From positions 480,001-544,000 of the forward strand of contig CAVWVI010000003.1 in NCBI GenBank assembly GCA_963758495.1: a stretch of 64,000 nt of DNA, in the 5' to 3' direction. The stretch comes from Oligoflexia bacterium. GTDB lineage: Bacteria > Bdellovibrionota > UBA1018. The notes under the pieces are model-generated. The model was not told the DNA's origin. It did no database searches and saw only the letters and a program-made list of their open reading frames with translations. The translations under genes and the position numbers were made by a program. Every line of letters begins with the position of its first letter. Position 1 is the first letter of the stretch. Positions 1 through 64,000 of the stretch are shown piece after piece.

Positions 1-251
1 GCAGAAACTAAAATGACCTTCGTATGAATATTATTACTTTCTTTGATCTTTCGACAAATATCATAGCCATTCATCCCACTCATCATAATATCCAAAAGCA
101 CTATATCAGGCATAAATTCATTTACTTTTTGAAGAGCTTCGTCACCATTTGAAGCAGAACTCAGCTCACACATATCTTTGAGTAGATGTTTTAAAATATC
201 TATATTTCTAGGATCATCATCTACTGCCAATATTTTTCCAAAACCACTCAT
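1..251 (-). CDS. Response regulator receiver domain (partial, runs off window start)
   Basis: Own translation: MSGFGKILAVDDDPRNIDIL...PDIVLLDIMMSGMNGYDICRKIK...VILVSA. ATG at 251 overlaps the kinase stop (ATGA). Not in the ORF track. Confidence 0.9.
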   Translation of the reverse strand, partial: MSGFGKILAVDDDPRNIDILKHLLKDMCELSSASNGDEALQKVNEFMPDIVLLDIMMSGMNGYDICRKIKESNNIHTKVILVS

Positions 252-1975
252 ATAACCTCTTTTACTGGAATAATAAAAACGAACTCCGTGTCGTTGTTAT
301 TCTTATTTTGCGCAAAAATCTGACCATGATGAGCGGTTATGATTTCTTCAGAAATTGCCAAACCTAATCCCGTTCCACCAGCGCCTGAGCTCGTCCTACT
401 GCTTTGAACGAATTTATCAAAAATAGTACGCAATTCAAGCTCTGGAATTCCAACGCCAGCATTTATTATAGAAACCGATACTGCATCCCCCACCGGCAAT
501 GACGCCGCTTTTATCTCGATCCTAATCTGAGTCCCTTCGTAAGAGAATTTAATTGCATTCGAAATTAAATTTCTTAAAACTTGCTTAATTTTCTCCTTAT
601 CACAACAGACCACTGTAGAAATACCTGAAGTCTTTACTTCAAAGGATAATTTTTTATTAGCAAAAAGCGCATTAAACTCAGCACATACCGAATCTACACA
701 GAACTTCAAATCATATGGATTATAACGATATTCTATTTTTCCAGATTCTAACTTTGAAAGGTCCAACAAATTATTCAACAACTCCAACAAACTATGACTA
801 CTCTCTATGATTTGATTAAAATAATTTTGAATGGTCTTTTGAGACGCCGAAAACACTTCTTTTTTTCCAAAATTAGCATAACTTAAAATACCATGCATCG
901 GGGTCCTGAGCTCATGAGACATATTTGCTAAAAATATAGATTTAGCTTCATTCGCTGCTTCGGCTACCTCTTTCGCTTTTCGTAATTCATACTCAGACTT
1001 CTTTCGGTCACTAATATCATGAACCATAAGGATAAACACTTTCCAATTTCCCAAATAGGCTGCACTCACACCCAACTCCACGGGCAGAGTCATAAGATCC
1101 TTTCTTAAAGCTACGGTATCAATGCGATGGCCTATCAGTTCTCTGATATTTAAACTTTCAATATTTATAATTTTTCCAATTTCTGCGATCAAGACATCCC
1201 CAGCCAAGAGCGTCTTAAACGACATCTTCTTAATCTCAGCTTCGCTAAAACCAAAAATACGTTCTGCAGCAGGGTTAAACGATTCAATCACGCCATGATG
1301 ATCTACTGTAATGACTCCATTTGTAACGTTATCCACGACAGCTCTCACTCTCGCGTTTGCCTCAGCTATCTTTATATTTTGCTCTTCAATCATTCCTAAA
1401 GTTTGTTGCTTAATAGATTCATAAATTAGAGTTAATGCTAAAATAAGCGATAATAGTGCCTCTAATACGCTGAGTTGAAGATATTTCATTTGCTGAAGAG
1501 GCAATGAATACGAAGGACGATAATTCAACTGATCAGCTACAAACCAAATTATAATTTCTAAAAATGTGATCACCGCCCACACAATTCCTGAACGGGCACC
1601 TACTAAACAAATAGCAACCATCGGGATTGCTACTTTCCACATGAGAGGCGGCGAACCACTCCCTCCACTGATGTAAGTCGCGTAAGAGAGAACTAAAAAT
1701 AAATCGAAGGTAATCGCATTTCCAGCCAGAGCAATCGAACCTGTCCACTTCAATAAAAATGGAACCAAAAGAGCACCTATGGCCGACAAAGCGATTCCAA
1801 CTCCACCCCTTCGTGAGTTTAAAACAAAATAGTAAAACATCGAAAATGGAATGCCGCCCACTAGTAACAATGCGAACGAAAATGTAATCGTTAATTTAGC
1901 GTGGCGTCGCGACTCAGAACCTTTAACATCGAGTGATTTAGGAATAAAGTAATCGAAAAAATCACGAATTACCAC
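248..1975 (-). CDS. Multi-TM sensor histidine kinase with PAS domain
   Basis: About 6 N-terminal hydrophobic helices; PAS (FNPAAERIFG); H-box FLANMSHELRTP; N-box NLISNAIKF; G2 GGTGLGLAI. Confidence 0.95.
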   Translation of the reverse strand: MVIRDFFDYFIPKSLDVKGSESRRHAKLTITFSFALLLVGGIPFSMFYYFVLNSRRGGVGIALSAIGALLVPFLLKWTGSIALAGNAITFDLFLVLSYATYISGGSGSPPLMWKVAIPMVAICLVGARSGIVWAVITFLEIIIWFVADQLNYRPSYSLPLQQMKYLQLSVLEALLSLILALTLIYESIKQQTLGMIEEQNIKIAEANARVRAVVDNVTNGVITVDHHGVIESFNPAAERIFGFSEAEIKKMSFKTLLAGDVLIAEIGKIINIESLNIRELIGHRIDTVALRKDLMTLPVELGVSAAYLGNWKVFILMVHDISDRKKSEYELRKAKEVAEAANEAKSIFLANMSHELRTPMHGILSYANFGKKEVFSASQKTIQNYFNQIIESSHSLLELLNNLLDLSKLESGKIEYRYNPYDLKFCVDSVCAEFNALFANKKLSFEVKTSGISTVVCCDKEKIKQVLRNLISNAIKFSYEGTQIRIEIKAASLPVGDAVSVSIINAGVGIPELELRTIFDKFVQSSRTSSGAGGTGLGLAISEEIITAHHGQIFAQNKNNNDTEFVFIIPVKEVI

Positions 1976-3807
1976 TTCATCCCCAAAAAATAGAACAATG
2001 CCTTACGGGAAGCAAACTTCCATTTTAAATAGGCTAACGTTTTTACGCTGAGATTATATCCCATTTTTCCTTCAATAAATAAATCTCGAGAAGCCCTTCT
2101 TTTGACTTTTCCGCTGGAGGTTTTTGGCAAAAATCCTGGAGAAACAAAAATTACTTCTTCAACTTTTAGCCCGAATCCCAAATGAACTGACGCAATGATC
2201 TCTTTCCGTATTTCATTCTGAGATCGCCATACCCGAGGATTTATTTCAGCAGCAATATAAAGTGATTCCGTACCTTCATTATTTTTATTAGAAAAAGCAA
2301 CGACCCTTCCCACTCTCAGTCCCTTAATTTTAGAAAGTCGTGCTTCAATATCAGAAGGAATAAAATTTTGACCCGCGACGATAATTAAATCCTTTAAACG
2401 ATCTAGCACAAAAAGCTCACCATTAGCTATATACCCAAGATCTCCAGTACGTAATTGCTCTCTTGGTTTTTTCTGAAGATCATTCTTTTTAAAATAATAA
2501 GGTGAAATAGATGGACCTTTCGCTACAATTTCACCTACAGATCGCTCTGGCAATTCAATAATATTTTCAGAATTTGGATCGCAAATCTTTAAGAAGTGAT
2601 TAGGAAGTACTTTCCCTACCGAGACAAACGATAATGAATTTTCAGAAAGTGGATCCGTAGGTACCGCACGTTTTTCATTAATCAACTTCAATCGATCTAC
2701 ACAATCATACCGGGTTTCAGTATTACTCGCAGGAAAAGATAAAGCTAAAGTCGTTTCAGCCATTCCATAAACCGGATAAAAGCTGGTCGATCGAAATCCG
2801 TATTTTCTAAATTTTTGAATAAAGCCTTGAGCAGTTTCTACATCAATAGGTTCTGCTCCTATAAATGCTAACCGCCAACTAGATAAATCAAGCCCGGAGA
2901 GATCTCGATCAGAAATTTTTTTTAGTGCAATATTATATGCGAACGTAGGACCTACTGAATAAGTGATTTTAAAATGATCAATCCCCTTTAACCATGCTAC
3001 AGGACGAGTAATAAAAGTAAGTGGAGAGAAAATATACGAGGGGATTCTCCAATATATTGTAAAAAACAAACTACCGACCAATCCCATATCGTGATAAAGA
3101 GGAAGCCAAGACAAGAGTCGATCAGTTTTGGAATTCACTTTACTCGCAATCCCCATTGCAAAGAGATTCGCTGCAAGGTTTTCGTGCGTAATAACTACAC
3201 CTTTTGGATTTCCCGTACTTCCAGAAGTGTATTGAATAAATGCGATATCGCATAAAGGTTGAACAGGGAAAGAAGCGCAAGCTTCCTTAGTAGGGTCCAT
3301 CAAAGTCGACTTGATATAGATTTCATCCACCTCTACTACAGGAACATGAAAATCCGTTTCCCCCATATGCCGATTCCAAAGAATTGAATTTTCAATAATA
3401 ATGAGACTTGGATCACAATCCTTCTGAACAAGACGAATGCGCTTTATAAATTCATCAGGTACTCCAAAATCAGAAAAAGTAGGGAGTGGAACTATGATAA
3501 AGCCTTCTATCATGGCTCCTAATATGCAGGAAAGAAATGCATGTGGATCTGAAACGCAAAGGATAATTCGATCTCCCTGCTTAAGACCATATACAGATTG
3601 CATAATCTGAGCATAACTCCGTGCTCTCGCTGCAAGTTCTTCATAGGATAGAGGCAAGTCCAAAAATCCCGCCCCCTTAAGACTGACTTTCGAACAGGCC
3701 AGAGCTTTAGGACAAAAAGCGACGTTCTCGGAAAATCGAGATAACAAAGTGGGAAACTGGCTTTGATTCGCATTAAACTCTACGGAGTTTTGTTTTTCAA
3801 CCAACAC
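1969..3807 (-). CDS. Fatty acyl-AMP ligase (FAAL)
   Basis: YTSGSTGNPKG, SWLPLYHDMGL, GAEP, YGMAE, RTGDLG and LPKTSSGK motifs; FAAL-type insertion (VDRLKLINEKRAVP); ACP gene in the same operon. Confidence 0.9.
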   Translation of the reverse strand: MLVEKQNSVEFNANQSQFPTLLSRFSENVAFCPKALACSKVSLKGAGFLDLPLSYEELAARARSYAQIMQSVYGLKQGDRIILCVSDPHAFLSCILGAMIEGFIIVPLPTFSDFGVPDEFIKRIRLVQKDCDPSLIIIENSILWNRHMGETDFHVPVVEVDEIYIKSTLMDPTKEACASFPVQPLCDIAFIQYTSGSTGNPKGVVITHENLAANLFAMGIASKVNSKTDRLLSWLPLYHDMGLVGSLFFTIYWRIPSYIFSPLTFITRPVAWLKGIDHFKITYSVGPTFAYNIALKKISDRDLSGLDLSSWRLAFIGAEPIDVETAQGFIQKFRKYGFRSTSFYPVYGMAETTLALSFPASNTETRYDCVDRLKLINEKRAVPTDPLSENSLSFVSVGKVLPNHFLKICDPNSENIIELPERSVGEIVAKGPSISPYYFKKNDLQKKPREQLRTGDLGYIANGELFVLDRLKDLIIVAGQNFIPSDIEARLSKIKGLRVGRVVAFSNKNNEGTESLYIAAEINPRVWRSQNEIRKEIIASVHLGFGLKVEEVIFVSPGFLPKTSSGKVKRRASRDLFIEGKMGYNLSVKTLAYLKWKFASRKALFYFLGMKW

Positions 3808-4552
3808 TCATTCCTCCATCTACTCTGATGGTAGCGCCTGTCAAATAATCTGTTTGACACGTGACCAAAAAATACACGACCTCTGCAATCTCATCGGCTT
3901 CTCCTAGTCTAACTTTAGGGATTTTTGATAAAATAAATTTCTCAACTAAAGCCTTTTCTCCTGAAAGCATCGATGTGTCACAATAGCCAGGAGCAATCGC
4001 ATTAACAACGATTCCCTGATCCGCTAATTCTCGAGCGGCTGAATAAGTAGCAGCAATAATTCCTGCCTTTGATGCTGCATAGACCGAAGCAAGACCAGCC
4101 CCTCTCTCTCCTGCGACTGAAGCAATGTTAATAATTCTCCCTCGAGTTTGGTTGGCCATAATAGGAGCAAATACCCCCATGCAACTCAAAGTGCCGTAGA
4201 GATTAACATCAAGTACTCGCTGAATTTTTGAATCTTCCATCATCAACAAGGGTGTTCTAATAAATATTCCTGCGTTATTTACTAAAACATCTGCCCGACC
4301 ATAGGCGGATAAGGTTTTTTCTGCTACCTTTTCAATATCACTACGAACTGTCACATCCATTTCAGCAACCAATAAGTTTGAGTTTGAGTTTGAGTTAAAG
4401 TCCGATTGAATTTTTTCTAATCCAACTGTTGAAATATCTGTGGCGACGACATAAAAATCGTTTAAAAGTAATTTTCTAATGATTGCATAACCAATACCAC
4501 CAGCTGCGCCAGTCACCACCGCCACACAACGATCAGATTTATTATAATTCAC
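3797..4552 (-). CDS. SDR oxidoreductase, FabG/3-oxoacyl-ACP reductase-like
   Basis: TGAAGGIG, NNAG, YAASK, VNAIAPG and VDGG motifs. Confidence 0.9.
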   Translation of the reverse strand: MNYNKSDRCVAVVTGAAGGIGYAIIRKLLLNDFYVVATDISTVGLEKIQSDFNSNSNSNLLVAEMDVTVRSDIEKVAEKTLSAYGRADVLVNNAGIFIRTPLLMMEDSKIQRVLDVNLYGTLSCMGVFAPIMANQTRGRIINIASVAGERGAGLASVYAASKAGIIAATYSAARELADQGIVVNAIAPGYCDTSMLSGEKALVEKFILSKIPKVRLGEADEIAEVVYFLVTCQTDYLTGATIRVDGGMSVG

Positions 4553-6402
4553 AAATAGAACTCCTTCTCCTGTGCACTAAATTGCTTCGCCAAAACTAAA
4601 TCCTCTGAGCTCACCCAGGAGCTAAACTGCTTCGATCGCCCAAGTGCCTCTTGAATCCTTTGCCGGAAGAGATATTTACAAAGGCTCCCGTGAAGCAAAG
4701 GAAAATCAAGTAACTCTCTCGCAATTAAATCTATTACCGCAGGATGAGTTACTGTCCTATCTTTGAAGCAACGCTGGATTGCTGCCAACAAAGAAATAGT
4801 CATGGCATCTATAATTCCCAACTCAAATCGACCTTTACGGTAGTCCGCTTGGGCTAATTTATTTAACTGTTGAGTCACTTTTCCTATTGGAATACTCTTT
4901 TTAACAACCGGTGAATGACTGAGTAGGAGTTTAGTCAACTGGCTAGAATCGAAATTTTTAAGAATAGAGCTAAGACGACGACAAAATCCAAACTCCCTAA
5001 GACTAAAATCTACATTCTCTGGACTCCCGCCTCTTGCGCAATACATAAGAAGTGGAGTTACATATGCAACTAGTAAGCGATTAATCGCATATTGGTTTTG
5101 TGGTCTTGTAACTATTGTTCGAAATCCTGCATTTGAAAGATATCGAAAGAGAGCTCGTGTAGACTCCGTAGCCTCACCTTCTAACGCGATCTCGACCAGA
5201 TCTTGTTTACTAGGATAAAGAGGATTATAGAGATTAACAGACGCAGATTTTGTATTTTCCCATTCCTGTAAATCTCCAAAACGAATCACATAGGCGTACT
5301 TGTCTTTTATCTTCGGTGTTTTTACATAAAGATGAAAGATCGATGTCCCTGGATCACCTTGCGATCTTACATTTAATGAGGAAATTAAATCAATCTTGGC
5401 TCCTCTCATTTTTCGCCTTTTTAAATCTCTCTGAAGTAGCAAGAGTCGTGAAGAGTCGTTTGAAAATAGAACTTTCCATTGAGTTGCCTCATTTTGCTCT
5501 CCTCTAAGACAAATCCCCTGCACCGATTGACGAATAAAGAAAAATGAAAGGGCAGCTTTCGATATAGGATTCATTACTGACTTCCCAGCACAAGCAAGTT
5601 CAAGATGGTAGTCACTTTCCTGAATTTGACTCTTAACTGAGGCACTTTTCATTAAATTAAAACAGTCACGATAGACTTCATGATAAGCAGGAGGAAGTGC
5701 AACAATTCTTTTTTCATTTTTTTGAAGCAAAGACTTTGTTTGACTTGGAGTTAATAGCACTCGTCTTTGCTTTCTTTTTTTTAATTCCTTTTTAGCCTTG
5801 ATCGCCTTTTGAACGAAGGAATCTACATTGACTTGAAACTCAGAGTCATTAAATACATCATCGACCAGGCCATTACGTTTTGCGACTTGAGATGACCATT
5901 TTTCACCCCACAGTAAAAAATCAACTGCCTTATTGAGTCCCACCAACCGAGGGAGATTCTGAGTCGCTCCAAAGGCTGGGATAAAGAGATAATCATGGAT
6001 TTCAGTCATATAAAAATGACTATCAACGGTATTTGCAACAAGGCGGTAATCACAATTCAAAACAAACTCGACCCCACACCCGTAACAGTTACCTTGGATT
6101 GCAGCGAATGTAGGTACTTTTGCCGCTTTTACACTTTGATAAGCTCGACGAATTCCTGCAGTTAACTTCAGTGCATCCTCTGGAGTGTGGACTGCGCTTG
6201 CTAACAGTAAACCCACTCCATTGATAAAACTACCTGATTTAGAGCTTTGAAATACTACTGCTTCAACCGGCTCTTTCTCAATAGAAAGCATAGCCTGCTC
6301 CACTTGGGTTGCTGTAGCATTATCTAAAATATTCACAGCAGAACCAAGAGTATTAAAATTTACATAAAGTATCCCATTTTTCCGCTCTAGTGTAAGAGAC
6401 AT
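4549..6402 (-). CDS. Crotonase/enoyl-CoA hydratase, FadJ-like N-terminus with divergent C-terminal half
   Basis: SFINGVGL, GNCYGCGVEFVL and MTE...PAFGATQNLPRLVG match the FadJ hydratase domain; no GxGxxG dinucleotide motif in the C-terminal half. Confidence 0.8.
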   Translation of the reverse strand: MSLTLERKNGILYVNFNTLGSAVNILDNATATQVEQAMLSIEKEPVEAVVFQSSKSGSFINGVGLLLASAVHTPEDALKLTAGIRRAYQSVKAAKVPTFAAIQGNCYGCGVEFVLNCDYRLVANTVDSHFYMTEIHDYLFIPAFGATQNLPRLVGLNKAVDFLLWGEKWSSQVAKRNGLVDDVFNDSEFQVNVDSFVQKAIKAKKELKKRKQRRVLLTPSQTKSLLQKNEKRIVALPPAYHEVYRDCFNLMKSASVKSQIQESDYHLELACAGKSVMNPISKAALSFFFIRQSVQGICLRGEQNEATQWKVLFSNDSSRLLLLQRDLKRRKMRGAKIDLISSLNVRSQGDPGTSIFHLYVKTPKIKDKYAYVIRFGDLQEWENTKSASVNLYNPLYPSKQDLVEIALEGEATESTRALFRYLSNAGFRTIVTRPQNQYAINRLLVAYVTPLLMYCARGGSPENVDFSLREFGFCRRLSSILKNFDSSQLTKLLLSHSPVVKKSIPIGKVTQQLNKLAQADYRKGRFELGIIDAMTISLLAAIQRCFKDRTVTHPAVIDLIARELLDFPLLHGSLCKYLFRQRIQEALGRSKQFSSWVSSEDLVLAKQFSAQEKEFYL

Positions 6403-6403
6403 A

Positions 6404-6676
6404 TTAAGTATTCCGGCTCAATACATCATGAATATATTCACACAAAGAGCTAATAGTGAGTAACTGAGGATCATCGCACCTACTAATCCAATCATTTAAA
6501 AGAAGAGGTCGATTAAATTCATCTTCCAGTGCAAGAGAGAGCGACACCATTCTCAGCGAATTAAAGCCGAGCTTTGCTACAAAAGAATCTGCATCATTAA
6601 GTTCCACCTTTTTTCCCAAGGCAGCTAAGACCGCTTTTTTTACTTTTAAATTAATTTTATCATTCGTTAGTTCCAT
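6404..6676 (-). CDS. Acyl carrier protein
   Basis: 90 aa; LGFNSL phosphopantetheine Ser motif followed by LEDEF and TISSLCEYI. Confidence 0.85.
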   Translation of the reverse strand: MELTNDKINLKVKKAVLAALGKKVELNDADSFVAKLGFNSLRMVSLSLALEDEFNRPLLLNDWISRCDDPQLLTISSLCEYIHDVLSRNT

Positions 6677-6744
6677 GCTATTTCTGCCTTCCCACCCTGT
6701 TTACACAGGAAAAATTAATCATCTTTAATTATAAAATAATGAAT

Positions 6745-8088
6745 TTAATTACTTACCTTAGACAATCGATCCTTAATTAATCTCATTTTTACACCACCGG
6801 CTGGCGCTATTGTCACTGTACGTCTCACCGGGACAACAGGTTTATTTTCTAATAATTCAAGAGAATATCGCTTCAAAATCGTCGCTATTACTATTTTCAT
6901 TTCAGTCAATCCGAAAGCCATGCCAATACAGCGACGTACGCCGCCTCCGAAAGGTAGATACTCATGAGGGGTAAATCTCCGTTCCAAGAATCGTTCTGGC
7001 TTAAAAGAACCAGGATCTGGGTACAAATCTTCTCTATGATGAGTTAAATAAATACATGGAGTGATCTGCATTCCTGCATCAATAGTAAATTCTAATATTT
7101 TTACAGGAACTTGTACTCTTCGAGAGACCACAGGAATAACAGGATAAATCCTTAGAGTTTCCTTAACCACTGCATCGAGGTAGCTTAACTGATGAAGTGA
7201 ATCCAGCTTTTCATCTGTTCCATAGAAATCCAACTCTGAAATCAAGGTCTCTTGAACTCCTGGCGTACAATGAATCCAATAAAAAGCCCAAGTCAAAGCG
7301 GTAGCGGTAGTTTCATGCCCCGCTAAAAGAAGCGTGACAATCTCATCTCTCAACTCAATATCAGAGAATTTCCCAACATCAGAATGAGACGCAAGAAGTA
7401 GACTGAGAATATCTTCATTTTTTAGAGTGGCGTTCCCTCTCCGCTCTGTGATCTCGGCAAAGATCAGTACGTCTAATTGCGATGATCTCGTACGAAACTT
7501 TTCCCAAGCATGCCAAAGCCCTGAATCACTTTTATCAGGGACACTCACTAAAGTACTAAAGCTTGCAGAATCCAAAAGAGGGACTAAAAGCGTTTTCATA
7601 TCCGAAATGCGTGTACATTCTTCACCAAACACTGATTGTAAAATAATTTCTAATGAAATATCCAACATCAGAGAATGCACATTAAAAGTTTGATTCAACT
7701 CATAAAAGGACAAAGCGCTCTCCACTACCTTCTTCATTAGCTTTCCATAGGCCCTCATGCGATCACCATGAAAAGCTGGACTCATAATCTTTCGATGCTG
7801 CATATGGGGACAGGCATCCAACAATAAAAGAGAACACTCTCCCAAAAAGGGGCGTAAAATCGCATTTCCCTCGCCCGCATAAAAAACCTCGGGATCTCCC
7901 TTAAATACTTGTTGAATTGCATCAGGATGACTAAAAAATATATGTTTACCCAAGCCCTTGAACTCTAATGTAAATGCATCTCCATACCGCTTCTTACACT
8001 CCTGCATAAATGCAAAAGGGCGAGAAAACCATTGAAAGGTTTGTTCTTCAGGAGGAATTTCTGGGCCTGATGGCAAAAAAACTTCCAT
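6745..8088 (-). CDS. Cytochrome P450 (CYP110-like)
   Basis: I-helix AGHETT, ETLR (ExxR), PERF and heme loop FGGGVRRCIG. Confidence 0.97.
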   Translation of the reverse strand: MEVFLPSGPEIPPEEQTFQWFSRPFAFMQECKKRYGDAFTLEFKGLGKHIFFSHPDAIQQVFKGDPEVFYAGEGNAILRPFLGECSLLLLDACPHMQHRKIMSPAFHGDRMRAYGKLMKKVVESALSFYELNQTFNVHSLMLDISLEIILQSVFGEECTRISDMKTLLVPLLDSASFSTLVSVPDKSDSGLWHAWEKFRTRSSQLDVLIFAEITERRGNATLKNEDILSLLLASHSDVGKFSDIELRDEIVTLLLAGHETTATALTWAFYWIHCTPGVQETLISELDFYGTDEKLDSLHQLSYLDAVVKETLRIYPVIPVVSRRVQVPVKILEFTIDAGMQITPCIYLTHHREDLYPDPGSFKPERFLERRFTPHEYLPFGGGVRRCIGMAFGLTEMKIVIATILKRYSLELLENKPVVPVRRTVTIAPAGGVKMRLIKDRLSKVSN

Positions 8089-8202
8089 ACTTATTCATTC
8101 TCATTGAGGAATGTTTTATTGCCAAGACGAAACTGAATTCAAATGGGTTAATTTTTCATTACCAGGATAAAAAGCGAAATTATGTGTATATTTTAAAGAG
8201 AA

Positions 8203-8592
8203 TTACCTACATACGGATTCTTCAATTTTCAATTGATATTTTTGAATTTTTTCAAGAGTTAAACTCATTTTATGAAATTGCTTAAACTCAGCAAACCCAT
8301 AGAACTCAACCCATAAATTTGCTATTTCGCTTAAGAGCGGCCTTATCCTCTTATACTTTGATTCGGCCCCCACTAAATCCATATGATTCTCTACTTCTTT
8401 TAAGCGATCCTCTGACCAGCCTTGCCAATCTCTATTATCTAAATTCAATAAATAGATTTGGGCCTCCTCCAGACTATGGTTCAATATTATAAAATCATGC
8501 GAGCATAGTTTTTTAACTGTTGGAAAACAACTGGTCAACATACTTAAAGTAAGAATCAAACTTCCAATAACTAGGATCCTGTTACTTTTCAC
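8203..8592 (-). CDS. Hypothetical lipoprotein
   Basis: Signal peptide ending in lipobox LTSC; GTG start 7 nt after a GCCGATGA element. Confidence 0.6.
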   Translation of the reverse strand: MKSNRILVIGSLILTLSMLTSCFPTVKKLCSHDFIILNHSLEEAQIYLLNLDNRDWQGWSEDRLKEVENHMDLVGAESKYKRIRPLLSEIANLWVEFYGFAEFKQFHKMSLTLEKIQKYQLKIEESVCR

Positions 8593-8599
8593 CTTACTC

Positions 8600-8607
8600 T
8601 CATCGGC
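8600..8607 (-). promoter_or_regulatory. sigma28-type -10 element (GCCGATGA), no clear -35
   Basis: Strong -10 match 7 nt before the GTG start; no TAAA/TCAA at the 15-nt spacing. Confidence 0.4.
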
Positions 8608-8709
8608 AAAATTTTCACTTTGGAAAATATTATAATTAGATTAATTTAATCAGACTAAAAACTGATTACAATAGTACAGTATAACTCTACGATTTTAATG
8701 AAATATTTT

Positions 8710-8736
8710 TAAAGTCGGCAAAATTTGCACCGATGA
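8710..8736 (+). promoter_or_regulatory. sigma28 (FliA) promoter of flagellin
   Basis: TAAA-N15-ACCGATGA; consensus is TAAA-N15-GCCGATAA. Confidence 0.85.
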
Positions 8737-8743
8737 GAGCTTT

Positions 8744-8810
8744 GTAGGTTAAGCAAGGAGCACCACCTACTCAATCATGGAGGAATAAGAGAATGATAAA
8801 ACTAGGAGGA
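8744..8810 (+). promoter_or_regulatory. Flagellin leader hairpin with CsrA-type GGA sites
   Basis: GTAGGT (8744-49) pairs with ACCTAC (8765-70) and encloses GC-AAGGA-GC; further ATGGAGGA and SD AGGAGGA follow. Confidence 0.55.
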
Positions 8811-8814
8811 TAAA

Positions 8815-9648
8815 ATGGGATTGCGTATCAATACAAATATTCAGGCTCTCACAGCTCAACGATTCTTGGGCATAAACAGTGAACGTCAAAAAAACTCTTT
8901 AGATCATCTGTCTTCTGGTTCGCGAATCAATAAAGCCGGGGACGATGCTGCAGGGCTCGCCATCAGCGAAAAATTAAAATCCGATATTCGCAGCTTAAGA
9001 CAGGCGACCCGAAACTCAAACGATGGAATCAGCCTGATCCAAACCGCAGAAGGCTCGTTGAATGAGATTGGTAATATTTTAGTCAGATTAAGGGAATTAT
9101 CGATTCAGGCTTCTTCTGATACCATTGGAAATCCAGAAAGACAGTTTGTCGATAAAGAAGTTCAACAATTGAAATCTGAAATCGATCGAATTTCCTCTAC
9201 CACAGAATTTGATGGTACTCGACTCTTGGACGGAAGCTCTCCTCCTCTTGAGTTTCAAGTGGGCATCCATAATAATCCACTCCAAGATCGATTTGTGTTC
9301 GACTCTGGAAGCCTTTCCTCTACCCTCGAAGCATTGAATTTAGGTGCTGTTACAACTACCACAAAGGAAGGCTCTCAACAAAACTTAAGTATGCTGGATG
9401 AAGCGATAGAACACATCAATGGAAATCGCGCTACTTTGGGTGCACTTCAAAATAGGATGCAATCCACCGTAGCCAATTTAAATACCTATCGAGAAAACAT
9501 TGAAGCAGCAAATAGTCGAATTCGAGATACTGACATAGCAGAAGAATCAAGTGAACTGGTCAGGGATAATATCTTAAATCAGACGAACGTCGCCATCCTC
9601 TCTCAAGCAAACCAATCGGCTCAATTGGCCCTCAAGCTGATTAGTTAA
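8815..9648 (+). CDS. fliC: Flagellin
   Basis: MGLRINTN...LSSGSRINKAGDDAAGLAIS at the N-terminus and SRIRDTD...QANQ at the C-terminus; 277 aa with almost no variable domain. Confidence 0.98.
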   Translation: MGLRINTNIQALTAQRFLGINSERQKNSLDHLSSGSRINKAGDDAAGLAISEKLKSDIRSLRQATRNSNDGISLIQTAEGSLNEIGNILVRLRELSIQASSDTIGNPERQFVDKEVQQLKSEIDRISSTTEFDGTRLLDGSSPPLEFQVGIHNNPLQDRFVFDSGSLSSTLEALNLGAVTTTTKEGSQQNLSMLDEAIEHINGNRATLGALQNRMQSTVANLNTYRENIEAANSRIRDTDIAEESSELVRDNILNQTNVAILSQANQSAQLALKLIS

Positions 9649-9687
9649 GAGGAAAAGAGTGAATCTTTTTAATAAGTGATACGCAAA

Positions 9688-9726
9688 AAGCGGGAATATC
9701 TATGGAAATGATGTTCCCGCTTGTTT
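9688..9726 (+). terminator. Intrinsic terminator after flagellin
   Basis: AAGCGGGAATATC / GATGTTCCCGCTT stem followed by GTTT. Confidence 0.7.
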
Positions 9727-9755
9727 CAATCCTGGCTTAGCCTTATAAGAGTGTC

Positions 9756-9914
9756 ATGTCTGAAAATACAGAAGCATATTGTGTTAAGTGTAAAGCTAAA
9801 CGCCCGATGAAAGATGGGCAAAAAGTGACTATGAAAAATGGAAGGGATGCCATGCAGGGCAAGTGTGAAACCTGCGGTACTGGCATGTATAAGATCCTCG
9901 CTAAGCAAAAATGA
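9756..9914 (+). CDS. 52-aa zinc-ribbon protein (DUF5679-like)
   Basis: Own translation: MSENTEAYCVKCKAKRPMKDGQKVTMKNGRDAMQGKCETCGTGMYKILAKQK. Two CxxC; stop overlaps the trmB ATG. Shorter than any ORF in the track. Confidence 0.85.
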   Translation: MSENTEAYCVKCKAKRPMKDGQKVTMKNGRDAMQGKCETCGTGMYKILAKQK

Positions 9915-10654
9915 ACTCTGCTTTAAAGCATCGGCTTCCCATTCAACATCCCGATTATCAATATCCTATTTCTAGAAATCCCTATTGGACAAAGCTACAG
10001 GATATTCAAGGGCGTGTTTTTTCTGACAATGAAACAGAAGCTCATAAAAATCATTGGCGTTCGAAGTTTCAAAATCCTACTTTAGCAAAGAATAGCGAAC
10101 TTCATGTAGAAATTGGCTGTAATGCGGGCCATGTCATTGTCGAATGGGCGAGTCTGTATCCTGAAAATGCTTATATTGGCATAGACTGGAAATTTAAACC
10201 TATTTTCCGTGGTACTGAAAAAGCTCTTAAACGTAATCTAAAAAATCTGATTTTTTTTAGATCTCACGCTGAGCGAATTCAATACATGTTTGGACCTCGC
10301 GAAGTCGATGCTCTTTATCTTTTTTTTCCAGACCCTTGGGCTCGAAAAGCTCAATGGAAAAATCGCTTCATTCATCCTGAGCAGCTTAAACAAATCGCTC
10401 CGATCATGAAGCCAAATGGTATCTTTCATATTAAGACGGATCATCGAGATTATTTTAATTGGATGTTAGAGGCTGTAGAGAAATCTTCAGACTTCTGGAA
10501 ACCGATTGAAGTGTCTATGGATTTACATAAAAACCATCCAGCTCCCCATACATTAAAGTTGCCGGATGTTACCTTGTTTGAGTCTATCTTTATCAAAGAT
10601 AAACTTCCCATTCACAGCTTGAAGCTCCAAGTTAAGGCATGTAACGAAAATTAA
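9911..10654 (+). CDS. trmB: tRNA (guanine-N7)-methyltransferase
   Basis: VEIGCNAG, FPDPW, KTDHRDY and TLFE motifs. Confidence 0.92.
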   Translation: MNSALKHRLPIQHPDYQYPISRNPYWTKLQDIQGRVFSDNETEAHKNHWRSKFQNPTLAKNSELHVEIGCNAGHVIVEWASLYPENAYIGIDWKFKPIFRGTEKALKRNLKNLIFFRSHAERIQYMFGPREVDALYLFFPDPWARKAQWKNRFIHPEQLKQIAPIMKPNGIFHIKTDHRDYFNWMLEAVEKSSDFWKPIEVSMDLHKNHPAPHTLKLPDVTLFESIFIKDKLPIHSLKLQVKACNEN

Positions 10655-11885
10655 CAAAAACCTTTTTACCCGCAGCTACTTGAACCGTTTTTTCTGGTAA
10701 AGCGGATGCGTTCACGGGAACTGCTCGTACTTTATAAGTTCCAGCGTCCACTACGATTCTCAAGATTTGAAGATCCCGAGGCAAAAGATTCCAAGATCGA
10801 AGGTCCGCTTGATCACTGATATACAATGCCGCTTTTGTTAAAAACCCTAGAATAGGGCTATTCGTCACTTTTTGAACCCCATAACCCACTGTTTCTTTTG
10901 CGACGAGTCCAGCAACCTTTTTGGCTATCATACCCGCATATTTTTCATCCAAATTTTCAATTGCCGTCGCCTCAATGTTTTCAAGTAGATGTGTCACCCC
11001 CTTAAACTCTCCATTGACTTCAATATTTGCAGCCGACACACGATTGAACCGGGGATAAAATTTTGGTATCTCACCAAAGTGAGGATGCGGCTTTTTTATG
11101 GGTGAAATTCCATTTTCATAGAGAATGATGATTTCACCTTTTTGAGAACTGGGCCCACTGAGTTTTGCCTGTTCATGATCGCTGGAGGTCAGATGATAGG
11201 ATTGATCCCAACGCTCCATCTCATCGGGCATCCGAAGCTGCCATGCGCACCTCCACAAATCTTTCCCTAATCCAGGATACTCAGGGGTCAGTTTCCAAGT
11301 GTTTTTATAATCTATGTAGGCATCATTGTAGTTCTGATCTGCTTCATAGAGGATAGCTGAAAGATACCGAGCAAAAGCATTTTGCTTATACTTCCGTTCC
11401 CCTTCGGTCACCATTAAGTAGAGTTTGCGATTCACCCGCTTGGCTTCAACAAGAGCATTTTCGTAATCACCCTTTAAAGCATAATTCATTGCTAAATAAG
11501 TATTAATGAGTACTTTTTCAAAATCCTCACCTTTATAATCCTTAAGATTATCACTTGTTAAAAGGGTCGCGGTTTCAGCGGATAGGCTCGTGTAGTCTTT
11601 TATGTCAGCTATTTTATCTGCTCGCAAAAATACTACATTACTCTCATCATACCTACCTGCGGAATGTAACGATAAGCCCTGATCTAAAAGATAAAGAAGA
11701 AGATCACGACCATTCTCTCCTTGATCCTTTGCTCCTTTTTCTAGACGAGTGGCTGCAGCATTATAATCACCCTTCTGAAAAAGTCGATCAGACTCATGAT
11801 CCGACATTCGGACGGAGGAACAAGCAAATCCTCCAATACCGAGAAATACTGTCAAAAATGCCGCTTGTAGGTTGACCTTAAGCAC
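10632..11885 (-). CDS. COG3014-family TPR lipoprotein
   Basis: Lipobox GFAC; YKGEDFEKVL, ALVEAKR and ADLRSWNLLP; adjacent to an LpoB-like gene. Confidence 0.75.
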   Translation of the reverse strand: MLKVNLQAAFLTVFLGIGGFACSSVRMSDHESDRLFQKGDYNAAATRLEKGAKDQGENGRDLLLYLLDQGLSLHSAGRYDESNVVFLRADKIADIKDYTSLSAETATLLTSDNLKDYKGEDFEKVLINTYLAMNYALKGDYENALVEAKRVNRKLYLMVTEGERKYKQNAFARYLSAILYEADQNYNDAYIDYKNTWKLTPEYPGLGKDLWRCAWQLRMPDEMERWDQSYHLTSSDHEQAKLSGPSSQKGEIIILYENGISPIKKPHPHFGEIPKFYPRFNRVSAANIEVNGEFKGVTHLLENIEATAIENLDEKYAGMIAKKVAGLVAKETVGYGVQKVTNSPILGFLTKAALYISDQADLRSWNLLPRDLQILRIVVDAGTYKVRAVPVNASALPEKTVQVAAGKKVFVNFRYMP

Positions 11886-11914
11886 GACAAAGGTCTCTCT
11901 GTGGCAATGAAAGA

Positions 11915-12514
11915 TTAAAGACCGATAGAATGTTTATTAAACTTCTTTCGAAGCTCTCGCTCTTCAGTACAATCAATCGTATTACCTTCTATATGGGTTA
12001 GGTTCATAGTTAATTTATAATATTTAAATTCTTCATTCCCCATTTGTTGAATGTTCGTTGCTAGATTTCCACTCAGAATATAGTCTGCGCCAATCTGGTT
12101 GCCCCTTTTCTTTGCCGTAGGACCAGAGACATTACCCGCTGCATTATAATCATACTCCTCACTCAACGTGCCCCGCTCTTCTTTATTCACGAACCGGACT
12201 TTTCCTGACTTAATCAGAGTGGTGCGAATTTTATCAGTCATAGAGACTGTATCAATATGCTCCTCCGTACGATTGGATACTCTCTCTACAATTACAACGG
12301 GCGGCTTCTTTGCGTTAGCTACATAGGCACACGAAACCATTGCTTTAATAATCGTGTCAGCCATCTGTTGCATATCCGATTCATTAAACTTGTCATCTAA
12401 CAACTCAACTCGCGTTGGATCATCGTATTCACCCTTTGTAAAAGCTTTTGGACCGCATCCCAAACTGACCAAAAACAAAGACATGGTGACCAAAGACAAC
12501 AGAATAACGCGCAT
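11915..12514 (-). CDS. lpoB: Penicillin-binding protein activator LpoB-like lipoprotein
   Basis: Lipobox SLGC; NRTEEHID, SGKVRFV and GADYILSG. Confidence 0.8.
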   Translation of the reverse strand: MRVILLSLVTMSLFLVSLGCGPKAFTKGEYDDPTRVELLDDKFNESDMQQMADTIIKAMVSCAYVANAKKPPVVIVERVSNRTEEHIDTVSMTDKIRTTLIKSGKVRFVNKEERGTLSEEYDYNAAGNVSGPTAKKRGNQIGADYILSGNLATNIQQMGNEEFKYYKLTMNLTHIEGNTIDCTEERELRKKFNKHSIGL

Positions 12515-12691
12515 AGGAATGCCCTTTCTCTGATTACTTGATTGAGTAAGAAAAGTTTACGTCAGCTTTGACATCTTTGTAAAATAGATTTTAGTAAATT
12601 GAGTATTCCTAGGAATCACTATTGCTTGACTTACCAATCCTTGCCATAAGGAGGCATAGTCTAGGTAGATGTATGGATAAAGATAGGATAT

Positions 12692-13600
12692 TTGCGGAGC
12701 TTTTGCATGAAGAATATCTCGAAGATGATCTCCCCAGTTTTAAATCGTAATCTCATCTTTGTGCACGGCAAGGGAGGGGTTGGAAAAACTGCAGTCTCTC
12801 AAGCAATCGCACTTCAACTTGCTCAAAGAGGAAAACGAACTCTATGGATCACTCTTGAAGACCCTACTCTACCCGCAGGAGAGTTCAAAAATCCCGAACC
12901 TCATCTATGGCATCTCAACTGTAGTTTCACTCAAGCTTTTGAAGAATATGCGTCCATGAAGATTGGTTTCGCTCCTCTCACCCGAATTTTTTTGCAAAAT
13001 AAGCTCATGCGTTATCTAGCTAAAGCTGCGCCTGGTATTCACGAATTAGTACTACTAGGAAAAATTTGGTTTGAAAGGAATCATTACGCTCATGTAGTTG
13101 TAGACTTGCCTTCTACTGGATATGGATTAGCCATGTTTCAGAGTACTCAGAATTTTATAAAATTGTTTCATGGAGGCCCGCTACACCGAGATGCTGATGC
13201 TATGATGGATACATTTAGAGATCCTCAAGCGACCGGCCACCTTATTTTAGCATTACCTGAAGAAATGCCACTGCGCGAATCTTTGGAGCTGAATCAATAC
13301 TTAAAGGAATTCTTTCCAAAAAATCAGGCTGTTTTTATAGTAAATCGTGTTTTTCCTCTGATCGAAAATTCAGACCCCAAAGAAATAAATCCTTCACCCT
13401 CTTGGCCAAGTCCACTTGCCACCTCCATCCATGATTACATTCTCAAACGTATCTGGTTAGAAAGGCACAACTTAAGACTTTGGAGAGATGAAAAAATTGT
13501 CTTCGGCGAATTAGAATTCATTCCTCCGCCTCCTCTAGACGCCCCTCTTCTCATTGTAAGACGACTAGCTGAACAGCTTCAAAATAAGGCTTATTTGTGA
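12692..13600 (+). CDS. ArsA/Get3-like ATPase, subunit 1
   Basis: GKGGVGKT, APGIHEL and DLPSTG; start more likely ATG 12707. Confidence 0.85.
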   Translation: MRSFCMKNISKMISPVLNRNLIFVHGKGGVGKTAVSQAIALQLAQRGKRTLWITLEDPTLPAGEFKNPEPHLWHLNCSFTQAFEEYASMKIGFAPLTRIFLQNKLMRYLAKAAPGIHELVLLGKIWFERNHYAHVVVDLPSTGYGLAMFQSTQNFIKLFHGGPLHRDADAMMDTFRDPQATGHLILALPEEMPLRESLELNQYLKEFFPKNQAVFIVNRVFPLIENSDPKEINPSPSWPSPLATSIHDYILKRIWLERHNLRLWRDEKIVFGELEFIPPPPLDAPLLIVRRLAEQLQNKAYL

Positions 13601-14775
13601 CTGAAATTGAACCCAAAATTGAACCCAAAATTAAAAAAGACACGGAAATAGACCCCTTAAACAATAAAATAGATGAAGCTTTAAAAAAGCGTAAAATTTT
13701 AATCACCTGTGGCACAGGAGGAGTTGGTAAAACTACGTTGAGTGCTGCCATCGCCATTCGCGCAGCAATGCTGGGGAAAAAAACTGTCGTCATTACAATC
13801 GATCCCGCTAAACGACTGGCAAATTCGCTTGGACTTCATACTTTAGATGATCAACCGACTGACTTAACCCCACAAATCAAAGAAATTTATGAAAAAGCCC
13901 AAGCAGCTCAAGTTCCATTACCCTCTCCTACTTTCAGCGGCAGTCTGACCGCCATTGTACCTGATACCCGGAAGACCTTTGAAACTTTTGTAAGGGAACT
14001 CGCATCTAATCCACTTACGGCAGAACAGGTCATGCAAAATCCCATTTTTAAAATTTTTGCGAAAGAGTTTTCAGGTACAAACGAATATATGGCATTAGAG
14101 CGTCTTTTTGCGCTTAAGCAAGAAGGGAACTATGATTGCATTATTTTAGATACTCCTCCGAGCCGTAACACTCTCGCATTTTTAGATGCTCCCAAAGTTC
14201 TTTCTCAGTTTTTTGAGGAGAAACTCATACGATGGCTTGTGTTACCTGCAAATAAATTGCTTACCACAGGAATGAAAAAGGCTTTAGGAATTCTGGAACG
14301 CCTCACTGGAGCTGGGTTTATGACAAACCTCTTTGACTTTGCTGCAGCGCTCTTTGAGGTTCAATTTAAATTCACCGCTAACTTAAAAAAAATTACGACT
14401 CTCTTAGAATCCCCTGAGGTAGGGTTTTTAATGGTGACAACCCCTACTCCCGATACTCTTACGGAAGTCAACCTCTTCATCGAAAATCTTCACCAGCGAA
14501 AGTTTCATTTTGAAGGAATTGCCCTCAATCGAACACTGGGGTATTTAAAACCGGACTACTCTAGACCAGAATTAAAAAAAGCCGTGGAAATTATTCAAGC
14601 TCTTCAAAAAAGAGAGCACCATGTCATTGAAAGTTTAATGAGGAATCCGAATGCACTTTGTGCGAAACTACCTGAATTGGCACGAGATGTTCATTCAGTG
14701 GAGGACTTATTTCATGTGGCTTTGGCTCTCAATACTCCTGACATTTCAAAGCATGAGTTATGGAGCTCCATCTAG
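13597..14775 (+). CDS. ArsA/Get3-like ATPase, subunit 2
   Basis: GTGGVGKTT, TIDPAKRLA, EYMALE and DTPPS. Confidence 0.9.
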   Translation: MTEIEPKIEPKIKKDTEIDPLNNKIDEALKKRKILITCGTGGVGKTTLSAAIAIRAAMLGKKTVVITIDPAKRLANSLGLHTLDDQPTDLTPQIKEIYEKAQAAQVPLPSPTFSGSLTAIVPDTRKTFETFVRELASNPLTAEQVMQNPIFKIFAKEFSGTNEYMALERLFALKQEGNYDCIILDTPPSRNTLAFLDAPKVLSQFFEEKLIRWLVLPANKLLTTGMKKALGILERLTGAGFMTNLFDFAAALFEVQFKFTANLKKITTLLESPEVGFLMVTTPTPDTLTEVNLFIENLHQRKFHFEGIALNRTLGYLKPDYSRPELKKAVEIIQALQKREHHVIESLMRNPNALCAKLPELARDVHSVEDLFHVALALNTPDISKHELWSSI

Positions 14776-15721
14776 CCTGGGTCCAACTTATGACCAAGAA
14801 GCTCAAATCATATGGAAAAAAGGCTACGCTGCCATCCAAAATTCTCATTTTCAAATTGCGGTAAATCATCTTCAACGCCTGGTAGATCGATATCCCTCAG
14901 ATTCCAATGCCCTTGAAGCTCACTTTTTACTTGGAAAAGCATTTTTAGAATTAGGGAAAGCAAAAGAAGCAATTGCACCTTTGAAATATTTTATCTTGTC
15001 CGCAAATACTCATCCAGCATCTATCCGCGCAAGGCTTTATTTAGGAACAGCATATCTTGACCTGAAAGAATTTTTAAATGCAGTTTCTGTCATTGAAGAA
15101 ATTAATCATTTACCCTCAAAACTAAAGTCACTTGATATGAATCAAGACGCACGCCTCATTGAAATAGAGGCACTCCTGGGACTCAAACACGAAGCTCGTG
15201 CAAGATCAGCCATGGAAACAGCCATAAGAGAGATGTCGAATAAAATGAGTCGTTCAACTCAAGGAAAGACCCTGTTTTTAGATCTGAACTTGAAGGTTTT
15301 GGAATGTAATCATTTGCCCAGTCCTGACTCTATGAATGAAAATCAATTAAAAAATCAACTCGATCGACGTGGCACTTGCTTGCTTGAAGCACTTTTACTT
15401 TATCGTAATACCTTAATAAACAAAGATATCCCATCAGCAACACAGGCAACTGAACTTCTCAGTCAAGCCTTTCAAGATTATGACCACAGTTGCACCACAC
15501 CCAGCCTTCATCTCAACGCCCATGAACTCAAAAGAAGTCCTCAACAAAAAAGTGCTTATCTAGGGGAATTAGCCGATTTACTGATTCAAGAATGTGGCAA
15601 AAAATACAATACTGGACTTGCATTACTCAACTCTTGGAAATCTGTGCTTCCCCCTATCACTTCGAATTTAACCCTCAAAGTTTACCACACCCTAAAAAAC
15701 CTTTCTCCGAGGAATCCATGA
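14714..15721 (+). CDS. Exported TPR protein (BamD/YbgF-like N-terminus)
   Basis: GGAGGA SD before ATG 14714; signal peptide; LVDRYP and AHFLLG TPR pattern. Confidence 0.7.
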   Translation: MWLWLSILLTFQSMSYGAPSSLGPTYDQEAQIIWKKGYAAIQNSHFQIAVNHLQRLVDRYPSDSNALEAHFLLGKAFLELGKAKEAIAPLKYFILSANTHPASIRARLYLGTAYLDLKEFLNAVSVIEEINHLPSKLKSLDMNQDARLIEIEALLGLKHEARARSAMETAIREMSNKMSRSTQGKTLFLDLNLKVLECNHLPSPDSMNENQLKNQLDRRGTCLLEALLLYRNTLINKDIPSATQATELLSQAFQDYDHSCTTPSLHLNAHELKRSPQQKSAYLGELADLLIQECGKKYNTGLALLNSWKSVLPPITSNLTLKVYHTLKNLSPRNP

Positions 15722-17022
15722 TCTCAAATACCATGAAACTTTTAGCCGAACGAATTCAACAGAACCGAAAAAACCTCTGGGATTGGTATATGAGTTTTGC
15801 ACAAAAAGCCCCCCCTCCTTTTTACTGCTCAATCGACCTAAGGGACTCCGGCCATAAAATTGTTCCAGTAGACAGTAACCTTTATCCTGCAGGATTTAAT
15901 AATATCTGTCCGGAAGATTTGCGTGTTTGTCCTTCTATTTTTAGGGCTCAGGTTGAAGCTATTTCGATTCAAAGAAGCTTACCTACAGTAAAACAGATCT
16001 TAATTTTGCCTGAATCTCATACGCAAAATACTTATTACATAGAAAACCTATATTACTTAAACCAAATGATTGAAAATGCAGGTTATAAAACAAAAATAGG
16101 TTGGTATGGACCCCACCCCGGAAATGACAATAACGGAGATGACAATAGCCCGATTTTGCTCACATCATTCACAGGCAAAGAACTCCATGCTTATCCAATA
16201 AAAATCAAAAACGATGTTGCTTCGACTGATGATTTTGTACCTGACCTTATTTTACTCAATAATGACTTCTCTACAGGTTATCCCAAGCCCTTGGACACCA
16301 TCAAGCAACCTATTTTACCGAGTCATGCTCTAGGATGGCACTCTCGCAAAAAGAGTGAACATTTTCGATATTATAACCAATTGGCAAGCGAGTTCGCAGC
16401 TATCCTTAAAGTTGATCCTTGGTTAATCCAGATTGATACTGAAGAAGTGGGACCCGTCAATTTTAGTGAAGATCAAGGTACGGAGGAAGTTGCTCTAGCC
16501 GTCGATCGAGTGCTAGAAAGAACACGGCTAGCCTATCAAACACATGAGGTCGATCGAAAGCCTTTTGTATTTGTCAAAAATAATGCAGGCACGTACGGCA
16601 TGGGCATTATGGTAGCTCATTCATCTGAAGACTTAAGAAAAATGAATCGACGCACTAAAAATAAAATGAGCATAGGAAAAAATCGGCTCCCCATTGAAAG
16701 TGTGGTGGTCCAAGAAGGGGTGCCCACGGCAACCCTCGTCGATCGCCTAGCCGCTGAACCTGTCATTTATCTTTTAGGGTGGCAACTCATTGGAGGATTT
16801 CTCAGAGCAAACACTGAGAAAAGTGATGAAGATAATTTAAATTCTCAAGGCATGGCTTTCAAAAAGCTCTGTATGTCGGATTTGCGCACTTCTGATACCG
16901 ACCTGCAGGATGACGAACTTAAACACGAGCCAGTTCGAGAACTCGTTTATGGTTCCATTGCTAGACTCTCTGCTCTTGCAACAGGATTAGAACTGGCTCA
17001 TCATGCAAGAAATTATAACTGA
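15718..17022 (+). CDS. gshA: Glutamate-cysteine ligase, PF08886 (ATP-grasp) type
   Basis: YCSIDLRDSGHKIVPVDSNLYPAGFNN, LLNNDFS, KNNAGTYGMG, QEGV and NLNSQGM; ATG 15718 overlaps the upstream stop. Confidence 0.9.
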   Translation: MISNTMKLLAERIQQNRKNLWDWYMSFAQKAPPPFYCSIDLRDSGHKIVPVDSNLYPAGFNNICPEDLRVCPSIFRAQVEAISIQRSLPTVKQILILPESHTQNTYYIENLYYLNQMIENAGYKTKIGWYGPHPGNDNNGDDNSPILLTSFTGKELHAYPIKIKNDVASTDDFVPDLILLNNDFSTGYPKPLDTIKQPILPSHALGWHSRKKSEHFRYYNQLASEFAAILKVDPWLIQIDTEEVGPVNFSEDQGTEEVALAVDRVLERTRLAYQTHEVDRKPFVFVKNNAGTYGMGIMVAHSSEDLRKMNRRTKNKMSIGKNRLPIESVVVQEGVPTATLVDRLAAEPVIYLLGWQLIGGFLRANTEKSDEDNLNSQGMAFKKLCMSDLRTSDTDLQDDELKHEPVRELVYGSIARLSALATGLELAHHARNYN

Positions 17023-17726
17023 TGAATAGGCTTCTCAAACCTAATATTCTCTTTACCCTTTTGCCTGCGCTCCTTTGGTGGGGAGCTATCTACGCGCGCC
17101 CCCAAATGATTCAACCTCGATGCTCCACCGATCCTCAAACATGCTCCAAACAGTCAGTTTTATTCATGGATCGACTTTCATTGAACATGGAGGATTCAAA
17201 GGCAGATCAATACTCTTATTTTACTCAAAACCTTTCAGGGATATTTGCCATCGCCGCACCCGTTGCATGGAATACTGCTTTGTTCGCTCTCGGGAAAATG
17301 AATGGGATCATCGCCTTAACTACGCTCGGGAAAGACCTCGTCATTATTCTTCAAACTGTAGTCTGGAATGGATTTTTCACTGAGGCTTCGCATCTTATTT
17401 CTCAAAGACCGCGACCCTTTGTTTATTCTGATCCTGTTCAAAAAGGAATTGATCCAGCGCATTACACTTCTTTTTACTCCGGACACACAAGCTTTGCGGC
17501 AGCAACCACCATGGCTGTTTTTCTAATACTACTCTCTCAAGGCGCACCTTTTATCATCCTTCTTCTTTCTGCAATCATTATGGAAACGCTTGTTTTTTCT
17601 ACTGCCTATTTTCGTATCCTCGCTGGACGGCACTTTTTAACAGACGTGATATGCGCTGCAATATCAGGCAGTCTGATTGCATGGAGTGTCGCTGCTCTCC
17701 ATAGAAAAGCGAAAAAGTGGCCTTAA
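17022..17726 (+). CDS. PAP2-family membrane phosphatase
   Basis: RPRP, SFYSGHTS and RILAGRHFLTDV motifs. Confidence 0.9.
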   Translation: MNRLLKPNILFTLLPALLWWGAIYARPQMIQPRCSTDPQTCSKQSVLFMDRLSLNMEDSKADQYSYFTQNLSGIFAIAAPVAWNTALFALGKMNGIIALTTLGKDLVIILQTVVWNGFFTEASHLISQRPRPFVYSDPVQKGIDPAHYTSFYSGHTSFAAATTMAVFLILLSQGAPFIILLLSAIIMETLVFSTAYFRILAGRHFLTDVICAAISGSLIAWSVAALHRKAKKWP

Positions 17727-17780
17727 CCTTGCTTCCTCTTTATTTTTAATAGTGGAATATGACAGAGGAGCAGTTCGTTC

Positions 17781-19613
17781 ATGAGTTATTTAATCGCTGA
17801 TGACTATGGTGTAATTGGAAATCATTTTAGCGCAGCGCTCGTGAATCTGTTAGGTTCAGTAGACTGGTGCTGCTTTCCTTATCTCGACTCTCCAAGTCAT
17901 TTTGGTGCATTTATCGATAAACACCAGGGCGGAAATTTTCAAATTTCTCCTCAAGGTGATTTTCACTCTGAGCAACGGTACACGCAAGGAACTCAGGTAC
18001 TTGAAACACACTTTGAAACCCCCACGGGACGCGCAATCCTAACCGACTGGATGCCTTTTGATGAAAAATACTCTCACAGTCCATCCCTCTGCCGTCGCAT
18101 TCATCAAGCTGAAGGAAAAATAAATTGGCTTGTCACTTGTACGCCACGGTTTCGATATGGAACTGATGCCGCACAGGCCGAACGGCACTTAAATGGCATT
18201 TTATTTAGAGGAACACAATTTGATGATTTAGCCATTCTCTCTAGCGAAATACCTTTAGAAATCTCTTCAAACGGGGCTTCTGCCCTAGCACACTTTACAC
18301 TGGAGAAAGAGCAAAACACCCAATTCGTCTGGGCTTGGGGAAGGCTCCCTATTCTTTTTCAAAATGTATTTTCAAAAAATCTATCTAAACCTGAACTTCA
18401 AGCAACCGTTGAATATTGGCGTAAGTTTGAGCATCATTGCCCGCGATCCGGCTGCGTCTTTGGGGGCCCCTGGCATGATGAGGTGATTCGATCTGGTTTA
18501 ATGTTAAAATTATTTACAGCTCCTTACTCAGGTTCAATTACTGAAGCGATTGCTGTCACCCTGAAAGGGATCGCACATGGAAGTCACACTTGGGGTCATC
18601 GATATGCATCGATTCGAGACGGAGCCTTGAAATTGCAAGCATTCACAAATTTAGGATATATCGACGAAGCTCATGCTTATTTTTCTTGGCTAAAAGCCAT
18701 TATCGAACGAGATGGAGCAGAGGGACTTCAGCCACTTTATACTCTAGATGGAGGAAGGACTCTGCCAGAACGAGAGTTACCTTTTTATGGCATGCATGAA
18801 GTTTCTCGACAATTTCAACTCGATATCTATGGGCATGTGATTATTGCAGTCAGTGAATATTTTAAGATCTTTGGCTCATTACCGAACGAACTTTGGAATC
18901 CTCTCTCTGAAATTGCAGATTACATTTGCCAAGCCTGGAAAAGACCTGATCATGGACCTTGGGGTCTGAATACAAAATCTGAACATTTTGTCGTTTCAAA
19001 AGTTTTTTGCTGGGCCGGTCTAGATCGAATGTGCTGGCTAGCACGCATCAATGGAAAAAGTCCGTCCCCCCGTTGGATGGGAGAAAAAACCATTCTTCAT
19101 AATACCATCTGTGGACAAGGATTTGACCCTGTACGTAACACTTTTGTACGCTCTTTTGGAGACCGAGAAATCGACTCTTCAATCCTGTGGATTCCTCTTT
19201 TAAACTTTCTACCCAATGATGATGCCAGAATTATTGGAACATTAGATGTTGTTCGTTCTGAACTCTCTCAGGGAGTTTTACTTAAACGCTCCCGAATCCC
19301 CTATGATCTACAAAATAAAGAAAAAATAGACTTTTGGAGCAGTTTACTCTTCATTTCTTGTCTGGCGCAAACTGGACAAGTCGAAGAAGCAAGCGATCGT
19401 TTAGCTGAAATATGTACTTATTCAAATCCTCTCGGTCTATTTGGAGATCAAATTGACCTCAATCCAGAAGGAATTCCACGTAACTTTCCGAGTTCTTCAG
19501 TCCATTTCTCTCTGATTAACGCAGCATTATTTATCGGATGGGCTAAAGGAAAACACAAGCCATTTTCCGAAGCGAATGATCTCACTTCTATGCAATCTAA
19601 AAAAACAGCTTAA
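17781..19613 (+). CDS. Glycoside hydrolase family 15 (trehalase-like), catalytic residues altered
   Basis: DYGVIGN...SVDWCCFP.LDSPS N-domain, QFQLDIYG and NFP...H; acid site reads PDHGPWG and base site reads GLFGDQ. Confidence 0.85.
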   Translation: MSYLIADDYGVIGNHFSAALVNLLGSVDWCCFPYLDSPSHFGAFIDKHQGGNFQISPQGDFHSEQRYTQGTQVLETHFETPTGRAILTDWMPFDEKYSHSPSLCRRIHQAEGKINWLVTCTPRFRYGTDAAQAERHLNGILFRGTQFDDLAILSSEIPLEISSNGASALAHFTLEKEQNTQFVWAWGRLPILFQNVFSKNLSKPELQATVEYWRKFEHHCPRSGCVFGGPWHDEVIRSGLMLKLFTAPYSGSITEAIAVTLKGIAHGSHTWGHRYASIRDGALKLQAFTNLGYIDEAHAYFSWLKAIIERDGAEGLQPLYTLDGGRTLPERELPFYGMHEVSRQFQLDIYGHVIIAVSEYFKIFGSLPNELWNPLSEIADYICQAWKRPDHGPWGLNTKSEHFVVSKVFCWAGLDRMCWLARINGKSPSPRWMGEKTILHNTICGQGFDPVRNTFVRSFGDREIDSSILWIPLLNFLPNDDARIIGTLDVVRSELSQGVLLKRSRIPYDLQNKEKIDFWSSLLFISCLAQTGQVEEASDRLAEICTYSNPLGLFGDQIDLNPEGIPRNFPSSSVHFSLINAALFIGWAKGKHKPFSEANDLTSMQSKKTA

Positions 19614-19616
19614 ATC

Positions 19617-19674
19617 GTAAGGAGTCCTGTTGAGCGGTAAAGATTTGGACCCCCGACGCAACAGAACTCCTTAC
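19617..19674. terminator. Inverted repeat between convergent genes (probable bidirectional terminator)
   Basis: GTAAGGAGT-C-CTGTTG ... CAACAG-A-ACTCCTTAC. Confidence 0.65.
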
Positions 19675-19696
19675 AGTACTGACTTAAATCTACCCA

Positions 19697-20833
19697 CTAG
19701 TGACTTCTTGCAAGGTCCTTTATAAATGAGTAAAGGTCCTTCAACTCTTCCTTACTGAAGTTTCCGAAACCAGGCATAAGATCTCCTGGCAACCCTTCAA
19801 TCACCGCACGATTAAAGCTGTCTTCTGATTTCAATCCTTGAGATTGAGAATTAAATGACTGAGTGGTAACAAAAGCAACAGGGTTTCCGACTAAAGTTCG
19901 AACTTTAATTCCACCTTCCCCCTGGAGCCCATGACATTTTGCACAATCTCTTTGATAAAGACGTGCGCCATTTTTGCTTTCAATCGATAGTGAGTTCTCT
20001 ACATCTTCCGCAGCCTGATGATACAAATGTGCATTCATTTCTGCACTTGTCTCAGCAACTGTCACACGCTCTATCGCCAACTCAAGAGGAATGGTGGGAT
20101 CTTCTTTTGCTCCAGCAGAATTTTCTTGGGTCGGATCTATTCCAATTTTAGCAAAATCAGCCGGTACATCCGCTTGAGCAGGGGTAGGACCCAGTGTTAA
20201 TACATATTGTGCAAGTGCCCATCGATCATCTGCGGGTAGAGTCGCATAGGACGCCATTGCTGAAGGGGGTAATCCTTCTTTCAAAGTCTTAAAAACCTGC
20301 GTTGCTTTGCGTCCATTTTTCCAGCCTTCTGCTACTGTAAAGTTTCGAGGAGGAGGATTCAATGCACTCGCAGCAGGACCATTTCCTTTTCCTTCAGCTC
20401 CATGACAAGAAACACATTGAACTGAAAAGATTTCTTTTCCGTGTGCAACCAGCTCAGGAGTCGATATCCAAGGCTTTGAGTATTTTGATTTTCCGTTAGA
20501 TGCCGCAGCAACTAAGGGGCCTTTGACATAGACGTCGCCGCGGAAAAATAAATCTGTAGATGACAGAATCATAAAAATGGCTAGAAAGACAAAAGAAGTC
20601 ACAAAAATGACTGCATTCTCTCGTCGATCATACTTCAAATTCATGAAGATATACGCAACTAAAAAAGCCTTAACACTTGCAACAGCCAGGGCAATAAAGA
20701 AATTGAGTCGCCCCAGATCGATGTGCGCAATTCCTACAGTAACTCCTGTAAGAACGAATAAGATCAATCCGACGGTAACAGCCGTCTGAGTTGAGATAAT
20801 GTGATGATGATGCTTTTGAGTATTGGTTCCCAT
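19697..20833 (-). CDS. ctaF: Cytochrome c oxidase subunit IV fused to two cytochrome c domains
   Basis: 3-TM CoxIV (VKAFLVAYIFMNLKYD) followed by CVSCH and CAKCH; likely start ATG 20833. Confidence 0.85.
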   Translation of the reverse strand: MGTNTQKHHHHIISTQTAVTVGLILFVLTGVTVGIAHIDLGRLNFFIALAVASVKAFLVAYIFMNLKYDRRENAVIFVTSFVFLAIFMILSSTDLFFRGDVYVKGPLVAAASNGKSKYSKPWISTPELVAHGKEIFSVQCVSCHGAEGKGNGPAASALNPPPRNFTVAEGWKNGRKATQVFKTLKEGLPPSAMASYATLPADDRWALAQYVLTLGPTPAQADVPADFAKIGIDPTQENSAGAKEDPTIPLELAIERVTVAETSAEMNAHLYHQAAEDVENSLSIESKNGARLYQRDCAKCHGLQGEGGIKVRTLVGNPVAFVTTQSFNSQSQGLKSEDSFNRAVIEGLPGDLMPGFGNFSKEELKDLYSFIKDLARSH

Positions 20834-20835
20834 AT

Positions 20836-21489
20836 TTAACCTACTAGGTAAAGAAGCGGAAAAAGATAAATCCAAACTAAATCAACAAAGTGCCAATAAA
20901 AGCCGACCAATTCCACTGGCGTATAATAATGTGAATTAAAATCACCTCGAATAGTACGTCTCAGGAGCCAGGCAATCACACCCATTCCAATTAAGACGTG
21001 AATACCGTGTAGGCCAGTCATCATAAAATATAAAGAAAAGAAGAGTGGGGCTTTATGATGGACAATCTCAGTATTTGTAAAAAATGCACCTGGAAGAAGC
21101 CCATCATGAAACTTATGGGCATACTCGAAGTACTTCACAACTAAGAAACAACAAGCCAAGAAAAAAGTAGCACTTAAGAGCCCGATCGCCCGATTTCTTT
21201 GTCCTCTCTGGGTGGCACTCACTGCCAGTGCCATTGTTAGACTGCTTGTAATCAGAACAATCGTATTAATTCCACCCATCTTTACAGCTAAGTATTGATG
21301 AGCTTCATGGAACATGTCCGGATAAAGCCCTCTGAAAATTCCATAAGCGACAAAGAGCCCGCCAAACATGAGTACTTCAGTGACTAAGAATATCCACATC
21401 CCTTGTTTAGCTGCTTCAAATTCATCTTCAGCACTAGCGAAGTGATGAGCATGATGATGTTGATGTGCCGTAACTTCTACTTTCGACAT
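20836..21489 (-). CDS. ctaE: Cytochrome c oxidase subunit III
   Basis: GMWIFLVTE, TGLHGIHV and YWHFVDLVW. Confidence 0.95.
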   Translation of the reverse strand: MSKVEVTAHQHHHAHHFASAEDEFEAAKQGMWIFLVTEVLMFGGLFVAYGIFRGLYPDMFHEAHQYLAVKMGGINTIVLITSSLTMALAVSATQRGQRNRAIGLLSATFFLACCFLVVKYFEYAHKFHDGLLPGAFFTNTEIVHHKAPLFFSLYFMMTGLHGIHVLIGMGVIAWLLRRTIRGDFNSHYYTPVELVGFYWHFVDLVWIYLFPLLYLVG

Positions 21490-21503
21490 GATCTCTCCTT
21501 TAA

Positions 21504-23144
21504 TTATACGTTCGCCGGCATCGTTGTATTTTCTGGCAAATACTCATACGGCCAGGAAGTCACTACTGGAGTCTCTAAAAAATTGTCGTGGGGAGGTGGA
21601 GAAGGACTTTGCCACTCCAAAGTTAATGCATTCCAAGGATTAGCAGGTGCACGCTTTCCCTTTAAAACTGCCTGAATCAGATAATAGGCTATATATAAAA
21701 ATCCAACACCAATAAACCACGAACCCACAGTAGAAAGACGATTCAAGAAGGTAAATTCAGGTAAATAGCTCCAATAACGCCTTGGCATTCCTTGAGCCCC
21801 TAGAATAAATTGAGGGAAAAAGGTTACATTAAAACCTATAATAATGAACCAAAACGCAATTTGCGCTGCTTTTTCATCATACATTTTTCCAGACATTTTA
21901 GGGAACCAATAATGAAGTCCCGCTAACATACCCATAAGAGTGCCTCCCACCATCACATAATGAAAATGAGCCACAACAAAATAGGTCGCTGTCAAATGCA
22001 CATCAATGGCAAGAGTCGCTAAAAAAACTCCTGTCAATCCACCAATTGTAAATAATTCTAGAAAACCAAAAGCATAGAGCATGGGTGCATTAAAATGAAT
22101 AGATCCCTTATAAAGAGTTCCCACCCAACTAAATACTTTTACTCCCGTTGGAACCGCAACAAACATGGTGAGTAAGGAGAAAACAAAGTTTGCAAGCTCT
22201 GATTGACCACTTACAAACATGTGATGTCCCCAGACAATAAATGCGATTAATGCAATTCCGAAAGAGGAGTATGCAATCGCTTTGTAACCAAATATTGGCT
22301 TACGAGAGAAAACTGGAATCACTTCAGAAATCACACCCATAGCTGGAAGAATCATAATATAGACCGCTGGATGAGAGTAAAACCAAAAGAAGTGCTGAAA
22401 TAAAACTGGATCGCCCCCTAGTTTTGGATCAAATATCCCAATATGTAAAATTCTCTCCATACAAAGAAGAAGCAAGGTAATTGCAAGTACAGGAGTTGCT
22501 AAAACTTGAATAATACTCGTTGCATAAAGTGCCCAGCAAAAAAGTGGCAATCTTGCCCAAGTGAGGCCAGGAGCCCTTAATTTATGAATAGTTACAATAA
22601 AATTTAAACCTGTCAAAATAGATGAAAACCCAGCAATAAATGCCCCAAAGAGGACCAATATAACCGTTGTATTCGTACGAATTGAGTAAGGGGTATAAAA
22701 TGTCCAACCCGTATCAGCGCCTCGCAAAAAAAGAGCAAGCACCGCAAAACAGGCTCCTGCAACAAATATATAATAAGAAGCCAAATTGAGCCGAGGGAAA
22801 GCGACATCCTTCGCACCCAACATCATGGGTAGAATAAAATTACCCAAGGCAGCGGGAATAGATGGGATCACCACCAAGAAAACCATGATCGCGCCATGAT
22901 AAGTAAAAGCTCGATTATAGGCGTTAGCATCGATCAGGCTATGTCCACCGAACTTAAAGAGTTCAAGTCGGATGAGAAGAGCAAAAACTCCACCCAGTAA
23001 GAAAAAGGAAAGAACCGTAATCAGGTACATTACGCCAATTCGCTTATGATCAAGAGTAGTTAACCACGACCAAATACCCTTGGAGTGATTTAAGTAATTA
23101 TCTCCCCTATGTGCTGCTGCAGAGTTATTAGCCATACTGATCAA
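21504..23144 (-). CDS. ctaD: Cytochrome c oxidase subunit I, A2 type
   Basis: [14 protein letters not shown] (YS, A2 signature), WGHH, HFHY and GMPRRY. Confidence 0.98.
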
Positions 23145-23174
23145 TTCTCCTCACCCTTTGGGCATTCGCCCGAG

Positions 23175-24197
23175 TTACTTAATGCTCTTGATATAAGCAA
23201 TCAATGCGTTCATCTCTAATTCAGTCAATAAGCCTTTGAATGTCGGCATGACTGGATTGAACCCCTTAACCGTATTGCTCTGGGGGTTTTCAATGTGATT
23301 GCGAATATAATTTTCATCTGCAACAATAGTCTTTCCGTTAGCAAGTTCAACCTTACTTCCAAAAAGTCCTTTGTGTGTAGGACCTACTTTAGTCGTTCCA
23401 TCTACTGAATGACAGGCAATACATCCCTTTGTTTCGTGAACCACTCGTCCTTGTTGAGCAAGCGAAGTCTGTACAACCGCAGATTGAACAGATGCCGCAG
23501 AAATATGAACTTGATCCTGACTCACCTGAGCAAGCTCTTGAACAGCATCAGGAATCGATTCTAATTTCTTATTTCGATTCCAAGCTTTCCATTGATCGTC
23601 AGTTAACACGACTACCTTTGCAAGCATCGCCGAATGAGAAGTTCCACAGTATTCTGTGCAGAATACTTGGTGCTTTCCAGGAACTGTCGCATTAAACCAA
23701 ATGCTACTATACATTCCAGGAACTACATCTTGTTTAATTCGAAAACTTGGAACAAAAAATGAATGAAGCACATCCTCAGAAGTCATGATGAACTTCACAG
23801 GATGATTCACAGGAACAAAAACTTCGTTCACTGTGGTCTTTCCATTGTCGTACTGAAACGTCCAAAGCCACTGCTTACCAATCACACGAATTTCATAAGC
23901 ATCCGCTGGAGCTTGGGTCATGGAATGATAAATAGAGTATCCCCAAACAAAAATGCCCATCAAAAGAAGAGTTGGAACGGCAATCCAAACAGCCTCAAGT
24001 AAATGGTTCCCCGTCATATACTTCGTCTTTTTGCCCGGACGATGCTTAAAAGAAGCAATAAAATAGAGCATCGCACCCAAAACTAATACGAAGAAGAAGA
24101 TACTCAAATAAAGTAAAAAATTGTAAAGACTATCCCAACGGGCGGCGATTTCGGTTCCCTGAAGAGGAAGACTACTTGTGAAAGCCTGGTTAAACAT
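23175..24197 (-). CDS. ctaC: Cytochrome c oxidase subunit II with C-terminal cytochrome c (caa3)
   Basis: DVLHSF, CuA motif CTEYCGTSHSAM and heme motif CIACH. Confidence 0.97.
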   Translation of the reverse strand: MFNQAFTSSLPLQGTEIAARWDSLYNFLLYLSIFFFVLVLGAMLYFIASFKHRPGKKTKYMTGNHLLEAVWIAVPTLLLMGIFVWGYSIYHSMTQAPADAYEIRVIGKQWLWTFQYDNGKTTVNEVFVPVNHPVKFIMTSEDVLHSFFVPSFRIKQDVVPGMYSSIWFNATVPGKHQVFCTEYCGTSHSAMLAKVVVLTDDQWKAWNRNKKLESIPDAVQELAQVSQDQVHISAASVQSAVVQTSLAQQGRVVHETKGCIACHSVDGTTKVGPTHKGLFGSKVELANGKTIVADENYIRNHIENPQSNTVKGFNPVMPTFKGLLTELEMNALIAYIKSIK

Positions 24198-25077
24198 TAG
24201 AAGAGGCTCCTTTTCTTTGTCTACGCCAAAAAACTGCTAAATAACCGCCAAATAGAATGACTGTAATACCGCAACTTAACTGCATGAGTTGAGTCAAATA
24301 TACAGAGTACTTTCTCGTATGCGGGTCATAACGATAGCAAAATAACAAAAATCGATCCACTACTGTTCCAATTTTACCATTGGATGCTTCTAGTAATGCT
24401 AACCGTAAATCTTTATTTGGGAATTCAATTCCGTACAAATAACGAGAAATCTTCCCTTCCGGTGTCAGCGCAAAAATAACAGAGCCATGAGCATACTGTT
24501 TCTCTTGCTCATCATAACGATAACCGAATCCAACTTCTGAAGCCAATTTACGAATTTGTGACTCTTCACCTGTAAGGAAATGCCAACCCGCCGCAGCCTC
24601 TGGCCTTCCATAGGATTTAAGATAAGCTTCTTTTTTACGATTAGCTAATTCAAAAGACTCTTTTGGATTCATGCTCACTGTAACAATTTCAAACTGATTA
24701 CCCGGCGTCCAATCCAAGGTTTTGAGAGAACTCACTAATCCATTCAGCACAAAAGTACAAAGGTTTGGACACTCATAATAGACTATAGTCAAAATAACGG
24801 GATGTCCCTTTTGAAAAAACTCTGCAAGTTTAACTGGCTTGCCAGATTGATCAAATAAAACAATATCAGAGATCGATACCTGAGATCCTAAATGCTCCTG
24901 AATCGTAACATCTTTTAGTTCAGGAGGGATTCCATTCGTCACTCCAATTGAACCTTGATTTTGAACATCAGGGGAGCAGTAAGCATATTGAAGGGAAGAG
25001 CTCTGAATAGCACAAGACGCAAGCAAAATAAGCGCTGCCTGGAACCATAGGCGGCTAGTCTGAGCTAAAAAACGCAT
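24190..25077 (-). CDS. sco: SCO1/SenC copper chaperone
   Basis: CPNLC, WHFLTG and YAHGS; C-terminal TM helix. Confidence 0.92.
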   Translation of the reverse strand: MRFLAQTSRLWFQAALILLASCAIQSSSLQYAYCSPDVQNQGSIGVTNGIPPELKDVTIQEHLGSQVSISDIVLFDQSGKPVKLAEFFQKGHPVILTIVYYECPNLCTFVLNGLVSSLKTLDWTPGNQFEIVTVSMNPKESFELANRKKEAYLKSYGRPEAAAGWHFLTGEESQIRKLASEVGFGYRYDEQEKQYAHGSVIFALTPEGKISRYLYGIEFPNKDLRLALLEASNGKIGTVVDRFLLFCYRYDPHTRKYSVYLTQLMQLSCGITVILFGGYLAVFWRRQRKGASSNV

Positions 25078-25331
25078 TATCTTAAATACCTCATAAAATT
25101 ACAACTCTCACCCTTCAGTGGTCACCCTGAGACAGGATTGCAGGACTGTCTTTGAACATAACCATGTCTACCTTTAATTTAAAATAGAGATGTTCCGTTT
25201 ATAGTTTTAGCGATGATTCAAGTCAAGAATAAGCTCGAATGAAATGAGAGAAAGTGGTACAAACTCTTTTATACAAAAGCTGGGTCAGACGACGATTGGT
25301 TCAGTTTAGCTTAGTAAAAAAGTCAATTGAG

Positions 25332-26234
25332 ATGGATTTTAATCAAGAATTAAAAGTTATAAAAGAGCTCTCTAAATCTGGAATTGTCACTTTGGTTCTG
25401 ATCAGTGTTCTAGCTGGCTACCTGATTGGGCAATCTCCCGAAACCACCCTGAACTGGCAAAGAATGGGCCTCACTCTCTTAGGCATTCTTTTTCTGGCTT
25501 CTGGCTCATCCGCTCTGAATCAATATCAAGAACGAGATATTGATGGCCAAATGGAAAGAACTTCAAAAAGACCGCTTCCTAGCGGACGAATTAGACCCAC
25601 CACTGTTCTCATTTTTATTGGAGTTACTTTAACCCTCGGATTGAGCTTACTTTTCTATCTAGACCCCATGCTTTTTATCTTAGGGGTTTTGGCCGTCATC
25701 TTTTATAATGGATTATACACTCTCTGGTGGAAAAAATACTGGGCTTACGCTGCAGTTCCAGGAGCGATCCCAGGAGCCATTCCTATTTTAATGGGACATA
25801 CGGCTGCTCATGGACAAGCTCTCGATCCAGCTGGGCTCTATCTTTTCTTTATTCTTATCTTTTGGCAAATGCCTCATTTTTGGACACTTGCCCTTCGCTA
25901 TCAGAAAGATTACGCACAAGGCGGCTTTCCCACCTTACCCGTAAAACATGGAAAAATCGTTACTCTCAATCAAATTATCGTATGGTGTTTAGCCTATGTA
26001 GGACTTGCCATCATTGCTCCGCTCTTTCTCCACGTTCGATGGGTTTACCTGATTCCTACACTTTTGATGAGTTTTAAGGTCATTCTCGAACTCTATCGAT
26101 ACATTAGAAATCCAGAAGGTCAGAAATGGCTTCATTTCTTTCTTTGGATTAATTTAAGCCTGATTATCTATTTAGGTGCAGCGACGGCTGATCTTTGGAG
26201 CATTTACCTACCTATTCCCCATTTTACACGCTAA
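25332..26234 (+). CDS. cyoE: Protoheme IX farnesyltransferase (heme O synthase)
   Basis: NQYQERDIDGQMERTSKRPLPSG, YT..WK and FWQMPHF; the track starts at 25254, but ATG 25332 fits better. Confidence 0.95.
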   Translation: MDFNQELKVIKELSKSGIVTLVLISVLAGYLIGQSPETTLNWQRMGLTLLGILFLASGSSALNQYQERDIDGQMERTSKRPLPSGRIRPTTVLIFIGVTLTLGLSLLFYLDPMLFILGVLAVIFYNGLYTLWWKKYWAYAAVPGAIPGAIPILMGHTAAHGQALDPAGLYLFFILIFWQMPHFWTLALRYQKDYAQGGFPTLPVKHGKIVTLNQIIVWCLAYVGLAIIAPLFLHVRWVYLIPTLLMSFKVILELYRYIRNPEGQKWLHFFLWINLSLIIYLGAATADLWSIYLPIPHFTR

Positions 26235-26260
26235 GCACCCGACCTCGTCGTCTCACTTTG

Positions 26261-27586
26261 CTATTTTCTTACCGACAGACTCGATTGACACGCTACGGAT
26301 GCACCTTGACTTGAGCATTGCTTCAGTACTTTACCATTCATATCGTGGGCAATGACATCCCACTCGTGATCGGCAGACTTCTCTAATGTCATGTATCCAA
26401 ATTCACGAATGGTAACTGCATCCCGAATCGTCCTTCCTCCTACTTGAACTCCAGCTATCTCCCCTGGAAGTTTAGTAAGAGCTGCCCCACTGTTTCCAGC
26501 CACTAACTGAGAGGGACCCTCATCTAAAAACCGGATCGCTTCAAAAAGGTGAATGTGACCTGATAGAATTAATTCTAAACCAGATAATGGGTAATTTCCA
26601 ATTGCTGCCTGAAGAGTTGCATTCAATGACCTTGCAGACTTTAAATGAGACTCACCCGAAGCTTTAAGTACTGCCCAAATGGGTCTATGAGTGAAGAACC
26701 ACTGGTACTCATTTTTTGATTCATGAATGCTCTTAAATTGAGAAGAGTACTTTCTGACTTGATCTAAGGGGGATTGACTATCCTCTGCAAGAGCTGAATC
26801 GAATATGACTGCTTTCTTCTGACCTACTTGAACGAAATAAGGATCGGTGTAATCGCTACACTGACCTGAGAAAGGTCGAGGATCTAAAAATCTAAACCAA
26901 CCCTCGCCTGCCCTTGCACAGAGTTCATGATTTCCACGAACAAAAATCCAAGGTGCCATTTTAAGTAATTCATTTGAAGGATTAAAAAAATCGGCCTCCC
27001 AAGTTGACCAATGATTTCCAAAAGGAGATCCCACACATCCCGCATTACCCTCGGGGCAATGAGCTTCTCTATAAATATAATCACCCACATGAATCACTAA
27101 ATCAGGCTTCCACTCAGCAGCAAGTTTTATAATTTTTAAAAAAGGCCACATCTCTGGATTATTACAACTTTGAATTTCCCTGCCACCCTTCCAAGTTTTA
27201 ATACGACAACCTGTATCTCCTACAACTAATATTCGACTGGGCGATGCCTTGGGCAATGGAAGAAGACGCCCATTCCATTCCACTCTCTTTGTCCCTTCAG
27301 GTACGACTGCCTCACAAACCTTAACGGGAAATGATTCGTCAGGGGCAGAGCGAAGTTCCATGAGTTGGGAATGAAAGTCTATCTGAAGCGTGGGGCAGGT
27401 CGGTTCTGTCGTAATCGCCCTTGCTCTTGGAATCGAGTGAGGTCCGATTTCAATCCACACATAAGGAGTTTGAGTTTCAGAAACCGTATTTTGCTTGATT
27501 TGAGAAAAATTAGAAGCACACGAGAAAAAAATACTTAAGCTCATTACAAATAAACATTGAACCCAACGACGCACCCAAGAATACAT
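26261..27586 (-). CDS. Calcineurin-like metallophosphoesterase, lipoprotein
   Basis: Lipobox FSC; GDTGC, GDYIY, RGNHE and GHIH. Confidence 0.88.
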   Translation of the reverse strand: MYSWVRRWVQCLFVMSLSIFFSCASNFSQIKQNTVSETQTPYVWIEIGPHSIPRARAITTEPTCPTLQIDFHSQLMELRSAPDESFPVKVCEAVVPEGTKRVEWNGRLLPLPKASPSRILVVGDTGCRIKTWKGGREIQSCNNPEMWPFLKIIKLAAEWKPDLVIHVGDYIYREAHCPEGNAGCVGSPFGNHWSTWEADFFNPSNELLKMAPWIFVRGNHELCARAGEGWFRFLDPRPFSGQCSDYTDPYFVQVGQKKAVIFDSALAEDSQSPLDQVRKYSSQFKSIHESKNEYQWFFTHRPIWAVLKASGESHLKSARSLNATLQAAIGNYPLSGLELILSGHIHLFEAIRFLDEGPSQLVAGNSGAALTKLPGEIAGVQVGGRTIRDAVTIREFGYMTLEKSADHEWDVIAHDMNGKVLKQCSSQGASVACQSSLSVRK

Positions 27587-27692
27587 AATGACCTCTTAAT
27601 AACTGCTTCTCATTAACCACTCATGACATGATTACATGAATGCTGTTCTATTTAGCCTTGCAGAGATTTTCCGATCGTAATAAAACTTTTCC

Positions 27693-28952
27693 ATGCCTGA
27701 ACCTTTTTTTGAATCCGCCCAAAAAAATGACCCAGAATGGGACCTAAAATGGGAAAGAACTGTGGTTCTTGAACTTTACAAAGAATACAATACTGTCACA
27801 AGTCATCACAAAGTGCCACTCAGACCTGTAGCTATTGCTCTATTTGATTCAAATTTACACTGGGGACAATGGGATCTTCAAACTCGTACCATTCTCATCT
27901 CTAGAAAATTGGTTCAAGAATACTCCTGGTTCCAAGTTCAATCGATTCTGCGTCACGAAATGGCACACCAATGGGTTGACGAAATTGATAAAGTGAATGT
28001 TAAAAAACCCGATGAAAAAACCGCCGAAACAACTGCCACAAAAACCGCCGCAAAAATTGAAAGACCTCACGGACCCCTTTTTAAGAAAGCGTGTCAAACC
28101 CTCGGTGTCCCTGCAGAGTTCTCTTCCGCAACTGCAAATCTCCAAATAAATGACCCGAATTGGAAACGCCAGCAGAAAAATAATGAGGTCGAAAAACTCC
28201 TCGACAAAGCTCAAAAACTTCTTTCATTAGCAACCTCCAGCAATGAACATGAAGCCCTCTTAGCAATGAATAAAGTGAGGGAGCTCTACGCCAAATACAA
28301 CTTAAGCCAAGCAGCTATTCACTCTGAATTGGACTTTGCTCATCTCATCATTACTCACCAAAAAAAACGAATTGAAGCGCATCACCGAAAAATCGTTGGA
28401 ATCCTAGTCGGCCACTTTTTTATAAAAGTGCTTTATTGCTCAACTTTTGATTCAAAAACTGGAAAACATTTCAAAGCAATTGAACTCATAGGTACACGTG
28501 CCAATGTGCTCATGGGTGAATATGTTTATTATTTTCTACTCCAACAAATTGAGTCTCTTGTCAAAGACCTCAAACGAGGCCGAAAAGATCTTTCGCGATT
28601 AGCACTCAAGTCTTACCGGTTAGGGGTTCTTCAAGGATTCGAAGATAAACTAGCGGAGTTAGACCGAGAGAGTGTGAAAAAATATAAAAAATCCCCATCT
28701 AAAAATGAATACCCCGAATCCTATGAGTCCCACTCCCTTGGAAAAGCGCTCGTTCTTTTAGAGGAAGACTCTCGATTGGATACCTACCTATCTGAAGCTT
28801 ATCCCAGAATCAGCACCACCACTACCGCTCGACAATGGGTTGAACCTTCCGTTTATTCTGCAGGTAAGGTGGCTGGTAAAAAAATTACATTGCATAAAGC
28901 CGTTTCATCTCGTGCTGGAAATCAGGGGTTTTTGTTATCAGATAAAAGATAA
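27693..28952 (+). CDS. SprT-like zinc metalloprotease domain + DUF2786
   Basis: LRHEMAH...HGPLFK; KLLSLATSSNEHEALLAM is the DUF2786 pattern. Confidence 0.85.
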   Translation: MPEPFFESAQKNDPEWDLKWERTVVLELYKEYNTVTSHHKVPLRPVAIALFDSNLHWGQWDLQTRTILISRKLVQEYSWFQVQSILRHEMAHQWVDEIDKVNVKKPDEKTAETTATKTAAKIERPHGPLFKKACQTLGVPAEFSSATANLQINDPNWKRQQKNNEVEKLLDKAQKLLSLATSSNEHEALLAMNKVRELYAKYNLSQAAIHSELDFAHLIITHQKKRIEAHHRKIVGILVGHFFIKVLYCSTFDSKTGKHFKAIELIGTRANVLMGEYVYYFLLQQIESLVKDLKRGRKDLSRLALKSYRLGVLQGFEDKLAELDRESVKKYKKSPSKNEYPESYESHSLGKALVLLEEDSRLDTYLSEAYPRISTTTTARQWVEPSVYSAGKVAGKKITLHKAVSSRAGNQGFLLSDKR

Positions 28953-30686
28953 AGGGGTACGGAGAGTTCCTATCTTCTTTAAAAATTCAATTTCCCGTTC
29001 GACCTCCACGGGCTGTTTTGGATCGACAATGATCATCTTGGTCCTTATAGATCCACTCCGATCTATAAAGGTAATACCCATGAGATATCCATTATGAGTA
29101 TCTTTTACTGGATGAACCACATAAATACCTGGTCTTCTGCTGCCATTCAATAATAGAGTATTCGCTTCGGCTTGCGTTATCTTTACATAATCAGCATATC
29201 TCGTTTGCTGATATTGAGTGATCAATTCTTGACTCGTTAGTGCCGAGTGCCGAAGTGAAGGATTACGGAATCTCTCTTGAATATATTTGATCCCCTCTTC
29301 AAATTGTTTTGAATTAATTCTTTGAACAGGATCGGGGTTTATTGCCGCCGCTATCAGATGATCAACAGGATCTAAAACTGACTTTTCAGATTCTTCACGA
29401 ATGAACTGCTCAAGAAGCGGGACTTGGCAATTGAGAAATCTTTGAAATTCTCCATAACCTGAAATCCTTCCCTGATTGCATTTGAGGATCCAGTCTCTTT
29501 TTTCGGGTTTGATCATCTGATAAGCGATGAGACCTGCAGCGTAGGTATCGCTTTTCAAGGCATTTTCTAGTTTTTCATGATCATCCGATCCGTACCAACG
29601 TATATTCGTAGGGTGTGAAAAGGGTTTAATCTTTAGAACCTCTGGTGCCATCATTCGGATAGTGCCAGAGCGTTCCCTCAGCTCTCCATTTTTAATCATC
29701 TCTTGAGGTAAATAGGCTAAATCAAAGTCACTCACAGCTAATTTGGGTTTTTTACCCATTAAGCCTACTAAAATATTCTCTTCTTTTAGATCTGCATGAT
29801 TAATACCCAACTCATGAAGTTTTTTGATCCCCAGACTGAGCTGATGAACGAGATCTAAACGCTGATCCAAAGTCATCTTTTGTATTTCACGGGTCTTATG
29901 CATGGCTGCAAGTAAATCTTGCGGATACATGGTTTGAATAATTCGGTCCTTCCCCACATGATAGGTCTCGACTAGTCCCGTCTGCTCTTCAAGGGGAAGA
30001 GCAGAAATCATCCCTAGAAATTTTTGCTCATTAAGAAACTGTTTAACTTTTTGAGATGGGTCGTCCTCATAAGGCTTGAGAGTCAATCTTGCTAACCTCG
30101 TCCAACTTCCATAAGAAGTCACTTGATGAGCAACTTTAGTCGCTCCCTCTCCCAGTTTACCCGACGCAAATTCCAAGTAAATTTTGCCCTTCTCGTCTAA
30201 CTCAAATTTTACGGGTGTGGCTTTTCCCTGTTTATCACGGAGCTCCAAGGGCGCTGGCTTGCTCGTTCCTGCTCTCCACGCCTCTTTATTTGATTCAATA
30301 TAATGGATGAGCTTATAAACCTCTGAAGGATAAATATCTGATTTATAAGTCCTATCTATCTTTTTTAATGCCTGTAAAAACTTCTGTTCAACGAAGGGTA
30401 TCCGGTCACTTAAGTTAGACTGCGGTGAAGTACAGGCTTGATTTTCCAATTGATTAATGACTGTGAGAGAATTTAAATATTTTTTAAGAAATTCAAGTTC
30501 TTCGACAACTTGAACTTCTTCACTTTTATCCTTTTTTTGCAATTCATCTATCTTCTGTTGAGTCTCTTGTATTTCTTTCTGTGTTTCGAGCGGGATCGCT
30601 GCAAAACTGAGTTGAACAGAAGCAACACACAAGAAGGAAGCGTAGAAAAGTGTTTTTTTGATGAATAAACTGCTTATAGCTCTCAT
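28938..30686 (-). CDS. Exported Hanks-type protein kinase with C-terminal SH2-like domain
   Basis: Signal peptide from ATG 30686 (...VQLSFA/A); LGEGAT, HADLKEENIL, DFD and GTIRMMAPE; C-terminus ITQAEANTLLLNGSRRPGIYVVHP...LRTPL. Confidence 0.8.
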   Translation of the reverse strand: MRAISSLFIKKTLFYASFLCVASVQLSFAAIPLETQKEIQETQQKIDELQKKDKSEEVQVVEELEFLKKYLNSLTVINQLENQACTSPQSNLSDRIPFVEQKFLQALKKIDRTYKSDIYPSEVYKLIHYIESNKEAWRAGTSKPAPLELRDKQGKATPVKFELDEKGKIYLEFASGKLGEGATKVAHQVTSYGSWTRLARLTLKPYEDDPSQKVKQFLNEQKFLGMISALPLEEQTGLVETYHVGKDRIIQTMYPQDLLAAMHKTREIQKMTLDQRLDLVHQLSLGIKKLHELGINHADLKEENILVGLMGKKPKLAVSDFDLAYLPQEMIKNGELRERSGTIRMMAPEVLKIKPFSHPTNIRWYGSDDHEKLENALKSDTYAAGLIAYQMIKPEKRDWILKCNQGRISGYGEFQRFLNCQVPLLEQFIREESEKSVLDPVDHLIAAAINPDPVQRINSKQFEEGIKYIQERFRNPSLRHSALTSQELITQYQQTRYADYVKITQAEANTLLLNGSRRPGIYVVHPVKDTHNGYLMGITFIDRSGSIRTKMIIVDPKQPVEVEREIEFLKKIGTLRTPLSFI

Positions 30687-30693
30687 AAAAGAA

Positions 30694-30721
30694 CTATCGG
30701 CACATTCAGCGCATTTATTTA
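30694..30721 (-). promoter_or_regulatory. sigma28-like promoter, leaderless
   Basis: TAAA-N16-GCCGATAG ending 7 nt before ATG 30686; no SD. Confidence 0.6.
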
Positions 30722-30780
30722 TAGACCTGTAACTAACCACTATTTTAGCGCAACAAGTCAGAAACATTACTTATTTTTTC

Positions 30781-30818
30781 CCATAGTGGCGTTGTCGAGT
30801 GCAAATGCCACGCTATGG
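30781..30818. repeat. Intergenic inverted repeat
   Basis: CCATAG-TGGCGTT ... AATGCCA-CG-CTATGG. Confidence 0.5.
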
Positions 30819-30890
30819 AGCGTAAATATCAGATTTTTCAAAATCGCTTTTTGAGCCATCCAATCTACCGAATTTATTGACATCTTGATT

Positions 30891-30920
30891 ATGTACAATA
30901 ATTATGAAATTATTGTACAT
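30891..30920. promoter_or_regulatory. Palindromic operator of the vapBC operon
   Basis: Perfect 12-bp arms ATGTACAATAAT-N6-ATTATTGTACAT, just after TTGACA (30877-82). Confidence 0.75.
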
Positions 30921-30934
30921 CACGGAGAACAATA

Positions 30935-31135
30935 ATGGCAAAAGCTAATTATGACTTACCTAATGAAACACTTGAGGAGGTTGTAAAACTTTCAGGGGCA
31001 AAATCTAAGCGAGAAGCCCTTGTGATCGCAATGGAATCTTATCTAAAAAGGAAAAAACTTGAGCGACTCATTCAATCCTACGGAAAGGTCTCCTTAAGCT
31101 GGACGCAAAAAAGTCTTAAAAAATATAGAGATTGA
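30935..31135 (+). CDS. vapB: VapB-type antitoxin
   Basis: 66-aa RHH-like protein (LEEVVKLSGAKSKREAL) upstream of a PIN gene. Confidence 0.85.
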   Translation: MAKANYDLPNETLEEVVKLSGAKSKREALVIAMESYLKRKKLERLIQSYGKVSLSWTQKSLKKYRD

Positions 31136-31142
31136 TTTTCAT

Positions 31143-31565
31143 ATGGGAAAACTTCCTGAAAATTCGGTCAAAGTTATAATAGACACCTCTGTATGGATCG
31201 ACTTCTTCCACGGAACTCTATCGCCCCAAGAAAAAGACACTTTTGTTGCATTACTAGAAGCTGAGGAAGTAGTCATTACAGATATTATCAAACATGAGTT
31301 ACTTATTGGAACAAACTCATCTTCAGAATATACCAGCTTAAATAATGACCTTTCCGCCATTGAGGAAATTACCATTCAACCCTCTATCAAAGAAGAGTTT
31401 AATTACTTTGGATTTGAACTTAGAAAAAAAGGACTTCTCGGAAAGTACACTGACTCCACAATTGCATTTTTATCAAAAAAACATAAATTTCCTGTGTGGT
31501 CTTTTGACAAATACTTTGAAAAAGTGGAGCAAAAGGGAATTATTTCTATTTTCCAATCTAAATAG
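31143..31565 (+). CDS. vapC: VapC PIN-domain toxin
   Basis: IIDTSVWIDF, HELLIG, DSTIA and WSFDKYF acidic quartet. Confidence 0.9.
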   Translation: MGKLPENSVKVIIDTSVWIDFFHGTLSPQEKDTFVALLEAEEVVITDIIKHELLIGTNSSSEYTSLNNDLSAIEEITIQPSIKEEFNYFGFELRKKGLLGKYTDSTIAFLSKKHKFPVWSFDKYFEKVEQKGIISIFQSK

Positions 31566-31587
31566 AAGAATTCCCAATGCTTACCGT

Positions 31588-32781
31588 TTACACATGGTGA
31601 TGAAACACTGACTCTTCAAGTCGTGGATCACCAATCGCAACGATATTATTTTTCTCCAAGAAGCGAGAAACCACCAAACCAAAGACCCCAAGGAATCCAA
31701 TCGTAATACCGATCTCACTGAGACCGAACTTAGGACCTTCTGCATAGAACTCAGGTTGCACCATCCAAAGTACATCGACCCATTGAGCAATCAACATAAA
31801 GACTGCCACAACAGCTAAAACCTTAGGATTTCTTTTCGCATCTCTTGGCAACAAGACTGCAAAGGGAAACATGAATTTTCCAACCAATAAGAAAGTCGTC
31901 ACCCATGACCATGCGCCATGGAATCTACGAATGAAATAACCCGTCTCCTCAGGCAAATTTGCATACCAAATCAGCATGAATTGTGAAAAGCCGATGTAGG
32001 CCCAAAAAACTGTAAATGCGAACATGAACTTGCCTAAATCATGCAAGTGATTTTCATTCACAATTCCAGTAAGCTTACCTTTGGAACGCATGTAAAGGGT
32101 CAGCAAACAAGTAGCAGCCAAATTAGAGTAAAACAAACCAGCGAAGCAATACACTCCAAACATTGTGCTAAACCAATGAGGGTCAAGCGACATGAGCTGA
32201 TCGAAACTCGCCATGGTAAATGTGATCGCAAAAAACACCATAAAAGCGGGTGCGAGAACTCGATTTTTTAGAGTGAGGGCAAAGGCTTTAGTCTTATCCT
32301 GAGCAATCGAATTTTGAACCATTTTATGAGAAAAAAACAACCAAAGCCCAATCGCTATAAAATTACGAATCGCAAAAAAACCCGTACTCAGATAACCTGA
32401 CTTACCCTGAAGAACAAGATCACCCTGAACATGCTCAGCATGACTCCAGATATAGAGCGTTGGAACACCGAAGCAAAGAATACCAAAAGTAACCAACACA
32501 ACAGGTAAATAAGCAGTAAATGACTCACTCAATCGACGAACCGGAGCACTCCACATCGCTCCCGTCATCCATTGGATAGCAGCAAAAAAAGCTCCACCCA
32601 ATCCCAAACTCATAAAGTAAAAATGATTCATTACAAAACTAGTCCAGGCGCGGGATGGATCAAACATCAAACTAAACCCAAAACTCACGACTCCAATTGC
32701 AGAGAAAACTAAAAATGCAGTCCTCACTTCATTTGAAACTTTGAAATTCCCCGGATTCTTAATTGTCGTTGCATTTGACAT
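31588..32781 (-). CDS. actF: Alternative complex III subunit F
   Basis: Multi-TM; MSLDPHWFST, HLHDLGK and QFMLIWYANLPEE. Confidence 0.92.
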   Translation of the reverse strand: MSNATTIKNPGNFKVSNEVRTAFLVFSAIGVVSFGFSLMFDPSRAWTSFVMNHFYFMSLGLGGAFFAAIQWMTGAMWSAPVRRLSESFTAYLPVVLVTFGILCFGVPTLYIWSHAEHVQGDLVLQGKSGYLSTGFFAIRNFIAIGLWLFFSHKMVQNSIAQDKTKAFALTLKNRVLAPAFMVFFAITFTMASFDQLMSLDPHWFSTMFGVYCFAGLFYSNLAATCLLTLYMRSKGKLTGIVNENHLHDLGKFMFAFTVFWAYIGFSQFMLIWYANLPEETGYFIRRFHGAWSWVTTFLLVGKFMFPFAVLLPRDAKRNPKVLAVVAVFMLIAQWVDVLWMVQPEFYAEGPKFGLSEIGITIGFLGVFGLVVSRFLEKNNIVAIGDPRLEESVFHHHV

Positions 32782-32784
32782 AAA

Positions 32785-33354
32785 TTACTTCGACTCCTCG
32801 TCAGCCATTTTTAGATCTTCTGCGGTAGGATGTTTCGATCGTTGGAGTGCTCTAATATAATGAATCGCTGCCCAGCGATCGCCAGAGGAAATCTGCGATG
32901 CATAGCTTGGCATGAGATTAGCGCCTCGAGTGACTGTATCATAAATAGCCCCATCGCCCCAATTTCGAACCTTATCAGACTGGAGAGACGGTGGTCTTGG
33001 AAATTTGGGAACAACAGAACCATCCCCTTCACCTGCAGGGCCATGACATACAATACAATACGTATTATAGACATGCTGTCCACGAGCTAAAACTGCCTGA
33101 GTTGCCCGTAAAGGATTTTTAAGCTCCTTGCCCGCCATTTCTCGGTCCGTATAAGAATAGGGCTCAAAATCTCTTGGAATCGTGCCCTTCACAGGCATCA
33201 TCATGGACCCTTCTTTTTGAGCTTTCAGTGCCGGACTATAAACCATATCTGGCATATAGATGACGTTAGGAGCTTCATGTCGACATCCGACCCACCCCAG
33301 AATGGATAAAGAAAAAACTGCGGCGAGATAAGAGCTGTATATTTTCCTACTCAT
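32785..33354 (-). CDS. actE: Alternative complex III monoheme cytochrome c lipoprotein
   Basis: Lipobox WVGC; YMPDM; CIVCH. Confidence 0.92.
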   Translation of the reverse strand: MSRKIYSSYLAAVFSLSILGWVGCRHEAPNVIYMPDMVYSPALKAQKEGSMMMPVKGTIPRDFEPYSYTDREMAGKELKNPLRATQAVLARGQHVYNTYCIVCHGPAGEGDGSVVPKFPRPPSLQSDKVRNWGDGAIYDTVTRGANLMPSYASQISSGDRWAAIHYIRALQRSKHPTAEDLKMADEESK

Positions 33355-33356
33355 GA

Positions 33357-33968
33357 TTAAAACCATCCCTCGGTATAAACACTCTTAACTCCCGTAGCGC
33401 CGGTCTTTGTTAAAAAATCTTGAGCCTCAGATTCGCTAAAGGACTTAAACTTTTTTGCCTTCTTCTGGGAGGAGGAGTCATTTTCTTCGTCCTCTCCTGG
33501 TTCAACTTTCGGAGGCGCTTCAATGATTAAAGCAAAACGATCTCGGGTCAGTCGCGGGTCGAAAGCTTTTTTATGATGGTTAGGTAAACCATTAAATAGA
33601 AACATCCCTGCAACTGTAGCAAGACCTGCAAAAAGAATCGTACATTCGAACATCACAGGCACAAATGCAGGCCAAGAATTAAAGGGCTTTCCTCCCACGA
33701 TGAGTGGCCAATCTACGGCAGATGTCCAATATTGAAGTAAAAACCCCAGACTACATCCCGTAATTCCAGCAGCAAATGTCACAAATGGGAGCGGAGATCG
33801 TTTCAAGCCTTGAGCAGCATCTAAACCATGAACAGGATATGGAGTAAATGCATCAAAACTTTGATAATTTGCTTCTCTCACCTTTTTTGTGGCCTTAATT
33901 AATGCATTTGGATCCTGAAAAAATCCAATTACCCCAGCTAGATTTTTCTCGGTACTCTGATTAACCAT
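33357..33968 (-). CDS. actD: Alternative complex III subunit D (DUF3341)
   Basis: [10 protein letters not shown] and [11 protein letters not shown]...FVPVMFE. Confidence 0.92.
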
Positions 33969-35370
33969 GGCTTAAAACCTCCTTTGAAGGCGACGGATGT
34001 GGGCCATGACCCTCGTCTAAGTCCATCACTCCCTTAACCTCTGCCATAGCGATCACGGGCAGGATGCGACAGAAGAGCAAGAACCAGATAAAGAACCAAC
34101 CAAAACTCCCTAACGTGATTCCCCAATCATAGAAAGTAGGTACATAATATTTCCAATTAGAAGGAATAAAGTCACGATGCAATGAAGTCACAACGATCAC
34201 AAAACGCTCAAACCACATTCCGATATTTACGAAAAGAGAGACAACAAACATAATCGGAATACTTCTTCTAGCGTTTCTAAACCAAAAAATCTGTGGAATG
34301 ATTACGTTACAAGTTGCCATGATCCAATAAGCCCACCAATAAGGACCAAAGGCTCGATTGATAAATGCAAATCGCTCATAAGGACTACCGCTATACCAAG
34401 CGATAAAAAACTCGCAGGAATAAGCATATCCTACCAACATTCCTGTTGCCATGATGATCTTATTCATCTTTTCTAGATGGTTAATCGTGATGTAGTTTTT
34501 CAAATTAAACATTTCACGAGCAATCACCATCAAAGTGACCACCATTGCAAAACCGGAAAAAATCGCCCCGGCAACAAAGTAAGGAGGAAAGATGGTTGTA
34601 TGCCAACCTGGAAGGTTAGATACCGCAAAGTCAAAGGAAACAACGCTGTGCACAGAAAGCACCAACGGAGTTGATAGACCTGCTAAAAGCATGTAAGCAA
34701 TTTCGTAATGACTCCAATGCCTATTGGATCCTCTCCAGCCCAGGGATAAAACTGTATAAATAAATTTTCGAATTGGATTCTTGGCTCGATCTCGAATTGC
34801 AGCAAGGTCAGGTACTAAACCTACAAACCAAAATACTGCCGAGATCGTAAAATAAGTACCCACTGCAAACACGTCCCAGAGCAAGGGTGAGCGAAAATTG
34901 ACCCACAAGTGCCGTTGGTTTGGATAAGGCAACAGCCAAATTGCAGCATACCAAGGCCGCCCCGTATGGATGACTGGAAATAAGAGTGCAGTCATCACTG
35001 CGAAAATGGTCATCGCTTCTGCGGATCGATTAATTGCAGTACGCCATTTTTGCCTAAAAAGAAACAAAACAGCTGAAATCAACGTTCCAGCATGGCCAAT
35101 ACCCACCCAAAACACGAAATTAACAATGAATATACCCCAGCCATTGGGTTGGTTAAGACCTAAGACGCCCAAACCATTCATAAACATGTCTGTAGCAAGC
35201 GCAGCCCCTAAACCAAAAACTGCGATTGCCGTGATAAAGCAAACCCACCACTTCTGAGTAGGGAATCTTTCTAAGGGTGCCGCGATATCATCATTGACGT
35301 CTGCTAGGCTTTTACCACCTGTCACTAATATATCGGGTGTGAACTTCATCAGATCAGTAGGAGTCGCCAT
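33961..35370 (-). CDS. actC: Alternative complex III quinol-binding subunit (NrfD family)
   Basis: [23 protein letters not shown] and NFRSPLLWD. Confidence 0.96.
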
Positions 35371-35443
35371 GATTCAATCACCTCTCCTGAGTGCATATCT
35401 CAAATTTTTACAGCAGGTTCTCACTTGATTCAGCATGTGTGGA

Positions 35444-38400
35444 TTAAACATGTTTGGCTCCCTCACCTGCATGGGATAGTTTCGCCCTATTTCGTACTTT
35501 AGTCATATAAGACACGGATGGCTTCGTATTTAAATTCTCAAGCACTCGGAATGCCTGTGGGCTTTCCTTCATTTTGGAGACAATACTCTTTGGATCATTC
35601 ATATCTCCAAAGACGATAGCATCACTTGGACAGGTTTGTTGACACGCTGTCTTTAAATCTCCATCTCGAACTCTCTCACTTGCGTCTTTAGCATGATCTT
35701 TTGCATCACTAATGCGCTGAACACAGAAACTACATTTTTCCATGATCCCGCGAGTTCGGACAGTGACATCCGGATTCCAAACCATGTTCATCGTACCTTC
35801 ATAAGACTTCCAATGATCAAAGAAATTAAAACGACGAACTTTATAAGGACAGTTATTCTGACAGTAACGAGTACCTACGCATCGATTATAAACCTGAACA
35901 TTTAAGCCCTCATCATCATGAACAGTTGCCAATACTGGGCAGACCGTCTCACAAGGAGCATTTTCGCAATGCTGACAAAGCATAGGTTGAAAAATCACTT
36001 CAGGGTTTTCTGGACTCCCTGAATAATATCGATCGATTTTAATCCAGTGCATTTGTCGACTGACTCGAACTTGATCACGCCCCACTACTGGAATATTATT
36101 TTCTGCTTGGCATGCCATGACACAAGCACCACAGCCAGTGCACGAATTTAAATCAATCGCCATTCCCCAGCGATACGATTTGTATTCATGACTTGGCCAA
36201 AGAGAAGGTACCGTCTCCAGCCTTAACTCTGGATCAGTATGCATCGCTGTTGCCGGATTATTTTTAAATTCGCTCAACGAAATATCGTTAATGATGGGAC
36301 GATCTTCGGTGGCTGAATGCCATTGAGTTGCAGCCAATCGATAAAATTTTCCAGTCTTGCTTATTTTGACATCTTGTCCGGAAAAGACGAGTCGATTGTC
36401 CTCTAATTTAAGAAAAGAAAAAACATCAACGCCAGTGAGATTTCCCACTTTTCCAACTGAACGGCGACCATACCCTACCGCAACACTGACTACATGTGCA
36501 TGCATCCCGGGTTGGATATGAACAGGAAGCTGAGCACTGACATCACTCGAGCGAATTTCCACTACGTCGTCGTCTTTAATACCCAGTGTTTTTGCTAATT
36601 GCGGGCTTACATTTAAATAATTATCCCATGTCACAGTAGAAATCGGATCTGGCATTTCCTGTAACCAAGCATTATTAGCGCTACGCCCATCTCCCATAGA
36701 TACTTTGGAGTAGAGAGCCAAAGAAAGGCCCGCCCCCACTGCAGACTGCTGAGGAGAGACTGGATTTTCTGAACTGGTTAGAATTGAATGCGCTATTGCC
36801 TTTTTAGGCGATAACTGACTCAAAGATCCTTTTAAAAATGAACGAGCTGTAGGTTTTTTAGATGAGCCCCCTAGAGCCGTTGTAGCATCGAAAACTCCTG
36901 CCCTTAATACGCCTTCCCAAAAGCGATCAAAAGAGGTTGCGCTCTGTGAATCCCGAAAGATCGTTCCCTTCCAATGCCCCTGAATATATTCATGCCAATC
37001 TTGAGCTTGGGCAACCAAACCCTTCACTCCTAATGCTTTTGCCCAAATTAAAAGAGAATCTTGAAAAGCGCGGGATGAATGAATGGGGGCCATCGCAGGT
37101 TGCTGCAGACTATAAAGACCTTTTCTTGGATTTGAATCGCCCCAGTTCTCCAAATAATGGTGATCTGGCAAAATATAATCAGCCAAGTGTCCTGTTTCAT
37201 CTTCATGCTCGGAAGCCACTATGACTAAAGGTACTTTTTTCATGGCCTCTTCAAGGCCTAGTAAGATCTTGGGTAACGTATAAGCAGGATTAGATCGATA
37301 GATGATCAGTGCATCCACCTGACCCGATTTCATATCTGAAATCAGTTTTGTCATACCTGCAAAATTCCCGTGAGCTGCACTATAGCTCACAGTACCATCC
37401 ACTGTAGCGCCTTCATTTGCTAAAACTGTATTTAAAAAGTTAATGGCTACTTGAAGAGCAAGCGCATCTTGAGTCTTGGACTGAATACTTCCGCCTACTA
37501 CTAGACTTTTTCCACAATTCTCCCACAAATCCTTTGCTACTTCCTTGAGCTGATCTGGACCTCCAGGTAGCCCAACTTCTGCAGCGATTTTTTCAGGAGT
37601 AAACCCGGCAAGAGCTGACAGGACATTAGGATCTGAGGCAAAATTAGAATGCCTTCGTCTCACAATGATTTCATGAGCTAAAGCAAGTGCAATTTTTAAC
37701 TCATCACCCGGCCTAATAGGATATCGCTGATCCGAATTAGAACCCGTTACCGTTAACATCGGCTCAAAACAGATTAATTTAGAAAGCTTTGCTTGAGCTG
37801 GATTTTGTTTCGAAAGCTTCCGCCCTTTAGACCAAGCCTTTGAGTATTCAACGGGAGAATTCCACGTACCCAAAAAATCCGCTCCCAAAGAAACAACGAC
37901 GTCTGCCTGATCAAATCGATAATGAGGAACCAAAGAAGTGCCGTAGGAAAGCTCTTGTGCTTCCGCTATTTCTTCTAACTCCAAAGGTTCAAACTCAACA
38001 TGAACACCATTCCGAAAACCGCTTAAAAATTCTTGAATCAAACGGCTTGTAGATCCACTCCGAACTGCTCCAGTTAAAATTCTGACTCGACCCGAATTAG
38101 AAGCAATTGCTTTCAGTTTAGACTGAACCGCAGTATCCACATCGGTCCAAGAAATTTCCTGACCGAAGCCCTCTCGCCCAGCTCTCATCTTGGGAGCTTT
38201 TAACCGATCGGGATCATAAAGATTCAGTAGCGAAGCTTGCCCTCTTCCACAAAGCGAGCCCTGATTCACAGGGTGATCTGGATTACCTTCTAGTTTAATT
38301 GGACGTCCTTCACGATTTTTTACCAGGACTCCACAATTGGTTGAGCATTCTTGACAGGTTGAAGCATAAAAGTTTGCAACACCCGGAGTGATTTCTTCCG

Positions 38401-38722
38401 GTTTAACAACATATGGAATAATTTTATGAACTGGCCTACGAGCACAAGCAAAGCTAGCCATCGCCATACTTGCGCCCATCACTGTAAGAAAATCTCTTCG
38501 AGCAATGCCTTGCTTATCAATCCGATCTATTTGCTCCACCCATTCTACAGGCTTCTCATAGAATTCTTGGGCACGCTTTTCTTGAACTTTGGGATCATTC
38601 CAATAGCTAGCATCCAACTCCTCAGGACCTATCCAATGGCGCGGTGGAATAAATGGCTGCGTATTTAGGGAATCTGCCTTCGTCTCTTCGTGGTGATGGT
38701 TGTCCATAATTTCTCTCTTCAC
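35444..38722 (-). CDS. actB: Alternative complex III subunit B (molybdopterin-oxidoreductase-like + Fe-S domain)
   Basis: Extended N-terminus then TAT motif RRDFL; CTGCGAC, CQHCENAPC, CVGTRYC and CSFC; start may be ATG 38707. Confidence 0.96.
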   Translation of the reverse strand: MKREIMDNHHHEETKADSLNTQPFIPPRHWIGPEELDASYWNDPKVQEKRAQEFYEKPVEWVEQIDRIDKQGIARRDFLTVMGASMAMASFACARRPVHKIIPYVVKPEEITPGVANFYASTCQECSTNCGVLVKNREGRPIKLEGNPDHPVNQGSLCGRGQASLLNLYDPDRLKAPKMRAGREGFGQEISWTDVDTAVQSKLKAIASNSGRVRILTGAVRSGSTSRLIQEFLSGFRNGVHVEFEPLELEEIAEAQELSYGTSLVPHYRFDQADVVVSLGADFLGTWNSPVEYSKAWSKGRKLSKQNPAQAKLSKLICFEPMLTVTGSNSDQRYPIRPGDELKIALALAHEIIVRRRHSNFASDPNVLSALAGFTPEKIAAEVGLPGGPDQLKEVAKDLWENCGKSLVVGGSIQSKTQDALALQVAINFLNTVLANEGATVDGTVSYSAAHGNFAGMTKLISDMKSGQVDALIIYRSNPAYTLPKILLGLEEAMKKVPLVIVASEHEDETGHLADYILPDHHYLENWGDSNPRKGLYSLQQPAMAPIHSSRAFQDSLLIWAKALGVKGLVAQAQDWHEYIQGHWKGTIFRDSQSATSFDRFWEGVLRAGVFDATTALGGSSKKPTARSFLKGSLSQLSPKKAIAHSILTSSENPVSPQQSAVGAGLSLALYSKVSMGDGRSANNAWLQEMPDPISTVTWDNYLNVSPQLAKTLGIKDDDVVEIRSSDVSAQLPVHIQPGMHAHVVSVAVGYGRRSVGKVGNLTGVDVFSFLKLEDNRLVFSGQDVKISKTGKFYRLAATQWHSATEDRPIINDISLSEFKNNPATAMHTDPELRLETVPSLWPSHEYKSYRWGMAIDLNSCTGCGACVMACQAENNIPVVGRDQVRVSRQMHWIKIDRYYSGSPENPEVIFQPMLCQHCENAPCETVCPVLATVHDDEGLNVQVYNRCVGTRYCQNNCPYKVRRFNFFDHWKSYEGTMNMVWNPDVTVRTRGIMEKCSFCVQRISDAKDHAKDASERVRDGDLKTACQQTCPSDAIVFGDMNDPKSIVSKMKESPQAFRVLENLNTKPSVSYMTKVRNRAKLSHAGEGAKHV

Positions 38723-38741
38723 TTCAAACAGAGTCTTTTCC

Positions 38742-39332
38742 TTAACGATGGCAAGTGCTGCAATTTACAGATGCAACAGGGCCACGTGGGTTTTTCTGAT
38801 TTGGATAAATCTTTGTCAGGACATTACGAGGTGTCGTCTGTCCCCGATGGCATTCCATACACCATCCCATAGTCAACGCTTCTTTTTGCTCAATACGAGC
38901 CATTTCCTTTACGTTACCATGACAGGTTTCACAGGATACACCTTTTGCTACGTGCCTCTTATGAGGGAAGTAGACATAATCAGGCAGCTCATGAACGCGA
39001 ATCCATTCAATGGGCTTACCCTCTGTAAATGCCTTTCTCATCTTCTGAATGTAGGGACTGTCCAACTTCACAACGGAATGACAATTCATACAGACATTCA
39101 GTGACGGAACTGAAGCATGCCGTGATTTTTCAGCCCCAGAGTGGCAGTACAAGCAAGGGACTTTATTGTCCCCAGCATGAAGCTTATGACTAAATGGAAT
39201 AGGCTGCTCAGGAGCATACCCTTGGTTAGAAGCGGTTGGGTAAAACCGAATCAATCCAAAGATCGCAATGACCCCTACTGTCAGAAATAGAGCAACACCT
39301 AGTTTCTTTTGTGTCCCAGAGATGCGAACCAT
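38742..39332 (-). CDS. actA: Alternative complex III pentaheme cytochrome c
   Basis: Five CxxCH motifs (CLYCH, CMNCH, CETCH, CMECH, CSTCH); QPIPFSHKLHAG. Confidence 0.96.
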   Translation of the reverse strand: MVRISGTQKKLGVALFLTVGVIAIFGLIRFYPTASNQGYAPEQPIPFSHKLHAGDNKVPCLYCHSGAEKSRHASVPSLNVCMNCHSVVKLDSPYIQKMRKAFTEGKPIEWIRVHELPDYVYFPHKRHVAKGVSCETCHGNVKEMARIEQKEALTMGWCMECHRGQTTPRNVLTKIYPNQKNPRGPVASVNCSTCHR

Positions 39333-39488
39333 GAGGTACCTACTTATTGTTTTGAACTTTTTTTGTATTAACGCTTATCTGACAAACTTACTAGTCCCTT
39401 TTCAAGTAAATCTTGACCGAGGGCACCAGATTTTACATTTTCTTGTCAAATTCCACCCCTGAGAGGCCAATCCACACCCTAAAAGTGA

Positions 39489-40187
39489 TTAAAGCACCCC
39501 ATCAGTCCTTAATAGAATGCCTTCTTGTACCCACATTCTCAAGGTGGGTTCCATAAGAAAGACGGTTTCCTGAATAGGCCGACTCAATTGCTGAGCCAAG
39601 GATTGAATTAAGGACTGAGGATTCCCCCCCCCTTCCAAGCACTGAAAGAGAAGTTCAAAGACCATCGGCTCCACTTGAAGAGTTCTTAATAGAGAGGTTT
39701 GATCATCTCTAAAAATAAGTATACAAAATAATTCGACTTTCTTTAAAAGCTCGAATTCCTCTCGGTTACCTTTTATATACCAATGAGGAATGGGATATTG
39801 ATATGTCCTCAAAAGTAGACTGGGATTAACCCAATCCCCTTCATTGGGATCTCGACTGGTTTTCGATTGAAATCGAGCCCATTCATAATCTGCTAATTCC
39901 TTCAAAGCGGGCTCAAACTTCAGCCGCTCTGAAAACTGCTGAACTGCCCAATTGATACGAAAGTCTTTTGGCCAAAACTGAGTGATGAAATCATTCCCTA
40001 CTTCTTCCCAAGATGGACTAGGTACAAGTGACTGATAAATTTTTTTACATTCTGGATAGACCGCATCGATTGCCTCTTGAATTGAGACGCGAGTCAATTC
40101 ACGGTAAAAAGCGAATTGAGGGTCCGCAGGGACTTGAGCACCATAAATACTTTTCAGCATCTGCTCTTGAACTTCTTTTAAAGACAT
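39489..40187 (-). CDS. MNIO partner protein (DUF2063, HvfC/BufC-like)
   Basis: MSLKEVQEQM...FYR.L...YP...ELADYEWA...NPSL...YP pattern; overlaps the DUF692 stop. Confidence 0.8.
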   Translation of the reverse strand: MSLKEVQEQMLKSIYGAQVPADPQFAFYRELTRVSIQEAIDAVYPECKKIYQSLVPSPSWEEVGNDFITQFWPKDFRINWAVQQFSERLKFEPALKELADYEWARFQSKTSRDPNEGDWVNPSLLLRTYQYPIPHWYIKGNREEFELLKKVELFCILIFRDDQTSLLRTLQVEPMVFELLFQCLEGGGNPQSLIQSLAQQLSRPIQETVFLMEPTLRMWVQEGILLRTDGVL

Positions 40188-41062
40188 AAGTCTCTGGATT
40201 GATCCTTCTTCTCGATAGTTTTCCAAAGTGCGGCAACTTCATCTACAAGGACGTTTAATGGGGGGACATCCCTTTCCCGCTCAAGTAACAAAGTCTTTAC
40301 TGGCATGAGGGAATGGATATCTTTTAATAAAAGCCGAACTGGATCAGGAACTGGAGACCCATGAGTATCCAATAACCGTTCTTTTCCCGCCAAATGAATC
40401 TGCTCATGTCCCGCTATATGAACTTCTATCACCCGTTCGAGCGGAATCTGGCGAAGGTAACGCCGCGAAGCCGCGATGGCATCTGGAAAGTGATTAAAAC
40501 TATTCACATACACATTATTTATGTCTAACAGCATTGAACAATTTGCTTGTTCCAAAATTTCTGTCGTAAATTCGGCTTCAGTCATCTCTGCACCTGGCAT
40601 CATAAGGTAATAAGAAGGATTTTCCAATCCAAACGGGACCTCTAAGAAGTCTTGAACTTGGCGCACTCGTTCCACAACATGTCGAACTACCTCGTGAGTA
40701 AAGGGTAAAGGCAATAAGTTATGTAACTGCACTCCCCCCGTGCTGGAAAAACAAATATGATCAGTGACCCAACGAGCACCCGTGTCTCGAACTAATTTTT
40801 TGATTTGGGTCAAATAATTAAAATCCAAAGCATCCGTGCTCCCAATAGATAAACTAATTCCATGCATTGCTACAGGAAGAATTTCTGAAACTTGAAGAAG
40901 AGCGCGACGGGTTTTACCGCCGCGCCCTATAAAGTTCTCAGGCACCCACTCTACCCAATCGAGTCGAGAAAGTAAGGTAACATCTCCCTTCGCCAAACGA
41001 TCCGCGAGCTCAAAGAGAAATGATTTACGGACACTAATTCCGCGCATGAGAGAAGAAATCAC
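40178..41062 (-). CDS. DUF692 multinuclear non-heme iron oxidative enzyme (MNIO)
   Basis: PENF, HGISLSIG, DH, LENPS, LDINNVYVN, HIAGH, DTH and LER iron-ligand set. Confidence 0.95.
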   Translation of the reverse strand: MISSLMRGISVRKSFLFELADRLAKGDVTLLSRLDWVEWVPENFIGRGGKTRRALLQVSEILPVAMHGISLSIGSTDALDFNYLTQIKKLVRDTGARWVTDHICFSSTGGVQLHNLLPLPFTHEVVRHVVERVRQVQDFLEVPFGLENPSYYLMMPGAEMTEAEFTTEILEQANCSMLLDINNVYVNSFNHFPDAIAASRRYLRQIPLERVIEVHIAGHEQIHLAGKERLLDTHGSPVPDPVRLLLKDIHSLMPVKTLLLERERDVPPLNVLVDEVAALWKTIEKKDQSRDLCL

Positions 41063-41070
41063 AAAACCAC

Positions 41071-41376
41071 TTATGGAGTGCTCTTGTCTTTAGTAGGAGC
41101 AGGGTTACTGTCCATATTTTGATTTGTGGCACCTGTAGAAGGTGCAGCACCCGTAGGAGTCGTGTCATCCGCTTTTTTCATTTTTTTGCCCATGTCACCA
41201 CTGCAACCCCCGTCTTTACCACTACAACCGCTGTCTTTTCCATCTTCCATCGCGATGAGTGTGGATTTAGAAAGATCTTGAGTTTTCACTAAGTCGGCTG
41301 CATGAGCTGCCCCTACTGAAAATGCTGCAATCAGCGCGCCGGTAAAGACTACCCTTTGTCCTTTATTGTCCTTCAT
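41071..41376 (-). CDS. Secreted Cys-containing RiPP precursor for the MNIO
   Basis: AAGGAG SD before ATG 41376; signal peptide ending AHA; tandem GKDSGCS-GKDGGCS; P/T/A-rich tail. Confidence 0.8.
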   Translation of the reverse strand: MKDNKGQRVVFTGALIAAFSVGAAHAADLVKTQDLSKSTLIAMEDGKDSGCSGKDGGCSGDMGKKMKKADDTTPTGAAPSTGATNQNMDSNPAPTKDKSTP

Positions 41377-41410
41377 TACAAATGCTCCTTTATTCATGAG
41401 TTATTAGGCT

Positions 41411-41457
41411 ATTCAATTCTCAAAATATATTGTGATATTGAATTCTAATTGTGTCAA
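41411..41457 (-). promoter_or_regulatory. sigma70-type promoter of the MNIO operon with overlapping inverted repeat
   Basis: TTGACA-N17-CACAAT; ATTCAAT-N19-ATTGAAT (41411-41443) spans the -10 and the start site. Confidence 0.5.
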
Positions 41458-41629
41458 AAGCCAGATTTTTGGCGGAACAGCTCTGCAAAATTTTCCTAGC
41501 TTTTTGGTGGCACAATACTGCAAGATCTTCCATAAGCAGTTCCTTTCGGGCCGTTGACAAGCACGGCAAGGAATCCAGCTAACAGTGAGTTAGCGGCTGA
41601 AAAACCATTTGAGAGATACTGGGCTTTAC

Positions 41630-42058
41630 ATGATAACCACTCTGACTAACGACATACGATGGCATCAAAGACTGGAGAATTTCAGTAGAGCACTCTCGCA
41701 GCTACGAACAGCAGTAGCACTGAGCCGTCAAAGATCCCTTTCCGAACTAGAGATCCAGGGACTGATCCAAGCTTTTGAATTTACTCACGAGCTGGCCTGG
41801 AACGTTATCAAAGACTTCTTTTTTGAGCAAGGCAACAGCTCCATCATGGGCTCTAAAGACGCTACACGCGAGGCTTTTCAGCACAGCCTGATTGAAGATG
41901 GACAGAGCTGGATGGATATGATTCGAAGCAGAAATTTGAGCACTCACACTTATAACGAAGTGACTGCTCTTGAAATAGCTCATAAAATTCTTGTCATCTA
42001 TTTCCCACTTTTTGAGAGCTTTTTAAATAAAATGAATGAGCTGAAATCGACAAAATGA
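41630..42058 (+). CDS. HEPN protein, HI0074 family (nucleotidyltransferase substrate-binding)
   Basis: RWHQR.ENF, GLIQAFEFTHELAW and RNLSTHTY (Rx4H). Confidence 0.92.
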   Translation: MITTLTNDIRWHQRLENFSRALSQLRTAVALSRQRSLSELEIQGLIQAFEFTHELAWNVIKDFFFEQGNSSIMGSKDATREAFQHSLIEDGQSWMDMIRSRNLSTHTYNEVTALEIAHKILVIYFPLFESFLNKMNELKSTK

Positions 42059-42381
42059 CCTTAAACTGCATTCATGCTTTTGGACTTGAACCCGAATTGC
42101 TGTCAAAAATCATTGATGTCTTTAAAAAGTATAACAACGTCGAAAAGGTCGTCCTCTATGGATCTCGTGCAAAAGGGACATATAGACCAGGATCAGACAT
42201 TGACCTTAACCTGGAAGGTGAGAAATTAGACGATTTGACTCTCCTTCAAATTGAAAACGATCTAGATGGTCTGATGTTGCCCTATAAAATGGACATTTCA
42301 GCAAAAAAATCCATCACCCATCAGAAACTTTTGGATCATATTTCAAGAGTTGGGAAAATTATTTTTCAAAGAACGAGTTAG
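42055..42381 (+). CDS. Minimal nucleotidyltransferase (MNT)
   Basis: LYGSRAKG...SDIDL. Confidence 0.92.
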   Translation: MTLNCIHAFGLEPELLSKIIDVFKKYNNVEKVVLYGSRAKGTYRPGSDIDLNLEGEKLDDLTLLQIENDLDGLMLPYKMDISAKKSITHQKLLDHISRVGKIIFQRTS

Positions 42382-42427
42382 ACATCAGACTTGCACGACC
42401 TCTCTAACAGAGATATGGATCTCTTTA

Positions 42428-43816
42428 ATGCTGCACGAAAATGTCTTACAGGCAATTGGCAATACGCCCATCGTTCGACTCAACCGAGTCGCTCAAGGGA
42501 TTCATGCAAATATTTATGTAAAACTCGAATTCACGAATCCAGGAGGGTCCATTAAAGACCGAATCGGCTGGTGGATGATCGAGGACGCCGAAAAGAGAGG
42601 TCTGCTCCAACCAGGTGGCACTATCGTAGAAGGAACCAGTGGAAATACAGGTGTCGGCCTGGCTATTGCTGCTGCAATTAAAGGCTATAAGTGCATTTTT
42701 GTTCTTCCCGATAAAATGTCTTCGGAAAAAATCAGAAACCTCAGGGCATTTGGAGCTAAAGTAGTGGTTACACCGACGGCTGTCGAGCCTGATGATCCTC
42801 GAAGTTACTATCAAGTTTCTCGTAGATTAGCGCGTGAGACTCCCAACTCCCTCTATATGAATCAATACGACAATCTCTCGAATCGAGAAGCTCATTACAA
42901 AATGACTGGCCCAGAAATTCTGAGTCAAATGCCTGAAATTGATGCTTTTGTCGCAGGGATCGGAACAGGCGGCACTATTTGTGGTGTGGGAAAATATTTA
43001 AAGGAAAAAAAGCCCTTATGTCAGGTCATTGCAGTCGATCCTGTGGGCTCTATTGTTTATGAATATTTTAAAAGCGGAAAGATTCTGAGCGCACCCAAAA
43101 CTTACAAGATTGAGGGTATCGGTGAAGATTTCATTCCAAAGAATTACGACCTTTCCGTAATCGACGATGTAGTACAAGTGGAGGACAAGGAATCCTTCTT
43201 ACTCACTCGCGACCTCTTAACAAAAGAGGGACTTTTTGCGGGTATCTCGAGTGGCTCTGCTGTCATGGGAGCAATAAGATGGGTCAAGAAACAAGGTGAG
43301 CGCTTTAAAAATAAAAATATTCTCGTCATTCTTCCTGATAGCGGCAATCGGTACATGTCTAAGGTCTATAATGATGACTGGATGAGGGAAGCAGGTTTTC
43401 TCGAAAAGCCCTCTATGGGTTCCGTCGCGGATCTGATGCATATGACTCGAGCCAATCGGATTTCGATTGTTCTCGCCAAACAGACTGATAAGGTCTCGGC
43501 GGTCATTGAACGAATGCGAGAAAAAAATATTAGTCAACTTCCGATTTCGGATGATGCAGGTTGGATTAAGGGAGTAGTCACAGAAGGTGCCATTTTAAAT
43601 GCACTTTACGAAAATCGAATTCAACCGACAGACTCGATTGAAAATCTCGTTGATCCTTCTGTTGAGTTTGTCACTCCAGAAGACCCCATTGAAAAAGTTT
43701 CACGTCTTGTGACCGCTGGCAAAACTCCACTTGTTACAGATCCAAATAAACAAGGTGAACTTCTGACCATCATTACTAAAATTGATCTTCTTACTTTTCT
43801 AGGACATCGCACATGA
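42428..43816 (+). CDS. cbs: Cystathionine beta-synthase with C-terminal CBS pair
   Basis: NPGGSIKDR, TSGNTG, GIGTGGT and EGIGEDFIP; CBS domains; likely start ATG 42428. Confidence 0.92.
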   Translation: MLHENVLQAIGNTPIVRLNRVAQGIHANIYVKLEFTNPGGSIKDRIGWWMIEDAEKRGLLQPGGTIVEGTSGNTGVGLAIAAAIKGYKCIFVLPDKMSSEKIRNLRAFGAKVVVTPTAVEPDDPRSYYQVSRRLARETPNSLYMNQYDNLSNREAHYKMTGPEILSQMPEIDAFVAGIGTGGTICGVGKYLKEKKPLCQVIAVDPVGSIVYEYFKSGKILSAPKTYKIEGIGEDFIPKNYDLSVIDDVVQVEDKESFLLTRDLLTKEGLFAGISSGSAVMGAIRWVKKQGERFKNKNILVILPDSGNRYMSKVYNDDWMREAGFLEKPSMGSVADLMHMTRANRISIVLAKQTDKVSAVIERMREKNISQLPISDDAGWIKGVVTEGAILNALYENRIQPTDSIENLVDPSVEFVTPEDPIEKVSRLVTAGKTPLVTDPNKQGELLTIITKIDLLTFLGHRT

Positions 43817-44976
43817 AAGAATCCCATTTAGATACAAAAAAAGGTTTTGGAACTTTAGCCATTCATGCAGGACAAGCACCAGAACCTATGACTGGCGCAG
43901 TCATGACGCCGATTTTTCAAACTAGCACTTATGTTCAAGAATCTCCGGGCAAGCATCGTGGATATGAATACTCCAGAACCGACAACCCCACTCGAACTGC
44001 TTATCAAGATTGTGTTGCAGCTCTTGAAGGAGCCAAACATGCCCTTGCCTTCGCTTCTGGGCTTGCAACCACAGATGCTGTATTGCACACATTAAAAGCC
44101 GGAGACCATGTTGTTTCATGCGACGACGTTTATGGCGGCACTTTCCGTATTTTTGACAAAGTATTTAAGAAGATGGGAATTGAATTCACCTTCGCCGATC
44201 TCTCTGATTTAAAAAAAGCCGAGACCGCTTTTCGCCCGAATACAAAATTACTTTGGATGGAAAGTCCAACCAATCCCATGCTGAAAATTTTAGACATTAA
44301 AGGACTCACGGCACTCGCAGCACGCAAAAATGTCATTTCAGTTGTCGATAATACTTTCATGAGCCCTTATTTTCAAAAGCCCCTTGAACTGGGTGCTGAC
44401 ATTGTCGTTCACAGTGTCACCAAATACATGAACGGACATAGCGATGTTGTGGGGGGTGTCTTAGCAACGAACAACACTCCATTATATACGGATTTAAAAT
44501 TCTTCCAAAACGCGGTTGGCGCAATCCCTGCTCCCATGGATTGCTTTTTAGTACTGCGAGGACTGAAAACTTTGCATGTACGAATGGAGCGCCACGCTCA
44601 AAATGCGATGGCTATTGCACGTTATCTGGAGAAGCATCCAAAAATTGAGAAAGTGATTTATCCAGGGCTCGAATCGCATCCTCAGCATGCGCTTGCGCGC
44701 GAGCAGATGTCAGGGTTTGGTGGAATGATTACTTTTTTTATTAAAGGGGGCTTGACTGAAGCCAGGACATTCTTAGAAAAAGTCCGTATTTTCGCATTGG
44801 CGGAAAGCTTAGGTGGTGTTGAATCTCTCATTGAACATCCTGCGATTATGACTCATGCAAGCATTCCCGCAGAAACTCGTAACTCTCTCGGAATTCATGA
44901 TAATCTGATCCGAATCAGTACTGGGATTGAAGATCTTGCAGATCTCACCGCAGATTTGGCTCAGGCGTTACTATAA
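43813..44976 (+). CDS. Cystathionine gamma-lyase/synthase
   Basis: YSRTDNPT, ESPTNP, HSVTKYMNGHSD and AESLGGVESL; coupling to CBS suggests a gamma-lyase. Confidence 0.92.
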   Translation: MKESHLDTKKGFGTLAIHAGQAPEPMTGAVMTPIFQTSTYVQESPGKHRGYEYSRTDNPTRTAYQDCVAALEGAKHALAFASGLATTDAVLHTLKAGDHVVSCDDVYGGTFRIFDKVFKKMGIEFTFADLSDLKKAETAFRPNTKLLWMESPTNPMLKILDIKGLTALAARKNVISVVDNTFMSPYFQKPLELGADIVVHSVTKYMNGHSDVVGGVLATNNTPLYTDLKFFQNAVGAIPAPMDCFLVLRGLKTLHVRMERHAQNAMAIARYLEKHPKIEKVIYPGLESHPQHALAREQMSGFGGMITFFIKGGLTEARTFLEKVRIFALAESLGGVESLIEHPAIMTHASIPAETRNSLGIHDNLIRISTGIEDLADLTADLAQALL

Positions 44977-45155
44977 ATTCGTAACTACTCACGCATAGCA
45001 TTCAGTTGAAAATATCTCCATTCGAAGCCTCAGGAATCGAGCGGCAAATTTTTGACTATCTGAAATACTATTTTTAAAATACATCTTGTAGATTTAGCAT
45101 ATAGTCATAATAATAGAATATATCGCATAGCGGATAAGGTGATTATATTCGATTT

Positions 45156-46301
45156 TTGGAATATTTATTTTCATACAAATTATTCATGCCCCACGGTCAT
45201 TGTTTTCTTTGGAGTTCTGATATTCTGTGGGTTTCAGTCATTTCAGACGCCGTGATTGCTACGGCGTACTATGCGATTCCACCTGTACTATTTTATTTCA
45301 CTAGGAAGAAAAAAGATCTTCCATTTGTTTGGATGTTTTTTCTATTTTGTGGATTTATACTATTATGCGGAACGACACATATACTTGATATATGGACAAT
45401 TTGGATTCCAGTCTACCGATTGTTAACTTTTACAAAAGCAATTACTGCGAGTATATCTATTGTAACTGCTATTTTGCTTATTCCTCTCATTCCGAAAGCG
45501 CTATCGCTCAGAAGTCCAGCCGAACTTGCAGCAAAGAATAAGGAGTTAGAGAGCGAAATAAAAGAGCGCGAACGGATGGAAAAACTTTTAAAAGAACAAC
45601 AATTAAGGACTACTGAGTCCGCAAAAATGTGTGCTTTAGGTGAGATGGCTGGAGGAATCGCCCATGAGGTTAATAACCCCCTGACAGGCATTAAAAATAC
45701 AATCTCACAAATGGCCGAGCTTTTGACTGAAGATCCCATTGATAGGAAAACTCTCATTGAAATGGCGAACACCATTGAGAAGACAGCAGATCGAGTTGCT
45801 AAAATCGTTCAGGGACTTCGGTCCTTTTCCAGGGATGGAAGCCAGGATCAACACCAAAATGTAAACTGTAGGCAACTGATTGATGAAACATTAGCTTTCT
45901 GCAACGAACGATTCAAAACTCACCGGATTCAATTAGTAATAGAAGAATTCAAAGACGACGTTGCGTTTAATGGTAATTTTATCCAAATCTCCCAGGTTCT
46001 TCTTAACCTCTTGAACAATGCTTATGATGCCGTCCAGAACCTTGAAGAAAAGTGGGTCAAAATTTCAATTATCGATCGACAAGAAAAGGTAGAGATTTCT
46101 GTAACAGACAGCGGTCAGGGCATTACCTTCGAAAACCAGAGTAAGCTTTTCCAGCCTTTTTTCACGACGAAAGAGATCGGCAAAGGGACTGGAATTGGCT
46201 TAAGTATTGCGTTAGGAATTATTCAGAGTCACCGGGGAGAGATAAAAATTGACCCACTATGTAAGAATACAAAATTTTTGATCCTCATACCGAAAAAATA
46301 A
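45156..46301 (+). CDS. Histidine kinase with ethylene-receptor-type 3-TM sensor
   Basis: MPHGHC, ISDAVIATAYYAIP and FILLCGTTH; H-box IAHEVNNPL; FFTTK..GKGTGIGL. Confidence 0.9.
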   Translation: MEYLFSYKLFMPHGHCFLWSSDILWVSVISDAVIATAYYAIPPVLFYFTRKKKDLPFVWMFFLFCGFILLCGTTHILDIWTIWIPVYRLLTFTKAITASISIVTAILLIPLIPKALSLRSPAELAAKNKELESEIKERERMEKLLKEQQLRTTESAKMCALGEMAGGIAHEVNNPLTGIKNTISQMAELLTEDPIDRKTLIEMANTIEKTADRVAKIVQGLRSFSRDGSQDQHQNVNCRQLIDETLAFCNERFKTHRIQLVIEEFKDDVAFNGNFIQISQVLLNLLNNAYDAVQNLEEKWVKISIIDRQEKVEISVTDSGQGITFENQSKLFQPFFTTKEIGKGTGIGLSIALGIIQSHRGEIKIDPLCKNTKFLILIPKK

Positions 46302-46342
46302 AAAACAAAAGCATCGAACTTTATGGAGATTAGGAATAAAAA

Positions 46343-46726
46343 ATGGGAGACCTAAAAAAATATACGATCCTTGTGGTCGATGATGAGGAAATCGTCCGAA
46401 ATTCCGTTAGTTTTGATTTTAAGAGAAAAGGTTTTACAGTTTTTTCTGCCGAGAGCGGTGATGAAGGATTTAATATTGTAAAGGCAAATAAAACCGATCT
46501 TGTTCTCTCAGACATTCGGATGCCTAACGGCGATGGATTGTCACTTCTCGAACAAATTAGGACCTACGATCCAGCTATTCCGATAGTTATTTTTATGACT
46601 GGCTTCAGTCAAATCAGCGAGAAAGAATGTATTTCCAAGGGAGCACAAAAAGTAATTCTAAAACCATACGACCGTAAGCAGCTTATGGACACTATATTTC
46701 AAATGCTTGGCATTCCTGCAGTTTGA
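46343..46726 (+). CDS. Single-domain response regulator
   Basis: VVDDE, SDIRMP, MTG and KP. Confidence 0.93.
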   Translation: MGDLKKYTILVVDDEEIVRNSVSFDFKRKGFTVFSAESGDEGFNIVKANKTDLVLSDIRMPNGDGLSLLEQIRTYDPAIPIVIFMTGFSQISEKECISKGAQKVILKPYDRKQLMDTIFQMLGIPAV

Positions 46727-46784
46727 GAACATAACGAAAATCCTAAAACATGGACGTAGAGAGAGCCCTTGAGTATAGAGCTTC

Positions 46785-47921
46785 TTAAGTCGCCTTAGCA
46801 AGTCGAAGGACTCGTGAATTCACATCGAAGATGATTGCTGTGCAATCTCGCGCAGGCACATCGTTTTCATCCCCAAGTTTTGACTTCACTTTAAATGCAA
46901 ACTCGTTGAGAACCTTAAGCGAATCATTGTCTCTAAACTGATCTAAATAGTTTCGAATTCCGGCAGCACTTTCGAATGCTTGGGTAAACCCATCAGAGAC
47001 CAAAGCAAATCTGCTCTCCGGTTCAAGATGAATCTCACCTTCTTTTTCTGTTTTAAATCCAGAACTGCTTGAAATTACGCCGCCTTGACGCGGTAACTCA
47101 AAAGTAGAGTGACCCAGTGCTGAGTAGTAAGCTGAAATATTCCCAAAGTTCATATACCTTAAACACTGATCTTCACGAGAATAGCTTCCATAAAATAAAG
47201 AAAGTTGATTTTTCTCTCCTAATAAAGCTGCTAATTCATCGTAAATTCGTTTTACAACCTCAGTCGTTGCTCCTTTTTTTCTAAGATGATCCAATGAAAG
47301 CTTAGCAGTGACACTCATCACACTCGAAAGAACTGCACTGGAAAGTCCATAACTGGTTGAATGAGAAAGAATGATAGACAGTTGCTTTTTATCGCTCGAC
47401 TCTGCCAAGTCAAAATAATCACCACCCGATCGCATTCCTGCAATATAGCGGCTCGACACTTTAAAACCCTTCACTTGGGGAAAGCGCTTAGGAAGCTTAG
47501 CTTTTTGAATCCGCTCTGCTACGCGAAGCTCTTCGTGAAGGTATTCCAAAACATCTGAGAAGGAGGCATGCATCTCTTCCACTTCCTTCCACATTAAAAT
47601 TTGCTCATAGCAACGAACTTTACTCATGACCTCGAGACGGCGAAAAGGAATTGTAATCAGATCATCTACCAGCCCCCGAGCGAGTAGATCAGGAAAAGGA
47701 TGATGTTCATCTAACACCAAAAAAATAGCACGCCCTTTGCGATCTAACTTTTTTAAAAATTCTTCTAATTGTCCTAAAGTCCCATCTACAAAAACAATCT
47801 GGCCATATTCTTTCACTTCTGAAGCTTGCGTCACTCGAATGTCAACGACGCTGCTCAATTGATTGACCCAATTTTTTAACTTTTCAACATCTTCTGAATA
47901 GACTGTAAGACTTAAACTCAT
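46785..47921 (-). CDS. RsbU/SpoIIE (PP2C)-like protein with degenerate receiver domain
   Basis: AERIQ..LP, GGDYFD, VSDG and RDCT; the DxxGHG motif is replaced by HSTSYG. Confidence 0.75.
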   Translation of the reverse strand: MSLSLTVYSEDVEKLKNWVNQLSSVVDIRVTQASEVKEYGQIVFVDGTLGQLEEFLKKLDRKGRAIFLVLDEHHPFPDLLARGLVDDLITIPFRRLEVMSKVRCYEQILMWKEVEEMHASFSDVLEYLHEELRVAERIQKAKLPKRFPQVKGFKVSSRYIAGMRSGGDYFDLAESSDKKQLSIILSHSTSYGLSSAVLSSVMSVTAKLSLDHLRKKGATTEVVKRIYDELAALLGEKNQLSLFYGSYSREDQCLRYMNFGNISAYYSALGHSTFELPRQGGVISSSSGFKTEKEGEIHLEPESRFALVSDGFTQAFESAAGIRNYLDQFRDNDSLKVLNEFAFKVKSKLGDENDVPARDCTAIIFDVNSRVLRLAKAT

Positions 47922-47942
47922 AGCTCTTTCCCCGTCTCCACT

Positions 47943-49079
47943 CTAGAATGTTCTCATCTGGTATTGCAGCATGAAGCGTGAGTCACCCACACTCATATAC
48001 GAACCGCCAATCTCCTCTGTGTACCAAGTCAGAGCAATCTCGGCACCCGGTCGTTTCATACCGAATCCAGCACTCGGGTATCCATCACCCCAGCCACCTC
48101 TCAAAAAGATTCCACTTTGAAATATAAACTCTGTCCCAATTGCGAGATGACCCAAAAATGCATCACCCGATTGATTCGTTATGTCTCGGTCCTCCAGTAC
48201 CAAATTCATCGCCACACCTTGCCCAAGGACAGGCGTAATACTGAATGACCCATCAAAAGTCATAGGCTCCGTAGCAGGTGCGCCAGTAGAAGTACTCGTG
48301 AATGAAATAAGTGAATTTGAATTATATTGTGTATTAAAGACATTTCTTGCCACCAGATTCACCGATGGAAGTAAACGAATAGGAGCTGTTATCGCTACAC
48401 CGACTGTATGTGAAAAACCAGAGCCTTGCGCAAGTCCCTGATTGTAACCTAAAGGGGATGTGTCTCCCGGAACCGTCGGAGTTCCTATTGCTTCATTCAC
48501 CCATTGTAAACTATAGCCCAACCGCACCACTCCATCAAAGAGACGAAAGCCCGTTCCAAGAGTCGGAATAAATTGATAAAGGCTTTTATAGGTAATGGAA
48601 CCCTGTGAATTCGCTTGCGCAGCGAGTTGTGATTGCATTAAAATTCCGAAGGCCAACCCTGGAAAACCAAAGTTTGGTAATATCGCCCCCCCTACGCCGG
48701 CGAGTTGTCTCTTATTACTATCTAAAGTCGCTTGATAGGAACTCAAACTAGTTACTTGGAAGAAGTTCAAACCCATCATACTTAGATAAGAAGAACTCGC
48801 ATAAATAGAGTAATTGATAGGTTCAAATACTGCTTTTCTGATTTTTCCTAAATCTGCCGGATTGTAAAATAACCCGGACGCAGGGTCATCGCCCAAAGGT
48901 AAATACGCATCCCCCATGGCGGCCGCTCTACCGGAAGTATATCGAGAACCGGGAATGATATCTTCTCTCGCAAATGCCGAGATACTTAATCCCAAACAGC
49001 CTAAAATAAATACTACGAATGTGAGTAGATTAAGGAATGTTTTACTCCAACTTAAAAATGAAAAGTTCTTACGTTTCGT
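47943..49079 (-). CDS. Outer-membrane beta-barrel (FadL/PorV/TraF-like); start uncertain
   Basis: GRAAAMGDAY...FYNPA plug motif and C-terminal Phe. The frame is open upstream of the track start (48995) through a full signal peptide back to ACG 49079. Confidence 0.7.
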   Translation of the reverse strand, partial: TKRKNFSFLSWSKTFLNLLTFVVFILGCLGLSISAFAREDIIPGSRYTSGRAAAMGDAYLPLGDDPASGLFYNPADLGKIRKAVFEPINYSIYASSSYLSMMGLNFFQVTSLSSYQATLDSNKRQLAGVGGAILPNFGFPGLAFGILMQSQLAAQANSQGSITYKSLYQFIPTLGTGFRLFDGVVRLGYSLQWVNEAIGTPTVPGDTSPLGYNQGLAQGSGFSHTVGVAITAPIRLLPSVNLVARNVFNTQYNSNSLISFTSTSTGAPATEPMTFDGSFSITPVLGQGVAMNLVLEDRDITNQSGDAFLGHLAIGTEFIFQSGIFLRGGWGDGYPSAGFGMKRPGAEIALTWYTEEIGGSYMSVGDSRFMLQYQMRTF

Positions 49080-49746
49080 ATTTGTACCCTATTCCGTAAA
49101 TAGAGAGAATATGCTTGGATAGACCTGGGATTTTACGCCTCAGTGCCCTAATATGAACATCAATAGTCCGATCATTTGCTTTAGAGGAATCCTCTTTCCA
49201 TACTTCTTTTAAAATTTTATCTCGAGATACAATATTTCCGTGCTTTTGAGCAAGGTATCGGAGAATATCAAATTCTGTCAAGGTGAGTTGCGCTTTTTTC
49301 CCTTCAAATATGACCTCACGGCTTGTCGGATCAATACTGAGATTACCAACTAGGATCGTTTGGACACTTTGTGCTTCGCTTTTTCTCAAATGAACTTTAA
49401 TTCGAGCGAGCAGTTCCTTGTAGTCAAAAGGCTTTGCTATATAATCATCAGCCCCCAGTGAGAGACCTTGTGTAATTTCAGTAACGCTACTTCTAGCAGA
49501 TAAGAAGATAATTGGAATTCGACTTGTTTTCTCATCTTTCTTGAGGAGACTGCAAGCATCGTAGCCACTTAAGATAGGAAGCGTGACATCTAGAATGATC
49601 AGATTTGGAGATTTATTTCGAGCGTAATCTACTCCAATTACTCCATTAGGCGCGACGATGATTTCGAATTCCTTTTTAAGCATGGCCTCTAGAAATCTTC
49701 TCGTGTCCGCATTGTCTTCAATAATTAAAATCTTTGATCTATTCAT
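49069..49746 (-). CDS. OmpR/PhoB-family response regulator
   Basis: REC domain plus winged helix LTLTEF...RTIDVHIRALRRK...YGIGYK. Confidence 0.95.
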   Translation of the reverse strand: MNRSKILIIEDNADTRRFLEAMLKKEFEIIVAPNGVIGVDYARNKSPNLIILDVTLPILSGYDACSLLKKDEKTSRIPIIFLSARSSVTEITQGLSLGADDYIAKPFDYKELLARIKVHLRKSEAQSVQTILVGNLSIDPTSREVIFEGKKAQLTLTEFDILRYLAQKHGNIVSRDKILKEVWKEDSSKANDRTIDVHIRALRRKIPGLSKHILSIYGIGYKYET

Positions 49747-49747
49747 T

Positions 49748-50395
49748 CTATGCGGCCCTATGAAAGTGACTTGTTACAAACTCTTCCGTGATTTCCTCTT
49801 CAATCGAGCCCCACTTTGGGTGAGCTTTTAGAAAGATTCGCGCTAGATGAGTATCAAATTGGCGGCCCGAGAATTTTATAATTTCCTGATACGCAAACTC
49901 ATAAGAGCGTCCTTTTCTGTAGGAGCGCGTCGTAGTGATGGCGTCAAAGGTATCCGCAATCAAAATAATTCTGGCATGAACAGGAATTAAATCTCCCTGA
50001 AGACCGTCTGGATAACCACGACCATCAACTCGTTCATGATGATGTTTAATTGCAGGAAACATAGATCTAAAAAATGGAATTTTTGAGAGCGGATCCAAGA
50101 TCTCAACACTTCGAACGGGATGCTCTCGTATGATCTCTTCCTCTTCAGCGGTGAGGCGTCCGGGTTTCATTAAGACTCTATCAGGAATACCAATTTTTCC
50201 TAAGTCATGAAACACACTTGAGTATTCGACCTGTTTTTGCTCAAATTCGCTCAGGCCAGCTGCTTTCGCTAAGAGCCGTGCATTTCGGGAGACACGGCGG
50301 CAATGCCCATACGTATAGGGATCTCTCTCCATCAGTGTCTGGAGAAGTGTTTTAGATAATAATTCTGCCCAATCGGGAATTTTGTCCCATGCCAT
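49748..50395 (-). CDS. Stand-alone HD-GYP c-di-GMP phosphodiesterase
   Basis: HDLGK, HHERVDGRGYP, ADTFDA and QFD. Confidence 0.95.
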   Translation of the reverse strand: MAWDKIPDWAELLSKTLLQTLMERDPYTYGHCRRVSRNARLLAKAAGLSEFEQKQVEYSSVFHDLGKIGIPDRVLMKPGRLTAEEEEIIREHPVRSVEILDPLSKIPFFRSMFPAIKHHHERVDGRGYPDGLQGDLIPVHARIILIADTFDAITTTRSYRKGRSYEFAYQEIIKFSGRQFDTHLARIFLKAHPKWGSIEEEITEEFVTSHFHRAA

Positions 50396-50405
50396 GTCAG
50401 TCTCT

Positions 50406-50433
50406 TTATCGACACGGGGGATGGGGTACTTGA
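50406..50433 (-). promoter_or_regulatory. sigma28-like promoter of the HD-GYP operon
   Basis: TCAA-N16-GTCGATAA ending 10 nt before the ATG. Confidence 0.55.
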
Positions 50434-50536
50434 GAAAATTATTCTCACTCGTTAAACTACGACCATAATACAGTGCATTGTAATTATTTAGGTAGTATAT
50501 TGGGTCAAAATATTTCGAAAGTTAGGTTTTATTTAA

Positions 50537-51418
50537 ATGAGTACTGATTTATTGCTTTATTTGGGCACTATCTCTATTTGGGGATCTACTTGGCTCGTTA
50601 CTAAATTTCAATCGGGAGTAGTTTCTCCAGAAGTCTCGGTAGTTTATCGCTTCGCACTCGCTTCTATGATCCTTTTTATTTGGTGTTGGATAAAAAAGCT
50701 CAATCTCCGATTTTCACTGCAAGACCATTTTTTTATGATGTTACAAGGACTTGCTCTTTTTGGTTTAAATTATCAATTAATCTATTTGGCATCTCAATCT
50801 ATACCATCAGGACTGAATGCAGTGATTTTTTCGTCTATCTTAATCTTTGATATTATTAATTCTACCCTTTTTTATCATATGGCCATTACAGGTCGGACTG
50901 TATTAGCGGCACTTCTAGGATTGGTTGGAGTTGGGACGGTATTTTCTACCGAGTTATCTTCTCTGGATTACGCTCACGGACCTCTATTTGGATATATTTG
51001 CAGTCTGGGTGCTGCCATCATTACATCCTTTGGACATATGGTCGCGGTTCGACATCATAGGCGATCATTACCGGTGACTGAAACGAATGCGTTTGCAATG
51101 GGATATGGTGCGATTCTAACTACAATTTTATTGCTCATAAGAGGGATTCCCTTTTCTTTTGATGTATCTGCGCCGTACCTTACTTCGCTTTTTTATTTAA
51201 GCGTTTTTGGGTCGGTTTTTGCATTTGGATGCTACCTAAAACTTCAGGGGAGAATTGGGCCACAGCGATCAGCTTATGCTCCGGCAGTTACTCCCATCAT
51301 TGCTCTTGGAATATCAACTCTATTTGAAAATTATATTTGGACCTTGCAAGCAATTGTAGGATTTATTTTAATCCTTCTAGGCAATGTACTGGTTCTAGCA
51401 AGAAAAAAAAGTTCTTAA
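50537..51418 (+). CDS. EamA/DMT transporter
   Basis: About 10 TM helices; IWGSTW, YRF and YLSVFGSVFAF. Confidence 0.93.
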   Translation: MSTDLLLYLGTISIWGSTWLVTKFQSGVVSPEVSVVYRFALASMILFIWCWIKKLNLRFSLQDHFFMMLQGLALFGLNYQLIYLASQSIPSGLNAVIFSSILIFDIINSTLFYHMAITGRTVLAALLGLVGVGTVFSTELSSLDYAHGPLFGYICSLGAAIITSFGHMVAVRHHRRSLPVTETNAFAMGYGAILTTILLLIRGIPFSFDVSAPYLTSLFYLSVFGSVFAFGCYLKLQGRIGPQRSAYAPAVTPIIALGISTLFENYIWTLQAIVGFILILLGNVLVLARKKSS

Positions 51419-51571
51419 AATTCTACTTCTGGACCTACAAAAAAGTTGGCTGAGTTCTTGTTGGAGTAAGAAGATTTCTTTGTAACACGACGCACCACTA
51501 TCTCCATAAAATCTATTAACATAATTATTTTGAATCCCTCAATTTTCGTGCTAGATGCCTGCACTTGAACG

Positions 51572-51602
51572 TGAACTAAAAATACAGTTCATCCGCCGAT
51601 TA
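51572..51602 (+). promoter_or_regulatory. sigma28-like promoter overlapped by a palindrome
   Basis: TAAA (51577)-N14-GCCGATTA; TGAACT-N8-AGTTCA at 51572-51591. Confidence 0.55.
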
Positions 51603-51623
51603 TTTTAAAATAGGGGAATAATA

Positions 51624-52403
51624 ATGTTGAATAGAGGTATCTCTGCAGCAATTGCAGTAACTTGTCTTATGTCAGCTCAGACCGCCCGAGCTGAGAGTTT
51701 TTACTATCATGGCAGCACTATTGATGTGGCACCTCTCGCCGGTTCAGAGTGGGCTATCGCCCACAAGGGGCAGCTTCCGTATGAGAAGTGCTTCATCACT
51801 GCTCCCGACGGTTTAAATACTGATCGGACTGACGTTCTGGTTTATGGAGTATCTCACCTTCAAAGAACCGAAGACGAAGACAAGGCACCTCGCCTCGTTT
51901 GTTACTCTAGGACTTTGAAATTGGGATTTATGCTTCCCATCGGTCTGGACTCAACTGACCATGCAGGCCTACTAGCGCACATCATGATGGGAGAAGAAGT
52001 AAATGATAGCATGAGCGTCTCCAAATTGGACGGAAAGACTGTTTCAATGCTCTTTGGCAACTATAAAGGTTTTGAAGCCTCCCTTTCCGCGCTTTTCGGG
52101 TTCAGTGGCCAGATTATGACTAACCCTTACGGTGTAAAAATCAAAAATGCGCAGGGTCTCGCGTTTGCCATTGGTGTTTCGGCAGGATACGTTCAAACCA
52201 GCATCCTCAGACGAACCCACTATTACTCTATCGATGGTTCGAATCTACTCATGTTGGTTAATGGGACTGAACTTCCTCGAACAATGACGGATTGGTACAC
52301 GAGAGTAGAACATACCCATCCAAATGATCCTGTTCGCTTTCATATCGACACCACCGTGGATTATTCAAACTTGGATGACCTTCGATTCGTTAAAATTAAA
52401 TAA
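51624..52403 (+). CDS. Secreted hypothetical protein
   Basis: GGGG SD; signal peptide ending ARA; Gly-rich beta-hairpin segment (GNYKG...NPYGVKI...GVSAG). Confidence 0.7.
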   Translation: MLNRGISAAIAVTCLMSAQTARAESFYYHGSTIDVAPLAGSEWAIAHKGQLPYEKCFITAPDGLNTDRTDVLVYGVSHLQRTEDEDKAPRLVCYSRTLKLGFMLPIGLDSTDHAGLLAHIMMGEEVNDSMSVSKLDGKTVSMLFGNYKGFEASLSALFGFSGQIMTNPYGVKIKNAQGLAFAIGVSAGYVQTSILRRTHYYSIDGSNLLMLVNGTELPRTMTDWYTRVEHTHPNDPVRFHIDTTVDYSNLDDLRFVKIK

Positions 52404-52458
52404 TAAGTCAGACACCGCTTGGCTTGATATGAATGTTTTATAGTTAGATATGAATTAC

Positions 52459-52496
52459 TCATGAGTGTTTTATACCTTGATATACAACACTCATGA
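52459..52496. terminator. Inverted repeat between convergent genes
   Basis: TCATGAGTGTT ... AACACTCATGA, 11-bp perfect arms. Confidence 0.6.
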
Positions 52497-52532
52497 TTCT
52501 ATTAAAAATACGGAGTAATCGAACCGTCCTTA

Positions 52533-54155
52533 CTAGTGGAATATGAGCCGCACCCCAACGTGCGCGTAGCAGTTCGAAGGAACAACGTGGTCGCGAGACC
52601 CAGACCGCAGAAACCTCGCCTTATACGCAAAGGAACCGCCGCGGAGGACGCGACGCGGACCCCTATCGTAAAGATCGCTTGTCCAAGTATACACGTTCCC
52701 CCGAGCATCATAGATCCCTGCAATCGGTCGCTTCGATCTTACCTTCTGCACCTGACTTCCATCATACACTGCATAATTACCCAGCTCCCTCTCAGGAAAG
52801 GGATAAGGTCCAGCATGAATTTGTTTGTCAGCCCCAAGACGAGCCAGGTATTCCGCCTCGGCACTGCTGATCAACCTCGGGATTAACCTATTTCCGTTCA
52901 ATTTACTTTTTAGCTTTTCTACAAATGCATCCGCCTCATATGCAGTAATTCCGTTGGCGGGCAAATCCATCTCGCTTTCATCCCAGTTCTTAATCTTATA
53001 ACATCCTTGCAGCGCCGGTTTTCTACCCATGACCGCCATCCACTGACGCCGTGTAATATGCGTATCCATCGACTTAAATGAACCCACTGTCACTCTGTGT
53101 GGATACTCTTCCCAATTATATCGACCGGCTTCGCCTGCTGGTGTTCCCATATCGAACGTTCCACCGGGAAGCGCAACAGCATTGAGCCCCGCAATCCCTC
53201 CTATATTCTCGATCCTTCCTTCTACGACTCCTCCTGACGACGGTGTCTCCGCAACTACCTCCCCAGGAAGAGGAACTCGGGAAATCCCCCCAGCACTGGA
53301 ATCCAACCAATGAAACTCTTCAATCGCATTCAAGATGATATGATAACTACCCGAGGGCAACGCGGTCCTACAGAAAGGACATCTTTGATCCCTTGCAGAT
53401 CCCTCTTTTAAACATTTTTCACAAAAATCTTGGCCACAGCACGGCGTTGTCGCTGAATTGCCCGTATGCATGTTCCCATCGATAAGAACACTCTCCCCTA
53501 CAGTGCCCGGAGTCTCCAAACAAATCTTACAACTGGAGTCCATCGTCCGATAGGCAGATGCCTGATGATCCCACCGAGAATGTCCTTCCACTTCATGGGT
53601 GGTATCCAGTGCATCTCCCCAAGGAAAAAACTGATGCACTCGCGTAAGCTGATTCTTCAAGTTTGGCTGCTTAAATAAGCTCGCATTTCTACTTTCCTGA
53701 GCCAGCATTGCCGAGTCAAACTGAGGCGAATTGAGGATTCGCGCCATCACGTCTTTTCGATTATTTTGGGCCGCCAGAATAAAAGGGGTGGCCTGCCTTC
53801 CCTCATACTTAAGAGACACATCCAACTTAGCCCCCTTGTTCATGAGAAGCGCCACAATGTCGGCATTCCCTTTGGCCGCCGCCAGTCCCAACGGAAACCA
53901 CCCGTCCGAGCGCTTCTCGTTCAGATTGATCTTCGACATTTTTTCCGAATTCTCTAGAATCACCTTCGCGTGTTCGACCGTCTGTGCCTGTTCCTGCTCA
54001 GAACCTTGGCCTAGTTGGGTCAGGACAGTCATCAATTCTTCGTACTCCGGCCCCACCACTGCCTGCGCAGAAGTGCTCAATAGAAGTCCCAACACGAAGA
54101 TCCAGTTCTGGGCCCTGAAAGATTTGTGTTCGAATCGCATCAAGAAACGCGCCAT
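52533..54155 (-). CDS. Secreted ankyrin + RING finger + FGE-sulfatase (C-type lectin fold) protein
   Basis: Signal peptide ending AQA; ankyrins (PLGLAAAKGNADIVALLMNKGA, TPFILAA); RING CKIC...PCCGQDFCEKC...CPFCR; GGTFDMG...GNVYTW...RVLRGGSF...GVRL. Confidence 0.85.
   Translation of the reverse strand: MARFLMRFEHKSFRAQNWIFVLGLLLSTSAQAVVGPEYEELMTVLTQLGQGSEQEQAQTVEHAKVILENSEKMSKINLNEKRSDGWFPLGLAAAKGNADIVALLMNKGAKLDVSLKYEGRQATPFILAAQNNRKDVMARILNSPQFDSAMLAQESRNASLFKQPNLKNQLTRVHQFFPWGDALDTTHEVEGHSRWDHQASAYRTMDSSCKICLETPGTVGESVLIDGNMHTGNSATTPCCGQDFCEKCLKEGSARDQRCPFCRTALPSGSYHIILNAIEEFHWLDSSAGGISRVPLPGEVVAETPSSGGVVEGRIENIGGIAGLNAVALPGGTFDMGTPAGEAGRYNWEEYPHRVTVGSFKSMDTHITRRQWMAVMGRKPALQGCYKIKNWDESEMDLPANGITAYEADAFVEKLKSKLNGNRLIPRLISSAEAEYLARLGADKQIHAGPYPFPERELGNYAVYDGSQVQKVRSKRPIAGIYDARGNVYTWTSDLYDRGPRRVLRGGSFAYKARFLRSGSRDHVVPSNCYAHVGVRLIFH
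52545..52655 (-). other. Candidate DGR variable region (VR)
   Basis: 111 nt with only 10 A on the coding strand; no codon ends in A; the scaffold codons are A-free. Confidence 0.55.
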
Positions 54156-54176
54156 CTGTTATTATCTCCCCTTCTC

Positions 54177-54203
54177 TCATCGGCGATCCATTGAATTTCT
54201 TGA
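54177..54203 (-). promoter_or_regulatory. sigma28 promoter of the ankyrin-RING-CLec gene
   Basis: TCAA-N15-GCCGATGA, then SD AAGGGGAG and ATG. Confidence 0.75.
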
Positions 54204-54746
54204 CAAAAGGAAGAATTGAGTAGTGACGGAAGTCTATTGGGCCAAATCCATGGGTATAGAGAAATATAAATTCCCGACTTTGCTGTAGCGGCACATGGCT
54301 TTAGTATTTCTCCGGACGACGCTGGGCGCGTGCCGCAAACGGGAACATCTCCGAGGGGAGGGGGGCCGACTTATTGAGAAATTTTTCTGGCTGAGTGGGC
54401 TGATGATTATTCGGAATTGAGGTAAAAAACTATAAATCCTGCCTGCCGGTATCTGGCAACAGACAGGATCATGGGTTGATTTTATTTTTATGTACTTCAC
54501 ATCCAGGTCCCTTTGCTCTCGTACGCTCATTTTGAACACCTGTCTCTCCTTGTTGTAAGTAATTGGACTACTTAAAAAAACAAGAAGATTACAACACGCT
54601 TTAACGCAGGTAGGCCGTCAAATTCCCTTGGTAATTAAGTGCCGTCAAAATCACAATGGTAATCACAATGTAGGAAAGAATTATGTAGGGAGTGATTAAT
54701 TTTATCCTCTCTTCTTCCGAATAGCATTCAAGAGGGTTCCTGAGAC

Positions 54747-56738
54747 ATGGGTGATGTCCTTAAAAAATTCGGCCGATACTTCTTGCTCGACCAATTAGCG
54801 CAAGGTGGAATGGCAGAAATTTACCGTGCACGACTCGCTTCAGTTGGAGGAGCCGGTCGGCTGATGGTCATTAAGAGAATCCAAGCGGGGTATGGCAGTA
54901 ATTCAGAGTTCTTAGAAATGTTTAAATCTGAAATCAAAGTCACCATGGGATTCAATCACCCTAATATTGTCCAACTTTATGATTTCGGCGAAGAGCAAGA
55001 TCAACCCTATATTGCCATGGAATTGGTCGATGGAAAAAATCTCCGTCAATTTATGTCTCGATTTACAGAATCGCAACAAACTTTCCCCATTGAGTTAGCT
55101 ACTTTTATTATTGAACAATCAGCATCCGGACTCAATTATGCCCATAGCTTTAAGGATAAAATCACAGGTGAACCCTTCAATATTGTACATCGAGATATCA
55201 GTCCACAAAACATTCTCATTTCCTATGAGGGAAACGTAAAAGTCATTGATTTCGGAATTGCCAAGGCCACTACTAATAATGAAGCGACCCGCGCAGGTGT
55301 CATCAAAGGTAAACCGAGCTATCTTTCACCTGAACAAATTAGCGGAGAACCATTGGATGGTAGAAGTGATATTTTTGCATTAGGCGCGGTATTTTGGGAA
55401 ATACTCACAGGTAAAAAATTATTTGCGGGAGAAAATGACTTAGCTGTTCTTAAGCTCATTGAAAGCTGCCAAACTTATGTCAAACCTCCCTCGACTCTCA
55501 ATCCTAAAATTCCAAAAGAACTCGACTATATTGTATTAAAATCCCTCGCAAAACAAAGAGAGAAGCGTTACCAATCAGCGGAAGAGCTGCAACGCGCTCT
55601 TCATAAATTTCTATATAGCTTCATGAGTGAGTTCAACCCCTCTGATCTCTCTTATTACGCAAAAGATCTTTTCAAAAATGAAATTGTAGAAGATAGAAAA
55701 AAGATTCAAAAACTCAATGACAAGGTCGAACAACTCCTTGCTTCGAATCTGTCTCAATCCTCGATTGAAACCCCCAGTGAAGAGGGAACGAGCACAACAA
55801 AAGAAGATACGACAACCCTTGTAGAATCCCGTCCGCAAGGAAACCCAAGGCGTGAAGTATTCTCACTAGAAGAAGCAACCAACGGAAACATTGAAATAGA
55901 GATGTCTAGAAGCACATTTCCCTCGCCCTCATCATCTGTATCATCGTCTTCATCATCACCTTTATCTGGATCACCATCATCCAATCCGTCTAAGTCCTCA
56001 GCACCTAAGCAACGCTACTCATCGAATTCCACGAAGACTTATTCCCCCGTAGGGCGGTCTTTAATTGTAGGAGCTGCCGCTGTTCTCGCTGTTGCGATTT
56101 TGGGGCCTGATTATGGAATTAAAATTCCTATCCTTTCTGATTTGCTTACAACTGAAAAGAAAGTGGAGAAAAAAGTTTCGCTGCCTATTTCGAATGTAGA
56201 TAGAAGTGCAGCATCAACTCCATCCGATGGCTCGGGAGCTAACCTCAAAAATGTAAAAACACTCTTGCTCAAGCTCAATCTTTCACCCGCAGGCGGAGCA
56301 CCCGTCATTACTGTGAGAGAAAAACTCATTGGAGAAAAAATCTTAAACGCAAGCAAACCAGAGATTCAAGTTCCATTAGATTCACCTTTAGAAATCACAG
56401 TTGAGCGTTCAGGTTATAAATCATTCAAAAGACTCTCGGTTTTGAAGTCCGAAGAATACAATGGCCTTGCTGAGTATCAAATGGATATCCAGCAGGATCT
56501 AGACCCTCAGCATTTTGGCTTCTTATCCATTCACACCACCCCGAGTTCTGATGCAACCATTCTTTTGAATGGGAGCCCGTGGAAAAAGCAGACTCCTTTG
56601 GAAAACGAAAAATTCCCCGTCGGCACCTATAGTATTCATCTGACAAATGACGTTCTCGGAATGGAAAAAACAGTCTCCATCACGATTGATGAAGGCAAAG
56701 CGGTAAATATAGATACGCAGTTAGAAGTTAAAAACTAA
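54747..56738 (+). CDS. Membrane Ser/Thr protein kinase with PEGA-like C-terminus
   Basis: LAQGGMAEIY, IKR, HRDISPQN, DFG and YLSPEQ; Ser-rich linker, TM helix, TTPSSDATI...TPL...GTYSI. Confidence 0.95.
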   Translation: MGDVLKKFGRYFLLDQLAQGGMAEIYRARLASVGGAGRLMVIKRIQAGYGSNSEFLEMFKSEIKVTMGFNHPNIVQLYDFGEEQDQPYIAMELVDGKNLRQFMSRFTESQQTFPIELATFIIEQSASGLNYAHSFKDKITGEPFNIVHRDISPQNILISYEGNVKVIDFGIAKATTNNEATRAGVIKGKPSYLSPEQISGEPLDGRSDIFALGAVFWEILTGKKLFAGENDLAVLKLIESCQTYVKPPSTLNPKIPKELDYIVLKSLAKQREKRYQSAEELQRALHKFLYSFMSEFNPSDLSYYAKDLFKNEIVEDRKKIQKLNDKVEQLLASNLSQSSIETPSEEGTSTTKEDTTTLVESRPQGNPRREVFSLEEATNGNIEIEMSRSTFPSPSSSVSSSSSSPLSGSPSSNPSKSSAPKQRYSSNSTKTYSPVGRSLIVGAAAVLAVAILGPDYGIKIPILSDLLTTEKKVEKKVSLPISNVDRSAASTPSDGSGANLKNVKTLLLKLNLSPAGGAPVITVREKLIGEKILNASKPEIQVPLDSPLEITVERSGYKSFKRLSVLKSEEYNGLAEYQMDIQQDLDPQHFGFLSIHTTPSSDATILLNGSPWKKQTPLENEKFPVGTYSIHLTNDVLGMEKTVSITIDEGKAVNIDTQLEVKN

Positions 56739-56762
56739 ATTTTCATAACCGACTGATCCCAC

Positions 56763-58256
56763 TTATTCTAAAGGAGAGTGTGTCGCAAGATTCTGAAGCA
56801 ATTTAGGAATCAATCCTCCAAATCCGCCATTAGAAAGCACCGCAACTAGATCTCCTGCTTGGGATAATTTCGTAATCTCAGCAACGCCTTCTTCTACTGT
56901 CATCATTAAATAAGCTTTTTTTCCGGCTTGAATCAGATCGGATACTAACATTTCACTTGAAAATTGATCATCAAGAGGAATGCGGGTTTGATCATGAGGC
57001 TGAGAAATAAAAACTATATCAGATCCACTGAAAGCATCCGCATATTCTTTTTGAAATATTTTTCGCCTTGATGTAGCACTTCGAGGCTCAAAGACTGCTA
57101 CAAGTCTTCGTTTTGGATATTTTAACTGAAGCGCTCTAAGAGTCTCACGTACCGCGGTAGGATGATGAGCAAAGTCATCCATGACTAAAACCCCTCCCAC
57201 TTCTCCCCTGATTTCTTGTCGTCGCTTTACACCGCGAAAAGACTGAAACGCCTGACGAACTTGATGAGGATCTAACCCAAGCTCTCTACATTCAATCCAC
57301 GCAGCAAGTGCATTCAAGACATTATGCATACCTGGAACTTGAATCGTCAACTCATCGACAATCTGATTCTCGTCCAAGACCTCAAATCGTGTCAGACCTT
57401 CTTCAAACCGAACACGAGCCGGCGTAAATCTAGCATGAAATTGAGAAGAGCTCGCGTAAGAAAGAACTGACACTCCTGAATTCAAAATTAGATCCTTCAC
57501 ATTTGGATAATCAAAGCAGCAAATCACTCGTCCTCCGGGACGAATGCGAGATATTAAACCTTCGAAAGCATAAAGGACTGCACTTAAATCTGGATAAATA
57601 TCAGCATGATCATATTCTACTGAAGTAAGAATGACATCATCTGGAAGATAATGATTAAATTTTGGAACTTTGTCCCAAAAAGCAGTATCGTACTCATCCC
57701 CTTCTAAAACAAATAGCTTCTTGGATTCAATACTGGAAATATGAAAACTAAAGGGCAAATCATGTGAGACTCCACCTATAAAATAACTCGGATCCTGCTG
57801 ACACTGAATCAGGATGTGCGCAAGAAGACTAGAAGTTGTGGTTTTTCCATGGGTGCCCGCTACCACCAAATTTCTAGTTTCTTTAAGAAAGAGCTTCTCC
57901 ATGGCCTCAGGTAATGAGCTATAGGCATACCCGCCATCAATTGCAGCCCTTGCTTCGGGATTATTAGCCTGAATTACATTGCCAATAACAACAAGATCAG
58001 GGCGTCCATCAGAAGTATTGACCAGGCCATTTACCAGGCCATTTAAATGATCTGTATGGTAACCACTTAAAAGCTCAACACCCGCATTTTTCAATACGTC
58101 ACTCATAGGTGGGTAAACATTTTGGTCACTGCCAGTTACTTGAATTCCTCGGCGCTTTAAGTAAGCGGCAAAAGCGCCCATGAGTGTTCCACCGACACCC
58201 ACGATATGAACCTTTTTAAGAGCACTTAATTCTGGCAAATTCTTTTTTTGATCCAT
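56763..58256 (-). CDS. mpl: Murein peptide ligase
   Basis: GVGGTLMG, GSDQNVYPPMS, GTHGKTTT, EGDEYDTAF, DDFAHHP and FEPRS. Confidence 0.92.
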   Translation of the reverse strand: MDQKKNLPELSALKKVHIVGVGGTLMGAFAAYLKRRGIQVTGSDQNVYPPMSDVLKNAGVELLSGYHTDHLNGLVNGLVNTSDGRPDLVVIGNVIQANNPEARAAIDGGYAYSSLPEAMEKLFLKETRNLVVAGTHGKTTTSSLLAHILIQCQQDPSYFIGGVSHDLPFSFHISSIESKKLFVLEGDEYDTAFWDKVPKFNHYLPDDVILTSVEYDHADIYPDLSAVLYAFEGLISRIRPGGRVICCFDYPNVKDLILNSGVSVLSYASSSQFHARFTPARVRFEEGLTRFEVLDENQIVDELTIQVPGMHNVLNALAAWIECRELGLDPHQVRQAFQSFRGVKRRQEIRGEVGGVLVMDDFAHHPTAVRETLRALQLKYPKRRLVAVFEPRSATSRRKIFQKEYADAFSGSDIVFISQPHDQTRIPLDDQFSSEMLVSDLIQAGKKAYLMMTVEEGVAEITKLSQAGDLVAVLSNGGFGGLIPKLLQNLATHSPLE

Positions 58257-58267
58257 AAAACTCCATT

Positions 58268-59404
58268 TTATTTTAACTCCGCCCGAATTGCTTCATGAAA
58301 CCGAGGCCTGAACTCCTGAATCTTGATATTATCTCGCGACGGATGCACTCGATTGGAGAACAAAACAACAGCAAGTTCTGCCTCGCGATCAATCCATAAA
58401 GAAGTTCCAGTATAACCGGAATGTCCAACAGAATGACGGGAAAATCCCTTACCTACTGCAGGATGACTCCCTGATGGCGTATCCCAACCCAAAGTCCTTG
58501 TACATCCCGCAGGATGAGAAACTCGAGACCAAGCTTCATCTAAAACAGGGGAAGATAAGAATCCCATCATGAGACTTCGTGAAAAGTGGAGTACATCCCT
58601 AGCAGTCGCGAAAGCACCCGCATGTCCTCCATAGCCGCCCATCGCCCAACAATTATCATCGTGCACATAACCCTGTAAAACCCCGCCTCGCCACGAACAG
58701 TCCTCAGTTGCAGCAACAGCTTCATACACTTTTAAATTTGAAGCCTTTATAATACGTCGATAATAAGCACCTCGAATACCCATAGGCTGCCATAAAAACT
58801 TTTCAACTGCACGATCAAGTGGCATTTGTGTCACTTGCTCTAGAGCAAATCCCAAAAGTAAAAATGACAGGTCTGAATAGACCATTTGTTCACCAGGAGA
58901 GCCCACTGGAACACTGAGGAATATTAATTTTCTCATGCATTCCTGACGTTTCTCAATGCTCATAGTATAAAGAGGCATGGGTGCAAAATAATTACGGATT
59001 TGCTCCCATAATGGCTGCCATGCAACATATCCAGACGTATGAGAGAGCAAATGCCGAATCTCAACTTTGGGATAAGAATATTCGGGAAAGATGGAACTTA
59101 AGGAAGTATTCCAACCAATCCAGCCCCTCTCTACCAAAACAGCAGCAAGGGTGGCTGTGGCAAACACTTTGGTGACTGAGGCAAGGTCAAATGGAGTGTC
59201 TGGCATCATAGGGAGTACAGAAGGGGTAACTCTCCGATTTCCTATACTTGCTACCCAAAACTGTTGAGGGTCTTTCTTTCTCCAAAAACCAGCAACAAAT
59301 CCTGGGGCAACCCCTTCTTTTACGCCGGATTCTAAAACTTCCCAAGTCAAGGGGAAGCTCTGCTTTGACAATTCATTTTGAACGAGTTGAGTAGAGTCGA
59401 TCAT
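58268..59404 (-). CDS. Beta-lactamase-family serine hydrolase (AmiE-like)
   Basis: FDLASVTK (SxxK), YSD, VHDDN, GHAG and HSGYTG. Confidence 0.9.
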   Translation of the reverse strand: MIDSTQLVQNELSKQSFPLTWEVLESGVKEGVAPGFVAGFWRKKDPQQFWVASIGNRRVTPSVLPMMPDTPFDLASVTKVFATATLAAVLVERGWIGWNTSLSSIFPEYSYPKVEIRHLLSHTSGYVAWQPLWEQIRNYFAPMPLYTMSIEKRQECMRKLIFLSVPVGSPGEQMVYSDLSFLLLGFALEQVTQMPLDRAVEKFLWQPMGIRGAYYRRIIKASNLKVYEAVAATEDCSWRGGVLQGYVHDDNCWAMGGYGGHAGAFATARDVLHFSRSLMMGFLSSPVLDEAWSRVSHPAGCTRTLGWDTPSGSHPAVGKGFSRHSVGHSGYTGTSLWIDREAELAVVLFSNRVHPSRDNIKIQEFRPRFHEAIRAELK

Positions 59405-60078
59405 ATTTTACGTGCGGTAACCATCAGCATTTTAGAAAATGCTGGAAAAATTTTTCCTAGCCACGCTAAAGAAGTATCAATCCATTTTCCTCGTGACTCT
59501 AAATTGAGTACACCACAAATATCAACCACTTCGAAACCCGTTTGGTTACAGAGCTCACGAATTTTAGAAATATTAAAAACTCTTACATGTTCTCCAAAAT
59601 GGTCTTCTGGATAGGCACCCGTCATGGAGAGATATCCTCCTGAGATAATCCGAATTCGATTTTCAAGGCTATTGAGATTGGGGGTCGTAAATAAAAGAAC
59701 TCCCCCTTCTTTCAGCACTCGCCATGTTTCATCAAAAAAAAATTTAGTGTCATAAAGTTGCTCTAAAACTTCGCCTGCATTCACGAAATCAAATTTGGAA
59801 TTTTCAAAGGGTAAACCCTCTTCTACGTCCGCGATCTTAACACGAACGCCCCTTCGTTCAGCAACGGCTGCCGCTACAGGATTGACTTCAACGCCCCATA
59901 CTTCGTTATTTTGTTCTAATATCAATCGAGAAACCTTGCCCCCCAAGCAACCCACATCCAGCACCTTCTTGCCTCGACCAATCCGGGAAAGAACGTATTC
60001 CTTAAGCAAAGGAATCTGATATAAAGTATCTTCAGTGTCCAATCTATCGTACCGGGTCAGATATTCTCGCATTTGCAT
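59401..60078 (-). CDS. Class I SAM-dependent methyltransferase
   Basis: VLDVGCLGG, LPF...FD and RVLKEGG...TTPN. Confidence 0.9.
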   Translation of the reverse strand: MQMREYLTRYDRLDTEDTLYQIPLLKEYVLSRIGRGKKVLDVGCLGGKVSRLILEQNNEVWGVEVNPVAAAVAERRGVRVKIADVEEGLPFENSKFDFVNAGEVLEQLYDTKFFFDETWRVLKEGGVLLFTTPNLNSLENRIRIISGGYLSMTGAYPEDHFGEHVRVFNISKIRELCNQTGFEVVDICGVLNLESRGKWIDTSLAWLGKIFPAFSKMLMVTARKI

Positions 60079-60085
60079 AAATTTT

Positions 60086-61324
60086 TTAAATCACAAGATT
60101 TTCTCGGATCCATTGTCCCGTCTCAAAACGAGCCCCAGCTAACTGAGCCGCGTCTAATGTCTCGTACCGACCTTTGATGATTCTCTCAGCAAGAGCTAAT
60201 CCAGCTCCATAGCTATGCATCACTCCGTGTCCAGAAAAGGAATGAGCTTCATAGATCCTTTCATTTCGCTTGATTTCTTTTTGGTGCACAGGACCTATAA
60301 TGGCGCATTCGTCAGGTGAAACTTCATATTGCCCTGCCCATCCGGTAACATGCTTGAGTTTTTCAAAATGAGTAGAGCGCTCATACAACGCTGGCCAGAT
60401 GGTCTCTATAAAAAAGCTTTCTCCATCGTAAGCGTAATTAATCCCATGCGATTCGTTGGGATGAGCGTAACCCGCTAGTCCATTTGTTGCCTCTGAATGA
60501 AAATACACTCCCGAAGTATCCACAATCATTCCATAAGAAGTCAAGTCTACTTCTTTGCAATCAAAGATGGAAACTTGTCGGCGTATTGGAAAAGAAGGAC
60601 TTTGATAACCTATGATTTTTGCAACTTTTCCGGCCCAAGGTCCTGCACAATTAATAATCCGTTCAGCATGATATTCAATACGGGAACGTTGTGAATCAAG
60701 GACTTCCTTCGTAAGCACATCGAGCTTTGTCTCATGTGACATCACGCTTTCAAATCGTTCTGCGACTGCACGGATTGGATGACTTCCCTGTTCGCTATGC
60801 TCAACAGAACAGAGGAGAGTCCGATCGTCATACACCACTCCCAGCGCACGACTTTGAGTTCGATAATAATTTTTTAATAAATTGGGATTAATCAGACCGT
60901 CCCGAGGTGCGAATAACGCTCCCACAATTCCATCCGTTTTATCTATAAATGAAACTTTGCGTTTTAGCTCAGAAACATCCCACACCTCCACGGGCCAACC
61001 CAATCTTAATTGAGTTTCCCTCGCCTTGAGCGCAGCCTCCCATTTATTTTGAGAATGAAGCCAAAGATAACCACAAGGCTTATATCCCACCTCCTCGGCC
61101 AGGGTAGCAAAGAAACCGATTGTCAATTTTGACATCTCAATATTAATAGGCTGAACCCAAGTAGCTCTTACGCCACCTGCATTGAGTTCCGAACTACTCA
61201 ATGAACCTTCTAAATCAAAGTCAATGACACGAATATCGGTCATCCCCTGTTTAGCCAAGTGCATCGCAACACTGCTTCCAATGACTCCAGCTCCGATAAT
61301 GAGCGTTTGAACTTTCTGGATCAT
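60086..61324 (-). CDS. FAD-dependent oxidoreductase (DAO/sarcosine oxidase beta-like)
   Basis: IIGAGVIG, NAGGVR, WAGQY and FSGHGVMH. Confidence 0.9.
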   Translation of the reverse strand: MIQKVQTLIIGAGVIGSSVAMHLAKQGMTDIRVIDFDLEGSLSSSELNAGGVRATWVQPINIEMSKLTIGFFATLAEEVGYKPCGYLWLHSQNKWEAALKARETQLRLGWPVEVWDVSELKRKVSFIDKTDGIVGALFAPRDGLINPNLLKNYYRTQSRALGVVYDDRTLLCSVEHSEQGSHPIRAVAERFESVMSHETKLDVLTKEVLDSQRSRIEYHAERIINCAGPWAGKVAKIIGYQSPSFPIRRQVSIFDCKEVDLTSYGMIVDTSGVYFHSEATNGLAGYAHPNESHGINYAYDGESFFIETIWPALYERSTHFEKLKHVTGWAGQYEVSPDECAIIGPVHQKEIKRNERIYEAHSFSGHGVMHSYGAGLALAERIIKGRYETLDAAQLAGARFETGQWIRENLVI

Positions 61325-61333
61325 AAGACGACC

Positions 61334-62212
61334 CTACCACATGAGATCAGTATACGTCTCGGCAATGATTTTAGGCTGTCCTGCTTCCTCTGCAATATAT
61401 AAGATTTTAGTACCCCTAGAACGATGACCCATGCCACCCGACTTGAGTTGAGATTTATAGTTCTGAGTAAAAGTAACCATTGAATACTTAGGGTGGCGAT
61501 AATAACGAATGTTCTCAGGACCAATCTTGATTGTAGAATATCGAGCGTTCAACTGAGCTTTGTAAGATTTCCAAGCAGACTTACTCTTTCCCTGAGCAGA
61601 AAAATCGGAATGATAGTAAGAAATATATTTATTAATATCCTTTTTTTCCCAACTTTGAATCCACTCATCCACAAAATTCTTGAGTTCAAGATTCTGGCCA
61701 GGTTGCATATACTCGCTAGTCAGTTCAGAAAAAATGAGAATGGGAGTCAAACCTAAGCGAATATGAGACTTAATTTCTAAAATTTCTTCATTTTTAACTA
61801 CAATGCAACCTTGGCTATCATAATTTTTTTTCAATCTTTCGGGCTCATTGGTGGCATGAAGCATAATCCCTGAACCGGTACGTCCCGCCAATTGATCAAA
61901 TGTGTTAGGGAAATTAATATGATATCCCATTTTACCAAACTTCTTATTGAGCGCAGGCGGTGTGGAAATGGATTTAAAAGTATAAATCCCTTCAGGGGTT
62001 TTCAAATCGTTTTCATCTTCCTTATCCCCTGCTACTTGCCCCAATGTAGCATGATAAGTTTTGATGGGTTTATAGGTACCGTTACTGTATTCGCAAACAA
62101 GTAAGTTATTGGTCTTTTTGTCTACCAAAACCGCTGAAGTGGTGACTATCGAAGCAAAAAGGTTGCTCTCAAAAAAGATAAGAATGAATACGAAACAAGT
62201 CAATTTAGCCAT
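61334..62212 (-). CDS. YkuD L,D-transpeptidase/carboxypeptidase with NTF2-like C-terminal domain (Csd6-like)
   Basis: Signal peptide; DLKTPEGIY and GIMLHAT...SQGCI; W...WE...Y.SYYH...FTQNY tail. Confidence 0.88.
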   Translation of the reverse strand: MAKLTCFVFILIFFESNLFASIVTTSAVLVDKKTNNLLVCEYSNGTYKPIKTYHATLGQVAGDKEDENDLKTPEGIYTFKSISTPPALNKKFGKMGYHINFPNTFDQLAGRTGSGIMLHATNEPERLKKNYDSQGCIVVKNEEILEIKSHIRLGLTPILIFSELTSEYMQPGQNLELKNFVDEWIQSWEKKDINKYISYYHSDFSAQGKSKSAWKSYKAQLNARYSTIKIGPENIRYYRHPKYSMVTFTQNYKSQLKSGGMGHRSRGTKILYIAEEAGQPKIIAETYTDLMW

Positions 62213-62272
62213 GGGAGTATAGTATCATTAAAATGACAAAATCGCCTCAATGACAAGCAAAATTACTTATAA

Positions 62273-63007
62273 TTAGGAAGCTGCAATATGCTTTTGACCT
62301 TGCCGAAAAGATCGCCATCGGAAGCCCCAAACTCGAAGTAATGCCTCAAAAACAATTCTTCGATTCATTTTTGATTTACCGATTTTACGATCTTCAAAAA
62401 TAATTGGAAACTCGACTATCTTAAATCCTCGCAAGAATGCGCGATACTTCAACTCGATTTGAAATGAATACCCATCTGACTTAAGAGTAGGCAAATCTAC
62501 CGATGTAAGTACATGGCGTCTCCAGCCATTAAACCCACCGGTAAAGTCCCGAATGGAAGCACCTAATATCATTCGAGAATAAAAACTTCCTCCTCGACTC
62601 AAAATTTTTCGACCTAAACCCCAATTGAGAGTTCCACCACCCGATACATAACGGGATCCAATCACGACATCATTTTGCGTCAGAAGCTCAAGCATCTTCC
62701 CTAAATATTTAGGATCATGTGAGAAATCCGCATCCATCTCAATGAAGCTCTCAAAGTCTTCTTTAAGACCCCATCCAAACCCATGAATATAAGCCGTTCC
62801 TAAACCCATTTTCTTAGCTCGATGAAGCACATGAAGCCGGCTGTTTTTTTGAGCGAGGGTATCTGCAAGCTCACCGGTTCCATCAGGAGAGCCGTCATCT
62901 ACTATCAAGATTTCGACATTTTTCGGGGCGATAGAAAGAACCGCTTCAGCGAGAAGCTTTAGATTCTCAATTTCATTGTAGGTCGGTATGACGATGAGTG
63001 TACGCAT
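62273..63007 (-). CDS. Polyprenol monophosphomannose synthase (GT2)
   Basis: IPTYNE, VDDGSPDGTG, MDADFSH, GSRY and GYSFQIE. Confidence 0.92.
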   Translation of the reverse strand: MRTLIVIPTYNEIENLKLLAEAVLSIAPKNVEILIVDDGSPDGTGELADTLAQKNSRLHVLHRAKKMGLGTAYIHGFGWGLKEDFESFIEMDADFSHDPKYLGKMLELLTQNDVVIGSRYVSGGGTLNWGLGRKILSRGGSFYSRMILGASIRDFTGGFNGWRRHVLTSVDLPTLKSDGYSFQIELKYRAFLRGFKIVEFPIIFEDRKIGKSKMNRRIVFEALLRVWGFRWRSFRQGQKHIAAS

Positions 63008-63105
63008 TTGTTAAGTATTGAACTAACATTTTTATGAGATTCCTGACAAGTTTTTATACTGACATAAGCCAACATAAAAAGAGAGAATGACTCATCTCAT
63101 CACAC

Positions 63106-64000
63106 TCAGTTTTGAACTAGATCCAAAATCCTCTTGAGCTCTTTCAGTCTCTCCGTTTTGGATCGATTTTTTATTCTCTCCCAGTCTCGGTAACTGATTC
63201 GTATGACCTTCCAGCCTTCATCACGAAGAATGAAATCAAGCATTTGATCTTGGGCACTCAAGATCTCCTGGCCATTTCTTAGTTGAAAGTGATGCGGACC
63301 ATCAAATTGAATAATTAACTTGGAAGAAGGTACTGCAAAATCAACGTGAGTTGCAGTACTTTCAATCCAATACTCTTCCCGCAAGTCTTGAGGATAAAAA
63401 ACTCGAATATCTTTACCGATGGCCTTCTGAGCATTAGATATTCTAACTCCTTGAGCCTTAAATCGAGAAGAGGCCTCTTCCAAGCGACGAATGATCGGAG
63501 AAGGCATAAGAATTTTGAATCTTGCAAATAAAACTCCCCTAGCTAAAGAAAGCTGATGAAGCTCTATAAGATTAAAATCCCCAATTATCTTTAGGGCCCT
63601 TTTTTTCCAGGCTTCTAAGTAATGCTCTGTAGGCTGAACACCTAAAACTGAAAATGCATAAATTGAATTAGAAAGCCCCTGAGATTTAAAATTTTCAATG
63701 AAATAAATAGCCCTATTCTGCCATACCGCTAAGAAGTGATCTTCAGGATGAATTCCTAATACTGAAAATGCATAGAGTGAGTTAGAAAGCTCCTGAGACT
63801 TAAAGCTTTCAATAGAATGGATTGCCTGCGTCTGCCAGACCTCTATGAAGTGATCTGTAGGATGAATTCCTAATCCTGAAAATGCATAGAGTGAGTTAGA
63901 AAGGCCCTGAGATGTAAAGCTTTTAATTAAATCAATCGCCTGACTCTGCCAAGCCGCTAAAAAATCATCTGTGGGATGAATTCCTAATCCTGAAAATGCA
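63106..64000 (-). CDS. 38-aa helical-repeat (OPR-like) protein with C-terminal RAP domain (partial)
   Basis: One open frame from 63999 to 63106; repeat FKSQELSNSLYAFSVLGIHPEDHFLAVWQNRAIYFIEN; RAP motif VDF...QFDGPHHF...GWKVIRISYRDW. Confidence 0.85.
   Translation of the reverse strand, partial: AFSGLGIHPTDDFLAAWQSQAIDLIKSFTSQGLSNSLYAFSGLGIHPTDHFIEVWQTQAIHSIESFKSQELSNSLYAFSVLGIHPEDHFLAVWQNRAIYFIENFKSQGLSNSIYAFSVLGVQPTEHYLEAWKKRALKIIGDFNLIELHQLSLARGVLFARFKILMPSPIIRRLEEASSRFKAQGVRISNAQKAIGKDIRVFYPQDLREEYWIESTATHVDFAVPSSKLIIQFDGPHHFQLRNGQEILSAQDQMLDFILRDEGWKVIRISYRDWERIKNRSKTERLKELKRILDLVQN
63570..64000 (-). repeat. 114-bp tandem coding repeats (about 4 units visible)
   Basis: GATGAATTCCTAAT recurs at 63747, 63861 and 63975 (period 114). 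Confidence 0.92.

Follow-up and report, generated by a model that had tools for sequence, protein, structure and literature searches.

A likely lipid-signalling operon with a FadJ-derived crotonase and a co-encoded six-helix sensor kinase in an Oligoflexia bacterium

At the start of a 64,000-nucleotide stretch of DNA from an Oligoflexia bacterium (the window; assembly GCA_963758495.1, contig CAVWVI010000003.1, positions 480,001 to 544,000), seven open reading frames lie on the minus strand, as described in an initial annotation whose gene labels agree with Pfam and NCBIfam. The operon is longer than first described, since it also includes the remainder of a hybrid kinase and a phosphopantetheinyl transferase (PPTase), with a convergent porin gene of the FadL family beyond them. 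The observed gene content is the following:

6745..8088, minus strand: cytochrome P450, 447 aa (Pfam p450; 50 cluster P450s compared)
6404..6676, minus strand: dedicated acyl carrier protein (ACP), 90 aa (Pfam PP-binding)
4549..6402, minus strand: FadJ/MFE-derived crotonase, 617 aa (Pfam ECH_1), the marker gene of the cluster family
3797..4552, minus strand: FabG-like short-chain dehydrogenase (SDR), 251 aa (Pfam adh_short)
1969..3807, minus strand: fatty acyl-AMP ligase (FAAL), 612 aa (AMP-binding; best NCBIfam match, fatty acyl-AMP ligase)
1969..2000, minus strand: FAAL/kinase junction, a 7-nt overlap of reading frames just past a T6G4 run
248..1975, minus strand: sensor histidine kinase, 575 aa (six-helix membrane domain, PAS, HisKA with H354, HATPase)
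1..251, minus strand: first receiver domain of a 665-aa hybrid kinase (full gene G000:C3:478254-480251)
C3:477590-478252, minus strand: Sfp/HetI-type PPTase, outside the window, the last gene of the operon
C3:476328-477593, plus strand: FadL/OmpP1-family gene, convergent, beyond the PPTase

The operon structure is tight from the ACP onward, as had been reported, with +1, -4, -11, -7 and -4 nt between consecutive genes and +1 nt between hybrid kinase and PPTase; P450 and ACP are separated by 68 nt. What had been labelled a response regulator belongs to a hybrid kinase of REC-PAS-HisKA-HATPase-REC architecture, of which it forms the first receiver and which extends past the window. The reported absence of a ketosynthase from the cluster was confirmed. 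The 38 kb outside the window start likewise showed no PKS or NRPS; seven reading frames there were scanned against Pfam and the remainder was judged by eye from translations. The operon encodes no thioesterase, no redox partner for the P450 and no transcription factor or other DNA-binding output, so that positive feedback is not evident. A scan for promoters and terminators returned no more sites than in shuffled sequence, and no plasmid match was found. The GC content of the cluster is lower than that of most of the genome (39.1% against 42.2%), 19 of 303 windows being equally low.

Intact catalytic motifs are observed. Since the P450 keeps its I-helix GHETT and heme FGGGxRRCIG motifs, it is likely, judging from sequence, to be a conventional monooxygenase; the 50 cluster P450s compared share 34-57% identity. 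Every one of the 123 aligned ACP rows carries Ser40, and the SDR holds its TGxxxGxG, NNAG and YxxxK motifs. In the FAAL, motifs A3 and A10, including K567, are invariant (43/43 rows), and FAALs, not CoA ligases, head its matches in both NCBIfam and PDB, with a best NCBIfam score of 379 bits against a cut-off of 600. The second receiver of the hybrid kinase has its acceptor Asp replaced by Asn.

The predicted fold of the crotonase follows the FadJ/FadB alpha subunit from end to end (Z 33.3, 577 aligned, rmsd 4.8). All 99 rows keep both catalytic glutamates, E112 and E134; N61, G62 and C109 are also invariant, N61 and C109 lying in the region of the oxyanion hole. In the dehydrogenase half, the NAD-binding and catalytic motifs GxGxMG and HFFxP occur in none of the 99 family rows, against five of five FadJ-like controls, and an active FadJ with a working NAD-dependent 3-hydroxyacyl-CoA dehydrogenase half was therefore rejected. 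The crotonase marks an apparently undescribed FadJ-derived family with a dead dehydrogenase half. An identity as RpfF, the crotonase synthase of the DSF system cited in the initial annotation, was also rejected: the protein has 617 aa and a whole-length FadJ fold, whereas RpfF is a single domain of about 290 aa. On the PRK08788 model, which we take to represent the RpfF family, it reaches 45 bits, the cut-off being 177, and six ordinary crotonases of the same genome outscore it. The top single-domain structural match is DfsA (Z 26.6), tied with generic hydratases (26.4 and 26.0). Release of a product by the cluster crotonase is a conjecture, because RpfF is named as the sole crotonase with thioesterase activity in a DSF review (PMC4504480).

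The co-occurrence of these genes is conserved. The crotonase adjoins a dedicated ACP in 122 of 125 loci, the three misses being crotonases at contig edges. Among the 37 informative loci (at least 5 kb on both sides), a FAAL is found in 36 and an oxidase or radical-SAM enzyme in 34, while the SDR is optional (14/37); in relatives, a diiron enzyme, desaturase or hydroxylase replaces or accompanies the P450. A FabF-like query from the source genome matched ketosynthase-like reading frames in two of the 125 loci (L035 and L054), and FadL adjoins the cluster in the window locus and in L057 and L058. The named hosts belong largely to Myxococcota, Bradymonadales and Bdellovibrionota, which are predatory groups, and cultured strains with versions of the cluster include Pyxidicoccus fallax DSM 14698 and Lujinxingia vulgaris TMQ2, the Lujinxingia locus having the same sensor type as the window. 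The distribution is patchy, with the cluster absent from 40 of 40 relatives.

The linkage of receptors to the cluster is more varied. In the phylum of the window, a full-length crotonase occurs in 4 of 401 genomes, and all four have this kinase type; among the 24 lineage groups with enough flanking DNA, only four carry it. Other receptors are found at the same place, namely a second membrane kinase type in four groups and chemoreceptors in three. A comparison of the two membrane-kinase types by hhalign matched only the helix that follows the membrane part, without showing homology between them, and one of seven alignment rows looked poorly framed. The initial annotation had named, as evidence against a circuit, homologous clusters that usually lack the kinase, or that include PKS or NRPS genes lying outside the window start. 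The former is in part what was found: in 13 of the 24 groups, the 8 kb around the cluster contain no receptor of the three recurring types, although in one of these groups a different kinase stands beside the FAAL. The latter was not seen in the 38 kb examined as above. In five genomes that lack linked receptor types, of which the completeness is not given, no close copy of the sensor was found elsewhere (one weak match).

The membrane domain of the sensor was modelled as six helices (AF2, pLDDT 94). Its best structural match is Mycobacterium tuberculosis Cya (Z 15.7, 200 aligned, rmsd 5.2; Foldseek TM 0.54), followed by mammalian adenylyl cyclases (Z 12.4 and 10.6). For helical bundles, this degree of similarity is modest (Foldseek E 0.07, 10% identity). 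The model thus predicts a fold of the class of 6-TM adenylyl cyclase membrane domains, which has been linked to lipid ligands: a Vibrio 6-TM quorum receptor can substitute for the Cya anchor and give a CAI-1 response (PMC4821796), and fatty acids are reported as ligands of mammalian adenylyl cyclase anchors (PMC11606603). Atlas features describe the domain of the window as MASE6/MASE11-like. MASE6 is matched weakly by 8 of 13 aligned TM domains, with 13.9 bits for that of the window, below the Pfam gathering threshold of 27.4, and 24.2 bits for the fusion protein L056. The TM domain alone matched no NCBIfam family, and no NCBIfam or PDB sequence match pointed to CqsS-type homology, though six helices and a Cya-like fold are modelled. 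The fold does not by itself specify the ligand of the cluster, since the sensor family is large (2265 representatives) and all 11 distant members in the phylum of the window have no cluster nearby.

A functional link between kinase and enzymes is indicated by a fusion observed in relatives. Seven sequences (L020, L023, L040, L056, L060, L154 and P0122) join a FAAL in frame to this TM domain, with PAS and kinase domains present wherever the contig is long enough, and the fusion is retained at 40-55% FAAL identity. The FAAL of the window nests among them (nearest L056, 55% identity; a clade of eight rows, support 97), and its tail, rich in basic and aromatic residues, can be aligned to the fusion linker. 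The trees of FAAL and crotonase were built with FastTree, that of the crotonase with long-branch warnings. As all fusions fall in one FAAL clade and four of the seven come from one genus, they probably reflect a single event. In another FAAL clade (L031, L036, L037, L044 and L052) an unfused FAAL is directly followed by a kinase of the same type, and the gene order kinase, hybrid kinase, PPTase recurs in L020 and L040. A -1 shift at the window junction would join FAAL and kinase, but the linker would be 7 aa shorter than the identical length of 6/6 natural fusions, and for this reason a genuine split is considered more likely than a simple assembly error, although the 97 matched stretches include one other probable frameshift. 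Fusion in the nearest relatives, together with the position of the kinase between FAAL and PPTase here, bears out the coupling of kinase and enzymes first proposed and argues that their link is not due to chance. The main texts of the open-access literature yielded no description of a FAAL-kinase fusion or of this cluster.

Taken together, these data suggest that the operon is likely an undescribed lipid-signalling circuit, and we would give about an even chance to its making a modified fatty-acid signal that is sensed by the co-encoded kinase. In such a scheme, the PPTase would prime the ACP, onto which the FAAL would load a free fatty acid, possibly imported by FadL; the P450 would oxidise the chain, the SDR optionally adjusting its oxidation state. 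The family-defining step is assigned to the FadJ-derived crotonase, since no enzyme other than it and the FAAL is invariant and the operon lacks a thioesterase; this step would probably be dehydration or isomerisation, together with release. The lipid would then partition into the membrane and be bound there by the six-helix sensor, with phosphate transfer to the hybrid kinase as the predicted next step. A bolder version, held only tentatively, is that of a new class of fatty-acid autoinducers in predatory bacteria, in which the FadJ-derived crotonase makes and releases the signal from its dedicated ACP, interchangeable oxidases set the dialect, and the receptor kinase of this lineage, with a working N-terminal FAAL, couples synthesis and sensing in one polypeptide.

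The same observations can be read in other ways. The main alternative, though less likely, is that the kinase reads substrate or pathway flux, a sensor-tethered FAAL reporting fatty-acid availability or the formation of acyl-AMP or acyl-ACP, and that the product is a structural, defensive or otherwise non-signalling lipid. Sensing of a diffusible product does not require fusion of the first enzyme to the cytoplasmic N-terminus of the sensor, and the constant linker, the roughly half of lineages without a linked receptor and the adjoining FadL would all suit such a role. Against it, the window and five other loci that have this sensor type encode the FAAL as a protein of its own, the cluster is repeatedly accompanied by receptors of at least three types, a pattern that signal/receptor pairs would be expected to show, and the sensor has its own class of predicted membrane pocket.

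The proximity of FadL and the descent of the crotonase from a beta-oxidation enzyme, in hosts that are largely predatory, also evoke an inducible disposal of external fatty acids (prey lipids or DSF-type signals, for example), imported by FadL, sensed by the kinase and inactivated by the enzymes. This is improbable: FAAL, dedicated ACP and PPTase are the equipment of a biosynthetic pathway, the family has lost the dehydrogenase motifs throughout, no thiolase or acyl-CoA dehydrogenase recurs among annotated neighbours, and the source genome retains ordinary proteins of FadJ length. That the kinases are chance passengers of a mobile lipid-tailoring cassette, as kinase-rich host genomes (the hybrid kinase query has 90 matches in the source genome), patchiness and low GC might suggest, is very improbable in view of the retained in-frame fusion, the location of both kinases between FAAL and PPTase, where stop and start codons overlap, and the recurrence of the same sensor type after the FAAL in two FAAL clades.

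If the signalling reading is correct, myxobacteria, Bradymonadales and Bdellovibrionota would have a lipid signal whose chemistry differs from that of DSF, CAI-1 and 3-OH fatty esters. A candidate ligand would also be at hand for an orphan family of 6-TM sensors, numbering more than 2000 representatives, whose predicted fold resembles the membrane domains of adenylyl cyclases. Both the fusion of FAAL and kinase and the changes in the crotonase site (N61, C109) are testable on their own terms.

Of the lipid signal circuit initially proposed, the lack of a ketosynthase, the linked kinase and a sensor with the predicted fold of a lipid-linked 6-TM class have held, but its parts differ from those of DSF. 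DSF systems (RpfF/RpfB/RpfC-RpfG in Xanthomonas, RpfF-RpfR in Burkholderia) likewise cluster a crotonase fold with both glutamates, an acyl-activating enzyme and a multi-TM kinase, and physical coupling of synthase and receptor is known there (PMC6361424; PDB 3m6m). The DSF synthase combines dehydratase and thioesterase activities to yield a cis-2-enoic acid. In contrast, the cluster has its own ACP, FAAL, PPTase and oxidase where DSF draws on intermediates of fatty acid synthesis; its crotonase is a 617-aa FadJ derivative with N61 and C109, not a counterpart of RpfF; its ligase is a FAAL and not an RpfB-type CoA ligase; its sensor has six helices against the five of RpfC (PMC4504480); and the partner is a REC-PAS-kinase-REC hybrid without HD-GYP or EAL, unlike RpfG or the PAS-GGDEF-EAL protein RpfR. 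Polyyne clusters (caryoynencin/protegencin) share a FAAL and a dedicated ACP, on which, as PMC9828172 describes, a fatty acid is loaded, oxidised and released without a ketosynthase, a P450 being optional; the present operon differs in having no desaturase triad, thioesterase or rubredoxin, an invariant crotonase and co-encoded receptors. FadJ and FadB match the crotonase in whole-length fold and both hydratase glutamates, whereas the cluster protein falls short of them by about 100 aa, lacks a partner thiolase and always stands beside an ACP. The PhcS/PhcR pair of Ralstonia is laid out as a tandem of kinase and receiver-kinase. Both PhcB/PhcS/PhcR and CqsA/CqsS (CAI-1) combine a synthase for a lipid signal with a histidine kinase in the membrane, CqsS being of 6-TM design (PMC4821796); unlike CAI-1 and LAI-1 systems (CqsA-CqsS, LqsA-LqsS), there is no PLP enzyme among the nine genes and no methyltransferase in the operon. 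Finally, the best structural matches of the sensor come from class III adenylyl cyclases and their 6-TM domains (Cya of M. tuberculosis, mammalian enzymes; MASE6/MASE11 in Pfam). The sensor has a fold of this kind in the model, but differs in being attached to a PAS kinase and, in relatives, also to a FAAL.

The seven open reading frames (ORFs) of the initial annotation, which placed a P450, an ACP, a crotonase, an SDR, a FAAL, a multi-TM PAS histidine kinase and a response regulator on the minus strand, were recovered with their labels, as was the tight packing from the ACP onward (successive gaps of +1, -4, -11, -7 and -4 nt, after a P450-ACP gap of 68 nt). The 'response regulator' is to be revised: the window spans G000:C3:480001-544000 of the host genome, and reading the DNA beyond its start identifies the gene as the 5' part of a 665-aa REC-PAS-kinase-REC hybrid kinase, whose second receiver carries Asn in place of Asp. 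A Sfp/HetI-type PPTase gene starts 1 nt past the hybrid kinase, and both kinases therefore lie between FAAL and PPTase; a convergent FadL-family gene follows, overlapping the PPTase stop. The operon has no ketosynthase, and no PKS or NRPS was seen in the next 38 kb. Searches of the host genome with one query each revealed no close paralogues of FAAL, ACP, PPTase or FadL. The surroundings of the operon, and cluster locus L001, include the following features.

Window 8203-8592, minus strand: 129-aa ORF with a lipoprotein-like N-terminus, on the operon strand, 114 nt upstream of the P450; no Pfam/NCBIfam match and no homologue in 125 cluster loci
Window 8815-9648, plus strand: flagellin gene (277 aa), divergent from the operon
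Window 12692-14775, plus strand: two tandem ArsA-family ATPase genes, then TPR protein, GshA and PAP2 genes
L001:13352-14306, beyond FadL: short 214-aa ORF with no hit in Pfam, plus a 98-aa nucleotidyltransferase substrate-binding fragment; both are possibly left over at the edge of an insertion

The crotonase, used as the family marker, has a model (pLDDT 94) that matches FadJ/FadB/MFE along its whole length, and about 100 among the 120 homologues listed are near full length (28-40% identity). Both hydratase glutamates are retained in 99 of 99 aligned sequences, all of which are devoid of the dehydrogenase motifs; N61-G62 and G-C-G are invariant where FadJ has AGAD and GGG, the latter position forming the oxyanion hole. 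Identity as RpfF was rejected on an RpfF-family membership test, and in structural ranking among single-domain crotonases DfsA came first, but level with ordinary hydratases. No homologue was found in 40 relatives of the host, and 4 of 401 sampled genomes of its phylum, host counted, encode one.

The cluster sample comprised 45 loci from genomes and, out of 138 from metagenomes, the best 80. When grouped at 90% and at 60% identity, these 125 collapse into 97 and 55 groups, respectively; genes were called by a custom codon-based script, whose individual calls may err. ACP is present in 122 of the 125. In the 37 loci whose flanks both reach 5 kb or more, FAAL occurs in 36, P450 in 23 and SDR in 14, while 34 carry at least one of a P450, an AurF-like diiron enzyme, a desaturase, a fatty-acid hydroxylase or a radical-SAM enzyme. 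FAAL, ACP and crotonase are the constant core, and the oxidase is the variable part. Most of the hosts that have a name are Myxococcota; the others include Bradymonadales, Binatia, Bdellovibrionota and a single Nitrospirae genome. A Polyangiaceae version encodes a P450-FAAL fusion of approximately 1085 aa (L011:6253-9768, minus strand), and a second case of FadL linkage occurs at L057:13-1023 and L058, directly upstream of ACP on the same strand.

In four related clusters (L020, L040, L056 and P0122), FAAL, membrane domain, PAS and kinase form a single protein of about 1200 aa with intact FAAL catalytic motifs; the same fusion, interrupted by contig ends, is found in L023, L060 and L154. All fusions probably arose from one event. 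L020 and L040 retain the second-receiver Asp and possess an extra receiver-cyclase gene. Since the window FAAL nests among the fused FAALs in the tree, its separation from the kinase is likely a secondary split. Assembly artefact or frameshifting is less likely: a T6G4 run lies at the junction, where a -1 shift would join the frames, but the resulting linker would be 7 aa short relative to six of six fusions. The assembly holds at least one other probable frameshift, at G000:C3:1485255-1486989 in the host genome, which breaks a gene that its motifs lead us to take as NADH dehydrogenase subunit D and is probably an assembly error.

The suggested co-occurrence of cluster and kinase holds in part. 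Counted by lineage group, kin not being independent, this kinase type accompanies 4 of 24 groups, a second membrane kinase type 4 and a chemoreceptor 3, and 13 carry none of the three; the link is partial across the family and firm in the window's lineage. In five loci of another FAAL clade, the gene right after FAAL encodes the same sensor type. Conversely, the sensor was detected in 16 of 401 genomes, and its five close matches, the host and four fusions, all lie in the cluster, three of them having served in building the profile; no cluster was found within the fetched flanks of the 11 distant matches.

The second membrane kinase type usually has two kinase modules flanking a receiver (L033, L039, L042, L043, L049-L051, L055 and related metagenome loci), mostly beside clusters in which an AurF-like diiron enzyme is combined with a desaturase. 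At L028:10381-17191 and in L078, whose clusters have a radical-SAM enzyme in place of P450, a complete chemosensory operon (CheW, CheR, CheW, chemoreceptor, CheA, CheB) directly follows FAAL. A TIGR02265-like protein (weak match) downstream of P450 in nine loci (L025:4530-5105, L032, L034, L035, L041, L065-L067 and L080) and an FHA-LuxR regulator in four are candidate alternative ligand readers. A protein of approximately 170 aa that appears to have a signal peptide, and that combines conserved cysteines with an AOC/DUF3224-like barrel, lies beside the cluster in 32 of 125 loci (L013, L017, L019, L021, L022, L025, L028, L034 and others; for example L022:6218-6727, minus strand), often where no kinase is linked and in 8 of the 13 lineage groups devoid of a recurring receptor. 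One possible role is that of a lipid carrier or cyclase; a search of the host genome did not find the protein.

The sensor domain is MASE6/MASE11-like, scoring under the Pfam cut-off, and its family counts 2265 representatives. Six helices make up the sensor model, an arrangement that fits the cytoplasmic placement of both termini that fusion to FAAL demands. In structural comparison the model is closest to M. tuberculosis Cya (Z 15.7), followed by two mammalian adenylyl cyclases (12.4 and 10.6) and ImcA (9.8), against a background of Z ~8 to 9; Foldseek gave E 0.07 for Cya. Published work ties the 6-TM design to CAI-1 sensing through a CqsS-Cya chimera (PMC4821796) and to fatty-acid ligands (PMC11606603), describes the Cya bundle as having a hydrophobic pocket (PMC9433096), and presents MASE11 without a known ligand (bioRxiv 10.1101/2021.11.05.467447). 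The common fold alone does not establish the ligand.

The most likely course for the operon is one in which ACP would be primed, a fatty acid loaded onto it and oxidised, and the product processed and released by the crotonase, to be sensed by the 6-TM kinase, which would relay to the hybrid kinase. The main rival is that the kinase reads fatty-acid supply or FAAL flux, a reading that the FAAL-kinase fusion fits equally well. Disposal of external fatty acids by the operon and a chance association of kinase and cluster are both less likely.

The cluster family is real and appears to be undescribed, no account of it or of the FAAL-kinase fusion having been found in the open-access literature; its role in signalling is a putative one. 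Membership tests place the window operon outside the DSF, Cqs and polyyne classes. By analogy, it nevertheless likely works like the DSF, Phc or Cqs circuits, with carrier chemistry of the polyyne type, a comparison based on PMC4504480 and PMC6361424 for the circuits and on PMC9828172 for the carrier chemistry.

Follow-up and report, generated by a model that had tools for sequence, protein, structure and literature searches.

A putative exported E3 ligase with a DGR-like variable CLec tip in a probable Bdellovibrionota genome

The P0001 open reading frame, located in a window of 64,000 nucleotides (the whole stretch of DNA analysed), encodes a protein which, with about an even chance of our being right, is an exported E3 ligase directed at eukaryotes, whose CLec tip was written by a DGR and picks the substrate, in a genome where CLec domains have been shuffled between cargos. 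The initial annotation had proposed a RING-type E3 joined to a variable CLec targeting module, and this is still the best reading, as a prediction in which the RING fold comes from modelling and the variation of the tip from sequence comparison. The features of the locus are the following.

52533..54155, minus strand: ORF P0001, 540 aa, with signal peptide, ankyrin/helical region, predicted C4C4 RING, linker and TvpA-like CLec
54177..54203, minus strand: putative sigma28 (FliA)-type promoter, 48 nt upstream of the start, kept in the second copy of the gene
54060..54155, minus strand: Sec-type signal peptide, residues 1-32 (inspection and a home-made heuristic)
53631..54059, minus strand: helical region, residues 33-175, holding two ankyrin repeats (Pfam and AF2)
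53367..53531, minus strand: predicted RING, C-x2-C-x26-C-C-G-Q-x2-C-x2-C-x10-C-x2-C-R, with RBBP6-like spacing and a long first loop
53193..53303, minus strand: Gly/Pro-rich linker, residues 285-321, Gly 8/37
52536..53192, minus strand: FGE-sulfatase-like CLec domain (Pfam), closest solved structure TvpA (2y3c)
52560..52628, minus strand: variable tip, residues 510-532, codon signature as in DGR variable regions
52459..52497, no strand: inverted repeat between the P0001 gene and the convergent gene 51624-52403, probably the shared terminator of the two

On inspection, the N-terminus of P0001 (basic n-region, WIFVLGLLLS, A-Q-A) reads as a Sec-type signal peptide, in line with the signal peptide that had been proposed for it. 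The two ankyrin repeats were recovered by Pfam as Ank_2 at residues 74-141 (53733-53936, E 1e-7), and residues 31-170 are helical in AF2 with a pLDDT of 60-90. The full-length AF2 model has a mean pLDDT of 44, and its CLec part is unusable because the alignment mixed CLec families. The linker is Gly-rich as described, and the terminal FGE-sulfatase domain was found by Pfam at residues 326-538 (E 1e-21). The high GC content that had been noticed holds as well, the value of 0.509 lying at the 98.6th percentile among 2282 genome ORFs. A second copy of the gene (C2:113049-114671) shares 98% DNA identity with it from the promoter through the stop. The mature parts of the two copies differ by 10 synonymous and 4 non-synonymous codon changes (pN/pS 0.12, p 1.6e-4), indicating that the gene is under purifying selection. 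Relatives of P0001 were not found in the metagenome or viral contigs searched.

The genome assembly (3.66 Mb, 5 contigs, 92% complete) contains 18 RING ORFs, together with 20 Lcl_C-like and 10 FGE-like CLec ORFs. One of the ten FGE-like ORFs, without a signal peptide, is presumably an EgtB-type housekeeping enzyme and was left out of the family count. With a third CLec family of 10 ORFs, some of them fragments, about 39 ORFs are CLec-tipped. Among the RING ORFs, 7/18 carry CLec at the C-terminus and 11/18 lack it. In the 22 proteins scanned, the cargos placed before CLec are RING, Ank-RING, IBR-bearing RBR, Sel1, phosphoesterase and long (~650-aa) uncharacterised regions. F-box-like cargos on CLec ends gave two weak matches (E 3e-4 and 4e-3), and the N-terminus of the third CLec family is BTB-like by Atlas only (0.86, a lead), no Pfam or PDB match having been found for it. 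A crude signal-peptide rule was passed by 37/51 family ORFs as against 818/3062 genome ORFs. Outside this genome, a search of 1.8 billion proteins was followed by a scan of 40 Lcl-type representatives of its 150 best matches; 8 of these 40 carry IBR, 2 ankyrins and 1 astacin. When the Ank-RING-Lcl alignment was used to look for homologues, ankyrin proteins crowded out other matches.

The same module is found on different partners in both directions. The Ank-RING of P0001 type bears Lcl_C in P0003 (46% identity), L002 and L019, and also in G008 and G059, while P0002 is a Sel1 protein with a CLec 76% identical to that of P0001, the identity beginning at about residues 321-325, at the 3' end of the linker. 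Judged from these alignments, P0001 is a chimera in which CLec cassettes were swapped between cargos with a junction at about residues 321-325.

Concerning export, the genome holds a T2SS locus (GspC, D, E, F, pseudopilin, K and L), type IVa pili and two Tad-type secretin loci. VirB4, T6SS VipB and a second FlhA/SctV were searched for in the genome and none was found (there is one FlhA/SctV only); hence no injection device was found. The genome also has no ATP/ADP translocase (TLC), so there is no sign of energy parasitism; matches to this translocase in 13/116 genomes elsewhere are weak and partial. On a Sec route, the eight RING Cys would have to come through the periplasm intact. The available part of PMC13728172 gives no example of an E3 exported by Sec/T2SS.

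The sigma28 promoter that had been claimed for the P0001 gene is plausible. The genome motif TAAAG-N14-NCCGATR has 16 sites, compared with 4-8 for seven other spacings, and is found ahead of a flagellin. The P0001 site has an imperfect -35 box and ranks 9/3217 upstream regions with a matrix built without it. A looser sigma28 pattern showed no spacing enrichment in the genome, and a sigma70 scan gave 2 sites for 3.5 expected. In Bdellovibrio, sigma28-type promoters drive attack-phase genes (PMC3627812, available text).

What the CLec domain would do on these proteins can be argued in two ways. We favour a substrate receptor, since CLec is the only recognisable binding domain in the F-box-like-, BTB-like- and RING-CLec proteins and is placed like the LRR/TPR of the chlamydial effectors in the accessible part of PMC4209131. 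Alternatively, CLec could be an address tag that binds a host-surface glycan or receptor, or a membrane, the ankyrins or the RING region choosing the substrate; in that case the variation made by the DGR would follow the range of hosts. The presence of the same CLec types on unrelated cargos (Sel1 repeats, phosphoesterase, ~650-aa uncharacterised domains, astacin protease) and the existence of CLec-only exported proteins fit such a tag, as do the lack of an injection system in the searches above and the example of Legionella Lcl, which the T2SS exports and which binds host glycans/glycosaminoglycans through its DUF1566 domain (PMC11162425, in the part available). However, the 11 RING ORFs devoid of CLec indicate that CLec is unnecessary for export, and an address tag would leave the F-box-like-, BTB-like- and RING-CLec proteins with no other recognisable binding domain. 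We therefore regard the address tag as unlikely, while giving it a sizeable minority of our belief.

The variable end claimed by the initial annotation, which gave no mechanism for it, is real. Between P0001 and P0002, 11/24 codons differ in the tip and 31/183 elsewhere (p 0.002). The template of a whole DGR in a relative, G076, served only as a map; all of the 11 tip differences fall on its adenine codons (13 of 31 codons, p 9e-7), and at the level of bases 15/26 positions differ at template A as against 6/67 at other positions (p 2e-6). The changed codons end in a pyrimidine in both P0001 and P0002 in 10/11 cases in the tip and 9/31 outside (p 8e-4). The excess of changes at first and second positions matches AAC-rich DGR templates, which hit codon positions 1-2 (Wu et al. 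2018, PMC5758913, available text). Double-base changes are not significantly enriched (4/10 vs 5/30, p 0.19), third-position divergence in the tip (4/24) equals that outside (34/183), and the two near-identical copies of the P0001 gene carry identical tips. Among solved structures, the C-terminal domain comes closest to TvpA, itself a DGR target (2y3c, E 7e-14).

The same signature was observed among paralogues. In 6/7 gene-disjoint pairs, the (pos1+2)/pos3 ratio is 3.3-10.7 in the tip and 0.8-1.4 outside, the exception being the F-box pair. Pooled, the seven pairs give p 3e-13 for the codon-position signature of the tip; they were hand-picked from 25 listed so that no gene is shared, and some of the most divergent omitted pairs show little signal. 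In the closest Lcl pair, the pyrimidine third base is kept in 21/22 changed codons, and third-position changes amount to 3/30 in the tip and 16/85 outside. Taken at the level of codons, the P0001 tip is thus marked by what reads as a DGR-type mutagenesis footprint.

Adenine-tolerant scans with 12 and with 30 gene ends of this 92%-complete assembly found no cognate DGR template, and neither did a scan of its AAY-dense windows. The assembly gave five RT matches; the three scanned are group II intron RTs, the remaining two being apparent copies by length or lying outside the domain scan. DGR RT queries match these RTs at 22-27% only, and Avd was not found in this assembly. The idea of an active DGR in this genome was set aside after these template, DGR RT and Avd searches, which found none. 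Since a template and an RT were looked for and not found, P0001 is considered DGR-target-like and is not classed as a current DGR target; the DGR behind the tips of this genome would be lost, unassembled or ancestral.

DGRs are present in relatives. In the order, 49 of 116 genomes have a match to the Lcl-type profile, seven of them in 7-19 copies, and 18 have a match to Avd. Template/variable-repeat pairs with nearly adenine-only mismatches were found on all three CLec families (G075, G059, G049, G058, G001 and G064; G076 and G025; G027), the cis targets listed being mostly signal-peptide proteins without RING. In G059, which belongs to the same bacterial family, a whole DGR (Avd, template and RT) follows an IBR-bearing E3-CLec gene. 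This cis target shares 75% identity with an RBR-Lcl effector; in the G059 assembly it is truncated by the start of the contig, and its E3 part and CLec lie in different frames. It differs from the template at 14/38 adenines vs 3/82 other bases. Mismatches to the template in seven remote G059 genes, among them one Ank-RING-Lcl and two RBR-Lcl, number 17-29 at the ~38 adenines and 9-20 at the ~82 other bases; the non-adenine ones put the remote genes out of step with the present template. Two of the remote genes retain the 3' motif of the cis target, and the 3' flank of the template itself is found in one RBR-CLec gene. Three of 11 G059 loci gave no match to the template of their own genome, the G058 template matched its cis target only (12/13 G058 loci without match), and RT is absent from 9 metagenome loci with RBR-Lcl genes.

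Could the tip of the same E3 effector have been made by point mutation, positive selection and gene conversion, its pyrimidine codons being the legacy of a captured DGR target? As the template adenines are also the binding surface, selection on point mutations would strike the same codons. The blank DGR searches in this assembly agree with this history, as do the equal third-position divergence of P0001 and P0002 inside and outside the tip, the identical tips of the near-identical copies and the lack of enrichment in double-base changes. Against it, members of the same bacterial family have whole DGRs that target these CLec families, one of them adjoining an E3-CLec gene, the closest Lcl pair shows the retention of pyrimidines and low third-position change given above, and one G059 RBR-CLec gene has kept the 3' flank of the template. 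A tip made by point mutation is in our opinion improbable, and we retain a DGR-written tip.

The catalytic part of the proposal is the RING. The segment at 53367-53531 had been annotated as RING-like, and these coordinates hold. Pfam RING models match residues 209-265 of P0001 with E 0.002-0.03, below the curated cut-offs. The positions concerned are C209, C212, C239, C240, Q242, C245, C248, C259, C262 and R263, and the eight Cys follow a cross-brace with RBBP6-like spacing. The RBBP6-type C4C4/C3NC4 RING reads C-x2-C-x11-C-C-x-[NS]-x2-C-x2-C-x12-C-x2-C (Pugh et al. 2006, PMC1360078, available text); P0001 shares the C-x2-C...C-C-x-[non-His]-x2-C-x2-C...C-x2-C arrangement, whereas its first loop has 26 rather than 11 residues and the CC-type RINGs here have Gln or Ala in place of Asn or Ser. 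In a 20-RING alignment from this genome and relatives, CC goes with a non-His residue (Gln or Ala) in 3/3 cases and a single Cys goes with His in all 17 others; P0003 is a fourth CC-G-Q case beside the three rows. The CC rows are kin, so the CC form counts as one event. This pattern indicates that the residue kept is the second Cys and not Gln. The Gln at the usual His position was thus correctly noted, but the Cys beside it, which had been called spare, is most likely the fourth zinc ligand of a predicted C4C4 RING. The His-type paralogues in this genome suggest that the CC form arose independently of RBBP6.

An AF2 model of the RING has a mean pLDDT of 72.7, with 80-90 across most of the core; it was built from an alignment of RING paralogues, which biases it toward the RING fold. 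With this model, the rows listed by Foldseek are RING/U-box ligases or complexes thereof, the top match being RNF125 (rmsd 1.4 A over 61 columns, E 0.004; none with E <= 0.001). VIA returned the Prp19 U-box (Z 7.8), RNF4 (7.2) and RBBP6 (3ztg, 5.2), none reaching Z >= 8. The family RING profile matches the RNF4 RING with E 1e-15, and the best Atlas score on the P0001 RING is 0.80, a lead only. From these moderate scores and an alignment-led model, the Cys-rich segment of P0001 is predicted to fold as a RING, in agreement across AF2, Foldseek and VIA.

RING domains contact E2 through a loop-1 Ile, a helix Trp, a Pro-hydrophobic pair and a linchpin Arg. P0001 has I211, L249, P260, F261 and R263, and a Gly at the usual Trp position. 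P0001 and three CC-type relatives conserve all eight Cys, the Pro-hydrophobic pair and the Arg that follows the last Cys, as well as the loop-1 Ile, which is Val in one relative. This conservation argues against a surface-displayed adhesin whose RING would be a mimic without catalysis, serving as E2 sponge, dimer partner or structural zinc/disulphide module, and which would perhaps act against grazing protists. The RBRs with an invariant GCNAAxC loop, the canonical RINGs and the Deltex/PARP-like protein found in the same genome or family likewise point to working ubiquitin chemistry. The atypical, Trp-less RING scoring under the Pfam cut-offs, the Sec export into an oxidising periplasm and the lack of the TLC marker of host dependence speak for a mimic, to which we give very low probability.

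As for the other end of the protein, formylglycine-generating enzymes have a catalytic Cys pair. We give next to no credence to a working enzyme of the formylglycine-generating or EgtB/PvdO type, despite the Pfam FGE-sulfatase match, because the domain has just two Cys, far apart, scores 49, 29 and 26 with the NCBIfam PvdO, EgtB and SenA models (cut-offs 500, 360 and 420) and has TvpA as its best structure match.

A working ligase would need a ubiquitin system. No E2 was found in this genome by a search that matched G043, and no ubiquitin by a search without any positive-control match. A bacterial ubiquitin system of its own was rejected on these grounds, and the ligases would need eukaryotic machinery. 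In the order, the RING profile matches 10/116 genomes and E2 occurs in 1/116 (G043) and in 0 RING-bearing family-level genomes; the G043 RINGs and this only E2 lie on the same contig, which looks like a giant virus. A Bdellovibrionota MAG (L144, 32% identity) is the source of the only named relative of the P0001 CLec domain, and from this and from gene content the lineage is probably Bdellovibrionota. The likeliest eukaryotic host is a protist.

Assembled as a mechanism for the favoured E3 ligase, these observations would run as follows. Transcription from the sigma28-type motif would place P0001 in the swimming stage. The protein would be exported by Sec and then probably by the T2SS, whose genes are present, or in vesicles. 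The modelled C4C4 RING would bind two Zn and a host E2~ubiquitin, while the variable surface of CLec would pick the substrate and the ankyrin region would offer a second, constant contact. Adenine mutagenesis by a DGR may have written the tip surface, as the footprint suggests, and recombination would account for the swapped CLec cassettes.

Each element has counterparts in known systems, described here as far as the available parts of the cited texts go. Parachlamydiaceae NEX1/PEX1 comprise F-box, BTB and RING/U-box effector families (Domman et al. 2014, PMC4209131). They have in common with the family described here the expansion, the N-terminal ligase module with a C-terminal binding region, the birth-and-death evolution and the protist-associated reading. 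They differ by their LRR/TPR and type III secretion, where a single CLec with a DGR-type tip and Sec signals is found here; RBR ligases and a probable Bdellovibrionota setting also set the present family apart. With DGR targets (TvpA 2y3c; CLec1-3, PMC5758913; FGS fusions, PMC7159879), the family shares a C-terminal CLec with variable last ~25 codons, changes at template adenines and codon positions 1-2, remote targets, and diverse N-terminal partners always ahead of CLec. In contrast with these targets, the CLec here is joined to E3 modules of eukaryotic type bearing signal peptides, in a genome where no DGR RT, Avd or template was found. Cyanobacterial FGS domains also sit behind many partners, with prokaryotic RING systems treated separately, and the accessible text reports no RING-FGS fusion (Kaur et al. 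2020, PMC7159879).

Legionella Lcl is T2SS-exported (export is predicted here) and ends in a CLec-like domain of the same family as the tips of the P0001 sister proteins (PMC11162425, available part). Unlike these proteins, it is a collagen-stalked trimeric adhesin without ligase, and the P0001 CLec is FGE-type, not Lcl-type. Chromulinavorax resembles the present case by its many signal-peptide ankyrin proteins, for which an action on a protist host without an injection needle has been proposed, vesicles having been suggested; it differs as a reduced obligate parasite, and neither RING-CLec fusions nor a DGR link appear in the part of PMC6561590 available.

As described so far, bacterial E3 effectors choose their substrates through repeat domains, and DGR targets are phage fibres, adhesins and bacterial sensors. 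The architecture had not been recognised as described. Indeed, neither a union of DGR and E3 effector nor an E3-rich Bdellovibrionota was found in the literature searched, as far as its available text goes and with subscription journals outside its scope, and P0001 proves to be one member of a shuffled family. The words "ubiquitin" and "ankyrin" are absent from the main text of the DGR surveys PMC5758913, PMC8144416, PMC11661182 and bioRxiv 2023.09.22.558884, whose supplementary target tables may bear on the question. DGR targets and bacterial E3 effectors are thus each known, and their union appears new.

At the scale of the lineage, we propose, with somewhat less than even confidence, that a lineage of probable Bdellovibrionota attacks eukaryotes with DGR-mutated CLecs that, once grafted by recombination onto RING, RBR, F-box and BTB cargos and exported, act as antibody-like receptors feeding the host ubiquitin system. 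If this is true, the bacterium could vary which host proteins get marked for destruction, a DGR would for the first time be seen to generate the specificity of an intracellular effector against a eukaryote, and there would be evidence of Bdellovibrionota attacking eukaryotes. If the CLec tips pick ubiquitination substrates, the ligands of cellular DGR targets would become directly testable, since a ligase marks its own ligand. The finding also raises the question of how Sec-exported zinc-finger ligases would reach the host cytosol without a needle, and it flags relatives of bacteria-eating predators as possible partners or enemies of eukaryotes.

The gene of P0001, the exported ankyrin-RING-CLec protein, lies in the window together with the following two open reading frames.

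51624-52403, + strand: convergent neighbour of the P0001 gene, 259 aa, signal-like N-terminus
63106-63999, - strand: RAP-domain protein with FAST-like repeats, its ORF continuing past the window edge

The 259-aa neighbour has no match in Pfam or NCBIfam, and the RAP-domain protein is a further eukaryote-type protein. Elsewhere in the source genome (G000), at loci L036 (C2:114795-116215) and L040, an AbiEi/AbiEii toxin-antitoxin pair is found 3' of the second copy of the P0001 gene, and an apparent IS transposase adjoins the stop codon of the gene for the Sel1 protein P0002. The family includes several broken or truncated genes (C2:121211/121707, C1:220222 and C3:740975). Near-perfect sigma28 sites were found at two further CLec-family genes (C4:134327 and C4:966681), most family members being without one.

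In relatives' DGRs of the Lcl type, target, Avd and template share one strand and the RT gene is encoded on the other (L081, L082, L084, L087, L111, L197, L202). The clearest DGR-type tips are those of close paralogues among proteins in which the Lcl CLec is fused to a conserved cargo of 650-800 aa (L001, L006, L012, L020, L100, L130, L140), a cargo with no match in Pfam or NCBIfam. A compact RBR-like family (alignment A7; L124, L052, L055, L013, L015) consists of RING1 and a single IBR/Rcat-like module with an invariant GCNAAxC loop, in every case N-terminal to an Lcl CLec. Three ankyrin-RBR genes (L032-L034) each have third-family BTB-like-CLec genes directly 3' (L187, L189, L190), and these adjoining genes could encode ligase/adaptor pairs.

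Further loci with RING proteins are as follows.

G043:C4 (L211, L153, L161): eukaryote-type E2 and RINGs without signal peptide
L025, L148, L152, L159, L160, L165, L166, L171, L173: signal peptide, then hexapeptide beta-helix, then RING
L021, G000:C1:146136-148730: signal peptide with WWE, RING, Deltex C-terminal, RWD and PARP domains

The G043 contig probably comes from a giant virus and was assigned to a bacterial genome in binning. The beta-helix-RING proteins with signal peptide are present in G000 and expanded in four relatives (G071, G072, G101, G059). The domain content of L021 is that of a predicted bacterial Deltex/PARP-like ligase, which possibly couples ADP-ribosylation and ubiquitination.
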